A DNA stretch of 63,961 nucleotides, the filler included, from Thelocarpon superellum (taxonomy: Eukaryota): NCBI GenBank assembly GCA_026025795.1. It is 7 parts of 7 records of this genome, joined end to end, with 100 filler letters (N's around TTAATTAATTAA, not from the genome) between each part and the next. Parts side by side here need not be neighbours in the genome. Positions count along the whole stretch, not along the records: positions 39,734 to 49,541 come from JAPEUG010000554.1; 6 more parts are not named here. The stretch is one strand, 5' to 3'. Position 1 is the first letter of the stretch. Every line of letters starts with the position of its first letter. The position numbers and the translations under genes are program-made. Positions 1 through 63,961 of this stretch are shown in pieces. Under the pieces are notes generated by a model that did no database searches, was not told the DNA's origin, and was given only the letters and a program-made list of their open reading frames with translations.

Positions 1-1927
1 ATATCCAGAATCAAATTAGGGCCCGCTCAGCAGTCCAATCATCATCCCCAAGCAACACAAACGCCACCATTGCAGTACTCAGTATTGTCACACTGAAGAC
101 TTTAGCGGGTTCTTTCACGGCAGAGTCCGCTTGGATGAACTCACATCCCAATCGGTTGTACAGCTGGAGAGTCTTTTCTCTAGGTCTTTCATAGTAGTGA
201 CGGCAGCTTTGTTGGGATGAGGTGTGGGGCTGGAGGTTGCCACGGACATGAGAAGAGAAAAGACAAGGAGAATAAGATTCATTCTGAAACGAGCGTCGAA
301 GGAAGGTTATGGAAAGACGAAGCTCGAGAAGGTAGTAGCGGAGAGGAGGGATTGCCGTTGACATGAGTTGAATAAGAGTGATCAAGCAGAGTCAACGTCC
401 TTATATAGACGCCATCGTGAGCGATGCTGAGTAGCTGCTCAGCAACGTTCCGGGTGGAGCCGAGCGCATCAAGCTGAGTTCTGTCTCGAAACATGTCAGC
501 GCGGGCTGACGCTGCCGACGTCCAAAGGTTACGGACAGTTAAGCGCAACAGCACGATCAGTGAAACACTAATGTCGTCGTACGGTTGGATGGTTAATACT
601 ATGACAGCTTGAATCTTGAACCGGTCTCATCTCTTTCCCAGCTCTCGTCTTGCGCCAGAAACAACAAGGAGCCCAATGATTACAAGGTGATCGATGATCA
701 CGTGAAAGGGGGAAGAGTCGCAGATGTAATCGACCTCAGATTAGGGCAGTAGGGAGGGACTCCGAGACGATCTTCAGGTAGATCAAGAAGTGGAGTTCCA
801 GCGAAGAGTGCCCTGAGATCTGAAAATCGCCTTCACGTTTCACAACAAGGCGTACATTTCTCAGTGCCAAAGAGTACTTTGTTGGATTGCTCTAGAGAGA
901 CCCTATAAGCCAACAGACTGCGCACGGTTTTTGTGAGGCCCGATGGATGGGAGAGGAGCCTGCGCATGGAGCCGGTTGTAACTAAGCATCCTTATGCATG
1001 TCACTATACCCAAGCTTGATTTTTCCGTCGATAACGATTTGACACATTTCTGAGACCGAGTGTCCGAGATGCGGCTCGCGTGGAGTCCCGCTGTTGCACC
1101 ATCGCTCAGCTGTCCTGGTACGGCCAACGCACGGGTCGTAGTCGATCCGGGGCTGAGAAACATACCCAGCTGAGAGACTTCAAATGAACACTCCGGGTAT
1201 GAACCGACTAGAGCAGAGGTGTAATGACGTGCGATGTGGGACGAACAATTCCTTACGGTGGCGGATGACACCAGCTACGCTAATCAGCGGGTCCGTGGCT
1301 CCAAAGTTGCTCGAGCCGAAGCATGGCCCACCGTACTCGTACCCGTACTCGCACGTTGGCCACAAAGAACATGGCGCAAGCGACGATAGACTTTCCGAGC
1401 TCTGGGTCCATCGGCCAACCGAGGCCAATCACCGCTCGACGCGGCCGGTCGCTTAGCCAACTAGCTTCGGTCGTCCGTGTTGACGCTTGGTCCAGTGCCC
1501 CGCCACCGTACAGCTGTCTCTCGCCAAAAGGTCTCGGTAGAGGGCGGTGGGTGCTGGGTCAGCCTCTCGAAAGCGAGCAGGCTGGGACAAGGCGAATGAA
1601 TCTGCCTGCTGCCACTTCTCCGGCTCACTGGCTCTTCGCCTCTTCTCCTTCACCCCCGTGATCACGACCATCCGGGTCGTCCGTCAACGTTTTCCATTCT
1701 TTTGGGACAGTGCTTCACGGCAGTGCCAGCCCATGCTACGAGTTCTCGTGCTGCGGCGAGCGTGCTCGTGTTCAACGTGACCGCTACCGGTCTACATGAA
1801 TATATCTGCCTTCCGTTCCAAGTGTACGGGAAGCGAGTCTGCTTTCGCTGACATTCCTCGACCTCGTGGCGAGACCGTGGCCGTCGGATCTGACATTGTC
1901 GCTCCACATTCCTGAGCGTCACCGACC

Positions 1928-4412
1928 ATGGCTCCACCTCCCCCAATCGCTCCGCCCGGGAGCAGCACCTATTCCTCGAGCACGTTGAATGTTGGGGATG
2001 GCACCTGGGATAGCAGCCTCAACTCCTTTCTCCTCCCCAATCTTGTCGGCTTCAACCTGCCCACGACGCAATATAATGGTGAGCAGACCTCCCGCGCACC
2101 CTCGTCCCCATGGCGTGACTGACCACCCGGCTCCACAGGCATGGGCAATCGCTTCTCCGAGGTTCCCGAATACCACTCCGTCATTCGAGGCCATGGAATC
2201 GTCGCCGCCATCACCTTTCTCGTCATCGTGCCCACGGCCATCATGGTCGCCCGCTTCCAGGACCGTCGACCCGTCTGGGCCATCCAAGTGCACATCTGGC
2301 TGCAGATCATCACCGTCTTGTTGTCGACGGTCATCGTAATCTTGGGCTTCATTGCCGTCGGACCGTTGCGCGCCCTCTCCAATCCGCACCACGGCATTGG
2401 GCTGGCCATCTACGTCATGATCCTCAATCAGACTATCGGCGGCTGGTGGGTTCATCGACGAATGGAGAAGGGCAGGAATCGAAATCGCGTTCCCCTGACC
2501 CTGGTGGTAAGTCTGACCCATATGCCTGGCGCAGGCCCCGTGTGGCCGAGAATCTGCGGGGAAAGTAGAAAGATCAAGGGCTGACCTCACTTTCTAGCTC
2601 CATCAATGGCTGGGCCGCACCATCGCCCTCCTCGGCATCATTCAAGTCGCGCTCGGACTCACGCTGTATGGCTCTCCGACGGCGCTCTTCGTCCTCTACG
2701 CCTTGGCCGTCTTCGTCCTCGTCTGTACGTACTTCGTCCTGTCCTATCGTGAGACCAACCGCATCGAATACGGCCATCGAGGCAGCGGCGTATCGCGGTA
2801 CGACGAATACGATGAGACTCGGAGTCGCCGCAGCAGTCACCGAATGCGTCATCTCGCGGAGGCGGGCGCAGCTGGCCTGGGACTTGCGGCCCTCAACCGT
2901 TATCGACATCGATCTCGAAGTCGAAGTCGCCGCGGTAGCCGGAGCCGCGTAGATGTGGCCGAATCCCGGCGCTCGTCGACCTCGCGCGTCGACCTGGGGC
3001 GCCCACGCCCGGAGTCGGGCTCATTCATCGAGGAGGAGAAGTATTCGCGCCGGGATAAAGATCGGCATACGTGGCGCAACCGGCTGCTCGAGGTCGGCGC
3101 AGTGGCCGGCGCGGCAGCGCTTGCAAAGAACCTGTTGGATCGACGACGTGGCCGGGGAGCGAACGACGACCAGGTCTACCCAGCGGGTCGAGGCCCATAC
3201 GGAGCCCGTCGACACAGCGTGAGCGAAGAAAGCGTCAGTCGACTGGAAGAGGGCCGACAGGGGAGCCGGTCACATCGAGGGCCTGGCTTGCGACGGACCC
3301 AGAGCTACGACTCCGTCTCGAGTCGGACAAGCATCGATGGGCGACGTCAGGGGAATAAGGTGGGCGCCGACGTGGCTACGTTGGGGGTCTTTGGCTTGAT
3401 CAAAGCGGCCATCAGCGGGCGACGTGATCGCCGGGAGCAGCAGCGGGTGGACGAGGTCCGAGAGAGCGAGCGAGTCAACGAGCGAGTGACACGACAAGGC
3501 AGCCAAAGGAACCGGTACACGGGCGATGACTTTCCTCGCCACGGAGGTCGACGAGGGTCGCTGACGACGTCGACCCTGACGTCCAACGCGGTCGACTCAC
3601 GCTACCCTGGTGGTGCACCCCAGGCGACCGTTGCAGGAGGAGCTCCGTCGGGGCCCTACGCCTATCCTCCGCCGCAAGGCGGAGTCGCCCCACTACCGGC
3701 GGGGGCGCCGGTACCGATGCCCCCTGCTCCTCCAGATCCGCAGGGGATCCTTCATCAAGAATACGCCGACTCCGACCGTGAACACCGTCATCACACGGCC
3801 CGCGACGCGGCCGCGGCCGGAGCGGTTGCTGGCGTAGCCGGTGCCGCCGTCGCGTCCGAGGTGGCGGAACACGAACGCGACCGCTTTCGACCTCGACGTG
3901 ACGAGGCTAACCCAGCGACGCCCCCGATGGCGGTCAAGGTCAAGCTTCACAATGACAATCGGCGAAACGTGACGCTGCGAAAGCTGTCGGAACAGGAACG
4001 GATCGCGGAGCGAGAGGCGCGACGAAGCGATCGCAGCAGCGGCCGGCGCCGCTACCGACGCGATAATGACAGTGACGCTTCTGGCAACGAAGGCAGCGAC
4101 CGCTGGCGACGACCCTCGGCGGGTCCCAGCAACAATCCCGTTGCGTCGGCGCAACGCACCACGGCGACGGGGTATGTGCCGCCACCGCCGCAGCCGGTGC
4201 CCGTCCCCACGCAACCGGGCTACCTCCCGCCGCCGCCACCCATCCCGGCGTCTGGACCGGCCCGGCCCGGTAGCGTCGGCAGCCCAGGGACGTATGACGG
4301 CACGACGACAGACGGATCGGCGGGCGATGCCGCCAGTCGACGACAGCGACGACGGGCCGAACGGGCCTCGCAAGGGTATAATCGATCGGCGGGCACGGTG
4401 GATTATACATGA
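1928..4412 (+). CDS. Cytochrome b561-like transmembrane domain protein with long Arg/Ser/Pro-rich C-terminal tail; 3 exons (1928-2078, 2139-2506, 2598-4412)
   Basis: Introns 2079-2138 (GTGAGC..CTGAC..CAG) and 2507-2597 (GTAAGT..CTGAC..TAG) join three ORFs in frame. Hydrophobic helices carry His motifs GHG, VHIWLQ, NPHHGIG and LHQWLGR, typical of b561 folds. Confidence 0.8.
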
Positions 4413-4822
4413 TGGATCTCGTCAGGTGCCTCGATACGATGAAGCGAGTGAGTCGAGTCGCGTTGATTTGGTTTGATTTCAGCGAGCAAAGCGCAGGTGG
4501 TCTGGGATGGAAATGGGTACCAAGGGGGGAATTGTCGCGAGGGGCATCGCATCTGAATGATGCATGGTAAAGTGGGCCACGACCAGAGAGATCATCTGAT
4601 GCTCGCCTCTTTTTGTGACGGCAGGTCAATGTATGTATCATAAGAATCAATGGAACACACGGGGGTAACCCTGACGACGAGGTCCAATGGGCTGAATTCG
4701 AGACCATTTATTTCGGCACGACAGGCGGCTTCTTGCCGACGAGGAGTGGATGGAGAGGCACAAAGAAGACTCTCCGCCTACTTGCACTACTCGTCCCGAG
4801 ATATCCATGCCATTGAAGTTAA

Positions 4823-6116
4823 CTAATCACCATGACTATCCGCACGACCATGCAGCACACCGTCCACTGGGCCTCTCCCACGGCCGCGCTTGGCGCCCCA
4901 AACGTCCAAGCCCCAGTCGAACAAGCCATAAGTCCATCCGCCGGCGACCAAGACGCCACTGACGACATTGACGACGCGCAGCAAGAAGGCCAGAAACCCT
5001 TGCCGCTCCTCCGAGACCAGCAGCAGGATGGGCTCGATGTCGAACTTGAAGAAGATGCCGGGGATCGACCGCTCGCCTACCATGTGGCTCTGCGATGTCA
5101 CGGCGTACTGGTTCGTGCTGATGGACGCGCGCGGCGTGCTGTAGATGGTCGGAACGACGGAGAGGAAGTATTGGTATTTGAAGAAGTGGAGGTCCGTGGT
5201 CGCCACCGTCGCGTCGAGCGGATTGGAGAGGGAGGGGTAAAAGGGCCCGAAGGAGAGCTCGTTCACTATGTGGGAGAAGTTGAACGCTGTTGAGATGGGG
5301 AGCACTTAGCGGACGATGGATGATGAGGGTGGTAGGATTGAGCGGGGGGCCAAGAGAACATACCGGAATGGTCCATATGCGCACCGAAATCCATATATCC
5401 ATGGCCGCGCGCGGTGATGTGAAAGTCACCTTGGACTTTGTTCAGGTCGAGGCTGCCGTAGACTCGACAAGCGTCGGGGGTGCCTCGGACCCGGGGGGTC
5501 TTCTTAAACTTCTGCTTGCCGTGCGTCGCGCCCATGACGTCGTGAACGTGCTCTGCATAGCCCTCGGCATCATCCGCGTCCCCGCCGCCGCCGCCTCCAC
5601 TCGTCCGGCCGCTATTCAGCGCATGGACGCCGCGCTGGAGCTTCCATTGCGCCCACGACGTGTCGTCTTCCTTGAGCCGCTCAGCAGCGAGGATGCGATC
5701 GCCCGAGGCGTCCTGCACGTTGACGTGCACGTCGCCGCAGCGCATGGCCACCACCATGTCCAGATTGATCTGCAGCGCGTGGCCCACGCCCTTTTCCACG
5801 CTGAAGTTCTGCGTCTCGTGCCCGCGCGACCAGCGGAAGAGCTCCGTCAGGCTCAGGACCGTGCAGATGCCCAGCAGCAGAATCGTCCATTGCCCGCCCC
5901 GTGCGTGCCGTGTCGTGTATGTCGTTTTGGTCTTGGCTGTCCGTTTCCAGCGTGCTGGTCAGTCGTTGGCTGGATGGAGGCTATGGGGGAGGGGGTTGTA
6001 GCTGATTGGAACGTACGAAAGGCATCAAATGTCCTCAGGCCCTCTCCTATCCCCCGCTTCTCTCCAAACGCCGTCTCGTCCATGCCATGGGTCGCGAACC
6101 CATTCATCGTCGTCAT
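4823..6116 (-). CDS. ERV41: COPII vesicle / ERGIC protein Erv41 (multi-exon)
   Basis: Motifs LRTFDAFPK, LQINLDMVVAMRC, CRVYGSLDLNKVQGDFHITARGHGY, NFSHIVNELSFG, YQYFLSVVPTIY and PGIFFKFDIEP, plus two TM segments, across ORFs 5853-6116, 5266-5799 and 4823-5305. Confidence 0.92.
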
Positions 6117-7043
6117 ACCATTGGCAAGAAGGGTGATTGTGGGGTGGGTGCGAAGGTGAGTTAGGGCGGCAATTCAACCATGGTTGTGGTGATGCTGGCA
6201 CCTGGGGTCCACTGTCCGAATGGCGCCCATGAAATATTGGAAGATGACAGCTTGCCGCCGTGTCGGCGATGTGGCCCGTGCATCCTTCGTCGCACCATGC
6301 TGGGCAGTTTGCTAACGTAACTAACATACCCTACTCAGGTACGGGGGACGGGACTGGGTACGACTACGGTAGAGGGTATGGAGAGCTCCACGCTACGGTG
6401 ACCAGTGATTACCCCAGGTCTGCCCGCTGCGTCGCTGAACGAGAATCCCGCCTGCCAATCAGGGACCGAGTCTCCGCCTTCCTGCTACTCCGCTACTCCA
6501 TTATCCCACTCGCGGCTCCACATTTGCGTGAGCGACCGCCTGCTCCGTGTTACACCTCGTTAGCAGACACCACCCATCTGACCGATCCCGTCCCGTCACG
6601 TCGAACTTCACGTTACTCCATCTTGCATCATGGCTGCATCATGGCTGCACTCATTGTTGTCGTCTATCTCCCTAACTGCCATGCTGTGCAAAGTGCAGGG
6701 TGACCACGAACGGGGCCTGGTCCCGGTACACGTGCCCGATCCTCCCAATGCCGAAGATCCCTTGTGCCCAGATCATGTCCATCTCGAATGAAGCGAATGA
6801 TCAGAAGTAGATGCTAGCATCCACAAGCCTGCGGCGGCGGTCCAGGTCGCGCAGAGAAGAGAAGAGAAGTAGAATCAAAGTCGGCAGACAAGCTGCGAGG
6901 GTGGTTAAAAGGGGGAAAGTTGAGAATCGAACGTGCACATGATCCATCGCTCCATCGCTCCATCGCTCCAGTTCCTTGCCACGCACTGCGCCAATACTGT
7001 CAAGCCAGGCCGAGCGCCTCCCATGACACGAATACCCTCGTCC

Positions 7044-9354
7044 TCAGACGGGCGATAAGTGATGTCCATGGGCGAAGCGACGCTGATGCACCGACCGCTT
7101 GGAGCTACCACCCTGCTTCTTGAACAGGGTCAGCCGAGCAGGGCCGCCACAGATCTCCTGGTCGCTGCCGTTGCACTCCAACTTGCAGTCCGACGCCGGC
7201 GCATCCGAGCCGCCATGCAGCGAATTGTCACAGAAGCATTGACCCGCATTCTCCGTGCCGGCGTAGGAGTAGCCATTGGAGTCGCAGAACTGAGCGCATC
7301 CCGACGACGTCATCGGTTGACCCCACCAGCCCATGTTGGTCAGGGCCCGGGGATTGACCGGGTCCACGTAGCAGCCCACAGCGACCCAGCCACTGGGCAA
7401 CTTGATGTTCTCCGTCGTGGCATTGGTTGATGGCGCCGGGCTCCCCGAGCATGAGGAGGAGCTTCCAGCCGAGGTGCCCTCGGGCGTCGTCGACGCGCCC
7501 TTGGGAGGGGCCGCCGCAGATGAGGATGCGGGAGCAGCATCAGCTGGCACCGGTTCCCCCGAGCCGCCGGGGGACGAAGATCCAGAGTGAGAAGCAGGCG
7601 AGGGCGAGGGCGAGGGCGCGGCCGAGCCTGATGCGGGTCCACTGCCAGAGCCAGCGCCCGAGGCCGAGCCAGGGGTTGAGCCAGACGCCGGACTCGAGCC
7701 TGACGTCGGGGCAGTGTAGGGCGCAGCGGAGCTTCCGGTGGAAACGGCGGCAGCTTCCACGCCGTCCGACGGGGTCGCTGGCGCAGCCGAGGAACCCGAT
7801 GAGGACCCCGATGAGGACCCCGAGGACCCCGAGGGAGCGGCCGGGGAGGTCGTGGGCGCGGACGAGTTGCCTACCACACCGAGCTCCACGTTCTGGCAGG
7901 TGCCCGAGCATTTCTGGTAGATCGAGAGCGCGCTAGGTCCACCACAATACTCGCCATTGTCGCCCGCACACATCATCACGCAATTGCCCGCCAGGCCCGC
8001 GACAGGCGCGTTCGCCGACGGGAGGTCGTTGCCACAGAAGCATTGCGTCGAGTACTCCAAGCCGGCATACTTCTGGCCCTGTCCGCTGCAAAAGTCCACG
8101 CAGCTCTCCACCGTCATGTCGTTGTTTTGCTGGTTCGGGCCCGAGAGCGTCCGGGGTTGGCCGGCGATGTCCGTACCGCAGCCAATGTATTCGTACCCCT
8201 TGGTCTTCGTCACATCGGTGAAGAATTGTTCCGGCGGCCCGATCGTCGTCGTCGCACCGCAGCCCGACTTAGGCACAGCCTCTGCGGGCCCACTCTGAAC
8301 GGGATTGCACCCGGGGAGGGCTGGGAGAACGCCTTGCGTCTGTTCGTCAATCGACACGGGGATCCGACAGGCCTGGGAGACGTCGTTGGAGGTCAACGGC
8401 ATGAGAGGAGCGCACTTGGTGATATCACCGCTGCCGCCTTGGCCGGTGTCGCCGTCCTTGCAGTTGTGCACCGCGTCCTGGAGGATATCGACATCCCAGC
8501 CATTGACGAAATCGCCGTGGTACCCATACCCCGTCGGGTCGCCCGTCGAGAACACAAACGGCTGCGAGTCGCCGTACCACATATCCGCGAAGTCATCCGT
8601 CTGCCAGATGACCTCGTAGAAGATGGAGATGAGGCGCGTGTCGAAGCCCGGGGGGCACTGCCCACCGTTGTACGTGCTGCCATAGACCACGTGCGACTTG
8701 TGGTCCGGCGAGTCGAGATCCTTGCCGTTCCAGCACGACGGGAAGTACACTTGCACGCGCACGCCGTCAGGGCAGTTGCCGGTCGGAAGGTACTTGGTCT
8801 CCGGCGTCGCAGGTCCGTTGTAGTTGAGGCAGGCGAACGTGATCGCGTCCGATGCCACCGTGCCCGTGTCGTTGCGAAGGGTGGGGTCGCCCGCCACCAT
8901 CTGGAAGCCTGCGGGAAAGGCGTAGAGGGAGGATTCGTCCTTGCCCGGGTCAGGACGCTGTCTGTCTCGTGGTCAGTCTCTCATCGTGCGCCCGACAGAC
9001 GGCGGATTCTTACTCGTAGTAGACAAGCATGCCGCCGCTCTGCTCCACGCTAATGAAGCTCCCGTTTTCCGCCGCGTAGTAGAGGCTCGGGACCCAGTAG
9101 TTGGATAGATCACCTTTGGCTTGACATGTGGAGCAGGTTGAGGCGCGGGCTTGCGCGTAGTCCATGGTGAAGCCGAAGCCATTGCCGCCCATGACCGTGT
9201 GCACGTGGCCCGACACCTTGCCAGGGCTGATGATGGGATCGGCGCGTTCAACCACAACGGGAGACGTGCAGGGCACCTTCCAGAAGGCAGCGGCTGGGCC
9301 GACCAGAGAGGCGACAACCCCCATGGCCGTAGCCACTGCACACGAGGAGTGCAT
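7044..9354 (-). CDS. Secreted DUF1996 + two WSC-domain protein; intron 8962-9013
   Basis: Signal peptide, then DUF1996 motifs (RADPIISPG..HVHTVMGG, DLSNYWVP, FPSCWNGKDLDSPDHKSHV, GYGYHGDFVNGWD). Two WSC repeats (MTVESCVDFC..YAGLEYSTQCFCG; MTSSGCAQFC..YAGTENAGQCFC) are separated by a Ser/Pro/Gly linker. Confidence 0.92.
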
Positions 9355-9854
9355 GATGGGTGGGGTGAAGTGAGGTGCGTGGAAGCCGAAGGGGATGGGA
9401 AAGCCGCGAGGGCCAAGCAGCAGAGATCAACTCAGGGAGGGGAGGGGGATGGGGCGAAGAGAAAGCGTCGATCAATGTGAAGGACTGAAGAACCGTGGCC
9501 GGCAAAGGAGCGTGATGGTCAACTGAAGTAGAGATCGTTGAGGGAAGTGAACGTGGGCAGAGTCTCGGACTCTGGGCGCAAAAAGGCAACGCAGGGCAGG
9601 TGTGGAGAAACAAATGAGTGAGGGGTGCAGAGGTGAAGAAAACAGAACGAAACACGGCGCTCCAGACACCTTCAAGTAGTGCGGTGTTGACGCCTGGGGC
9701 TGGGGGGTGGATCGGAGTGAATGGGCCCTCATCCCGACCAGACCGCCCACCCGCGCGCCACGGTGAGCCATCATGCCCAAGGCGTCGTGAGCAAAGTCTC
9801 TACTTACCCCCCCACCCGCAGCGCTCTACCTAGCCGACCTGCGAATGATGCTCC

Positions 9855-9954
9855 NNNNNNNNNNNNNNNNNNNNNNNNNNNNNNNNNNNNNNNNNNNNTT
9901 AATTAATTAANNNNNNNNNNNNNNNNNNNNNNNNNNNNNNNNNNNNNNNNNNNN
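9855..9954. other. Artificial contig linker N44-TTAATTAATTAA-N44
   Basis: Identical 100-nt spacer with stops in all six frames, seen six times in the window. Confidence 0.99.
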
Positions 9955-10714
9955 GGACACAGATTGCCGGTCAACTCCGCCAAAACTTTTACACCGTGAC
10001 CCCGAAAGACGGCCATGACTGTAGAGAAAGCGGGTCTTTGTGATAGTGCTTCGAGGTAACGCGGTGCCACACTCTCGAAAGGATGCGGGGAATTTGAGAG
10101 GTATTGCTGGTAGTAGACGCTTCTCATACTTGAGCATTGCTACGAGTAGACGCGGAAGAGACGGAACACGAAGTGAAACGACGTGGTAGTCGTGGGAGCC
10201 GTTGAGGCGGTATGGCGTGCCAGGTACTATGTTAGCTAATGTTAGTGCTGACAGGACGGGGATGGGACCGGTCCCAGCACTAAAACCCGGCGGTGACATG
10301 CCAGACGCTGCAGCTGCCAGCTGGTCGAGCAAGGCAACCTGGACCGGACTCGGCTATTCATGTTGGCTATTTTGGAGCCTTCGTTCATCCGTGCATCGCG
10401 CTTGATGTCTGATGATTCTCCAGCGTCTCACGCCCGACGTCCGACGTCCGACTTTTGACTTTGACTTTTGACCTCAAGCCATAGCGCTGCGACCTGGCCC
10501 GGTTGGGTAGACCATCCAGACATCAGACCAGCATCGCCCTGCTCTATGTCTCTCATGTGGCCATTGATTTGTGAGAGACGACCGGCTTCGCACGACACCT
10601 CAAGCCGCCCGCAAGCCTCCGTCTACCAGCGTCCGCCTACAAAGCTGCACACTGCATAGAAAAGTGGACGGACAACCTTCGCCTCCCCCAACGACCCCGT
10701 CCGGCCAATGTCCA

Positions 10715-13700
10715 ATGTCCACCACGGACTCGGTCCCCCCGAGCAAAGATGTCGCACCGACTCCGACCCTTGACCTGTCCCGGCTGCGCACGTTGCCGTC
10801 GGAGCAGCAAGATCTGCATCTGCTCGTCTTCACCGCCGACCTCGTGCGCCATGTTGATGCCCTCGATCCGGACCATGTCACCGTCCAACAGGCCGCCCTG
10901 AAGCGCGAGTTGATGCAGGTCATCCACCTGTCCCCGCCGGCTCCCTCTCGCGTCATCCGAAACAATGTGGCGCGATGCTTTGCCATGGTCTTTGGCCGAG
11001 GAAATCGTCGCCTTCTCTTCGAGACGGTCAACGAGCTCCTGGCCATCCTGAACGAGGGCAAGACGGACAAAGACCTCGGGGCCAAGCATGCCGCCGTCCG
11101 CTGCATCGGTGACATCTTCGAGGTGGCCGGGGACAGCGTCATGTCGTTGTCGAGCGAGGTTGCATCGGCCGTGCTCCGCACGCTGAAGCCCGCCCAGCAA
11201 GACGCCGGCCTGCGCAGCGCCATCTTCATCACCCTGCGGAAACTCTGGCAACGCTTTGCTTCATCCGCCGACGAGCAGTTGGCCCGCGAGACGTGGAAGC
11301 AGTCGCGCAATGTCACCTCCTCCGACAAGGCCAACCTCCCACGACGCAGCGCCATCCTCTGTCTCGAGCAGCTCATCGCCTCGACGCCCTATTTCGACAA
11401 CGCCTCCGACTTTGAATCGCTCCGGGCCGTCATGTTCCGCGCCATGGACACGCCCGCGCCGCACCTCCGTCACGCGGCGGCAGCCTGCCTCGCCACCGCA
11501 CTAGTCAAGGTCTATGCCGAAGATGACGGCGCCCGCGCCGAACCAAAGGCGAGGAAGGCGAAGAAGGCCAAAGGCAAGCCGCACACGGCCCCGGACGACG
11601 ACCCGGAGCTCCAGCGCCCCGACTCGCCCCCAGCAAAGAAGTCCCCGGCCAAGCTCACCTTTGGTCTGGTCGAGATCCTGCGCCAGCTGTCGGTCCACTA
11701 CAATCGCACCTCGACCTCCAACCGCGCTCGGGCCGGCCTCGCCGCCTGCTACGCCCGGCTCATGCGAAAATGGGGGGAGCGGGTCGTGCAGACGCACTAC
11801 TTCGCCATCGCCGACCATTTCCTCATAGACCTCTTGAACCATCATGCCCTGCTCTACAACCGATATCGCCTGCTGATCACCCGCCGATACGTCCGCGTCA
11901 TCCTGGAGACCGTCATCGGCCGCGAGATGCTCACCCAAGCGGGCCAGCGCGAGGCTGCGACGACGCTCATCAACGACGTCCTGCGGAACTATCCGCAGGT
12001 CATCAAGGAGCGCCCCGCCCCCAGCAAGTACACGCTGACCGGCGCTCTGAGCGCCTTGGCCTCCTTGATTCAATCGCTGGGCTCGGCCATGAGCCCTATC
12101 GCCGAGACGTGCCGCGATGGCCTGCTGCAGGTCCTGCAGCATCTCAGCTACACCGTGCAGATCGCCACCGCTCATTGTCTGCGCGAGTTCATCCTGGCCT
12201 GTCCGCAGCAGTTGGTCCCATGCCTCAGCATTTGCCTGAACAGTACCACGCGTGAGCTGGGTCTCCTGTCCTCGCCGCGCCAGTCGCCGCGCAAGTGCGT
12301 CGGGTGTGCCAACGGCTTAGCCGCCATCCTCAGCATCTCTATCCGGCAGCCGCTCCACAGCTCGCTCGAGCTCAACGCACGCATCCTCCGCCTGGCCACG
12401 GAGCTTTTGAAGACGAGCACGAATTCGGAGCTTCGCACGTCCGCCACCCAGATCCAGGTCGCCTGGATCCTCATCGGCGGCCTCATGTCGCTGGGGCCCA
12501 ACTTCGTCAAGATCCACCTGGCCCAGTTTCTCTTGATGTGGCGCAACGCCCTCCCCAAATCCATCCCCCCCGAGAACATCGCCCAGCGCACCCTGCTCGA
12601 GCTCAGCTTCCTCGCCCACGTGCGCGAGTGTGCCCTCGGCTCCATCTTGGCCTTTCTCGAATCCAACAGCCGCCTGCTCACGACGGACGTGTCGAAGCGG
12701 CTGGCGGCGCTGCTGCAGAACACCACGAGTTTCCTGGATAGCCTGCCGGCCAAGAAGACCGCTGACGATCGGTCGCAACGCTTGTCGCCGTCCCTCCAGC
12801 TCTACGACCTGGACTCGATGGTGCGCCGTCGCGTGCTGCAGTGCTATACCAAACTGGTCCAGCTGAGCCCGGCTGGCGGCAGCGAGACGCTCCTCCATTC
12901 CAACCTCGTAACGCTGGCCATGTCCTTCTTCGCCGATCCCGACAATTACTCGCCGAGTTCGCTGAGCACCACCATCGCCAACTCGACCTCCCACTTTGAG
13001 AGCGTCTGGGATATTGGCGACAACAGTGGCTTCGGCATCACCGGCCTCGTCGGCGGCCTCGACACGAAGCGGCTCCCGGGCGCCCCGACCTCCGAGATTC
13101 AGCCGCATTGGCTGACACGAAAAGGCGCCGATGCGATGATCGATCAGACGGTAGGTCGCCTTGAGCCTCGGCGCCTTCGGTCTTCTCCTGCTTGCCCCCA
13201 TCTGACGGAAAGCAGCTTCTGACGCCCATAGCCGGCGCGCGCGAGCATGACTCGCTCTCGCTCTACGTCGGCCGCGATTCCGTCATCGAGGAGTTCTCCG
13301 ACCCACCAGCGACGGAAGTGGTGAATGCCGCCATCCGTCTCTTCGCCCTCTCCTTTCCCATCCAGCCCTTCAAGATACAGGAGAGCATCCTGGAGCAGAT
13401 GGCCACCTTCTTGACCGCCACGGCGCTGCAGCGTGATCCCGGTCGACAGGCCGCCATGACCGTCAATGTTGCCCTGGCCATCCTCGCCACGCTGCAGACG
13501 GCCGCGCGAGAGACGTCGGCCGACTCGGGCGAACCACGCGGCGTGGCGGTGGAGAAGATCATGCAGGAACTGTTACGGGTGAGCGCGCCGATCCAGGCAG
13601 ACCGCGCCGTCCCAATCGGCTGACCGCGTGCCAGGGCTTTGTCGTGCACCCGGACCAATACGTGAGGAACCTTGGGTGTGCCGCGCTGGGTCATCTCTGC

Positions 13701-16700
13701 AGCAGCTCGGGCAACACCTTTACCACCAACGAGGTCAGCTTCTTGGTCGACTCGATCGTCTCGAACCGAGACCCGCACGCGCGGGCGGGATGTGCCGTCG
13801 CGCTGGGATGCATCCACGCCCAGGTCGGGGGAATGGCGGCCGGGTATCATCTCAAGAACATCTTTGGCGTGTTGATCTCGCTGATTAAAGACCCGCACCC
13901 GACCGTGCACTTCTGGGCCCTCAGTGGCCTGATTCAGCTGATCGACTCGGCTGGCCTGACCTTCTCGGCCCTGGTCTCGAGCTCGTTGGGCATACTGGCG
14001 CAGATCTACGTGGCCGACACCCACCACGCCGAGACGGCGTTGGTCATGTCATCCAATCTCGAGATGGAGTGGTCGACCGTGGCGGCAATCGCGCGATGCA
14101 CAGATGCGTTGATCAACGTGCTCGGACCCGACCTCCAGGACATGAGCAAGACGCGTGATCTGATCTTGACCATGGTCGCGCAACTGCAGTCCGAAGAGGA
14201 CCCGTTGGTCTTGCGCGAGAGCCTCCGGTGCCTGGAGCATCTCACCCTCTACGCCTCGGGCCACATGGACTTTGACGCCTACGTGCGATGCCTGCGCGTC
14301 GAGCTCGCCTCGACGCAGGTCGAGGTGCGCGACGCCGCCATCGATGGCCTCTACAACGTGATGAAGCGGGACCCAGACGGCATCATGGCGCGTGCCGGGG
14401 CCGGGTTGGAGGATCAGATGTGGCTGGTGCTCGACCAAGTGCCGACGCACGAGGGCGTCCGCAACATCCTCCGCAACTGGCTGCATCAGACTAGCCTGTC
14501 GCAGACGGCACGATGGGTGCAACGGTGTCGGGAGGTGCTGAACAAGGTGAAGCCCCCCGACGACGGCGGACCGGTGGCGCCGACGGCGAAGTCGTCGGGC
14601 ATGCCTGACCTACAAGATGAAGAGGTTGCGGGCTTTGCCACGGCGGCCGCGGCGACCAGCCGAGACGACTCGGCTGTCGCGGCGGAGGCGGGAGGGCAGC
14701 CGCTGAAGTGGCAGGTGCAGACCTTTGCCATGGCTTGCCTGAGCGAGCTCTTGACGACGGTGCACCGGGCGATGCTCGCCGCCACCAGCGTGACTCCTGC
14801 CGAGACGGCGCTGCAGCAGCACGTGGCCGAGGTCATCCGCATGGCCTTTTCGGCGTCGACGTCGAACGTGGTGGAGCTCCGGGTGTGGGGGTTGCGGATC
14901 ATCGACCAAGTCCTCAACGTAGGTGTTCTCAACATTGCTGACCGGCCCGCGACGTAAGCCTAACGCGGACAGATCTTTGGCAAGACGCCCGATCCCGACT
15001 TTGCAGAGGCGTCGTTGTTGGAGCAATACCAAGCGCAGATCAGCTCGGCCTTGACCCCGGCTTTTACGGCGGAGTCATCGCCGGCGCTGGCGTCCGCGGC
15101 CACGAACGTGTGTGCCTCCTTCATCGCCACGGGCATCGTGACGGACGTGGATCGGATGGGCCGGATTCTGAAGCTCCTCGTGTCCTCGCTCGAGAGTTTC
15201 TCCGGCGAGACGGAGACGACGGCGATCGGCGACCTCAAAGGCTTGAGCTCGAACGCGCAAGTGATGGTGCGCATGGCGGTGTATGCGGCGTGGGCGGAGT
15301 TGCAGGTGGCGAGCATGGAACAGAAGTATCTCGACCACGTGCTGGCGCCGTACATTGGCCGGCTCACGCCCTTGTGGCTCTCTTCGCTCAAGGAGTTTGC
15401 GCAGTTGCGCTTCGAACCCGACATCTCGATGAACAACGCCCCGTCGGCGTCGTCAGAGGATCTGGACACCGTCTACGCCGCGCTGAACCGCGAGACCCGG
15501 TTGAAATTCTACCAAGACTCGTGGCTCAAGTTGGTTGATGCCATTGCCAGTCTCATCGAACAGGACAGCAGCTTTGTGTTTGAGGCGCTGGATGGCAAGG
15601 TCGAGGCCCAGACGCCCAATGGCACGTCGAAGGCGACGGACATCAACTATCGCGACGAGCCCGTGGCCTTTTTCTTCGTGCTCTTCGGCATCGCCTTTGA
15701 AGCGCTGGTGGGCCGGTCAGGCGGCGACCTCCTGTCCTCGCATGCCCAGATTGTGGAGGTGCTCGTGGCGCTGAAGAAGATCCTGCATCCGTCGGTGTCG
15801 GGCCAGGCCATTTATCAGGAGGTCGTCTTCGCCGAGACAATAGATCTGTTGGACCGACTGGTCCTGACCGAAGGGCTCGACGTGCAGGCCGTCATCGTGG
15901 ATATTGTACGGAGTCTCTGTCTGGCGCATCCGTCGGCGCGCGAAGGATCAGAGGCGTCGGAGAGCGGAGAGAATCTGTCGGAAGACATTGATCAACTGTT
16001 CGAACTGACCCGGATCATTGTCCTGGTGCTGGCGGGCGTCCTGCCGCCCCTGTCCGACGCAAAGTCTACCGGTACGCATGGACGGTGATTATGACTCATG
16101 TGCGATACTGACGGTCTTCCAGCCCGCCCAACCCTCTCACAGGACGCTCTCTCGCTCATCCGACGGTCCCTCGAGGCGCTCGTGGATGTGGCCGAGGTCT
16201 TCCCGTCTGTCATCAAAACGGATCTGTATGCCTGCATCGTCCACATTTTTGCGAGTAGGTCGCTCTTGGTCCAACAGGGCATGCGGCGTGTTGACAGCCA
16301 CAGCGATTCTCAGTCTCGGCTCGTGCCAAGCGACCGTGGTGCCTCAGGCGCTCCCGATCTTCAAGCGGTTCGTTCAGAGCATCACTCGACCGCGAGAGGA
16401 TCCGCCCACGCCAGACGGGACGGTGGTGCAGCACCTGCGGGGATGTCTGCAGCGCTTTCTGGCCATTCTGAAGCGGGCCCAACAGCGAGAGACGGAGGCC
16501 AGTGTGCCATGCGAGAAGAACACGCTCCTGGCGTGCACGATCTTGGTCAGCAGCGGGACGGAGATGTTCTCCGCCGACGACGCATTGGTCACGACGTTCT
16601 TGGATGAGACGGTCGAGTGTTTGGATGATCGCATGGTTCGTCGCCCGACACCTTGTGCTGCTACCGACTAACGAGGGTCGTGTCGTCAGACGGGCCAGGT

Positions 16701-17184
16701 TGCTGCGAACTGCATTCGGTCCATCACGCTCGCGAGCCACAAGTCGGGGGCTAGCGAGTCTCTCGCACAGCACCTCTTCCCGCGCCTCCTATCCTTTATT
16801 ACGTCCCCATCCACGTCCGCATCCGCCGAGACAAGCAGTCTCCGGACGTTTGTCGCGCGCACCCTGACCACCTTTGGCACGAGCCTCGAGACACGACCCC
16901 AGCGCGCAACGGCCTTCTGTCTCCTCCTGCCTGCTCTTCTCGACCGCGCCTCGTCCGACGGCGAATCCATCTTCAGCGAGACGGCGACGCGCATTCTCGA
17001 GCTGGCTGGCACGGACCAGTTTGCGTTCCGCGTGGTGGTGGGCGGGATGCCCCGGGAGATGAAGAGTTTTATGGAGCGTGTGCTCCGCGAGGGGGGAAGG
17101 CGAGGGGGCGACATCGGAACGGGGAAGAATGGCGACCACGGCCAGGAACCGACGATTGCGCTCAAGATGGATTTTGGTGCGTAG
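10715..17184 (+). CDS. LAA1: HEAT-repeat AP-1 accessory protein Laa1/Sip1/HEATR5 (about 7 exons)
   Basis: Chain of long helical ORFs (10571-13222, 13192-13623, 13644-14957, 15015-16088, 16018-16671 and onward) joined by short GT-AG introns. Motifs QIQVAWILIGGLMSLGPNFVK, IKDPHPTVHFWAL and LLEQYQAQISSALTPAF; C-terminus EPTIALKMDFGA. Confidence 0.9.
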
Positions 17185-18043
17185 TCTGTACATATATACG
17201 TGAGAAGGAGAATAGGGGATGAACTTGGACATGGAGGCGGGTGTGTAGTTACCACCGGCCGACACCGGTCCACGTATGTGACCCATCAAGCTGCAGGCCT
17301 CTCGACCGATTACCCTGAGCACCAGTATGACGCACAGCCGATGGACTTTTTCCTGTGCACGAAGTACGAAGGACGTGTAGTGGGTCGTTCTAACTCGGAA
17401 GGACACGGGACTGCTCGCTGGCATAGTGCGCGCACGCTGAAAATGCCGATGACCTCGGCAAATGCTTGGTCGCCAGTCACGAGTAGTCGTACCTGGAGAC
17501 ACCCACCGTGACTCCACCACTCATCCAAGTTACCGGCGAGCTCGAGACCAAGCCAAGGTCAAGGTCCAAAACACGAAAGGCATCCGTACTGGGGTGCCTT
17601 CAAGCACAATAAGTCTCCTGTGCTTCAGTGGCGTAGTTGGAGAGACGCAGACTAGTGTCCGCCAGTTGTTATGCTAAGAGATCAAGGCTTGAGCATCGAC
17701 CACCGACCAGCGATCTGGCGCGCGGGATTCATCGATTGAGTTTCACACAGATTGCCGCGATCTATGCTATCGCCCTCAACGCTTCATCCAATGCTTGACG
17801 GACACTCATGACCTGCAAGATATGGCGTGCGGCATTTATGCTCCCATCGACGGCGAATCGCTCACCACACAAGATTGCTATGCAGAAGGAGAGATTGGAC
17901 CTGATCGCCCACATCTCACCCGTCCATTTCGTTCCCCGTCTGCTTCAACCAGGCGTCTCTATCCCTCTCTCTACCCTCCAGCTATTGCATGCAGTGTCAA
18001 CAACCTTCAGTAGACATTTCTCATCGCTCGCCACTCATGACCC

Positions 18044-18668
18044 ATGACCATGTCCTCTTTCATTCTCACTCTCACTCTCACTCTCACTCTCACCACCCTA
18101 GCCACTCTCATCGCCGCCGTCGTAGCCGCCCCTCAACATGCAACGGACGGCACATCACCCACGACCGAGCAGAACCCCAGCCCCGTGGGTGACGTGTACG
18201 GCTTCTATCCTACCATGCACCCAGACCTCGGCCTGCCGGACGGCAACTGCTCGCAGGCGATGAACAACGTGCTGGAGACCGTGTACCCCAACTGGGCCAA
18301 CTTGCTGCAGAGCTCCAACTCGTCGACCAAAGTGCCCTACGCGGACCAGTACCGGGATTCTCTTCCGTTCGCTAACTCCAGTCCGTGGGTGCTTGATGTC
18401 GTCGGGGATTGCATAGCGGGGTACTTGCGTGGGGATGAGACGCCGCTCAATGCCTCGCAGCTTTCGGAGCCGTGAGTTGCCTCCCTGCTTCGCTGCCTTC
18501 CTCCCTTCCCCCCTCCCTTGCTCGCTACATCTGTACCGGCCGTGAAGAAACTCACTAATTCTGAATCATGGCGGTTCTAGGGCTCTTGTGCTTCTTCAAG
18601 ATGGCTTTGGTGAGGGATGCACCAGCTACGCATGCTACGAGTTATACCCGGCTTGGATGATGGATTGA
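18044..18668 (+). CDS. Orphan small secreted protein, about 171 aa, 4 Cys; exons 18044-18471 and 18581-18668
   Basis: Hydrophobic N-terminus (partly from a CTCACT repeat encoding LTLTLT). Intron 18472-18580 (GTGAGT..CTAAT..TAG) gives the in-frame tail ALVLLQDGFGEGCTSYACYELYPAWMMD*. Confidence 0.72.
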
Positions 18669-19783
18669 ACTTTTGGAGGACGCGAGGGGAGGTGGGGGTT
18701 TATACGTGTCTTCTTATCAATTGCGATATGGCGTCCACGGTAAAGAGAGAGACCTTACAACTGCTGGACACTAATCTGCGCGTCCCTCCGTGATATAGAC
18801 CAACCATGCCCTTTACCAGAACATGAGCATGGCTAATGGGGCTTTCCCATTTACTGGGTAGGTAGTCTAGAGTAGTTTCCAAGAGTTGTTATGATAGGCC
18901 GATATTGATCTTGTGGCGTGGTTGGGACTCCGCTTCTAAACGTAGCCCAGGCTACATATTGTCTGAGTTTAGGGCAAGACTTCCGCAGACGATCTTTCAC
19001 TTCTACGACATGTCTATCGGCCTACACGTCTTTGGTAGCGTTAGGCATCCTTTGGGCGCAAAGAGGGATCTCCTATTTAATCAGGAAGTTGCGTACACCA
19101 CATGCAGACTCAAAGTATTCATGATACCTGTATCGACAACACGCGCCTCGCAGTTCCTACCTCTTGTACGTGGGCTCGTTGGAGGGTGCTACCAAATCTG
19201 ATCGACTATAAATCCATTCACGAGTTCTCGCTGACACAGGACATTACTTGCTCCACCCCATATCGGTCACGCATAAAACAGCCAAGCAGTTACGCGACGT
19301 GTACGTACAAAGTGCGAAGGAATTCTCCGTGGGACTGCGGTGTTTAGATCGTAACGGATACTACAGTCGGTCCTCCGTTTCGGCACCCCGTAACCCCCTT
19401 CCCTTTCCTGACCTAGACCGAATATCATCACGGCTGCCGAGTACATTGGCGCTGTCGGCCATGACGCCTCGGTGGCGAGTCCCCTTCACTTGTCTCGACG
19501 ACACGCCGAGCTTGGGCCAGGGCTCTACAGGCCTGACCTACAAGATCAGTGACCATTAATCTCGCATCAACTGTGTCCTCGGCCAATCACTCGTCGGAGC
19601 GGGCAAGGACGATATCATTCGACCATTGGAGACAATACAAAGACGGATAATGCAGACACCCGATGGGAGAAATTCCTAGGAAATTAAGAAGCAATGCATT
19701 TCATGGCTTCAAAGGTAGAGGTAGATACGAGATGGATGGACCCGATTGATCAATCCGACATGGTGTACCAAATCCACCATCTT

Positions 19784-19883
19784 NNNNNNNNNNNNNNNNN
19801 NNNNNNNNNNNNNNNNNNNNNNNNNNNTTAATTAATTAANNNNNNNNNNNNNNNNNNNNNNNNNNNNNNNNNNNNNNNNNNNN
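19784..19883. other. Artificial contig linker
   Basis: N44-TTAATTAATTAA-N44. Confidence 0.99.
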
Positions 19884-21578
19884 GTCTGGGCTGTCCTGGT
19901 CTTTATCTTGAAGGTCCTCGTCATGGTGCTCCGCATTCATTACCAAAAGCGATCTTTGGTGGCCAATATTTCTCAGTCCAAGGAGAAAGTATGGGCCCTC
20001 TCCATCCTGTACGACGCGTCGCGGGCGTTGCAGCTACCGTTCTGTCCTTCGCTCAAGGCTCAGGACGCCGTCGTGGGCGCATCCAACCATCCAGTTGACG
20101 AGGGAGTCGGACACGCTCCCGCACGCACGATGCACCGCATCGGTCGCCTGGTCGACAGGCTCATTGGGGCCTACGGAGCGATGATTAGCCGGGCTTCGAA
20201 GCCGCATTGGTTCCAGCCGAACTCTTCGCACGCGGTCGTGATCAAAGCCCTCGAGTCGCAAGCGTCGTCAGAAGCGCTGGCTCGGCGGCTCTGGGCGTCT
20301 TTGGTCCGCGAGGGCCAAAATACGTTGGTCCTCGACGACTTCCTCCGCACATTCGGTTCCGATCGCGGCAAGGATGCGGACCGGTGCTTTCGCACGTTTG
20401 ACGAGAACCGAAACGGCGATCTTCTTCAAGATGAGATGGTCATGGCCGTGGCGGAAGTGGGACGGATGCGTCGAGCGAACATCCAAGGTCTGGATGACAT
20501 GGATTACGCTATGCGGTCCTTTGACTACATGCTGCAGACTGTCGTTGCGCTCGTGGTGATGCTGTGGGTCGTCATCGAATATGCGCCCATCGCCAAGAAC
20601 GTCATCGATGTCTTTCAGTACGCCGTGGTGGGTGTGAGCTTCGCCATGGGGCGGACAGTGCACGAATTCGTGGCTTGCTCCATGTACATCTTCCTCAAGC
20701 ATCCCTACGATGTCGGCGACCGCGTCGAGCTGTGGAATCTTCACACCAATAGCTTGATCCCGCTCGTCGTCCAACGGGTATCTCTCCTTTACACCGTCTT
20801 CAAGCGAGTCGACAACTACAAGCTCTTTCAGAGCTCCAATTTTGTGTTGAACGCTCTGAGCCTGGAGAACATCAGCCGGTCCGGGGCGAACAAAGAGCAG
20901 ATCAGCTTTGTTGTGGATTTCGACACGACTTTCAAAGACTTGAGTCAACTCCGCGACGAGTTGCAGGCATTCGTCTCGCACCCGGAAAATCGGCGGGATT
21001 ACAACCCGGATATCACCGTCGATATCGCCGGGATCCACGAGATGGCATCGCTGGAGCTTCGGGTGGAACTTCAGTACAAGACGAATTGGTCCAACGGACC
21101 GCTCCGTATCGCGCGTCGGGCCAAGTTCATGTGCGCTCTCGTGGCCATCGCCCGGCGTATTCCCATCGCTCGACCCGGGGGATATTTCCCAGCGGGCACG
21201 GAGAAAAATCCACAATATGTGGTCCAGGTGTCGGAGACACAAGCAGGGATCCAACGTGGAGTCATCGATCGAGAGCTACGCGAGATGCGAGGCGACTTCT
21301 CTCCCGAGACGGATGGAAACGAGGGCGGTAAAAAGGAGGAAGAAGCTTGGTGGGAGGCCGAGACGCAGCCTTCCGAGAGGTCCACAACGACCATCGGCGC
21401 TCCAGACTCGGAAGAAGCGGCCGCGATGCTGAGCATGATGGGCAATTTGATCCTCCCGGCGCCCAGTTTGGAGAATCCTCCGCGGATCGGCATGACGCTC
21501 CAACGTCGAAAGAAGAGCGGGCCGGTTTCTCTTGGGGGCATGTCGACATCCATCAATACCGAGACCACGTCCGCTTGA
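19884..21578 (+). CDS. MscS-like mechanosensitive channel (Msy1/Msy2 family), 5'-truncated
   Basis: ALARRLWAS, EF-hand-like FDENRNGDL, TM helices, FLKHPYDVGDRVEL, SLLYTVFKR, ENISRS, RRAKFMCALV. Frame is open from the contig edge. Confidence 0.88.
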   Translation, partial: VWAVLVFILKVLVMVLRIHYQKRSLVANISQSKEKVWALSILYDASRALQLPFCPSLKAQDAVVGASNHPVDEGVGHAPARTMHRIGRLVDRLIGAYGAMISRASKPHWFQPNSSHAVVIKALESQASSEALARRLWASLVREGQNTLVLDDFLRTFGSDRGKDADRCFRTFDENRNGDLLQDEMVMAVAEVGRMRRANIQGLDDMDYAMRSFDYMLQTVVALVVMLWVVIEYAPIAKNVIDVFQYAVVGVSFAMGRTVHEFVACSMYIFLKHPYDVGDRVELWNLHTNSLIPLVVQRVSLLYTVFKRVDNYKLFQSSNFVLNALSLENISRSGANKEQISFVVDFDTTFKDLSQLRDELQAFVSHPENRRDYNPDITVDIAGIHEMASLELRVELQYKTNWSNGPLRIARRAKFMCALVAIARRIPIARPGGYFPAGTEKNPQYVVQVSETQAGIQRGVIDRELREMRGDFSPETDGNEGGKKEEEAWWEAETQPSERSTTTIGAPDSEEAAAMLSMMGNLILPAPSLENPPRIGMTLQRRKKSGPVSLGGMSTSINTETTSA

Positions 21579-21803
21579 ATCTCCGCCACGCACAGGTCAT
21601 CCACTCAATGTCCAACAGCTTTCATCGGACTTTATCTCCAATTCCTGCTGAGTTCTTCCGCTGAAAACCAGCTCCCTCTTCCAACTCTACATAGAGGTCC
21701 AATTATCTCTTTTCCATCTTAGCTATCATCCGCCTTCAGAAAGTCCCATGTCATAAGCCCGAGTTCATCTTGTGCGTTAAAAGTTGTAACATACATCTCC
21801 GTG

Positions 21804-22631
21804 TCAGGCTGCTTTGCGGGCAATTGCAACGTAGAGACGTGGCTCCTCCTTGCCTTTCCCGGTCGGAGCCAATGCCTTCTCGTACTCCTGTATGAAAAGC
21901 TGTCTAGCCTTCTCTTTCACCTGTGGGTCACGGAAGGCCTCGTACACAGTATATTTTAGGCACTGATCAAAAACGCTAGACGCTTGAGAGGCATCTATAT
22001 CCCGCGAGTCGTAGGTGTCGCTTTCGAAGACTCGGTCGGCGGTCAATCCAGCATCCAAGAGGAGATTCCGGACAGACTCGATGGAATGGATCCACAAGCG
22101 GTCGACCAACATCCCCTGGGTAATGCCCGAATCTTGGGCAATCCGCTCCAGAATCAGACCCCCCACGAATGCTGTCTCGACGGGGACATCAAAGATGATG
22201 CCTCCGCCCGGAGCGAGGAGAGCGGACCACTGTCGCAGCGCAGCTTGTGAGTCTTCGAGAAGGACCAGGGCGGAGCAGCACGTGATCCAATCAAAGCCCC
22301 CCTCTCGCAAAAGGTCCAGGTCTGAAAGGTCCGCCACGTCGTGGTTGATGAAAGTAATGTCCAGGCCTTCGGACGCGGCCCGCTGCCGGCCCCGGGCCAT
22401 CATGCCCTCGCTGACATCGATCCCTACCACCCTACCCTCAGCCCCAACGCGATTTTTGGCGTAGCAAGTGACCAGGCCGGTGCCACAAGCCAGGTCCAGC
22501 ACTGCGTCTCCTGGTTGCATGTTGGCCCAGGTAACAAAGTCTCGCGCCAGGCGTGGGTGCCATGACTCGTCGTAGCTGGAGCTCCTTTCGTCGTAGATGG
22601 CAGCGAGGGACGTAGCTCGACTGTTGGCCAT
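21804..22631 (-). CDS. Class I SAM-dependent methyltransferase (UbiE/Methyltransf_11-like), single exon
   Basis: Motif I VLDLACGTGLV, VVGIDVSEGM, FDWITCCSAL, LLAPGGGIIFD. First ATG at 22631. Confidence 0.88.
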   Translation of the reverse strand: MANSRATSLAAIYDERSSSYDESWHPRLARDFVTWANMQPGDAVLDLACGTGLVTCYAKNRVGAEGRVVGIDVSEGMMARGRQRAASEGLDITFINHDVADLSDLDLLREGGFDWITCCSALVLLEDSQAALRQWSALLAPGGGIIFDVPVETAFVGGLILERIAQDSGITQGMLVDRLWIHSIESVRNLLLDAGLTADRVFESDTYDSRDIDASQASSVFDQCLKYTVYEAFRDPQVKEKARQLFIQEYEKALAPTGKGKEEPRLYVAIARKAA

Positions 22632-22957
22632 GCTTCGACTCACGTCATCAATTAGTAAGCTCAGTGGAATGTGAGTGTTTAGATAGAAGGTGTAAAGGAG
22701 TGCTCCTCGAAGCGGTGTTTGGGTGGTAACATAGTTACGAAGAACTTCGTACGATACGGGAGCCAGGAGCCATGTTGACGGAGCGAACGGTGCTCGTCGC
22801 CACCCTCGTCTAATTCGTCCGGGGCCGGGAGCTTTGCCTGTGAGCTGCATGACTAATCGATGGACGGATGTCGACAAGTCAACGCCCACCTCCTTGACAT
22901 TTCTGGCTCCAGGTCAAGCACCAAGTAGTCTGGTCGTTCACTTGTCATCGATTCACC

Positions 22958-24190
22958 ATGAAAGCGCCTGGGGTGCTGGGCATATTGTGCGTCCTGCTGC
23001 TTGTGGGCATAGGGTGCGCCGAGCACACATCCAACTGGGCCGTGCTCGTGTCCACATCACGCTTCTGGTTCAACTACCGGCATTTGGCCAATGTGCTCTC
23101 CCTCTACCGGACAGTGAAGCGGCTGGGCATCCCGGATTCTCAAATCATCCTGATGCTCCCTGACGACATGGCCTGCAACCCTCGCAACGCCTTCCCCGGT
23201 ACGGTGTATAACAACGCCGACCGCGCCCTGGACCTGTACGGGGACAACATCGAGGTCGACTACCGGGGGTACGAGGTCACGGTCGAGAACTTCATTCGCC
23301 TCTTGACGGACCGCGTGGGAGAAGAGATGCCCCGAAGCAAGCGGCTCTTGACCGACGACCGAAGCAACATTCTGGTCTACATGACGGGCCATGGCGGGAA
23401 CGAATTCCTGAAGTTCCAGGACGCCGAGGAGATCAGTGCCTTTGACCTTGCCGACGCCTTTGAACAGATGTGGGAGAAGAAGAGGTGAGTGTTGTGACAT
23501 CACGGATGCGCGCTCTAGCTGATCACGTCTGTCAGGTATCACGAGATGCTCTTCATGATCGACACCTGCCAGGCAAACACCATGTACAGCAAGTTCTACT
23601 CTCCGAACATCATCGCCACCGGCTCGTCCGAGATCGACCAATCCTCCTACTCTCACCATGCCGACAACGACGTCGGCGTGGCCGTGATCGATCGGTATAC
23701 CTACTACAACCTCGATTTCCTGGAGACACACGTGCGGGAGCCCGGATCGAAGATGACGCTTGGAGACCTGTTCGAGAGCTACGACGAGAGCAAGATCCAC
23801 TCACATCCTGGTGTGAGCTACGACCTCTTCCCCGGTGGAGAGCAAGCCGGGCGCGAGCGACTGGTGATGGATTTCTTCGGCAATGTGCAGAACGTGGAGG
23901 TAGAAGGAAGCGCCAACGCGACGGAGAGTGACTGGAAGGAAGACCTGACGCTACTTGCACGCATGATTGCGGCCAAGCGGAACCAGAGTCTCCCAAACGA
24001 CGAGAACGACGAGGTCATTGCAGATCCGCAGCCGGAGAAGACGACGACGAAGACGACGGGGTCCAAACGCGCCGGGGCCGTCAAGGTCCAGGCCGAAGAA
24101 GGCTGGACGCACCAGGCCATTGGCGCGTCGGCGTTGGTGGGCTGTGCATTGATATGGCTGGCGGGATCCTGGGTTGATGGGCGGGGATGA
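22958..24190 (+). CDS. GPI8: GPI-anchor transamidase catalytic subunit (peptidase C13); intron 23485-23535
   Basis: [20 protein letters not shown], catalytic YMTGHGG and IDTCQA, C-terminal TM segment. Confidence 0.97.
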
Positions 24191-24569
24191 AGCCTGGAGA
24201 CCATCTGCATCTATCAACGCATAGCACGCACAGCTCAGGGGTGAGGACGAGCCAATCGGCCTGTCCTTGCGCCGCCAGCCGCTCAGGCCGCGCCGCGCCC
24301 GGCAACATCTCACTCACTCACACGCGTCGAGTAGAGGAGACAGACGCGGAGCATGGCGCGTTCGGCTGGACAAGGTGGTGCCGCCGCTTACGGACCACGA
24401 GGCAGCGCATTGGGGGTGCACGAGTAGACTAGAGTGAAGGGTTGCCCTCGATCATGCAGTGCATATACCATGCGTCTTGGAACTCGAATCATGACAGTCG
24501 TGTAGCCCAGGAACGACGCAGGCGGGTAGAGTCGAGAAAGCAGAGAGCAGGGAAAGATACGAATCAATC

Positions 24570-26211
24570 TCAGTCGCAAAGACCCAGTATTCTCCCTGCA
24601 ACAGGAACCCACTCGTCTTCCCACCGGTGCGCGCCTTCCTTCATTGTGCCTTCTTTGAGTCTCTTGAGCTCTGCATTCCTCTCCCAAGCCCCGCCAGCCC
24701 CAGCAGCACGATCCCCCATCAGCGCCAGCTCGACGGCAAACAAGTCTCTCAAGACGTCAGCCAGCTGCTGTGCCGACTGGAAGCCACGGCCGTTTTGGCC
24801 TTCGCGCACGAGTTCCTTCCAGGCCTCGAAGTCGGACCAGCCGACGACGGGCAGGCCGGCGCCGAACATGTCGACCACTTTCATGGGCAGGTCGACGCCC
24901 GACGACGACGTGTGCAGACTCACGCCCAGATCGGCGCTGCCTAGTAAGCTTGCGTAGTCTGCGGCGGAGAGCCAGGCCGTCTGCACGATGATGTTGCGGA
25001 GGAGGCCGGATCGGGTGTGCGATGAAATCTGCGAGAGGTAGTGGGCTTTTTGGGGCCCTTTGCCCGTGATGATGGCCAGGATTTGCGGGAGGTGGGCCGC
25101 GGTAGTGGCGGTGGTCGAGGCTGAGTAGCTGATGAGTGCGTCCAGAAGGATGGAGAAATCCTCGTCGGCTGTCCATGACGTCGCGCTCACGAGTAGCTTG
25201 GTGCGTCCGGCCAGGATGTCCTGGGCGTGTGGTGCCGTCTCCGGGAGACGAGCGAGAAATGAAGCGCGCTGGGACGGCGATAGGGGCTGGAAGTGCGCCG
25301 GCGGTCGATCGTGAAGGGTCAAAATCGGAGAGGCAATGTGAAAGTCTTCTTTGAGCACCCGCGCCATGGCGTCCGTGACGGTGAAATTGGCGGACGCAAA
25401 GCCGCCGAAGAAAGACTCGTATCTTCATGTCATCAGCCTCCACATCGGGTTCTTGGGAGATCCTGGAAAACCAACCGCTTTGCAACGCTCACCAGTGGGT
25501 GTGCCTCCCCTAGTCGCATGGCCAAGATGGACCACCCGAAATTATGCCAGTCAATCAGGAGATGCGTGTCACGGATGAGACAGACGAGGTAGGCGATGGC
25601 GAGGCTGGGAATAGAGGGAGGATTCTAGAGCAAAAAGAAGTCAGCGTCCATCGAAGAGGTCGTAACGGAGGCCAGTATGGAAGAAGCATGTTACCTGCAC
25701 CAGCAGCCATCGTGCTGCCTTGGTCCGGTAACCCAGGATAAGCCACAGACTCCACACCTGCCATAGCACCTTCAATGGCCCGTAGACCAGGAACAGCAAT
25801 TTGTTCTCCGTCCTCAGCAACCGCGGCGGAGGTGGTATGGCAGTGATGGAGACCAGTGGGCTGGACAACAGGTCAGGATGGGGGTCGGACTCTGCAAATC
25901 GTCAATCTGCTGTGTCCCGATCACCCGGTCTCGTGGGGGAGTCAACCTCGATATCCGATCAACTCCACTACACCCCCATGCTTGGCGATGCTTATTGCGT
26001 GATATTGCATTCGAGGACTCCGTCCGATATCTCCCAAGACTAGAACCTGCACCGTGCTCTTTGGTGATTGATCACGTGCCCCATCCTTGGAGAGTTCTTG
26101 GTTGGAGTCATCACGAAGGGGAGATCTGGCTTCATATCTGGCCGGGAGCAGGTAGAGCAGTACTGCGCTCACGAGAGCACCGAGGAGGATAATTGTGAGG
26201 ACCGTCGTCAT
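24570..26211 (-). CDS. ALG1: Chitobiosyldiphosphodolichol beta-mannosyltransferase (multi-exon)
   Basis: N-terminal [66 protein letters not shown]. Confidence 0.95.
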
Positions 26212-26536
26212 TCTACAGTGGTGGGGATTTCTGCATGCACGGGCATTTCCACACTGGCAAACACAAGTTTACGCTGCAATGGAAGTCATTCTTCCGACGA
26301 CTTGATGAGCGCCGCTGTGGTAACGCGGGTCTACAGAGCTCTCAAACAGGGGTTGCTGTTACTTACAAGTAGGTGCATGGTCTTGTGCTTAAGCGAATAA
26401 GGGCCAATGCGCTCGCTATGAGCTCAATAGGCACGGCTACGAGTATGTTACATCGCTCACTGATCGTTCCTGCCCCTCGTCAATTGCGGGCTGATGTAGA
26501 TTCGATCTGAGCTCGACTCTCCACATAATTTACGCC

Positions 26537-26627
26537 TGTAGGAGCGCGCACGTGACCTAGTCACGTGCCCACTCCTATCACTATCCCAGACTACGCGTAG
26601 ATTAGCAATTCAGCTCTGATTCTTACA
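26537..26627 (+). mobile_element. 91-bp dispersed element (solo-LTR/TRIM- or MITE-like), copy 1
   Basis: Starts TGTAGG, ends CTTACA, flanked by CGCC on both sides (26533-26536 and 26628-26631). Differs from 30598-30687 by 6 substitutions and 1 indel. Confidence 0.8.
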
Positions 26628-27377
26628 CGCCTCTGTATGATTCATCCTACCTAGGCCTTGCGTAGGGAGACACGCTCCAGTGTGCCTACAGCAACGTCCG
26701 TCCTTGCTTCCCATGACACCAGTCACTCTTGGCTCCAAGCGGTCAAGCAGTCATCGCGTCTCCTTCGCTTCCCATTTGTTCTAGGACCGCATCCCGGTTA
26801 TCCGGCACGGACCCTTAGACCCTTGCACGTCCATCTTGCCACGCGCCCGGGTTTGGAACCCTTGTCAACGACAAGCGACGCTCTGGTCCGCGTTTCTGCC
26901 AAGACTGAAGGTCGACGGAGGCCGACGAGCATGAATCGTCCGCCGTGTGTGTCTTGCCACCTACTACCACAGGGAGCTGGTGTCGCCCGGGCAAGGCTGG
27001 CCAGAGCTGGCCAGAGCTGGCCAGATCCGGGTCCAAAGTTAGTTCTAGGTGCATCGATAGCGTAATTGTCTGCCCAATGCGGCAACGCAGGTCCTAGCAC
27101 CCTGGCCGGACATCAACAAGGCTCCACGCAAGAGCCTCCCGCCTTACGATATGAGTATCTCGTACATACAGTAGCGTGAGCAGCTAAATCCTCTCGCCAG
27201 ACCCACATGGCTCTCCGCGGGCTCGTGTTCTCTTCAGGGCCCATCTTTCTTAAGTCGATGGGAGCACAGCCTGGTACGCAGGGGAGAAAGTCTCCGATTG
27301 GCCCTGGACGAACGATTGAACCTCTGACCACCTTGGTCAGCGCGCTCTGTGAAATGCGGTGCCCGGCCGTGGAGAGA

Positions 27378-27383
27378 TATAAA
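27378..27383 (+). promoter_or_regulatory. Candidate TATA box of the GPI-anchored protein gene
   Basis: TATAAA 110 nt upstream of the ATG at 27488. Confidence 0.5.
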
Positions 27384-27487
27384 GGGACGGGCGTTCGTGG
27401 CCGCGGCCTTCCCCACAACGCCCGTTTCTGATCTCCCACTACTCTTGCCAAAGAAGCTCCCCTTGAGCCAAGGCTTGATCCATCAAG

Positions 27488-28412
27488 ATGTATCTCCATC
27501 AGTTGACACCGTCCGTCATCTTGCTCCTGTCCCTCAAGTATGGTGCCAAGGCGCAGGACTTCTCCTTCATCCCGCCCGAAGCCGGCGAGGTTGCAAACTT
27601 CAACATGCAGCTCTTCAACGATTGTCTGGGTGTCGCCCAACGACCTCAATGCCACCCATTCGTGGATCATCCAGGTACGCGGTCTTCCCTCCCGGGCGAA
27701 CGTGTTGGTGGTAGCGCTAACTGGACCAGTCTGCATCAAGAACCTCTGCACCAACTGCAAGACATATTCCAAGATCATTGCGAACTGCTGCAGCACCGGC
27801 GACCCCGCCTCTTGCCTCGACGCTCAGGCCGGCGTGGCGGACAGTGGGAGTAGCGCGAGCAGCTCGAGCACGGAGAGCGGAGGCGACAGTGGAGACGGTG
27901 GCTCAGCCCCTACGGCGACAGGCGGTAGTTCCGTACTGATTGCGGCAACCGCATCAGGTAGCAGCCCTTCTTCGGCTGCCCCATCCTTGGTCAGTCCCAT
28001 CCTATCCAGGCGTGTTGAGCTATCGAAACGTGGAGCGATACTCACAGCTATGACGGATGACAGCCCAGCGATTCTTCTGCTCCATCGTCGCCCGCTTCCG
28101 CACCGCCATCCTCGCCGAGTAGCGGCTCATCTGCCCCTTCATCCTCGACGACCCCGTCCGCACCAACGACCACCTTGGCCTCGACCTCCTCGTCCAGCAC
28201 GACCCCGTCCACGTCGACCACGATTTCGACCTCCTCTTCCGGAACGCCCAAAATCAACGAGGCTAGCTCCGCCAGCTTGTCGTGGTCCAAGGTATGTGAC
28301 GCCGTCACTGCGCCTCAGGCAGTTCAACCGCGGTACCAAGTACGCAGAAGGCTGACGCAAGTCAAAGATGATTTTCATCACCACTCTATCGCTCCTATAT
28401 GCCACGCTGTGA
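27488..28412 (+). CDS. Putative GPI-anchored cell-surface protein: signal peptide, 8-Cys domain, Ser/Thr stalk, hydrophobic tail; introns 27675-27729, 27990-28063, 28292-28367
   Basis: Splicing gives ..DCLGVAQRPQCHPFVDHPVCIKNLCTNCKTYSKIIANCCSTGDPASCL.., a long S/T/P tract, then NEASSASLSWSK-MIFITTLSLLYATL*. Confidence 0.75.
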
Positions 28413-28612
28413 AACGGATGGTCAGGTGATAATGGTGACATGTCATTCTTTCTCCTTGGACCAACGAACAGCTGTACATGTCTCACGTGGTTGGGTTTGG
28501 TTTTGGGACTGTCCGCATACATACAGGCTTTCGCGCACACAGGAATAGACATCGACAAAAATGGTGACGGAAGCTTCTAAATATTCCCAATTTAGGACGT
28601 GAATAGGCCCCC

Positions 28613-29597
28613 TCAAACACGTAGCCCACCGTCCGCGCCGCCCCTCAACCACGTCGTGACCCACTTCTGCGCGATGCGCGCCGCAGCGGCGCCTTCGCCC
28701 CCAAAATACGGATCGGTATTGACATTTCGATTGGGATCATAGGTGTATCCAGCCACGGATCCAAGCACGGAGATGACCTGCTGATAGAAATTGTATCCCT
28801 GAGATGGGCCGGCTTCGGCCGTCCACGTGCTGTCATAGAAGGCGGCGATGTACTTGTTCGTCTTGTCGGAGATGAAGACGTTGACGTGCGCGCCTGTTTT
28901 GCCCGACTGAAGCGCGCTGACGGATCCCACCTCGGCCCAGTCCCAACGGATCTCAAAGTACGCACCCGCGAGGAACGAGACCCCTTGGATGGTCTGTTGC
29001 GCGGGGAGGTAGCCCTTGATCCCCGTAACCCACTTGCCGGCCGACGCGGCGGGGAAGCGGTTCTGCACTACCTTTTTCGCGCCGGACAATCACGCGCTGA
29101 TGCCGAAGAGCGAGATGGCGTCACGTATGGGGTATGGTGTCGTTGTGAAGATCTCGCGCCGGAGCTGCATTGAGGGTCAGTGTCACGGTTTTCTTGTCGG
29201 AGACTAGGGCCGGACGGACCAACGTCTCTGTATCTCCTAGGTCTCGCGCGTCGAGGGCGTGGCCATCCGCCACGTCGGGATCGCGACGGTCGTGGCGGCC
29301 GGCTCCGCCTCCCGGCGCCACTGTTGGCCCAGGGGTGGGAGGTTGAGGCGGAGTGGTAGCGGGCGGAGTCGGATCACTCGCCCACGTGGGATTGAGGTAG
29401 CCACAGTAATAATCGAAGGTGTCGTCCGCCAGCTTCACGCATTCGCAATCCGAATCTGCAATGTCGCAAGGCGTCCATTGCGCTCCTTTGCAAAATGGGG
29501 GAGAGTAGCTGGCGGGAACCCATTCATACGGGCTGGGAAGCGCCGACGATGTCCAGACAGAGGCTAGGAAGACGGCAGGGAAATAGATTGGACGCAT
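28613..29597 (-). pseudogene. Secreted pre-pro-protein gene with one in-frame TGA (29092-29090); pseudogene or recoded gene; intron 29165-29219
   Basis: Signal peptide MRPIYFPAVFLASVWTSSA, 5-Cys module, Pro linker. The intron (GTCCGT..CTGAC..CAG) places LRREIFTTTPYPIRDAISLFGISA*LSGAKK in frame with the 158-codon ORF 28613-29089. Confidence 0.6.
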
Positions 29598-29711
29598 TTT
29601 GCTTCCTTTGCGAGCTCTGAGGAGCACGAGGACGAAGATGGGAAGAGTGTGCAGCAGCGAGGTCGATGATCCGCAGGCCGCGAATCGGCGGTGGCATCAT
29701 CACCTCTGTTT

Positions 29712-29811
29712 NNNNNNNNNNNNNNNNNNNNNNNNNNNNNNNNNNNNNNNNNNNNTTAATTAATTAANNNNNNNNNNNNNNNNNNNNNNNNNNNNNNNNN
29801 NNNNNNNNNNN
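29712..29811. other. Artificial contig linker
   Basis: N44-TTAATTAATTAA-N44. Confidence 0.99.
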
Positions 29812-29980
29812 GCTTGGACGCGTCAATGTCGATCGCGACAACAATAACAACAAAACTCGGAGGAGAAGCGAGGTGGGTCGGGGGACAAATACGAACAGGC
29901 GAGAGTGGTGCGCGCGAGGTGGAGGTGGTGAAGAAGACTGTCGGCGACGAGGCGTGGTGGTGGCGGGCGCGACTCGTGAC

Positions 29981-30032
29981 GGTGGTGGTGGTGGAGGTGG
30001 TGGTGGAGGTGGTGGTGGAGGTGGTGGTGGTG
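29981..30032. repeat. (GGT/GGA)n microsatellite
   Basis: Run of ggtggtggtggtggaggtggtggtggaggt... Confidence 0.9.
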
Positions 30033-30419
30033 CGGCTAGACAGTGGACGAGTAGGGTGTGAGTCGGAGTGTTTTGAAGATCGAAGGGGGACGATGCAGAT
30101 GCGCGTCAGCGTACCTACAAGTAATCGGACTAGCCCTCGGCGGCAGCGGTGCGAGGCGAGTGGTGTGGTGCGGCAAGGTACGGTGTGGTGGTGTAGCTCT
30201 CGTAGAGGACCGAGTATGGGTGGTGCCAAGGGTGCAAATTCTCCTCCGGCCAGTCCCAGGCTCCACTCACTTCAGCCGCCACCACTTCCAGAACGACTAC
30301 AAGTACGGTACTCGATTTCTTGCTTGTACGGTGTGTTACTCGTGGTGATCCTCTGGTCCCCCTCTGCAGGCCCCCCAGGGTCATGTGCTTCGTGTTTTGC
30401 CCGCCGCTCGCCTCTGCCT

Positions 30420-30486
30420 GGTGCGTATGGTACGGTATGGTGCGTATGGTACGGTATGGTGCACCGTACCGTACACCGTACCGTAC
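30420..30486. repeat. 19-bp tandem duplication merging into an imperfect palindrome
   Basis: GGTGCGTATGGTACGGTAT x2, then CACCGTACCGTA x2. A 26-bp palindrome (30449-30474, one mismatch) is centred on GTGCAC. Confidence 0.8.
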
Positions 30487-30597
30487 TGATGAAGGAGTCA
30501 TCATCGCACCGTTTGTTTGGAATGAAAGCGCCAACCCTTCCTTTTCGGGATGGCGTAAACTCTAAACGTCCGGGCATTCCCTGCGCCTTTCTCTTAT

Positions 30598-30687
30598 TGT
30601 AGGGGCGCGCACGTGATCTGGTCACGTGCCCACTCCTATCACTATCCCGACTACGCGTAGATTAACAATTCAGCTCTGAATCCTACA
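30598..30687 (+). mobile_element. 90-bp dispersed element, copy 2
   Basis: Perfect 6-bp terminal inverted repeat TGTAGG...CCTACA; flanks TTAT and TCAT (4-bp duplication with one transition). Near-identical to 26537-26627. Confidence 0.8.
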
Positions 30688-30824
30688 TCATCAACATAAC
30701 ATCAGTATCAGTATCAACCATGCCCCAGGTACATGTCTAGGCACACCAGCTCAACGATCAGCACCATGTGGCCGTAGCCTAGAGCCTGTAGTAAACCATC
30801 ACCCCCTATCTACACAAACACCCA

Positions 30825-33488
30825 TCACCATCCTCCCTCTTCCAAGACAAACAACCCATTCTTCTTCTTCTCTAGCGCCCATCGCTCGAACCAGGCCTTC
30901 ATCTTCTCGCGACTCTTGGCGCTCCCGACGTTGACGGTGGGGATGATCTTGTCGATCCTCAGCGCGCAACAGAACATGGTCAACTCGCGGAAGCTGCTGT
31001 GTTCGCTGTAGGGCACGCCAAAACAACTAGCCTGTCGGCTGCTGCCGCGCTGAGGGACGAGGTCCGCCATCGAGTAGTTGGACCGCCAGTTGCTGGACCG
31101 CAGCACCGTGGACACGGCCGGGGACTCCACGAAGCGGCTGTTGGGAGGCTTGTAGTTCCATCCCGACGGTCGGAAGCCCACCACGCGCGAGAAGTGTGGC
31201 TTGTAGGCGTTCAAGTAGTCCTGTAACGTCTCGGCGCGGATCTCAAAGAGTGGCGTCATGTGCACCTGCGCCTCGTGTGGATTCGACGTCAAGCGTGCGT
31301 TGAGCTCCGCGTCCTTCAGACACGCGCAGATGCGTTGCTTGCCCGGTGGCGCAAAGATCTTGCTCTCGAGCGCCTTGGCGATCCCAAGGCAGATTCGTTC
31401 CTTGCCGATGCTGTACGTCCCCACTACCACCAGGAGTCGACCTCGGCTCTTCTCCCCCGCCGTCTCCTCCACCCCTCCTTTGATCGGCGCTCCAGCAGTC
31501 ACGAACTTCGTCATGCCACTGCCGGCCCGCTCGCGTTTCGTCGTCTCCCATGCATCGTTCTCGTCTGTCCGCTCCTTCTTCAGACTGACACACATGTCGG
31601 CGCAGGCGCGGATGACCTCTTCCTGCGCGGGAAAGGCGTATCGTGGATTCAGATAGGTCGTGTCCAGGTAGCACACATCGATCTTCTGCCGCCCAGCGCT
31701 CTTGCCCGTGACCACATCCATCACGTCTGGCCGTAACAAAGCGTGCTCGAGATGTGCGGGGCAGGCTCGGAAGTCGCCACAGTGCAGCACCCGCTGGACC
31801 TTGGGATGGGCCCCTCTGCCCACTACCTTCTCAAACATGAACAGCGAGCTTCCGGGGCAGTGGTTCGCGGGAATCATCGTGACCTCCACTCCCTTGGTAC
31901 CGGGGACCTCCATCTTCTTCTCGAACTCTAGATCAACCACGTACTTGGGATTGACCCGGAGCTGTTGTCGCACCAAGTTCGCCGTCACATGGCTGCAGTA
32001 GATGGGACCATGTTGCCAGGACGAGGTCAAGCCCACGTAGTGGTCGCTGTGGAAATGGCTTAGGAAGTAGGCGTGACATCCCTCGACGGCTCCATATCGG
32101 AAGGCGTCTACACAAATGTAGAAGCCTGGCAGAATCTTGTAGAATGGGCACATCCGCTGGTACGCGGGCTTGCCGCGAGCCGCCTGCTCCGCGGCTGCGG
32201 CGGTGGCCCATGCGGCGTCCTCGGCATGAGACGACATGAGCCTGGAAAAGGCCGAAGAGGATGATTCTTTGTGGGCGGTGAAGGTGAAGGGATTGCTTTG
32301 TCCGGGCTTGGCCGGCCTCGAGAGCCGTTGAAATCGATTTGGTGAAGGCGTTCGCGGGATGTCGGACGTGCTGATCTGCCGGCTTGCCGGAATGGGGATG
32401 GGGTTGCCATCCAGACAGTGGTTGACATGGAGCTGCGCATCCGCGTCTGAGATCCCGCCAAGGCTGGCGTTGCAGATGGGACAGCACGTAGTCTGTTCTT
32501 CGGGAGGAGGCCCGTCTACCTTGGCCCCTCCTGCCATCTTCTCTCCACCGACCCATCCATCGCCCTCGACATCACCGTCCACATCGTCGACGAAGCCATT
32601 CTCCGCGAGCTCAAGCCTTCGCTGTTCTGCCATCCATCGCCGTTCCATGAACTCCTCTCCATCGGCGAACTCGTCATCTCCAAAGTCATCAACATCGTCA
32701 AAGAGATCGCCCCCGCCTGTACTGGTTTCCTCCCACTTGAGCGTTGGGCGTTGCACCGGTGTCTCATGGGCGATGCCATCGCCAAGGTTCCTTTTGTCTT
32801 CTCCCTCGACCTCGGACGCCTTTCCATCGTGCGACTCAATGTCGCTGGTGCGAGCGGGACTGCCGGGTCGAGCGGGAGCAATCTTTGGTGACACGGGTCC
32901 CGCCGTTGAAACTGGCGCCGCGTCGAAAGAAACCTTCCGACGCTTTCCAGCCCGTACGTCATGGCTGTAGGTTCCGTTTGCACTCAGTCCGTTGCCGTTC
33001 ACTGACACGCTGTCCTCCCACTTTCCATCGTCCAGGAGTACGTCAGGCGTGGGCGATCTCGGCCGCGGAGGACTCGGAACTGTCGCGCCACCAATGAAGA
33101 GGCTCTCGGGGTCATCTTCATCATCGACCCCACTGCTTTCGTGTCCATTCAGAGGTTCGTTGGGAGCCGGGATGGGACTACTCCCCCCACCATTCTCCGC
33201 CGAGGATCCAACTTTCTTGAAGAAGTTCAAGATGTTCCCATTATTAGATTTATTGATAGACCGAGGCCCATTCCGATTCATCATCGTGTCTGGTCTGGGC
33301 CGTAGCGCCTTCGAATGCATCGTCGGCGAGTCCATTGTCTCAGACGGGATGGGAGTAGGGCCTTGACCCGGTGGGGGTGGCGTTGGGGGTCGACCTGTGA
33401 CGACAGATGGGAGACTGGGCGAGATTGGAGCTGTCGACGAGGTGGAGGTTGACGAGACGTCATGACCAGTCCGTGGCTTCCGGAACAT
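30825..33488 (-). CDS. PSO2: DNA interstrand cross-link repair nuclease Pso2/Snm1 (UBZ zinc finger + MBL/beta-CASP)
   Basis: CPIC..LHVNHC, CPFYKIL, FLSHFHSDHY, PANHCPGS, LHCGDFR, YLDTTY, VGTYSIGKE, VPYSEHSSF, IIPTVN. Uninterrupted ORF. Confidence 0.96.
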   Translation of the reverse strand: MFRKPRTGHDVSSTSTSSTAPISPSLPSVVTGRPPTPPPPGQGPTPIPSETMDSPTMHSKALRPRPDTMMNRNGPRSINKSNNGNILNFFKKVGSSAENGGGSSPIPAPNEPLNGHESSGVDDEDDPESLFIGGATVPSPPRPRSPTPDVLLDDGKWEDSVSVNGNGLSANGTYSHDVRAGKRRKVSFDAAPVSTAGPVSPKIAPARPGSPARTSDIESHDGKASEVEGEDKRNLGDGIAHETPVQRPTLKWEETSTGGGDLFDDVDDFGDDEFADGEEFMERRWMAEQRRLELAENGFVDDVDGDVEGDGWVGGEKMAGGAKVDGPPPEEQTTCCPICNASLGGISDADAQLHVNHCLDGNPIPIPASRQISTSDIPRTPSPNRFQRLSRPAKPGQSNPFTFTAHKESSSSAFSRLMSSHAEDAAWATAAAAEQAARGKPAYQRMCPFYKILPGFYICVDAFRYGAVEGCHAYFLSHFHSDHYVGLTSSWQHGPIYCSHVTANLVRQQLRVNPKYVVDLEFEKKMEVPGTKGVEVTMIPANHCPGSSLFMFEKVVGRGAHPKVQRVLHCGDFRACPAHLEHALLRPDVMDVVTGKSAGRQKIDVCYLDTTYLNPRYAFPAQEEVIRACADMCVSLKKERTDENDAWETTKRERAGSGMTKFVTAGAPIKGGVEETAGEKSRGRLLVVVGTYSIGKERICLGIAKALESKIFAPPGKQRICACLKDAELNARLTSNPHEAQVHMTPLFEIRAETLQDYLNAYKPHFSRVVGFRPSGWNYKPPNSRFVESPAVSTVLRSSNWRSNYSMADLVPQRGSSRQASCFGVPYSEHSSFRELTMFCCALRIDKIIPTVNVGSAKSREKMKAWFERWALEKKKNGLFVLEEGGW

Positions 33489-34414
33489 GACCACTGTACA
33501 ACTTCACAACGGACTCAGTCGTCGGCCAAAGCCACTTGCAGGCGGATAGGGAGGGACGAAAAGCATGGTGTCTCCGAATAATCATCTGGTCGTCTTCCTC
33601 AACTCCACCAAGAGGGCGTCATCTTCTCGGCAACTTCCGGCGTCAGGAACGATCAATGCTGCTTCTGATTTGGCATCCAACGTCTGGATGGAGAGCTACT
33701 CCTGCACATAATGCCCCTTGAACTTACGCCCTGAGGGTTGCATTGACATCGCCGAGGTCATGCTGACCGACTCGTCATGGTCAATTCACTCTGGGCCACG
33801 TCCTGGAGAAGTTTCGGACTGAATGAAACATCCTCACCATCGTTGGCTCTATATTGCCGACTCCTTCAGGCTATTGGGTGACCAGATACCGCCTCACACG
33901 ACCTCGGCGTTGTGCGAAACCAGAATATATTTGCGCACAGCTCCTGCCTACCTATACCATGCAAGTGAATGCGATGTTTGCACGACATGAATGATGGGGA
34001 ATGACAAATCCATGCATGTCTGGACCAGGATACCTGGGCTACGTGTTACGAATGCCTCTCCGGCCTTGTCATCGACTTGCTCGACGGCTTCACTTCTGCA
34101 TCGGTCCGTGCTGACTCGTTGCCTATGACGGCCTGCACCGCGACCACCGTGAATAGCACGGCGTCGCTCATGTATGGGAACCATGCCGACCTCGATTCCG
34201 TTTGCGAAGCCATCCAGCCTCTCAAGACAATCCTGTCTTTGGGAGACGGGGGTCATGAGCGGAAACGTTCGAGCGTTGCCGGCGTAGGCAGGCCATCCGT
34301 GGGTGTATGAACACGCTGTAAATGCTCCCCGTTTCACTCGCACTCATTCCCGAGGCCTGGAGCATGACCGCGGGATTCATCCGGACCGACCAGTGGCAAG
34401 ACGACCCGACGTCG

Positions 34415-35104
34415 TCAATCCGGCGGGCTAGCAGGTCGTGTCAGTCCCCTGGTGACGAAAAGGGAACGTGGATATCCGTGGGAGACGTACCAGCGGATAC
34501 CGTCATTATCGGGAGAGATCTTGTGGTCCATCTGGTAACCCCATGATCCGCCCCAGTCAGAGGTCGTGAGCGCCGACTGCCTTTTACATTTGTTGTAGAG
34601 ATTCTGGAAGCTATGGAAGCGTGTGAAATCAGCGTCCCATCGTCTCGCATCTCTCATCTCTCAACTCTCATGCCCCCCGGTCGGTGGTATGTGGAGCGGC
34701 CATGTCATGTAGGGACAAGTCACTCACGGATCCCAGAGCTCCGCCACCGTCGCCGACGAGCGATTACACCAGTTCTGCCAAAACGAGGCCAGGCAGTTGC
34801 CAGACTGCGCGTTGAATTGTCGGCCATCGAGCATCACCACCTGGCCATCCTGGCTGTCATCGGGCAACCTTCCCCACCCGGGCGACATTTGATCGAGGAC
34901 GCCGAGCGCGGCACCGAGGCAGGTGCTGGGATCGCAGGCCGCACGAAGGCACTGGGTAGTCGGCTTAGACGGATCCACCATTGTGGACGCCGGTCTGTCG
35001 TCTATCCCCACCATGGTGCCATTCTTCAGGGGGTAGGCAACCAGGCCGAACCCCCCGGCCGATGAGAGCAAGGCAAAGAGGCCGAGGGACAGAATCCGCA
35101 GCAT
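34415..35104 (-). CDS. Small secreted Cys-containing protein; introns 34611-34727 and (in frame) 34428-34490
   Basis: Signal peptide MLRILSLGLFALLSSAGG. The GTGAGT..CTGAT..TAG intron joins ..AELWDP to FQNLYNKCKRQ..; 6-7 Cys depending on the second intron. Confidence 0.7.
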
Positions 35105-35977
35105 CGCGAATCAAGGACCGTCAAGTGTGAGACATGCTCTGGAAGACGTGGGGACGGTCATGTCTGACGCATGGTCTGGAAGATGAAACGACCGTTGAAT
35201 GTGTGACGAGATCAGGAAGATGCAATGACCGTTCGCACGGCACACGATCTGAGAGACCAACGTAAAGACGGCACCGTCGGACGGAGCGGGATGCCATCCT
35301 CGAGAGAGGCATTGATGGTATGGCATGTGGCGAAATACCTCCCACGCGGGTGGTTCAGGGCCCAAAGGTGAGTCCAATAATGTCTCATCTACTTTGCTTC
35401 GAGCGCAAGCTATCCTCGTACTACGGATAGTAGAGGAAGCTTGGGCGCTCCGTGGGGGCCGGTGAGATGGTGCCTGTCGAGGATGGAGATAAGAAGAGGT
35501 TGGGTGAAGTGTCAAAGCGATGCTGTATGTCTCGCTTGGCCGCCTACCTCCCGCACTCTTACTCGTACTCGACGCGCGACATATAATTGGCCCGAACGAA
35601 TTCTAATAATCCTTCCGAAGGGTTGAAGTAGGATATACTAGGACTCCTAGGTCGGATTACGTAAACAACGACGGTGTGGGACTGCATAAGGAGGAGCCCA
35701 CAATGCCCGTTGCATGTGACGGCATACATGGGGCAAAGATTTCATATTCATCCTCGACTCTTGCGAGCATTTCTCCGTCCTCCGTGGCCGTGGACCAAAT
35801 CTCCGTCAGTGACTCCAGTGGCGCCAGTGCAAACAAATTGGCGTCCGTGGATCTGATGTCCTCCAACGGGGTGAAGCATCTGGATCGACGCCGAGGCTTT
35901 ATCCTCGCATCCGAGACGCGGACGGTCCACGCACGAAACCCTCCCCTCGATGCTTTCGTCCCCTGCTCCGAGGGTGG

Positions 35978-36432
35978 CTAGTTTGGATCTCCGCTATCGT
36001 AGCCACAATGCCAGGTCGTCGCGCACTGGCACTTGTCCGCATTATCGCAGGCTTCGGGCACGCCGGTGGTGGGCGCGTCCTTTTTGGGGTGCATGATGTA
36101 AAAGTAGGGCTCGCACTCGCGATACTTCCGACAATCTTGCGTGGTGGCATTGTCCGGATGGCCTCGATACCAGTCCTGCTCCCACTCGCCGCAGTAGACC
36201 TTGTTTATGCATTCGATGTTGGAATCACCAAAATCCGACGCATTGACCTCCAGCGCCACGGCTCGCGTCACGCTCTGGGTCATGAGGAGACAGAACATGA
36301 AGTCTGCACCGAGATGCGCCCATCTGGTCAGTCGAACGGGTCTCTCTCAAGCTTGCCGTTACCGGCAGATGGCGGCAGATCTAGTCAACCACGCAGGTAC
36401 ATACCAAGTCCTGACACGCCGAGAAACTTCAT
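35978..36432 (-). CDS. Small secreted 8-Cys protein, about 117 aa; intron 36304-36404
   Basis: Exon 1 MKFLGVSGL splices (GTATGT..CTGAC..CAG) in frame to DFMFCLLMTQSVTRAVALE..; mature part has 8 Cys. Confidence 0.72.
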
Positions 36433-37603
36433 CGTGACGGTGATTGCGAGTTTGAGATACTTGAAGGGATGCGTGGGGCAAGATTGATAATTTGACAATT
36501 TGGACAGCAAGCTGGAAAAGGTCGAGGCGGAGCAGTTATCGAGCCAGCAGACACGCTTATCCTTATCTTCTCTGAACATCATCCAAACGTGTGTAGCCAG
36601 GAAGGGAAAGAGTTGGAGAGCATACGGCTGAGGATCTGATCGACCGAATGCGCCGACAAGCCTGGCACCTACTCACATGACATGTTGCAGATGGGAAGAA
36701 GTGCACGAATCCCTCCACTGGCGAGCGTTCGCTTCATGCTTCTCCACACGGAGCTGCTTGGCAGGGAAGGATAAGTCAACATGTTCCGAGGGTAGAAGGA
36801 CGGTGTTCCTGAGTGAGGAAGGTCTGCTGAACACAACGCGTCTTCATTAGACCTGGACCTGTTGTGCTGGGGCCGGGTCCGCATCGTGTCGAGGTCCACT
36901 CGTGTCATAGCGTATCACATGCCGAAGGAAAAAGGGCCTCATTGCCAAGCAAAATCATGGTTCTAAGTGGAGTCGGCAGGTGGATGTCAATTTTGGTGCC
37001 ATGATCTGATCCATGACCCTCAAAGAACTGCATATGACAGACAAGATACCAAGACAGATGTCGCTCCATCCTACTCATGATTACTCGTGGGCTTTGGATG
37101 ACATTCGTCGAGCGTTGTCAAACTGTGTTGTTGGATGAAACTACGCACGCGGTGCACCGAGGATCTCGGGGATGAGGCACGGAGGATTTCGTATGCGCGC
37201 GATCTTTGTCACGTGGTGAGACGCATCTCAAAGCCCGTAGTTATGGCGTGTTCGTTGCTGGGCTCCGACGTGGAAGACTCATTTCTACCAACCATCTTAA
37301 CTTCTTTTTACATACTTAGTCAGGTCGCATGAAATAGTCTGTCGCGGAACCGATCAACATCAATCTCGATTTGGCAGTGCCTGTCCGCTCATCTTGCTGG
37401 ATTGATGTCATCGCACACCAACTCTAGGAGCGTTGTCGTAACGTCGCGTTCTGCTACATGATGATCTGGAGACTCAGACGGCTATCATGTCTGTCCGATA
37501 CTGACCATCCTTTGTGCTGTTCCGCTGAGCTCTGTCGCAATTGGAACGTCGGCACAATGGCCCCTTCTCCATGTTCGCCTCGTACGCCAGTATTCCCCGG
37601 TCA

Positions 37604-38227
37604 TCATCGACCTTTCGAGGCCTGTTGTGAAGCTTCTGCGGACATCCAATATGCCAACTTAGCGGAGCCTTCATAGAATCCCCTTTGGGCGATGGACAGC
37701 CACGTACCTCTCCTGGTCGCATCCTCCAGTAAGGCTGTGTCCACTGCGCTCCCCGGGAGATGCACGTAGCGAACCACGCTCCCTCTAATGAAGACGTTCT
37801 TGACCGATGACTACAGGCAGCGTAGGATCATTAGCCATGGTGACTCCTCGTAGGGCTCCCGCTTGTCGCCCGCGGTTGCATGCAGTGAGGTGGATCGGGA
37901 AATGGAAGAGCAGAAGGCCCATCCGACGCACCAGATGCGGATACTTCAGCTCCTCGACGACCTGGATATCGTCGAGTTTGATGTTGAGATACTGATCTAC
38001 GCTCTTGAGCGTTCCGCGAATGGAAATGTCGTTTTTGAGCTCGACCGTAACCTCGTGGTCCACGAGCGTCTTGAAGAAGCTGTACACCCGACCGATCAGC
38101 CAAGCCGCACCGAATGATCAGGGAGCAAGTGCAGGATGCCCGAGCGAGCGAACATGGAAGTGGCTCCGCGAAGTGGGGTGCGGCTGGAATGATCGTCGCC
38201 AGGGATGGCATACCTGAAAAACAACAT
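37604..38227 (-). CDS. LSM2: U6 snRNA-associated Sm-like protein Lsm2 (4 exons)
   Basis: Spliced product MLFFSFFKTLVDHEVTVELKNDISIRGTLKSVDQYLNIKLDDI..YPHLSSVKNVFIRGSVVRYVHLP..LLEDATRREASQQASKGR*. Confidence 0.96.
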
Positions 38228-38575
38228 GGCCGCGTTTGCGGGCCCTTGTTGGGCCGAGACCTAGCAAATGTAACGTGGAGAGATGCTGGTAAACTAGCGA
38301 GCAGATTCCCTGTTGTGCCGTTGCGTCGTGTGGAGCAGAAGGCGGGATTCGTGTGGGACATGGATCGATGGCGGACGAAGTTTCGGTAAGAGGCATCCTG
38401 GTCGCCAACTTCGCCGATCATTGTCAAAGAATCAACTACTGGACTACACTTTCACACGAGAGATATCGCTGTCCATTTTCTTTGCAAACCATGCCTACAA
38501 TCGCTCGGACAAGACCCCATGATTCCAGAAATACAAGGCCATACTCGAGAATCACGACCCAAGATCACACCACGG

Positions 38576-39633
38576 CTACATCGGTATTCCCAGCCCCATC
38601 TCGGTACGCTTGCTAAAGATCTCCTCCGGCACCCGGTTCGAGGCGAGAGTTGGGCTACTCCGGTTCGTCCATGATCGAGAGACGGTCGAGGGTGTACATT
38701 GTGTGTAGTGGAGTGGGACGGTATGGACTTCGATACTGTCTGCTTCAAAGATAGTATCGAGGTTGGGCTGCGGGCCGGAGCCCGGTGGAAGGGCCGGGCC
38801 TGGTAGGATCTGGCCGTCCAACGGCTCCGAGGGCATCACGGGCGAATGGTACATCTGCCCATTGGTATTGATCGCCGGTTTGTAGATGGATGAGGTCGAC
38901 GTCTCGGACTGGCCTCCGGGTGAGACTAGACGCTAGTGGGTCAGCTGGACAGCGTTCACGCGGCGGAGCGGGGGATAACACCAACCTGTACTCGAACTCT
39001 GCGGTGTCTTTAGTGCTTCATACATGTCTCCCACTGTTCGGTCTGGGGGGAAAGATTGCGTCGCCTTGGGATGGTTCGACCGCCGAGCCACCTTTCGTGC
39101 CCTCCGCCGCCAGATGGCCAAGGCCAAGGCGACCAGACCGATCACACCGGCAGCACCAATGACTCCGCCAGCGACCGCGGGCGCGTTTGGCTGCCGCGAG
39201 GCCGAGACAGCAGTCGACGTAGCGCTCGACGTCGTCGTGGGCGGAGCGGTCGAGGTCGACGTTGAGGTCGATGATGTGGTCGTAGTATTTGCCGCCGTCG
39301 ATCCTAGGCCGGCAGCCAGCAGGTCGTGCGAGGGACAACCGATCCCATTACAGGGATTGCTTTTGCAGCAGCCCTGAAAGGTGGGAAGCTGGGCAGCGCA
39401 CGTCCACCACAAGCCGCCATTCGGGCATGAGTGGCTCGGGGCAAATGCTGCGTTTGCTCCCAACTCAGCAGGCTCCAGGTCGCCCGCCGGACAGCCGACG
39501 CCATTGCATGGATTGCTTTTGCAGCATCCAAGGTAGGAGGGGTTCTGGTCCGCGCAGGAATACCAGAGGCTGCTGTTTGGACAGGCCGCAACAGTATCCT
39601 GTCGTCGATCCACGCCTGGCATCCTGGCAGGAT
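38576..39633 (-). CDS. Single-pass membrane protein with tandem Cys-rich extracellular repeats, S/T stalk and cytoplasmic tail; 5'-truncated
   Basis: Two repeats CPNxxLWxxC..GCCKSNPCNGxGCP, Thr/Ser tract, TM VAGGVIGAAGVIGLVALALAIW followed by RRR. A probable intron near 38933-38985 leads into ORF 38576-38854. Confidence 0.75.
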
Positions 39634-39733
39634 NNNNNNNNNNNNNNNNNNNNNNNNNNNNNNNNNNNNNNNNNNNNTTAATTAATTAANNNNNNNNNNN
39701 NNNNNNNNNNNNNNNNNNNNNNNNNNNNNNNNN
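39634..39733. other. Artificial contig linker
   Basis: N44-TTAATTAATTAA-N44. Confidence 0.99.
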
Positions 39734-40731
39734 CCGAGGGTCTTCGGACGGTTTCAGCGTCACAAGCTGATCGCTAACTACTTCCACGCTATCCCTTCGA
39801 CCCCTGGATCGCTGACGGCGGCCGGTGGCGTTTCTCCACGGCGCCTGTGCTAGTTGCAGCCGGCAGGTACTGTCGGCCCCCCGAGAGCAAGGTCCAATAT
39901 ACTCGTTGCAGCCTCGGGAACCCTATCGAAGCCTACCGGCCCAGGCGAGTCGAAGAGATCGGTCCGTGTAGCCAGTACGAGCTCGAGCCATCAGCAACGA
40001 GTACAGGGGATGAACGGTAGCATCTTATCGTAGTCGCATCATTCGATGGATAGCATGTCCTTCTTCCTCCTCCTATAATCCTGGCCACCGTCGGTCTCCA
40101 TTAGCGTCAATGACCGGACTACTTGGTCCCATCGATGACGGATTATGAGCGGGTTGCTCTCACGTACTCCTCTTCCATCGGTCATCTGCACGTTTTTGCC
40201 TTGGCCCGACCAGCTATCGCCGATGGATTCGTATGCAATGGTCTGTCGTTGTCTTGGATGCAATGCCGCAAGGAAAAGAGCGTGCGCTTTCCATTTCTCT
40301 GGCAGGATCACCCTGGGAGGGGTGGCGTTTTCCCACGCCGATGGCCCTCCGTAGCGGTGGTGTGCTTAACCCGAAGTACCTGTACCTAGTGATTCGCTCA
40401 GATGGAGGTTGTGCGGCGGTATCAGTACGAGAATACGGAGGCTGGGCTAAGCCGCGGGTCAAAACCGCCCGGACGCCACGCTCAATGCAATGTCGCCCAT
40501 CCCGGCGGTTGGCGATCATGATCGCCCTAATGTAACAGTAACGACCTGCTCTACGAGTGCCACCACGTTCTTTTCCAGTTACGACGCCCGCAGGCTCATG
40601 ACATGACCCTCGCGACAGGCGACGTGCATTTACAGGGTACATAAGTTGGGCTATGCGCGGGCAGAGGGGCCGTGGAAGAGCTGGAGTCGCCGTCTGAGCC
40701 TTGACCTTGACCCCGACCGGTGCCGGGGACG

Positions 40732-41327
40732 ATGCCGCCAACGACGCCGTCGTACATGCCCCACCCCCAACCCAGCGCCGCGGACCATCCGAGTACGTCT
40801 ATGAACGGCACAGTGTCCGTCTTGAAGGTGCGTGATCATCGCCGACACTGAATGTTCGCGATGATGTTTACCAGACATAGACGGTTCTCGTACCCGCGTT
40901 CATATCACTCGCCATCTACCTGCTCTTTTCTTACCTGATCCTGCCATGGTGCAAGCGACACCGGCATCGATATGACCAGTACCTCCCTTTGGACCGCCTC
41001 TCGAGCCAGACTACGTCCTTGCAACAACGCCTTTCTGATGCGGCCATAACCCTGTTGATGCCCTCGTCATGGGCGCGTGACCGCCACCACCGGATGATGG
41101 ATGGATTGGATCCTACGACGGATGATGACAACAGCAGTCTCTTCGATGATACAGAAGGCGAACATATGGTGGGCTTCGAGATCCATTCGCGACGGCGAGA
41201 GGCCCTAGACTTCCCCAGTCACGAGACTGCTGGGGAATCACGACGGTTGAGTCGTGACTTGGAAGAAGGGTTTCGGGATGACAGCGACGACAACGATGAC
41301 GGCGAGGCCAACGACACCAACCGCTAG
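40732..41327 (+). CDS. Small single-TM uncharacterised fungal protein; intron 40828-40880; start uncertain (40732, 40756 or 40801)
   Basis: Splicing gives MNGTVSVLKTVLVPAFISLAIYLLFSYLILPW..RYDQYLPLD..RRLSRDLEEGFRDDSD: TM followed by a basic patch and an acidic tail. Confidence 0.75.
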
Positions 41328-43391
41328 CAGGACGACGAATCACCGCGCGCGGTTTCATCATCCACTATTCCTTACGCATGCATCTTATGGATAAATGGGG
41401 GCGTTGTTCCAGATCGTTTGGATACATGGTTGCTGGAGTCGTGAGGTTTTCAATATCACCCTCGCCGAGCCAACCATACAGTTACCAGTACTTCGGAGTC
41501 GTCATCGGTCATCCGTAAACGGCTTCGTTAATACATGGCATATGCCGACCGAGTCCGCCTTACATCTCTCTCGTCAGCACTTGTCTGACTCAGAGCAAGG
41601 CGAGATGTGCACGGCCTAGCTAGGGCTGCCGTCGTGCCTCCGGAGCAACTTATGCTGTTGGGAAGGTCTCTTAGATGCAATCTACTTGTGCATAGGAAAC
41701 GCACGTCCGTGGGGTACATTGGCACAATGGCACTTGTATATTGCCCGCCTGGCAGTGGCAAGCGCACCGCCACAATCCTGAGCCTCCTTTCGTCTCCCGT
41801 CGTTGCGATTAAATTGATCGAGTCATAGACGAGTAACTGCGAGTGTAGTTGGCAGAAGTATCGCATCAGCAGCCTCATCCAGTTGCCGAGCTCTTCCGAG
41901 AAACCCGTGGTAGTCGAGCAATGTTTCCAGCAGAATGCAAACAGGTAGCCAGAGGCCTCATCCTCCGGTGCAACCTCATGACTGGGCCCCACTACGACCG
42001 GCTCCTCGCGGTCAGGCCATTCGACTACTAGCCGCTAACCGGGACGCCAGTGACCGGCATGTTAATTGGGCGGATGACTCCATGCCGATGCTCAGCCACC
42101 ATCTGGCAGAATGCCTGGCGCCAAACAAATGGTTATTCTGGTGTGAGCGCGTCTCGAGCCAGGCTGACGATGAGTCCTCGGGCAAAGATGACTCGCTTAT
42201 GGATGAGGAGAGCATGGCACTGCTCGCAGGCGACTGGCTGACCGGATGGCTCCGGTAGGGAACTGGGTTGGCCCCATGTTCAGCCCACATATGCTCCCGC
42301 CAGGAATCGCACCACGTCTAGTTCGCGCCCACAGGCCTGATGACCGGGCATCGTCGAGATTTCCACGGGCAGCCGCGTCGAGGCTCAAGCTGAGGTTGCA
42401 TCATAGCCTCGAAGCATGATTGTCGCGTGCGCCACGAGTGCGAGCGGAACAGGGGATGATCACCTGTATGACTCCACAGCCCTGCAGTAGAAGCCCGCAT
42501 GGAAGGCCGCCAGAAGCGTAACCTGTGTCCCCCACCTCCTGGCTCACTAACTCTCCCAGAGTTCGGCGCCCCTGGTGAAGCCAGGACGACAAGCTCCTGC
42601 TCTCATCACTCGCCCTTCCTGTACTCGTACGCGTACCCGGTCCTTTGCCTTCTACCTTCAGATGGTCATACCACTGGAATTACGCAAGTGGGAGCTCCTA
42701 AACGAGGCACTACATGACCGCGATGACACTCTTGCTGAGGGCATATCTATCTTAAGAATCGACACGACAAGGCGTTTCTAGGTCGCACGGATTTGTTTTC
42801 CGACCCCATCTCCATTGTCCTCCCATTATCTCCGGAGGTCGTAGACAATGTTCCGTAACGGCCGAAGCTACCAGAAACGGCCCGGTAGTTTCACGCGTAG
42901 ACGGGCACACGGCAAAACACAGGCCACCACCCCGGTTCCCGCATAGCGTGTGGCCCTACTCCGTGCGCCTCATCTATTGTGGCTGAAGACCAGGGCCCGA
43001 GGGCTATATCGAGTCATCCGTGTCGGCGCGCCGATGGCCTTAGCGTTGCTGAAGGGCCTGCGGTGTTCGACGCAGGGTCTCGGCGTGCCGAAATGACGAC
43101 ATTGTGGATAGGAGGCGGGTCTCGCTTTCATCGCTCCACCGGTCCGTTCCGTCAGCGGGCAGTGATGGGTGATGGAGGGGGGGCAGCATCGGAGTAGGCG
43201 ACCGGGAACACAAGGTACTGACATAGATGGAACAAGCGGGAAACGGTGGTGCCTGTCTGCTAGGCAGGGCAGGCCGGGTAGGCATCCGCCCAGGCGCCCA
43301 GGCAGGGCTTATCTTGTGCTTTGTGCGTCTCATGTCACTTTTCTTCTCTGGCGCCGCCGTTGTCTTTCTGTTATAGACTTGCAGCATTTCA

Positions 43392-43397
43392 TATAAA
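43392..43397 (+). promoter_or_regulatory. Candidate TATA box of the micro-ORF transcript
   Basis: CATATAAAG followed by a CA/CT-rich leader-like tract. Confidence 0.55.
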
Positions 43398-43680
43398 GTC
43401 AATGGCTGCTTGCCTTGCATGCCCTCCCACATCCACATGCTCTATCACACCCACAAATCTATCACGGCCATCCACACTCGTCTCCTCTCTCACACGTCCA
43501 CACGTCCATACATCACCATCTCCATCCAGAGACCTCTGGACACCAACGAGCCTGAAGAATTGAAATCTTTTCTCGACAACAGGACACAGGGCAAAGCTCC
43601 GCACCACACGTGAGCCCAAATCTGCTCGAGCTCGACCAATTATCGTCTCATCGCATTAAGCAGCCTTTGAGCTCGACACC

Positions 43681-43707
43681 ATGATGGGCCGCGGCGGATA
43701 CAACTGA
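43681..43707 (+). CDS. Candidate micropeptide MMGRGGYN
   Basis: First ATG after an ATG-free leader (43441-43680) that contains a candidate intron 43610-43663 (GTGAGC..CAG). Start context CACC-ATG. Confidence 0.55.
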   Translation: MMGRGGYN

Positions 43708-44115
43708 AGGAAGCGACTGCATCGCCACCTCTGCTCAGCATCGATTCCGCACTTCTCCGATGGGTCACGGCGGAAGATATTGAGCGGCGAGAGAATATTG
43801 GGCTTGAACTGGAGGGTCTCACCCTCCCGGACCAAGGAGGAATATCGCTATGCTAGCTGAAAGCGTCGAGACGAGTCGGGACGAGCGTGCGCTACGTATC
43901 GCCCGAGATCATAGGGCAGTGACAAGCACCACACAGCAGAAGTTGGACAAAAGCTGGACAGCCATGTGGCAGGTCAGGAGAGGAGACAGAGTGGACTTTG
44001 GCGAGACGGGATCAAGCGAGAGGAATATCGAGTCAGCAAGAGAACACGGACCTCATCAGACAGGAGGAGGAAGCGCGGAGTCAATTCATGAGAAAGTCAA
44101 TGAGAGCGTGAACGG

Positions 44116-46106
44116 TCACTTCCCAACGCAGAACCTATCACATTGTGAACCGGTCAGTCAAGACACCATCAACGCCAGCGTAGAGGCCCTCACTTTTCAA
44201 ACACCACGCCGAGCACGGCTTCCACGTCGCCCGCCTCTCCCTTCCCCGTGATTTTCCCCAGGCTGGACGCTGCAGCGCGCAGACTCTCCGCGGCGACCAC
44301 CACGTCAAGGTCGTCGTTAGAATGTCCCAATTGGTCACTTGACGCGCGAGTGATGGTCGAGAAAGTCTGCAGGTGTGCCAAGCACTCGTCGAGGAGAAGT
44401 CGCTGCCGCTCGGTTGCACCAAGCGAGGCTTCCCACATTGACCGATCAGTCGGCACTACCGCCTGGTCTCCGGAGGCGGTGGGCAGAAGCGGGTCCGTCA
44501 TCTCCTGGAACTTCTCCACAAGCCCAGCTAAGAGCGTTTGGATTCCTCTGGCGTCTGCCCTGGCTTCTGAGGGCCCCACATTCGCTTTACATGACACGCC
44601 GAAGATGCTCTTGCGTGAGAGATGGGCAACTGACGCCATGAGGGCCGGTGCCCACTCTTTCGACATTCTTGTTGAGGCGTCATCCACTCGGTCGAGTTTG
44701 TTAACGACGGCCACCACATTTCCGGTCCGTCGGTTGATCTTTGCAGCGGCTTCCAGCACATCCGCATCCACGCGTAGGTGAAAGGCTTGGCCATCGAGGT
44801 CTGGCTCCACGGAGCACATGAGGATCACGACGTCCGACTCGGCCGCTCGTTCTTTGGCACGCTGGATCCCTTCGTGCTCCACCAACCCGACGGGGGCGAT
44901 CTCACGCGACCCTGCGAGCTCTTCAATGCGATCTTTGGCAAGCGTGCGTCGTATGCCGGCCATGTCCGCGAGTCGGCAATACCAGCCGTCAATGTCCACG
45001 CCGATCTCGATGACGTCCCTGGTGGTGCCAGCTTCTGTGCTGACGATGGCGGCCTCGCGACCAACGATACGGTTCAACAGCGAGCTCTTCCCGACATTGG
45101 GGGCCCCCAGTAAAGAGATGCTGAGCCCGTTGCGTCGCAGCTCTCCTCGCATGGCGTTGGCCCTGAAGGTCTCGATCTGGGCTGCCAGCGCCTGAACTTG
45201 CATCGCCACGGAAGACGTCAGGCTGGTCGGAGTCTCATCGAAGTGCTGATCCTCGGAGAAATCGATGAGTGCCTCCAGCTCGCCGCGAGCCTGTAGCAGC
45301 TGATGACGCCAGGCTTCATACTGTCGCGCCAGGGCTCCCGATGTCCCGCGCACCGAGAGACGGCGTTGTTGCTCGGTTTCGGCGGCAAGAGAATCACCCA
45401 GGGCCTCGATCTGCGTCACGTCCAGGCGGTTATGAAAGAAGGCTCGCCGGGTGAATTCTCCCGGCTCCGCATAATGGATCCGGCCTGTGGCAGAGGTGGT
45501 GCAACGAGGGATGGCGGCGAGCACGGCTTTGATAGTGGCAGATCCTCCGTGCACATGAAGCTCAAGAACCTCCTCGCCCGTGACGGTATTCGGCGCCGGA
45601 AAATAAAGGACCAACGCTGCGCTATCAAGGATGGTGTCGGCCGTGGGAGGGACAGAAGGTTCATGGAGCGTCCGGACCGCGGCTACACGGGGCTTGGGGA
45701 GGGACCGGTTGGGGCACAGCAGGTAGTATATCTATAATTCAGAGATCAGATATGATTCATATTGATGCTATCTTCGTCCCTTGGCGCTCACGTCTCGACA
45801 TGCTGGGCCTGAGATACGAATCACGGCAATCGCGGCTCGACCAGGGGCGGAGGAGAGGGCATAGATGGTAGACGCGGGAGCATCATGGCTGAGAACTCTG
45901 GACAGGCCGTTGCCCGGTGGGACACGCCTGGAGGCATGGGTGGTCCTTCGAATGGGCTGCGCGGTGGGACTCAATTGAGCGGGAACCAATTGACTTCTGC
46001 AAAGCCTGCTCGGCGCTGCTAACGACGGCCATCGAAGACCGCCAACAAGTCTAGTCTGAATACCATGGCGCGAGATGCTCCCTGTGGAAGGGAAACGGCA
46101 TGGCAT
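44116..46106 (-). CDS. MSS1: Mitochondrial tRNA-modification GTPase Mss1/MnmE; introns 45732-45791 and 44135-44193
   Basis: TIYALSSAPGRAAIAVIRISG, ELHVHGG, AEPGEFTRRAF, GAPNVGKSSLLN, GTTRDVI, NKLD, and spliced C-terminal FCVGK*. Confidence 0.96.
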
Positions 46107-46431
46107 GGACAGCTAGACAGGTCGCGCTGTCGGGGTCAGATGTCTGCACTTGATGAGGTCGCTCACAGCATATCTTGCACGGTGGCTCGCCTCAGTGGGT
46201 GAAAAGCTTCAGGCGACAAGCTCCAGGCGGCGACGATGGTTCCGGAGGCTCGACCGGGCAACTCTACACGCGATGTCGTCGTTCGCCGGGAACTATTGCC
46301 GACTCCACCAGAAATTCGTAGATTTGTGCGCCAACGAACGCCAGTCGTCCGGCCCAGTCACTCTTTCATATCCTGGCTGACCGCGGGTCCGGACAAGCCA
46401 GTCTCAACTACGCTGAGCTAGGTCTGCAAGG

Positions 46432-47597
46432 ATGTCGTCCGACGAGATCGTGTGGCAGGTTATCAACCAGCAATTCTGCGCCTTCAAACTCAAGTAAGTT
46501 GATCGATCCGCCCGGGCAACACTCGTCCAGCTGACTTGAAATGCTAGAACGACGAAAGATCAAACCTTCTGTCGCAATGAGTACAATGTTACCGGCCTCT
46601 GCAATCGGCAATCCTGTCCCCTGGCCAATTCTCGCTATGCCACAATCCGCGCCGACCCGACTACGGGCACGCTCTATCTCTACATGAAAACGATTGAGCG
46701 GGCGCACATGCCGTCGAAGCTGTGGGAACGGATCAAGCTGTCACAGCACTATGCGCGCGCCCTCGAGCAAATCGACGAGCGACTCATCTACTGGCCGAAA
46801 TTCCTGATTCACAAATGCAAGCAACGCCTGACCCGACTGACCCAAGTGGCCATCCGCACCCGGCGGCTGGCGCGGGAGGAAGAGCGGCTCGGGGAGAGAC
46901 TGGTGCCAAAGTTGGCCCCCAAGGTCCGACGAAAGGAGGAGACCCGCGAGCGGAAAGCCGAAGCGGCGGCCAAGGTAGAGCGCGCCATCGAGCGTGAGCT
47001 CATCGAACGATTACGTAGCGGCGCATACGGTGATCGACCACTGAACGTGGAAGAGGGAGTATGGAAGAAGGTGCTGCGAGGTCTGGAGCGTGCGGGGGAG
47101 GGTACGCGAGACGAAGACCTAGATGAAGGAGTCGAGGAAGAGGAGGAGCTCGAAAAGGAGCTGGAGATGGAAGAGGAGGGCGTGGGAGACATCGAGTACG
47201 TCAGCGATCTCGAAGGCGAGGACGATGATCTCGAGGATCTCCAGTCTCTGCTGGGCGAAGACGAGGATGGGGACATCAACGATGCGGCTGAGGACGAGGA
47301 TGAGGATGAGGATGAGGATGAGGCCGAGGGCGATGATGTGGACGAAGAAGATCAGGACGAGGATGAGAGCGATGACGAGAGCGGTGACTCTACTGTCGAC
47401 GCGGGGCCAAAGAAGGACGAGGCAGGCATCAAGCGGAAGAGAGGCAACGAGCCTCCGCCCAAAGCCAAGAAGAGAGGCAAGGTCCCTGTTTGTGGTTTGT
47501 CTGGTCACTCTACTAACCAAATGCAGCGTCACGTGTGGAGATTGAGTACGAGCTGGAGCACGATGTTGCGCCTCGTGAAGGCGTTTATGCGCAGTGA
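46432..47597 (+). CDS. MAK16: Ribosome biogenesis protein Mak16; introns 46494-46547 and 47477-47526 (GC-AG)
   Basis: [64 protein letters not shown], acidic tract, C-terminal VEIEYE. Confidence 0.96.
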
Positions 47598-48346
47598 CGG
47601 ACGGACTCGACTAGAACTGAGGTTGGCAACGTCTGAGACATGGCTATGAGTCATATCACACCGAAATTCATCAAATCAATGGCGTGGCGCTCATCGTACA
47701 ATGAAGGTGTAAACGTCTGAGCCTACGCGTGATGCAGGCCCCCAAGGTGACCCACTCCTGATTAAGACACATTGAACACATTCGCCGGATATTGGAAATT
47801 AAAAATCGGAAACTGAAAATGAAGAAGGAGTTTATTCCCACGCACGACCTTTCACTGACGACTACGTCTGTCGAGCGCGGATGATCCGATAATATTCCTG
47901 CCCATTGTTCCGTGTACCGTCGCCGGAGCGAAGTTGACAGCGGGTCACTTGTAGAGGTGGGGGACGAGGAGGAAAATAAGGAAAATACGAGGCTACTCGT
48001 ACTGCGTCCCAGAACTTTTGACGGCGAACTGCCCCACTACTATGACGAATGCGAGCCTGACACAGAATTGATTACTACTGGTAGTCCAGTAGTCCATACT
48101 GTGGCAGGCTCGCATTCGTCATCCCCTCACGATCGGGCAGCTCACCTATCGCCAATGCCACCTGCCACGAACCCCCCCTCTGTGACCAATGGACCTCTCA
48201 GACCCCACCGCACGATGCATGTCCGCCGGCTATGATCTCATTTGAGCCCAGATAGTGAGATATAATCCCGACCCGGGCCTCGTGATCGACGTTGACGGTC
48301 CGTCGCAGCACTTCGGTCTCGGTGGGTCGAGGCTTGTCCGCGCAGC

Positions 48347-49381
48347 ATGTCCTCCTACCTCTCCACCATCCTCACCCACACAACCTCCCGATACAACTCC
48401 CTCCGCCGGACGCTGTTATCGGACGAAGGCGACGGCGATACCGAGGATGACACACACATCTCGCGCGTGCTACGGGCCTACTATACGGAAAAAGGCCGAC
48501 CATTCCCTCCCTGGCTGCCGCCGGATCCCAAGGCGCCCCAGGCCGCACCGGCACAGTTTGTCTCGGCCGCGGGACGACAACCGTCGCGGCCGGCGATGGG
48601 AGGTGGTGGTGGTGGCGGCCTCAGCGACCTGTGGGATGCGCCTCAGTCAGGGCCAGGGCCACGGGAGCCCTTGTCGCTGCGGAGCGGGCGTGGTGGGTCG
48701 GGACCGGAACGAGGTGGTAGCGCGGGGCCTGGACGATTCGGGAGCGGGAGCGGCAGCAGCGATATCGTGAGCGCATACGATCAACGAGGCGGTGGCGTGC
48801 GACCGGTGGAGCCACGACCGTTGCCAAGCCAGCGAGCCGGCAGTTATCAGAGCACGCATTCGCAGCGCTCGGATCTACGCTCGCAGGACGATTACCGACC
48901 GGAGACGAAAGCCACGGGGTCCAGCGCGCAGGCGCGGCTGAAGGCCAAACTTTCGAGCGGTAGCCGGACGAGCCCGGTGCCGTCGCCCCTGGCCAGTCCA
49001 TTGCCCCCTACGTCCAGCCGACAGGGGTCGTACGACCGCACACCCGGCTTTGAAGATCAGTCGGGGTATGGTCGGAAGAGCGGTCGGAGCGAGCGGGAGC
49101 AACGGGCATATGGGGGCTCGTCGGCCGCCTGGGCGTCTGGAGACGACGGCGGGTCGGGGGGCGGAGGGGGTGGTGGAGGTGGTGGAGGTGGTGGAGGTGG
49201 GTATGGAGACCGGGGTCATAGTGGAGGAGGGGGCTATGGCGAGCGGAGCCATAGCGGTGGCAGTGGCTCATCCCGGGGATATCAAGACTCCGGCAGTGGA
49301 GGAGGGGGATACGGTCGACGGCCACCACAGTCGCAAGGTGAGAACCGCTATGGCCTTCCAAGCGGCCCCAAACGGCGATAA
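48347..49381 (+). CDS. MSO1: Sec1-binding exocytosis protein Mso1 with Gly/Ser/Arg-rich tail
   Basis: N-terminal DGDTEDDTHISRVLRAYYTEKGRPFPPWL; C-terminal GLPSGPKRR. Confidence 0.88.
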   Translation: MSSYLSTILTHTTSRYNSLRRTLLSDEGDGDTEDDTHISRVLRAYYTEKGRPFPPWLPPDPKAPQAAPAQFVSAAGRQPSRPAMGGGGGGGLSDLWDAPQSGPGPREPLSLRSGRGGSGPERGGSAGPGRFGSGSGSSDIVSAYDQRGGGVRPVEPRPLPSQRAGSYQSTHSQRSDLRSQDDYRPETKATGSSAQARLKAKLSSGSRTSPVPSPLASPLPPTSSRQGSYDRTPGFEDQSGYGRKSGRSEREQRAYGGSSAAWASGDDGGSGGGGGGGGGGGGGGGYGDRGHSGGGGYGERSHSGGSGSSRGYQDSGSGGGGYGRRPPQSQGENRYGLPSGPKRR

Positions 49382-49541
49382 AAGATGCCTGGTCTAGATT
49401 TCCTGGGGGGCCCCAACGGATGTGCCCACGTAGCCCGAGAAGTAGTGATGCACTGCCATGATGAGGAATGTTCTGTTGGCCCTGGAGCAAGGTTGTGGCG
49501 TGAGCAGGTAGCCTCACAGAAAGTGGAATGCACCGCACGCT

Positions 49542-49641
49542 NNNNNNNNNNNNNNNNNNNNNNNNNNNNNNNNNNNNNNNNNNNNTTAATTAATTAANNN
49601 NNNNNNNNNNNNNNNNNNNNNNNNNNNNNNNNNNNNNNNNN
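49542..49641. other. Artificial contig linker
   Basis: N44-TTAATTAATTAA-N44. Confidence 0.99.
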
Positions 49642-50542
49642 GACAAACAGAATCCCATTGGCGTGTGGTACGAGAAGGTGTCGGAGAAGGTGTCGGAATA
49701 TGTGCCGCCGGCCGTCTCCGAGGCCTTCGAGCCCGTCCGGCCCTACCTCGCGCCCGTGGCAAACTACCTAAAGCCCATGTACGCCGCCTTCACCCCGATC
49801 GACGACGTGGCTTCCAAGGTGGCGTCCAAGAACGTCGTCACCCTGGGCTTGGACAATTGGAAGTCCGTCTTGACCCCGGCCGCGTCGTCGTCCCAGGACC
49901 CCGAGGTCTGGTGGGTCTTTGTGACGGGGGGGAACAAGACGTGCTATGGCCAGTGTGACAAGGTCGAGAAGGCGTGGAATGTGAGTGGTCTCGCCCGATG
50001 GAGGGGAGACACCAGGACTGATCTGATGCGTGTCAGGAATCCGCCATGCGCCTGGCCACCACGGTCTCCGCGCCGCATCTGGCTCGGCTCAATTGTGACG
50101 TCTCGCCAGTCCTCTGCCACGCCTGGGCGGCCTCGCCCCCAGCCATCTGGCACATCACTCGTCCTCGGCCGTCCGGCGCGGGCAGTAAGAGCCAGATCCA
50201 CATCGTCTCGTTGAACAGCACGTCGACCACGTCATCGGAGATCATGGACATCCACGCTGCCGAGACATGGAAGAAGCAGCCGCCCTATGAGGGGCTCTTC
50301 CATCCCTTTGACGGCATCTTCGCCCAACTGGGCGTGTCCGAGGTGGTAGGATACGTGCTGTGGGGCTTCGCCATGATCCCCAGCTGGATGTTCATGCTCA
50401 TCATCAGCATTGGCAGCCGCACCTTCCTGTGAGTAACGCATCCATCCATCCGTGGTGCAGGAGACTGATGAGCCGTGGCAGGGGTGGTCGAGCGGCAAAC
50501 CCCGCACCACGCGCGGCCCCGGCACCGGCTGCCGCGACATGA
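49642..50542 (+). CDS. Fungal thioredoxin-fold membrane protein (TMX-like), 5'-truncated, 2 introns
   Basis: LDNWK..WWVFVTGGNKTCYGQC..WN, LARLNCD..LCHAWAASPPAIW, YEGLFHPFDG, C-terminal TM IPSWMFMLIISIGSR. Confidence 0.75.
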
Positions 50543-50647
50543 TGACCTGCGCAGATGGGTAGCGTTGTAATCGGTGATGAGGGATCTCACCGCGGAGGGA
50601 TGGGCTGTTGTTTGGACGTAAGATTGGCATCCAGGTCGTGCTCGGGT

Positions 50648-51311
50648 TCAGACGTTATCGCAAACTTCTTGCAGCCGTTGCAGACCTTCCATAACATCGT
50701 GACCCACGTCGTCCGGCCCGCCCGATGGCCGGCCGAAGCGCCCGTAGCGCAAGTCGCTCAGATCGCCAATCGTATGCTTGATCTCGACGAGGGTCTCGTC
50801 GGCGTCGCGCTCCATCTCTTGAATCTCCCTCTCGATCTCGGCGCAGGCGGCTTCGAGCTCGGGAAGGAAGCTGGTCAAGGTGTGGGGTCTGCTGAATGGA
50901 AGATTGGACGTTGGGCCAAATAGCTGAGACATGGTCAGTTCCGCAGGAGCATGACATCAACTGGCATTGATCCACCGGCATCGTCCATCGACGTACCTCA
51001 ATCTCCATGTCTACCTCGCGGCCCTCATGTTCGTCCAGGCCCAGTTCCTCCCTCTGTGCTTTCCTCCGCGCCCGCACGACTTCTCGCCGCTGTTTCTCCC
51101 CGCGCTTGGCCTCGACTGAGATGTGTTGCTTCACCTGATCGACCACCAGCGCGCGTTGATGCTGTAGCTCCCGGTAGAGGTCGGTGACCTGAGGATTGGA
51201 TCGCAGGGCGCGGGGAAAGAGCTCCTTGAAGTCGGACAGCGAGAGGACGGTGGGCAGAGATGCCGGGGCGAGCAGGAATTGCGTCAGGATGGATGACTCG
51301 GTCGGTGCCAT
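50648..51311 (-). CDS. Inner kinetochore protein of the Cnl2/Nkp2 family (2 exons)
   Basis: MAPTESSILTQFLLAPASLPTVLSLSDFKELFP..LYRELQHQR; second exon IGDLSDLRYGRF. Confidence 0.88.
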
Positions 51312-51667
51312 GGTGGCGGAAAGTGGGGTGGTGGGAAGATGCCGGGCAGGTGTGGTGGGAGGGACGCGGACAGTAAATAGATGACCAGCATAGACAACGT
51401 GATCGCGTGAGTGGAGCGGCCGACGCGAAGCGACGTGACTGACAGCGACCGACGGCTACTACCGTGACGGCGACTACCGTGACGGCGACAGTGGGCGAGG
51501 CAGCGTGAAGTGGGCGACTTGACCACCCAGGGCGACAGCCGAACGACACCAAAGCCACGGTCGGAGAAGACTCGAGGTCCGACAGCATTGCACTCCACTT
51601 TCCCTCGCACAAGACTTGTCCTGGCAAGCCCTGACTGGTCTGCACCTTGGTATCTACCACCGCCACG

Positions 51668-52884
51668 ATGGCGCCGTCCAACCAGTCGGCCTATGTGAAG
51701 GACGAGCGAGTGCTCTGCTTCCATCACGAGCTCCTCTACGAGGCCAAAGTGACCGACGCCAGAGCCACAGACGCCAACGACAAGAAGAGTGCGATGCAGT
51801 ACAAGGTGCATTACAAAGGATGGAAGAACACGTACGTGCAGCGTGCATCTTCATGGGGCCAGGCGCGGGGCATGCCGGCGGTCGTCCCCACCACGACCGT
51901 GACTGACGTGCTAGCTAGGTGGGACGACTGGGTACCGCAAGACCGGCTGCGAAAGCTGACGGACGAAAACCGAGAGCTGGCGCAGAACCTCAAGCGGGAG
52001 GTGGAGATGGCGCGGCATCAGAGCTCCAACACCTTCAAGAAGGCGCCGACCTCGACCAAGAAGAAGACGGGCGGTGGATCGGACTTTGGCAGCACGCGCG
52101 GCAGCGAAGAGCGCCATTCGTCCGTGCAAGCGCACGCAGGACCCCGGGGACAGAAACGGGGGCGTGACTACGAGCTGGAGAAGGTAAGATGCGGATGGAA
52201 CGTCGACTTCCGAGCGCGGACGCGTCTGACCCCGCGCAGGAAGAGAACTTTCACACGCGCCCGTCGGTGCGGCTCGTCATCCCGGACCACCTGAAGGCCA
52301 TCCTGGTCGACGACTGGGAGAATGTGACCAAGAACCTCCAGCTCGTGCCGCTCCCGTCCAAGACGCCCGTCAACGTCATCCTGACCCAGTACTTCAACGA
52401 AGAGATGCCCAAACGACGGGCGGGCTCGGCCGAGGCGGATGTGCTCGAAGAGGTGATTCAAGGCATCAGGGAATACTTTAGCAAATGCCTCGGTCGAATC
52501 CTGCTGTATCGGTTCGAGCGGGATCAGTACTTTGAGATTCGCTCCTTGTGGGAGGACGGGAGCAGCGAGACGTACAAGGGGCCGGGCGATGTCTACGGGC
52601 CCGAACACCTCTGTCGATTGTTTGGTGAGCCGTCCTTCCCGCTTCTCTCCTTCTTCTCTTTCGTCTCCCCCTGCCATTCCAGCGGTCTAACGTGATTCAA
52701 CCGTGCTCCAGTCTCGATGCCAGAGCTGATCGCGCAGACAAACATGGACGCGCAAAGCGTTAGTCGACTCCGCGAAGAGCTCGCAAAAGTGACGCAGTGG
52801 ATGGGCAAGCACAGCCAGCGCTTCTTCACGGCCGAATACGAGAATGCGAGTCAGGATTACATTGAGAAAGCGCGGGGAGTATGA
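51668..52884 (+). CDS. EAF3: Chromodomain/MRG protein Eaf3 (NuA4/Rpd3S), multi-exon
   Basis: VLCFHHELLYEAK, YKVHYKGWKNTWDDWV, LKAILVDDWENVTKN, LGRILLYRFER, YGPEHLCRLF, PELIAQTNMD. Confidence 0.96.
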
Positions 52885-52981
52885 AGGGAGGGTAAGGCGG
52901 CGCCGGGGGTGTCAATGTGCTCTGTACCAAGTCCTGGGAAGAGTTATACTGGCCATGCATTTGGAGCGAGTTCGGCCCGTG

Positions 52982-54387
52982 TTACGCGCTCAGGCGGGCC
53001 AAATCGGCCTTCAGCGCCGCCCCGTCCTCCAGCAGCGCCTTGTAGCGAGCCACGAGCGGCATCATTTCCCCCTCGCCCTCGCCACCCCCACTCACGCCCT
53101 GATATTGCCGTAGCAGGGACGTGGCAGCCTGGATGCGTTCGTGGAGCAGCGTCTGCGTGCGCTGCAGATGGCCACTGTAGCTCTGGAGGGCATTGCGGGC
53201 CGCCGGCGTGTAAATCTGACTTTCGGTCTCGGCTTTGCTTATACTTCTCGTTCATGCCGGCGTTAGCATTCATTCTATAGGTGTTCTATCGATGCGCAGG
53301 CATGGAAAAGACAATCAGGGATGATTGAGGGGTAAGTGGATGGACAGGGGAGGGTGCGATGACGTGGCTGGGGAAGAAGAGAGGGAGGAACCAACAGCAT
53401 TTTCGAATCCAGCGCCTGCGCGACAGCAGCCAAATGAGTCGATTGCGCCTTGACGCCGCGCGTCATCGTGCCCAATTTCGTCTGTTCGAGGATGCGAATG
53501 CTGCGTTCCAGCAGCGCTGTGTAGAGTTCGAGGATCGAGCTCGTGGTATTGGCAATGCTGGTCCTGGATCTGCTGATGTCCGTTTCCAGCTCGGCGATGT
53601 GCGCGCGGCGTGATGTGATTTCTTCGGCGGGGTGGCGGGCAGACGGATGCTGGTCGGGTGACGTCCGCGTGTCTGTAGGGCGGACAATTAGATCCGAATT
53701 TGATATGGAGGCGAATCAGTCAAGCTGGGATACGCACCATCCCGGGAAACAACACTGGACAATGACACCACGTCTTGCGTGAGGCGGTCCGAGACAAGCC
53801 GGCCTATCTCCGAAATGTCGTCCTAGATGCGTCCAAACATCAATGAAATGAACGCTTTAATGTTCTATAGCAGCTTTACCAACCATGAAAAAATCCACGT
53901 CATCTTGGAGAAGATCTCGATCTTCGTCGCTGAGCCGGGTCGTCAGTCGTGCCGCAACAAGCGGAATGACCTCCGCGAGCTATTCCATCCGTCCTGTCAA
54001 CTGATCTCATGGAGCAAAGGGGGCCCCGGCGGAATTGCTCACCTGCTCATTCGTCCCTCCACTGACTGTTCCTAAAGACTGTCGAAGAATCTGGGACTTT
54101 GCTCTTCGATTTTGTTCTTGGCGGAGTTCCTGCATAGTCGTCAACACCCACGCAGAACCAAAGTAGACACTTTCTAAGCGGTCGAAATTTAAGACTGGCA
54201 ATATCAAAACCACCAATTTGAAAATACAAAGGGGACATTCTACCTTTGCAGTTTCATCCCTCGTCGCAAGCCAATAATCATCTCTCGTCGAGCCATCTAG
54301 AGTTAGAAATTCTTTGGCCAGAATTTTGAGCAATTTGGCAAACTTGGGGTTATCGTGCAGATCGGCCGGGTCGATGGCCGGGATCAT
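52982..54387 (-). CDS. Coiled-coil fungal protein, HAUS4/augmin-subunit-like (about 6 exons)
   Basis: Not in the ORF track as one unit. Hand splicing gives MIPAIDPADLHDNPKFAKL..LTLDGSTR..LLERSIRILEQTKLGTMTRGVKAQSTHLAAVA..IYTPAARNALQSY..LKADLARLSA*. Family call is from memory of similar fungal proteins. Confidence 0.65.
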
Positions 54388-54796
54388 TGCCTCGCTCGTT
54401 GAGTGACGCAGCAGGTGGGATCATTGCCTGCGATGCAGAGAAGACTTGATGTCATGATGATCATGTCCTGTCTATCATCTCGCTCGTCTAATCGTCAGCT
54501 CTATTCTTGGACCTGTTGTTGATGGCTCAAGTGGTGGTGGCGGTGGTGCTGGTTGGAGCCTTAAACCCGGGTAAACCACAGTGATTGCCTTCCAATATTC
54601 CGGTACAAGCTCGACCGCCGGTGCAAAGACAGTTGACCCCAATGCAACGAAGGACTCCAGGCGGCGTCGTTCCTCCATGACAATCCAAGATAAGCCCCAT
54701 CTCAATACCATGAACAACCTACCTCCACCTCCACTCTAAGTCCATTGGCTCACCATTGCCTCCCTTCCTCCCTCCCTCCCTCCCCTCGTACGCGAA

Positions 54797-55549
54797 ATGA
54801 ACAACCTCCACGGCTCGCTCACTCCTGCCCGCCTCTTCTCTAGCACCACCTCCCACTTCGCCCGCGGGTCCCGAAGCACCCTGGAGCGCCTCCACCGCGA
54901 CGTGCCCGAATACCCGTATGGCCCGGCCCTTTGGTACAAGAAAGCCAACTTCGGCTTGTACGGCGGAAGCCACATCCAATTCGGCAACACGGTGTCGGAG
55001 AAATTCGAGCTGAAGAACCGTCGGCGCTGGAAACCAAACGTGCACAATAAACAGCTGTGGTCGGCGTCGCTGGGGCGCTTCCTGCGCGTCAAGATCACCG
55101 CCAGGGCGCTGAGAACAGTGGATAAGGTCGGTGGGCTCGACGAGTACCTCCTCGGCGAGAAGCCGGCGCGGTTGAAGGAGCTGGGCATGAGCGGGTGGTT
55201 GCTTCGTTGGAGGATTATGCAGACGGAAGTGGTGAGAGAGCGCTTTCGCGCCGAGCGGGTCAGGTTAGGCCTCTCGCCTGCCAATGGCGCCGTACGAGTG
55301 GGAAAAGAAGGAGGAAGCGTGGAGAAGGAAGCAGAGGAAGCGGAGGAGATGGAGGAGGAGGAGAGAAGAGGTCCAGATGGCAGATTCTTAACGGCGAAGG
55401 AGCTGCGGCAGGAGATCGAGGGCTTGGATAGGGAACTCGACGACAGAGAGGCCGCGGCGGACCGAGACGACGTCGATCCGGATGAGGCGGTCGACGCGGA
55501 AGGCGAGCGCAAGGACCACTCCAAGAGGACGCAGCCACTGTCCTTATAA
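54797..55549 (+). CDS. MRPL24: Mitochondrial ribosomal protein bL28m
   Basis: VPEYPYG..WYKKANFGLYGG..IQFGNTVSE..RRRWKPNV..LWS..ALRTVDKVGGLDEYLL. Confidence 0.93.
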   Translation: MNNLHGSLTPARLFSSTTSHFARGSRSTLERLHRDVPEYPYGPALWYKKANFGLYGGSHIQFGNTVSEKFELKNRRRWKPNVHNKQLWSASLGRFLRVKITARALRTVDKVGGLDEYLLGEKPARLKELGMSGWLLRWRIMQTEVVRERFRAERVRLGLSPANGAVRVGKEGGSVEKEAEEAEEMEEEERRGPDGRFLTAKELRQEIEGLDRELDDREAAADRDDVDPDEAVDAEGERKDHSKRTQPLSL

Positions 55550-55941
55550 CATCCTCCTGCGTCACGCACCAACGCCCCCAATACACCGTTCCATCTTGCA
55601 TACTTCGCCATGGTATCAGATCTATCAATTCCACCGAAATACCTTGCAGCAATGCCATCACTGTCGTGCCATGCAACCGGTCGGTCCGAAGATCATCAGT
55701 CCAGCCCCCGGCCACAGGGCTCCCACAAGCCGCCCCCACAAAATGTTCTCACATAACCCCATTTCCATCCCTCCTCCCCGCCCAGTTCTTCCCCAAGCCC
55801 AAGACCTAGGACGACGAGACGGGCGGAGCAAGCTAGACCACCGTAGAGTCGACGCTCATGAACAAGAAGGGTAGATGGACCCGGACTCTGGACCCAGGTG
55901 GATGAAGCCGTCGTCCATCGCTCCTAGCCGCCCCCCCGCGC

Positions 55942-56557
55942 TCATGCGTCCAAGCCGTCGTAATACGCCTTCAATGCCTTTTCTACATCTTGATAATCCT
56001 TCTTCGCCTCCGTGAGTGCGTCCTTGATCCGCTTCAAGCAGACGTCGTCGCTGGGCTCGTCGTTGGCGCCGTTGTCATCCTTGTGCATCCCGTACCATTG
56101 GATTTTCTCGCAGCTATCTTTGACCTTGGTCAGTCCTAGCGTCGCTGATGACCCCTTGAGAAAGTGCCCGAGCGACGAGAGCTGCGCCAGATCTCGTTTT
56201 GTGCTGTACGGTCCGTGGGTCAGAAGGTTCACCAACACCTTGCTCACGAGCGGGGAGGGAGGATTGGGCGGCGTACAGGTTGTCGTCCATCTTCTCAAAG
56301 GTAGCTTCGGCCTGTTCAAAGAATCCGAAGACGATGCCTCGCGAGAACTCTCGACTCGCATCGTCCTCGTCCATCTCCAGGATCTGCTCAAACGTGGCTG
56401 GGTCAATGTTGTCTCCGTACTCGAGCATCTCTTGCAACCCCTCCTCACTCTGCCGCGGCTCCGTGGTCAGCGTGCAGTGCGGAGGCGGCCCCGCCGGCCA
56501 GCACCATCATACCTTGTGTTCCGAGGGCGCCGCACTTCTTGGGCCAGCGTCTGCCAT
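55942..56557 (-). CDS. YPD1: Histidine phosphotransfer (HPt) protein Ypd1/Mpr1 (3 exons)
   Basis: IDPATFEQILEMDED..FSRGIVFGFFEQAEATF, phospho-His motif LSSLGHFLKGSSATLGL..CEKIQ. The start could lie further upstream. Confidence 0.94.
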
Positions 56558-59414
56558 GTCGACCCACTTGTCCCCCACGAGTGTATCTTCTGGCGATTCC
56601 TTCCAAAATGGGGTGTCGGGGACTGTCACGACGGGAGGAGGGTCGGCCGAGGGGATCGTCCGCCGGCGAGAGGGTGGGAGAGAAGAGGCCGGGAAAAGGT
56701 AGGGAGATAGGTGCACGCGACTGAATCGTTGGTACGGATGAATGCAACGGGCCCGACAGTCGAAGGTGGGAGAAAATGCAGGCTCGAGCTTCACACAAGA
56801 TGCGGCGCACGACACGGGACCAAGGTGGGATGGACGGAGACAATCTCGGCGAGACAAGAGAAGATCACCCGATGGCTGGGGAGAAGGGTCAAGAACGCGA
56901 CGTTGGGAGACCCTACCTTCCCATGCCACGCCCGATAGCACACGTGCCCGAGAGGGTTGAGAAAGTAGGGGGGAAGAGAGAGAGAGAAAGAGGGCTAGGT
57001 GGGGAAAGAAGAGGAGGGGGAGGACGAGGCGAGGAGGATCTTGGTGAGGTCGGAGATAGACCACAGGGTGCGGGGGAGATCGAGAACTTCACGTCGACAC
57101 AATGTCGAACCCGTGGCCGAGCGGTTAGGGCAGAGATGGCCCGTGGGTATACGATCGCTGGCGCGGCGCAGATTGGGGGGAAGGAAGTCTGGCGGATGAC
57201 GAGAGCCTTACGGTGGTTCTATCAAGTCGGCTCCAGTGCCTCTGGCCTATTACTCCGTCACGCTTGCCTCACGCTTGCCGCTTCCCGCGTGGTCGAGGAA
57301 GCTACTTTGACAGATGAGAGATGGTAAAAATACTCCGGCCCCTCGACTATTGCGCGTCTCTGGCCCATCCACGCATGGAAATCCGCCGTCTTGATTTGGT
57401 CGGCCGGTGGGGGGTACGACGTAGTAGTGGTACTCGTCCTCGCGGTCGTCGGAGCTGGAGGAACTCGATTCCGACCAGGAATGTCGTGGTTGGAGCAGCG
57501 GCACTCGGGGTGGGAGGTCGACGGAGCTGCCTTTAGGGGTCCCCGCTACGACGCTCGTCCGTCGCTACGAGTGGCCAGTCACCCGGCGCTCGGCGTGTCG
57601 AACGGATGGAGACGGCGAGAAGAAAGGAAAAAGGGAAAAAGGGAAGACGAACGAGACTAGCGGCGCTCGCATCTGAAAACCACGCGCGCGTGGGAGAGGC
57701 GAAGGAGGACGGAGTGTCTGTGCTGGGCCCGTCGGTCCGCCTACATAGGAGGATGGGAGGAAGGGAGCATTGCTATACTTCGGACCCTGCCTCTGTCGAA
57801 CCCACTACCCCGACGGCTGCGGCCTACCGCCTCCTTCGTACTTGTACGCCTCGATCGAAGTTATCGACTTACCTTCGTCAGTAGGCTGGCCCCCCTCCCC
57901 CCAGGCCCTTGTGCCCAACGACTCGTGATGCTAGTGGGTTAGTGTGCGCTCCCAGGCCACGTACAAGTAGGTATGGAGCGTGCAATGAGGTCACAGGCCA
58001 AGGGCGGCTATGACGGCGGCGACAGCGACGGCGGCGGCGGTCGTGTGCGGTGGCCGTAGAGGCTACGGCGACGGAGACCGACCAGGCTTGGTGGATGAGG
58101 TTATCGGAGTCGAGCCGCGTCGCCGACGCCGAAGCACGAAACACGAGGCACGAAGCCGCCGCACGAGCAGCGGAAGGCCGAGCAGCAGCGTGCGCACCGA
58201 CATGCGGCGCACGAGGAGGAGCATGAGGTCACCAGAATACCATGGAGGCTACGGCAGCCGTACTCATGCACGGGCGTGGCCCACGATGCGGCCCTCCCCC
58301 ACTCCCACGGATCGACCGAGCAGACAAATTCCCTCCCCCCGGTCAAGCCCCTCACCGTGCCTCCCCCGTCCGAATCCCCCCGTGTCCCGACGGGAAAGCT
58401 TTAGCCAACTGTGGAGAGTCTTCATCCGGGTCGATCGGCCCTTACGCTTACGGCTGCACGGCTGCACGGCTGCATGGCCGTGGACCGGTGGAGCGGCGGC
58501 GGGCAGGTCGAGATTCGCTGGGGCCGCATCTGCGAGGGCGCAAAGGGGTGGTAGATAGGCCCGTGGCCGCGGTCGCGAGGCAACGCCATGCGACTAACGG
58601 TGGCAGGGTGGAAGGCGAACCGAAAGTGACATCACCCCGCCGATCACGACAGACCCTTCCTGAGCGAGCGGCTAGTGAGGCTAGCCGCTCTGGGAGCTCC
58701 ACCTCCCGGTAGCTTCGGTGCTGGACGAGAGCCGGGAGAGCTGGGACCGCTGGGACCGCGGGCATACGATGGCTAGGCGAGCGAAGGCCCTTTAGACTTT
58801 GGCCCGCGGATCTTCTCCCGCGGCGAGGTGAAGCCAGTCCCACCGTCCGGCACCCGGCGCCGACTGGCGTCCAGCGCGCGGCGTCAGCGCGCAGCGTCCG
58901 GCGCCCACCGCCAAGCCTCAAGCTTATCCATGGGCCCGCTCGTTCCCATCGCAGACGCACCGTGATCTCGTCCCATTATCTGCCATGCCAATCTGATCCA
59001 TGACCCACGGCCTCATCGACAGATGCCATTTTAGCATCCCGGTCTCCTCCGCAGCCCCGGGTCCCGCCCCCCTGGCCCTAGGTCACCAGAGGCGTGCGAC
59101 ATCGATCGAGGTCGAGGCGGCCATCACCGCACCCCTGTCGGCTCCGTGCAGTCCTGACGATACCGATGGCATGAGCTGCCCTCGCCGACTCCACGGAGCC
59201 CAGGACCGCTCACTGCACGTAGACGCACGTAGGAACAATGGGCAGGCTTGGGGCCGACCCGTCTAGGCCAATCTTTCTTGAGACCAGGAATACTCGTGGA
59301 TCTCGAGGCAGGCGTCGTACAGGTACCAGAAGTTCAAAGTGCCATCCGAACGCCCGACCGCTCCGCTTGCTCGACGGAGGCTTTTGGGTTACGGGAAAGG
59401 GGGCCACCCAGCGA

Positions 59415-59514
59415 NNNNNNNNNNNNNNNNNNNNNNNNNNNNNNNNNNNNNNNNNNNNTTAATTAATTAANNNNNNNNNNNNNNNNNNNNNNNNNNNNNN
59501 NNNNNNNNNNNNNN
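59415..59514. other. Artificial contig linker
   Basis: N44-TTAATTAATTAA-N44. Confidence 0.99.
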
Positions 59515-62500
59515 CCGACCCCGACCCCGACCCCGTCGCCGGCGAGCTTCAGTCCCCTGGCAGTGGTGCCAACACCCCGATTGAACACCAGAGCTCCGTA
59601 CAGTCGCGCTACTTCACCCAGTACGGCTTAACGCCACTGGTACGCGGGATTCAAAAAGCCATCGACCAGACTGACCCGTCCCCCGTTGACCGAGCCCGAC
59701 CCTTTCGGATCTGCCTATCGCTGATGGATCGCGGGGAGATCGGGGGCCTCGTCATCCCCGCCATCTTCCTACCTGCGCTGGAGAGCGCGCGACAGTACGA
59801 GGACATAGCGGCGAGCAAGGACGACTTTGCCGATGTTCTCCGCAGCGCCAGCGTCTTCTTTGATGGTGTCGAGAGCGGTCTCATCTGGGGAGAGATCTGG
59901 GGAGTACTGCGTCAAGCCCTGTCAAGCTCGTCCGCGGATGCGGCTACAAGTCTCGACCGACTCGCGCTCGTGAGGTTCATTGTGACGCACTTCAATGTGC
60001 GAGAAGAGGAGATGCTCCTGGTCCATGTCCCACTAATGGCGCTGGCACTCCTGGTCATGATCACAAGCGCAGGGGATGCAACCGCCGACGCCAGAGGCTC
60101 GGGAATGGTCTTCTCGGTCGATGTCACTGCCTCAGCGCTCGAGCTAGCCGAGACACTGGTGGAGCTCATCCCAGAGCGCACCTTTGCCAGACACGCGACT
60201 AATGGATCGCCAACGTTGGCTCGACAAAAGCACCCGTGGGGCCTACGCAATACGGAAATCTTGAACAACATCCGCGACTTCTACGAGCGTGACGAAGGTA
60301 ACCTCGATACGTCGAGCGCACCCTTTTCTGCCAACGACATTGGTGAGCTGCTGCTCCGAGAGAGCGGTAGTCTCGTCAAGGCTGTGCTGCACCGGGATCA
60401 GGTCCGTCCTGGTCTGGAGGCCAGGGCGAAGCTTCTCGTTGCCCTGCTCAAGAAGCTTCCTCCATGGACCTCCTCACTCCAAGCCGAGATTTTCCCCATC
60501 ATTCACGGCACCCTCGTCGAGCAAGCTGCGCACGATAGCTCCTTGCCCTTTCCCACCCTTTCAGCGCTGGTATCGCTCGTCACAACCCTCGCCATTACGT
60601 CGCCGGAGCACGAGGAGGCCGAGGCCAGCCACCGACTGACCGAACTGGTTGACCCCATGGTCCGCCAAGCCTGGGTGCATTTATCTCCCTCGAGACCGAA
60701 ATATCAGGTTGAAGTGGTGCGATGTTTGTGGCAGCTGCAGTCGGCTCTCACCCTCGGCGATCGTCGAATTGCGGCCGCCCTCTGCGCCTTGGTCACGGAG
60801 CAACAAGTCGCCCATCGCGATGGACGCGCCTCCATGCCCGGCCGGCGATTCAGTATCCTATGGACGCACAGCTTGAACCTCCTAAACGTCCTGTCCGACC
60901 AGCTGCCTTCGTCCCAGTCACCGTTGAACATGACGCATGGCGCGGGAATGAAGCGATTCGGTCGGGAAGACTATGAGATCATGCTGTCACGACCACTCCT
61001 CCTTCTCCTCGACGCGTGTGACAACGAGCAATCGGAGCACTACACCTTCATGAGACAATGGTTGCAGAATCTAGCGACGGGGGACCGGTAAGCCGTTCTT
61101 GCGATGTTGTATTCAGGCGGACAGGGGCTGACCGTTTCCCGACAGCGTGCTCTCCATCCTCATGCGAAGGCTCTTGTCCTTTGACTTCTTGGCACCTGTT
61201 TTGCAAGGCCCGAGCGGTGTGACCGCGGAAGGAGGTGCGGTGGATCCGAGTCAGATTGATGTCGACTTGTGCCTGTACTACCTTCACACTCTCTCCAACG
61301 TCTTGCGTGTGCCCACCGGCCGAATTTGGTCCGCCATGGCCCGTGAAGTTCCGCTGCTCGATGAGGCGACGTCCGAGCAATTGACAGACTGTGAGCACCA
61401 TCTTGATGGAACAGGCTCACCGCCACTGACATCTCGCCCTAGTTGGCTTGACCCCCGACACCACCTTTCAAGGCTTCTTTGCCGAAACCTGCATGCGGGT
61501 GCTCCACCTGAAACTTCCGTCCGGCTCGTCTCGGCAGAGCCTGGCGACGTCCTCGGAGGCGTATCGCGGATCCTTGACCCTCCTGCAGCAGCTGCTTAGT
61601 GGGCCCCACGCGCGAGTCGTGTCGGACATCGACTGGGCCAGCCCTTTGCTGGATCGATTGTTGGCGTCTCTGCAGGATGATATGCCGTCTGTCCAAGTCT
61701 TGCTGCTCGAGGCAGTCCTTGCGGCTCTTCAGCTACGATGGGTGCAAGACGAACCATCACCCCGTGCCGCGCCACGGCCCGTCTCCAAGGAGGCTGGCAC
61801 AGCCCCGCGAACCTCCATCTCGACGGAGCGGAGCGAGCAGGCCCACGTATCAGTGGCGCCGCCTCCGCCATCGACTCTCCTTGAATGTCTCCAGGGAGGC
61901 TTCTCGTCCCGTGAAAGCCGACCGATCCTAGATAATTGGGTCACTTTCCTCGCCGAATGTCTACCCTACTACTCCGAGACGATTTTTCAGGTGCTCATTC
62001 CTTTGGTCGAGGTGTTTTGCGCGCAGATCGGACAACATCTGAAGGCGCTCCAAGAGACCTTCCGGACCGCGGAGGACGGCCTCGAGGTTGCACCTGAAGC
62101 CACGTTGATCGCCCTTCTCAACGGAATCGAGCAGATCTTGGCCAAGGCGCATGATCGATTGATGACGGACGAGGTCAAGGTGGAGCACGTCAAGGCGCCC
62201 GAGCAGGCGCAGGGCTTCTTTGGGAATATGGTCTCGGGTGTCTTTACGAGTGAAGCGCCACAACCACGTCGGGCCACGGCTAACGATCGACTGACGGTCC
62301 TATTGTCTTTCAAGGACACAGTGCGGATCTGCTTCGCCGTCTGGTCGTGGGGAACCACCGGGTCCAGTGCAGTGCCAGCGGATTCACCGTCCCTAGCGTC
62401 TTTCAACTACTCGTCCCTGCGGATCCGGAATCGGGCCCGACGTCTTTTGGAGCATCTTTTTGCCGCGGAGACGTTGGAGTGCCTGGAGACGACGGTGGAA

Positions 62501-63961
62501 ATCTGGAAGGCGTCGACGTTGGCAGCGCAGGCGACATCGATAGCGCCCGTATTCGATCTGCTCCACGTCCTCGACGGTTCGCGGCCAAAGAACACGATCC
62601 CTGCGATCTTCAACGCCATCTACAGTCGAGCCAACCCCAATGCACTCGAGCCGACGAGCAAGTCGACGCTGGCCTCGGATCTAGCCGACACGGATGTGGT
62701 CGCCTTTCTGGCTGAGTATGCTCGGTCGCTGGAAGATGATACGATGGATGAGATCTGGGCCGACTGCATGACCTTCCTTCGCGACGTGCTGGCCAATCCC
62801 TTTCCCCATCGGCAGACCCTTCCCCGACTGTTGGAGTTCGCGGCGATCCTGGGCGAGAAGGCGGATAACACGACGTTTGGCGAGCAACGGAAGATGCGTC
62901 GAGACCTGAGCGACCTCTTCTCCCGCCTTCTAACGGCCACCTTTACCACCAAGCCAATTGGCTTTTCTGGAGAGCCGCCTCAGCCGGCCGGGACGGAGAA
63001 GCCCGAGCCCAGGACGCCAATAGGTGATGGGACCGTGAGCCGGCCCGTGTCTCAATCGCACGACGTCATCTCCATTCTCGCCATGATCGTGCCCAAGCTC
63101 CCGCAGATCCTGGTCGAGTCCGACCGCGTGCTCGGGGCGGCCACGACGATCTCGACAAGCGTGATTGGGCCGACCATTCGGGCCAAGACCTTTCCCGACA
63201 ACGTGTCGACGAGCTTTCTTGACCTGCTGTATGAGCTCTCTCGACTACCGAGCGCGCAGAAGTCGTGGCGAAAGGATCTCGCCGAGGCCTTTAACGACGC
63301 ACGCTTCTTCGCGAGTCCATGGAGTCTCGTGGAGCAGCGCTGGCTGCCGCTGCTCCGTCACTGGGCGCTCGGGGACAAGGACCGCATGCCGGAGTTGCTG
63401 TCGAGACTCTCGGCCCCCACTACGGCCGGGATCGTCTTTGGCGTGGGCGCGACGTCGGCGCGAATGGATGCGGACCGCAAGACGCAACTCAACCTGCGAC
63501 GCATCGCGTTGTTGATCCTCGCCGCGGCCGATGACACAACGGCGACGAACATCGGCAGCATCGAGGACAAGGTGGTGGAACTACTCACGGCGACAGCCAT
63601 GTCGTCTCCGTCGTCTGCCACGCGAGCCGACGTGTACATGGTCCTACGGGCGGTCGTGCTCAAGCATTCGTCCGTCCACCTCGCTGCACTCTGGCCCACC
63701 ATCAACGCCGAGCTCCAGGCGACCATCTCCTCGGTCATGCCCGGCGAGGAGTCGGACGTCTACAACAAGACGTCCGTCCTGCAGGCGTGCAAACTGCTCG
63801 ACACGCTGCTCGTGCTCGCGCCCGACGAGTTCCAACTCCACGAATGGCTCTACATCACCGATACCATCGACGCCGTCTACCGGCCGCCGCACTGGCAGCC
63901 CGTGGCGCTGGTGGACGAAGTGTCGGAACAACTCGGCACGACCATGACGCCCTCGTCCACG
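59515..63961 (+). CDS. DOP1: Dopey/DopA trafficking scaffold, partial at both ends; introns 61088-61145 and 61391-61442
   Basis: RARPFRICLSLMDRGEIG, FNVREEEMLLVH, LSPSRPKYQVEVVRCLWQL, DEIWADCMTFLRDVLANPFPHRQ, DRKTQLNLRRIA, CKLLDTLLVLAPDEFQLHEWLYITDTIDAVY. Confidence 0.93.

What the first reader, a model, noticed from the sequence alone, without database searches (positions are those of the whole stretch)
43390..44110. Apparent spliced transcription unit whose first ORF is the 8-aa peptide MMGRGGYN
Seen: TATAAA at 43392; a C/A/T-rich leader with no ATG from 43441 to 43680; a 54-nt GT-AG intron candidate in that leader (43610-43663, weak branch site); CACC-ATG-ATG-GGC-CGC-GGC-GGA-TAC-AAC-TGA; then about 400 nt of purine-rich sequence up to the convergent MSS1 stop. 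This is the layout of a well-expressed fungal gene, but with a product far below annotation thresholds. From unverified memory, 'MGRGGYN' ends various hypothetical ascomycete gene models, as expected if a conserved micro-ORF were repeatedly mis-extended by predictors. Inference: a conserved, uncharacterised micropeptide (signalling or ribosome-stalling), or a coding-constrained lncRNA.
Basis: partly seen in the sequence, partly recalled or inferred. Interest (0 to 1): 0.85.

Follow-up and report, generated by a model that had tools for sequence, protein, structure and literature searches.

The report
Conserved fungal GRGGYN micropeptide gene
The eight-codon reading frame is real and is the smallest form of a previously undescribed family of fungal genes that all encode the same six-residue peptide unit, GRGGYN, so it is probably a genuine micropeptide gene whose function is still unknown.

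Summary
Taken alone they are not beyond chance. Comparison with other fungi shows that the ORF is conserved.

- **Synteny.** MSS1-bearing fungal metagenome contigs were fetched. In 7 of the 14 with at least 1.5 kb downstream, an ORF starting MGRGGYN lies convergent to MSS1, as in the window.
- **Coding signal.** Between lineages the 18-nt motif is 79% identical and the flanks 26%. Changes fall almost only at synonymous positions.
- **Formats at this locus.**
  - Aureobasidium has a 54-55-aa ORF with three GRGGYN units (dN/dS 0.10-0.21).
  - A Pleopsidium-like lichen fungus has two tandem micro-ORFs, MDRGGYN* and MGRGGYN*.
- **Wider family.** A profile search found 69 small proteins. The 24 that carry an organism name are all fungal, from ascomycetes and basidiomycetes.
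  - 68 have at least two exact GRGGYN units and 53 end in GRGGYN.
  - Some have signal peptides and KR sites.
- **Not previously described.** No Pfam family matched, and no paper mentioning the motif in fungi was found.
- **Downstream ORF.** The 133-aa ORF has no homologue and is not coding-like, so this is not a uORF.
- **Untested.** Transcription, the leader intron and translation; no RNA run was listed.

The most likely product is a free peptide ending in GRGGYN. Its function is unknown.

The parts
43392..43397 (+). TATAAA, candidate core promoter of the micro-gene
   Evidence: It is one of only 3 TATAAA on the + strand of the window. TATA-like elements also lie 163-211 nt upstream of the first motif-frame ATG in L002-L004, L006 and L007. 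Its function as a promoter is inferred.
43441..43680 (+). ATG-free C/A/T-rich leader
   Evidence: The Aureobasidium loci have the same kind of leader: G 0.08-0.09, and no ATG between the TATA region and the coding ATG. The transcription start is not known.
43610..43663 (+). Candidate 54-nt GT-AG intron in the leader (unverified)
   Evidence: GTGAGC...GCAG. I see no good branch site, and no RNA data could be obtained. Splicing would not change the ORF: an in-frame stop lies upstream either way (my reading).
43681..43707 (+). Micro-ORF MMGRGGYN plus TGA. The second ATG, at 43684, gives MGRGGYN.
   Evidence: Both ATGs have A at -3, and 43684 also has G at +4. The ORF is conserved as an MGRGGYN-starting ORF convergent to MSS1 in L002, L003, L004, L006, L007, L008 and L009.
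43687..43704 (+). The six codons of the GRGGYN unit (GGC CGC GGC GGA TAC AAC)
   Evidence: Across 13 copies, variable columns by codon position are 1, 1 and 4. Identity between lineages is 79%, against 25.7% in the flanks.
43760..43783 (+). Second, degenerate micro-ORF MGHGGRY plus TGA. It is the next ATG after the first ORF.
   Evidence: The 16-nt repeat GATGGGYCRCGGCGGA matches the first copy at 88%. L006 has two intact tandem micro-ORFs in the equivalent layout. That this is a decayed second unit is inferred.
43708..44115 (.). 408-nt purine-rich spacer between the two convergent stop codons, probably holding both 3' UTRs
   Evidence: The stop-to-stop distance in relatives is 163-487 nt. No Rfam match reaches a gathering score.
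43850..44251 (+). 133-aa ORF, rejected as a gene
   Evidence: 0 hits among 1.84 billion representatives and no Pfam match. GC by codon position is 0.60, 0.53 and 0.55, against GC3 of 0.62-0.82 in the window's long ORFs. It overlaps the last exon and intron of MSS1.
44116..44134 (-). MSS1 terminal micro-exon (K)FCVGK plus stop
   Evidence: My reading. FCxGK* was found in 13 of 13 related loci examined. It is absent from the public model P0071, which ends ...GVVFEK.
44135..44193 (-). MSS1 terminal intron (GTGAGG...CTGAC...TAG, 59 nt)
   Evidence: My reading. The lichen-fungus loci have an equivalent gap of about 50 nt before FCxGK*.
44194..45731 (-). Main exon of MSS1 (TrmE/MnmE GTPase), the convergent neighbour
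   Evidence: Pfam TrmE_N, MMR_HSR1 and MnmE_helical. It is 100% identical to P0071.

Best explanation
The 8-codon ORF at 43681-43707 is the coding part of a small stand-alone gene. It is the single-unit form of an undescribed fungal family whose members all encode the hexapeptide unit GRGGYN.

**Shown**
- The unit is kept at the amino-acid level while its codons and everything around it drift.
- The same unit is delivered by three gene formats:
  - micro-ORFs of 7-8 codons (the window; two in tandem in L006);
  - leaderless 42-70-aa ORFs with 2-6 units (ascomycetes);
  - signal-peptide proteins with 2-5 units, often followed by KR or RR (Suillus, Lentinus and unnamed sources).
- A unit is nearly always followed by a stop or a basic residue, and the protein usually ends in GRGGYN.

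**Inferred**
- RNA polymerase II starts downstream of the TATAAA at 43392.
- A scanning ribosome meets no ATG for about 240 nt and starts at 43681 or 43684.
- It stops at the TGA and releases MMGRGGYN or MGRGGYN.
- Methionine aminopeptidase normally removes an initiator Met before Gly. That would leave exactly GRGGYN if translation starts at 43684.
- The short ORF would allow re-initiation at the next ATG, which here opens a decayed copy.
- The active product is a short peptide with a free ...GRGGYN C-terminus, recognised by a conserved partner.
- It is probably a peptide signal. It would be made directly in the cytosol here, and made through the secretory pathway by Kex2-type cleavage in basidiomycetes.
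For: **1. Synteny.**
- One search returned 17 MSS1 loci, of which 14 have at least 1.5 kb downstream of MSS1.
- In 7 of the 14 (L002, L003, L004, L006, L007, L008, L009) an ORF starting MGRGGYN lies on the opposite strand, 294-670 nt past the MSS1 match.
- These are two lineages: Aureobasidium, and a clade with Pleopsidium flavum.

**2. Coding signature.**
- Motif identity between lineages is 555 of 702 (79%), against 1174 of 4563 (25.7%) in the flanks.
- Gly and Arg codons vary freely (GGC/GGT/GGA/GGG; CGC/CGT/AGA).
- There is one amino-acid change in 13 copies (G to D).

**3. Chance.** GRGGYN is seen 14 times, against 0.0 per shuffle.

**4. The multi-unit form is a real gene.** dN/dS is 0.10-0.21, and CDS identity is 85-95% against 56-89% in the leader.

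**5. Family.**
- There are 69 proteins. 68 have at least 2 exact units and 53 end in GRGGYN.
- Of 221 units, 184 are followed by R, K or a stop.
- All 24 hits that carry an organism name are fungal.

**6. Translation layout.**
- In the window, L002-L004 and L006 the motif ORF is the first ATG after an ATG-free leader.
- In L006 no ATG lies between the two micro-ORFs.

**7. No alternative product.** The 133-aa ORF has 0 homologues and no coding-like composition.
Against: - There is no expression evidence of any kind for this organism.
- The single-unit format is seen in only two lineages (the window and L006).
- The window's second unit is decayed (MGHGGRY*), which also fits a gene in decline.
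- In L007, L008 and L009 (identical to one another) the stop after N is replaced by AAG. That gives a 19-aa product that does not end in GRGGYN.
- L001, an Aureobasidium contig, has lost the gene through a deletion of about 600 nt relative to L002.
- Six further loci, from another clade or unplaced, lack it beside MSS1. The gene is therefore dispensable or mobile.
- In the Hyaloscypha-type proteins, internal units are followed by AP, not by a basic residue. Release of every unit as a free peptide is therefore not general.
- No receptor, modifying enzyme or transporter is linked to the gene.
- Peptides of 6-8 residues are usually short-lived in the cytosol.
- The search collects candidates by shared 5-residue words. 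Finding GRGGY-containing proteins is therefore partly by construction.
Confidence: 0.65

Rival explanations
1. The window copy is a dying remnant of a multi-unit GRGGYN gene. A nonsense change after the first unit (for example CGA to TGA, at the place where relatives have Arg) truncated it. The second unit has already decayed, and nothing functional is made here.
For: - In Aureobasidium the first unit is followed by an Arg codon (CGC in L002-L004), where the window has TGA.
- The second unit is degenerate and in another frame.
- The gene has been lost in L001 and is absent beside MSS1 in other loci.
Against: - The first unit, its two well-placed ATGs, the ATG-free leader and the TATA box are all intact, although the flanks have diverged to random identity.
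- L006 independently keeps two intact stand-alone micro-ORFs, each with its own ATG and stop. The format is therefore viable.
- By the family's own rule (unit followed by a stop), a one-unit ORF still yields the conserved C-terminus.
Confidence: 0.15
2. The unit works as a short linear motif, not as a released peptide. GRGGYN(R) would be an RGG-type site bound or methylated by a conserved nuclear factor, and the small proteins or peptides would act as decoys or competitors. From recall, S. cerevisiae Hrp1 carries GRGGYNR in its RGG/PY-NLS region, which is bound by Kap104 and methylated by Hmt1.
For: - Ascomycete members have no signal peptide and carry 2-6 units. Multivalency suits a decoy.
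- The string RGGYN occurs in a paper on PY-NLS recognition by Kap104 (PMC2408616). I saw only the search listing, not the text.
Against: - Nine members outside Aureobasidium have signal-peptide-like N-termini. Several have KR after each unit, which points to secretory processing.
- The family lacks the PY element of a PY-NLS.
- A single 7-8-residue peptide is a poor decoy.
- The Hrp1 likeness rests on recall and was not tested.
Confidence: 0.1
3. It is a cis-acting regulatory ORF. Either it is a uORF that controls the downstream 133-aa ORF (43850-44251), or translation and stalling on it tune the convergent, probably overlapping MSS1 transcript.
For: - It is the first ORF of the putative transcript.
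- Its linkage convergent to MSS1, with 163-487 nt between the stops, is conserved in three lineages.
Against: - The 133-aa ORF has 0 hits in 1.84 billion representatives, lacks coding-like composition, and overlaps the MSS1 exon and intron.
- Relatives have no conserved ORF after the motif ORF.
- The same unit occurs in proteins of fungi where no link to MSS1 was examined, some of them secreted.
- MSS1 keeps its place without the micro-gene in 7 loci.
Confidence: 0.05
4. It is a chance ORF in non-coding DNA, or an element conserved at the DNA or RNA level.
For: Within the window the layout alone is not unusual.
Against: - Variation falls at third codon positions, and Arg switches between CGN and AGA.
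- GRGGYN is seen 14 times, against 0.0 in shuffles.
- There is no Rfam match, and the flanks cannot be aligned.
Confidence: 0.02

Closest known systems
tarsal-less / polished rice (tal/pri/mlpt) polycistronic smORF genes of insects (from established knowledge, not from a call)
   Same: - Stand-alone transcripts with no long ORF.
- They carry tandem tiny ORFs, each encoding the same conserved short motif.
- The number of units, and whether they are fused, varies between lineages.
- L006 (two tandem micro-ORFs) and the window (one intact, one decayed) have this layout.
   Different: - A different kingdom and a different motif (LDPTGXY against GRGGYN).
- The ORFs are 11-32 codons there and 7-8 here.
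- The insect peptides have a known partner. Here no transcript or partner is shown.
KEX2-processed repeat proteins (KEPs), including alpha-factor-type pheromone precursors (PMC7329392 and PMC6339444: I saw the search listing with the start of each abstract, and searched their held supplements)
   Same: - The basidiomycete-type family members have a signal peptide.
- They carry 3-5 identical short units.
- KR or RR directly follows the unit.
   Different: - The window's gene has no signal peptide, no repeat and no dibasic site. The product is translated directly at its final size.
- The strings GRGGYN, RGGYN and GGYN do not occur in the held supplements of either paper.
Qsp1 quorum-sensing peptide of Cryptococcus (recalled, not from a call)
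   Same: A small dedicated fungal gene for a short peptide that is exported and then acts inside cells after import. This would reconcile the secreted and cytosolic formats.
   Different: There is no sequence likeness. Qsp1 has a pro-peptide and a known protease and importer. Nothing of the kind is shown here.
Sequence-dependent regulatory uORF peptides (fungal arginine attenuator peptide; MAGDIS of AdoMetDC; recalled)
   Same: A very short ORF, conserved at the peptide level, placed first on the transcript.
   Different: Those sit upstream of a conserved main ORF and act in cis. Here there is no conserved downstream ORF.
MccA, the 7-codon microcin C precursor gene of enterobacteria (recalled)
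   Same: A 7-codon gene whose heptapeptide ends in an invariant Asn.
   Different: It is bacterial and needs an adjacent MccB (ThiF-type) enzyme. None was found among the 69 window ORFs scanned.

Membership tests
GRGGYN-unit peptide genes (unnamed family, defined here) | Exact hexapeptide G-R-G-G-Y-N | tested here: met
   43687-43704 encodes GRGGYN. All 69 family proteins have at least one exact unit.
GRGGYN-unit peptide genes (unnamed family, defined here) | The unit is followed by a stop or a basic residue, and the product ends in GRGGYN | tested here: met
   TGA follows at 43705-43707. In the family, 184 of 221 units are followed by R, K or a stop, and 53 of 69 proteins end in GRGGYN.
GRGGYN-unit peptide genes (unnamed family, defined here) | Two or more units in one ORF | tested here: not met
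   The window ORF has one unit, whereas 68 of 69 database members have at least 2. The two micro-ORFs of L006 share the one-unit format. ORFs this short cannot appear in the protein databases.
GRGGYN-unit peptide genes (unnamed family, defined here) | Orthologous position: convergent to MSS1, first ATG after an ATG-free leader behind a TATA-like element | tested here: met
   7 of the 14 loci with enough flank share the position. Context could not be examined for the database proteins.
KEX2-processed repeat proteins (KEPs) | N-terminal signal peptide | tested here: not met
   The product is 7-8 residues and has no hydrophobic segment.
KEX2-processed repeat proteins (KEPs) | Three or more repeats separated by dibasic (KR/RR) sites | tested here: not met
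   One unit and no dibasic site. Relatives such as P0042, P0043, P0048 and P0062 do meet this feature.
Regulatory uORF peptides | A conserved main ORF downstream on the same transcript | tested here: not met
   The 133-aa ORF has 0 hits and non-coding composition. No conserved downstream ORF is seen in relatives.
Polycistronic smORF genes of the tal/pri type | Two or more motif-bearing smORFs in tandem | tested here: inconclusive
   The window has one intact and one degenerate ORF. L006 has two intact ORFs 107 nt apart with no ATG between them.
Polycistronic smORF genes of the tal/pri type | The smORFs lie on one mRNA and are all translated | not testable with these tools
   No RNA holder was listed, and no genome or reads were available.
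Microcin C-type heptapeptide precursors | An adjacent MccB/ThiF-type adenylyltransferase | tested here: not met
   No ThiF-type family appeared among the 12 + 57 window ORFs scanned against Pfam. Apart from four shorter ORFs in the 41.0-44.3 kb region, only stop-to-stop ORFs of 150 aa or more were scanned.

The most novel reading that the evidence does not exclude
GRGGYN is a peptide signal or peptide ligand shared across the Dikarya, older than the split between ascomycetes and basidiomycetes. The window holds its minimal gene, a stand-alone nuclear gene of 7-8 codons. That would be shorter than any stand-alone eukaryotic protein-coding gene I can recall (RPL41 has 25 codons and tal/pri has 11). 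It would be translated as the first ORF of a short mRNA and, where units are in tandem, by re-initiation. The same active peptide would then be produced in three ways: direct translation, a leaderless multi-unit protein, and a secreted Kex2-type precursor.
Probability: 0.35. Interest if true: 0.9.

Novelty: new variant of a known kind. Interest (0 to 1): 0.8.

Why it matters
- **Annotation.** ORFs of 7-8 codons are invisible to every annotation pipeline. The public MSS1 model for this organism, next to this locus, also lacks its last exon. Here comparative evidence alone shows that such an ORF is under peptide-level selection.
- **A new family.** The ORF links to a family of small fungal proteins that has no Pfam model and that I could not find in print. 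The family spans ascomycetes and basidiomycetes.
- **Possible signalling system.** If the peptide is a signal, it would be a new and widely shared fungal signalling system. It can be tested directly in culturable carriers such as Aureobasidium, Exophiala and Suillus.
- **Gene evolution.** It would be a natural example of one peptide being delivered by three different gene architectures.
- **Method.** It gives a concrete search pattern for finding micro-genes in fungal genomes.

Tried and rejected
**RNA and genome evidence**
- RNA evidence: no RNA holder was listed for 43300-44300, so read laying could not be used.
- Whole genome: none is held for this window.
- Rfam over 41000-46500: only two sub-threshold matches, to a bacterial sRNA model and an archaeal snoRNA model. 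I treat both as chance.

**Other ORFs and neighbours**
- The 133-aa ORF as the real gene: rejected.
- Extending the ORF at 43419 or the micro-ORF across the candidate intron or other nearby AGs: every splice I tried by hand runs into a stop (my reading).
- Read-through of the TGA: the frame stays open for 49 more codons. The sequence is not protein-like, it was not searched for homologues, and no equivalent is seen in relatives. I did not pursue it.
- Neighbourhood for processing enzymes or transporters: only housekeeping families were found in the window. Nothing is shared on the far side of the micro-gene in L002, L004, L006 and L007; 1 of 30 ORFs had a Pfam hit, a CFEM domain in L006.
- No ORF from window 33.5-44.1 kb matched any locus.

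**Family look-ups**
- Pfam on 10 family members: nothing above the cut-offs.
- ESM Atlas: weak leads only for P0048 (best 0.84; an MF_alpha cluster at 0.81). No usable hit for P0037.
- Cluster look-up of 10 unnamed members gave no organism names.
- A search of the records behind the metagenome loci for further copies was not possible.

**Literature**
- 'GRGGYN' found 5 papers, none about fungal peptides.
- 'RGGYN' found 59 papers, 16 of them when combined with 'fung'.
- 'GRGGY' with 'fungi' found 5 papers.
- All of these concern RGG or NLS proteins, plantaricins, or are word accidents.
- The held supplements of two KEP surveys do not contain the motif.
The supplements of the third KEP paper (PMC9769878) and the text of PMC2408616 were therefore not seen.
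Full report
**Observation**

- TATAAA is at 43392.
- Three ATGs lie just after it (43402, 43419, 43437), and then none until 43681.
- GTGAGC...GCAG spans 43610-43663.
- caccATGATGGGCCGCGGCGGATACAACTGA (43681-43707) gives MMGRGGYN*.
- The leader is C-rich and G-poor, and the 400 nt after the ORF are purine-rich.

MSS1 on the minus strand is a TrmE/MnmE GTPase by Pfam. Its coding sequence does not end at 44190. It continues through a 59-nt intron (44135-44193) into a micro-exon encoding FCVGK* (44116-44134).

Inside the window the layout is unremarkable.
- 27 of 1031 ATG gaps on the + strand are at least 240 nt.
- 16% of ATGs open ORFs of 8 codons or fewer.
- Only the TATAAA is rare, with 3 copies on the + strand.

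I also found a second micro-ORF, MGHGGRY* (43760-43783). It opens with a 16-nt repeat of the first at 88% identity.

**What could not be tested**
- No whole genome is held.
- No RNA run was listed, so I have no evidence on transcription, the leader intron or translation.
- Rfam gives nothing above threshold.

**Organism**

The MSS1 ORF is 100% identical to an NCBI protein named 'MAG: mitochondrial splicing system protein [Thelocarpon superellum]'. The next best hits are 58-60% identical. Thelocarpon is a member of the Pezizomycotina of uncertain class. There are therefore no close relatives to compare, and every comparison below is deep.

**Comparative test**

I searched metagenome contigs with the C-terminal 337 residues of MSS1 and obtained 17 loci.
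- One locus (L017) is a 30% match and was set aside.
- Two loci (L005, L014) have less than 400 nt downstream of MSS1.
- Of the other 14, 7 (L002, L003, L004, L006, L007, L008, L009) carry an ORF starting MGRGGYN. It lies on the strand opposite to MSS1, 294-670 nt beyond the match, as in the window.

I built a quick MSS1 tree; the careful search did not finish.
- L001-L005 fall inside Aureobasidium (support 100).
- L006 falls beside Pleopsidium flavum (support 95), with L007, L008 and L009 (identical to one another) as the next branch.
- L010-L014 and L016 form a separate clade that lacks the ORF beside MSS1.

The ORF takes different forms.
- L002-L004 have a 54-55-aa ORF: MGRGGYN...GRGGYN...GRGGYN*.
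- L006 has two separate micro-ORFs 107 nt apart, MDRGGYN* and MGRGGYN*, with no ATG between them.
- L007-L009 have MGRGGYNKTRAVCLSGMLC*, where L006's TAG has become AAG.

L001, a close relative of L002, has a deletion of about 600 nt that removes the gene. Stop-to-stop distances to MSS1 are 163-487 nt in relatives and 408 nt in the window.

**Coding signature**

Thirteen copies of the unit were compared.
- All four Gly/Arg third positions vary, and Arg switches between CGN and AGA.
- TAC AAC is invariant.
- There is a single amino-acid change (G to D).
- Identity between lineages is 79% in the 18 nt and 25.7% in the flanks.
- GRGGYN occurs 14 times in 205 kb translated in six frames, against 0.0 per shuffle.
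- A relaxed pattern finds only two unrelated extra hits.

Within Aureobasidium the whole small ORF has dN/dS of 0.10-0.21 and is better conserved than its leader and 3' flank. This is selection on a peptide, not on DNA or RNA.

**A wider family**

The L002 protein finds 22 small 'hypothetical proteins'; all 12 that carry an organism name are Aureobasidium. A profile of 17 of them finds 69 proteins at E of 10 or less, with only the 8000 best candidates scored.

The distant hits have weak E-values, but they are unmistakable on inspection.
- 68 of 69 have at least two exact GRGGYN units, and 53 of 69 end in GRGGYN.
- Of 221 units, 96 are followed by R, 35 by K and 53 by the stop.
- 24 of 69 carry an organism name, and all 24 are fungal:
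  - Aureobasidium spp. (15);
  - Exophiala mesophila;
  - two Hyaloscypha species;
  - Aspergillus arachidicola;
  - four Suillus species;
  - Lentinus brumalis.
- From general knowledge, these taxa span the Dothideomycetes, Eurotiomycetes, Leotiomycetes and Agaricomycetes.

The ascomycete members start at or just before the first unit and have no signal peptide. Nine members outside Aureobasidium have strongly hydrophobic N-termini by a crude hydropathy measure. These include Suillus and Lentinus proteins, and UniRef names one of them 'Secreted protein'. Several of the nine have KR or RR directly after each unit (13 KR in all). That is the architecture of Kex2-processed repeat proteins.

One caveat applies. 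The search gathers candidates by shared 5-residue words, so recovering GRGGY-containing proteins is partly by construction. Their small size, their repetition, their ending on the unit and their fungal origin are not by construction.

No Pfam model matches 10 members, and the ESM Atlas gave only weak leads.

**What the window locus is**

The ORF is the one-unit member of this family.
- It sits at the orthologous place.
- Its leader has the same character as in Aureobasidium (ATG-free and G-poor).
- A TATA element lies at a comparable distance.
- Both ATGs have A at -3, and the second also has G at +4.

The 133-aa ORF downstream is not a gene.
- It has 0 hits among 1.84 billion representatives and no Pfam match.
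- Its GC3 is 0.55, against 0.62-0.82 in real genes.
- It overlaps the last exon and intron of MSS1.

So this is not a uORF.

The neighbours are housekeeping genes: MAK16, Mso1, a PSO2-type nuclease, Laa1, a GPI8-like peptidase and others. The MAK16-MSS1 pair is syntenic in most loci. Nothing on the far side of the micro-gene is shared between lineages.

**Mechanism**

Shown:
- peptide-level conservation of GRGGYN;
- three delivery formats;
- the rule that a unit is followed by a stop or a basic residue;
- products that end on the unit.

Inferred:
- A short Pol II transcript is made.
- Translation starts at 43681 or 43684 and releases MMGRGGYN or MGRGGYN. Met removal before Gly would give GRGGYN.
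- The active entity is a peptide with a free GRGGYN C-terminus, recognised by a conserved partner.

In secreted members, Kex2/Kex1-type trimming would expose the same C-terminus. I rate 'genuine peptide gene' at about 0.65 overall, and 'diffusible signal' lower, as the novel case states.

Rivals:
- a decaying remnant of a multi-unit gene (0.15);
- an RGG-type linear motif acting as a decoy for a nuclear factor such as Kap104 or Hmt1 (0.10). This is a lead from recall of Hrp1, plus a search listing only;
- a cis-regulatory ORF (0.05);
- chance (0.02).

**Novelty**

The motif was not found in connection with fungi in the full-text library.

The nearest known designs are the insect tal/pri polycistronic smORF genes and the fungal KEPs. 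The window's gene meets the defining features of neither. It fits the new family in everything except unit number.

Noticed in passing
window 44116-44193 (- strand): MSS1 has a 59-nt terminal intron and a 19-nt last exon encoding (K)FCVGK*. The public protein model for this organism (P0071, 500 aa) stops at ...GVVFEK and so lacks the conserved C-terminal FCxGK motif.
   Followed up: yes
L001:2660-2663 compared with L002:2216-2813: One Aureobasidium contig lacks the whole three-unit GRGGYN gene and its promoter through a deletion of about 600 nt. The flanks remain 91-93% identical. This is a presence/absence polymorphism within the genus.
   Followed up: partly
window 43837-43847 and 44020-44030: The exact 11-nt repeat GAGGAATATCG occurs twice in the spacer between the two convergent stops, with a similar GAGAGAATATTGG near 43788. 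It is unexplained. It could be a 3'-UTR element of either transcript.
   Followed up: no
window about 33500-43390: About 10 kb upstream of the micro-gene has no Pfam match in any of the ORFs scanned and no tblastn match to the related loci. The far side of the micro-gene is similarly poor in recognisable genes in L002, L004, L006 and L007.
   Followed up: partly
window 44190-47649; L004-L013, L016: The divergent MAK16-MSS1 gene pair is conserved in most fungal loci fetched, whether or not the micro-gene is present. Mso1 follows in L007, L008 and L016.
   Followed up: partly
L007:7590 region (- strand), about 276 nt upstream of its MGRGGYN ATG: An ATGGGACGTGAG... start (MGRES...) lies upstream of the L007 motif ORF. 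It may be a decayed first micro-ORF matching L006's MDRGGYN*. ATGs at -19 and -16 also open 1-2-codon ORFs there.
   Followed up: no
window 22898-24190 (+ strand): A Peptidase_C13 (GPI8/legumain family) gene is split over two ORFs, presumably by an intron, 20 kb from the micro-gene. I noted it only because C13 enzymes cleave after Asn. No link is shown.
   Followed up: no
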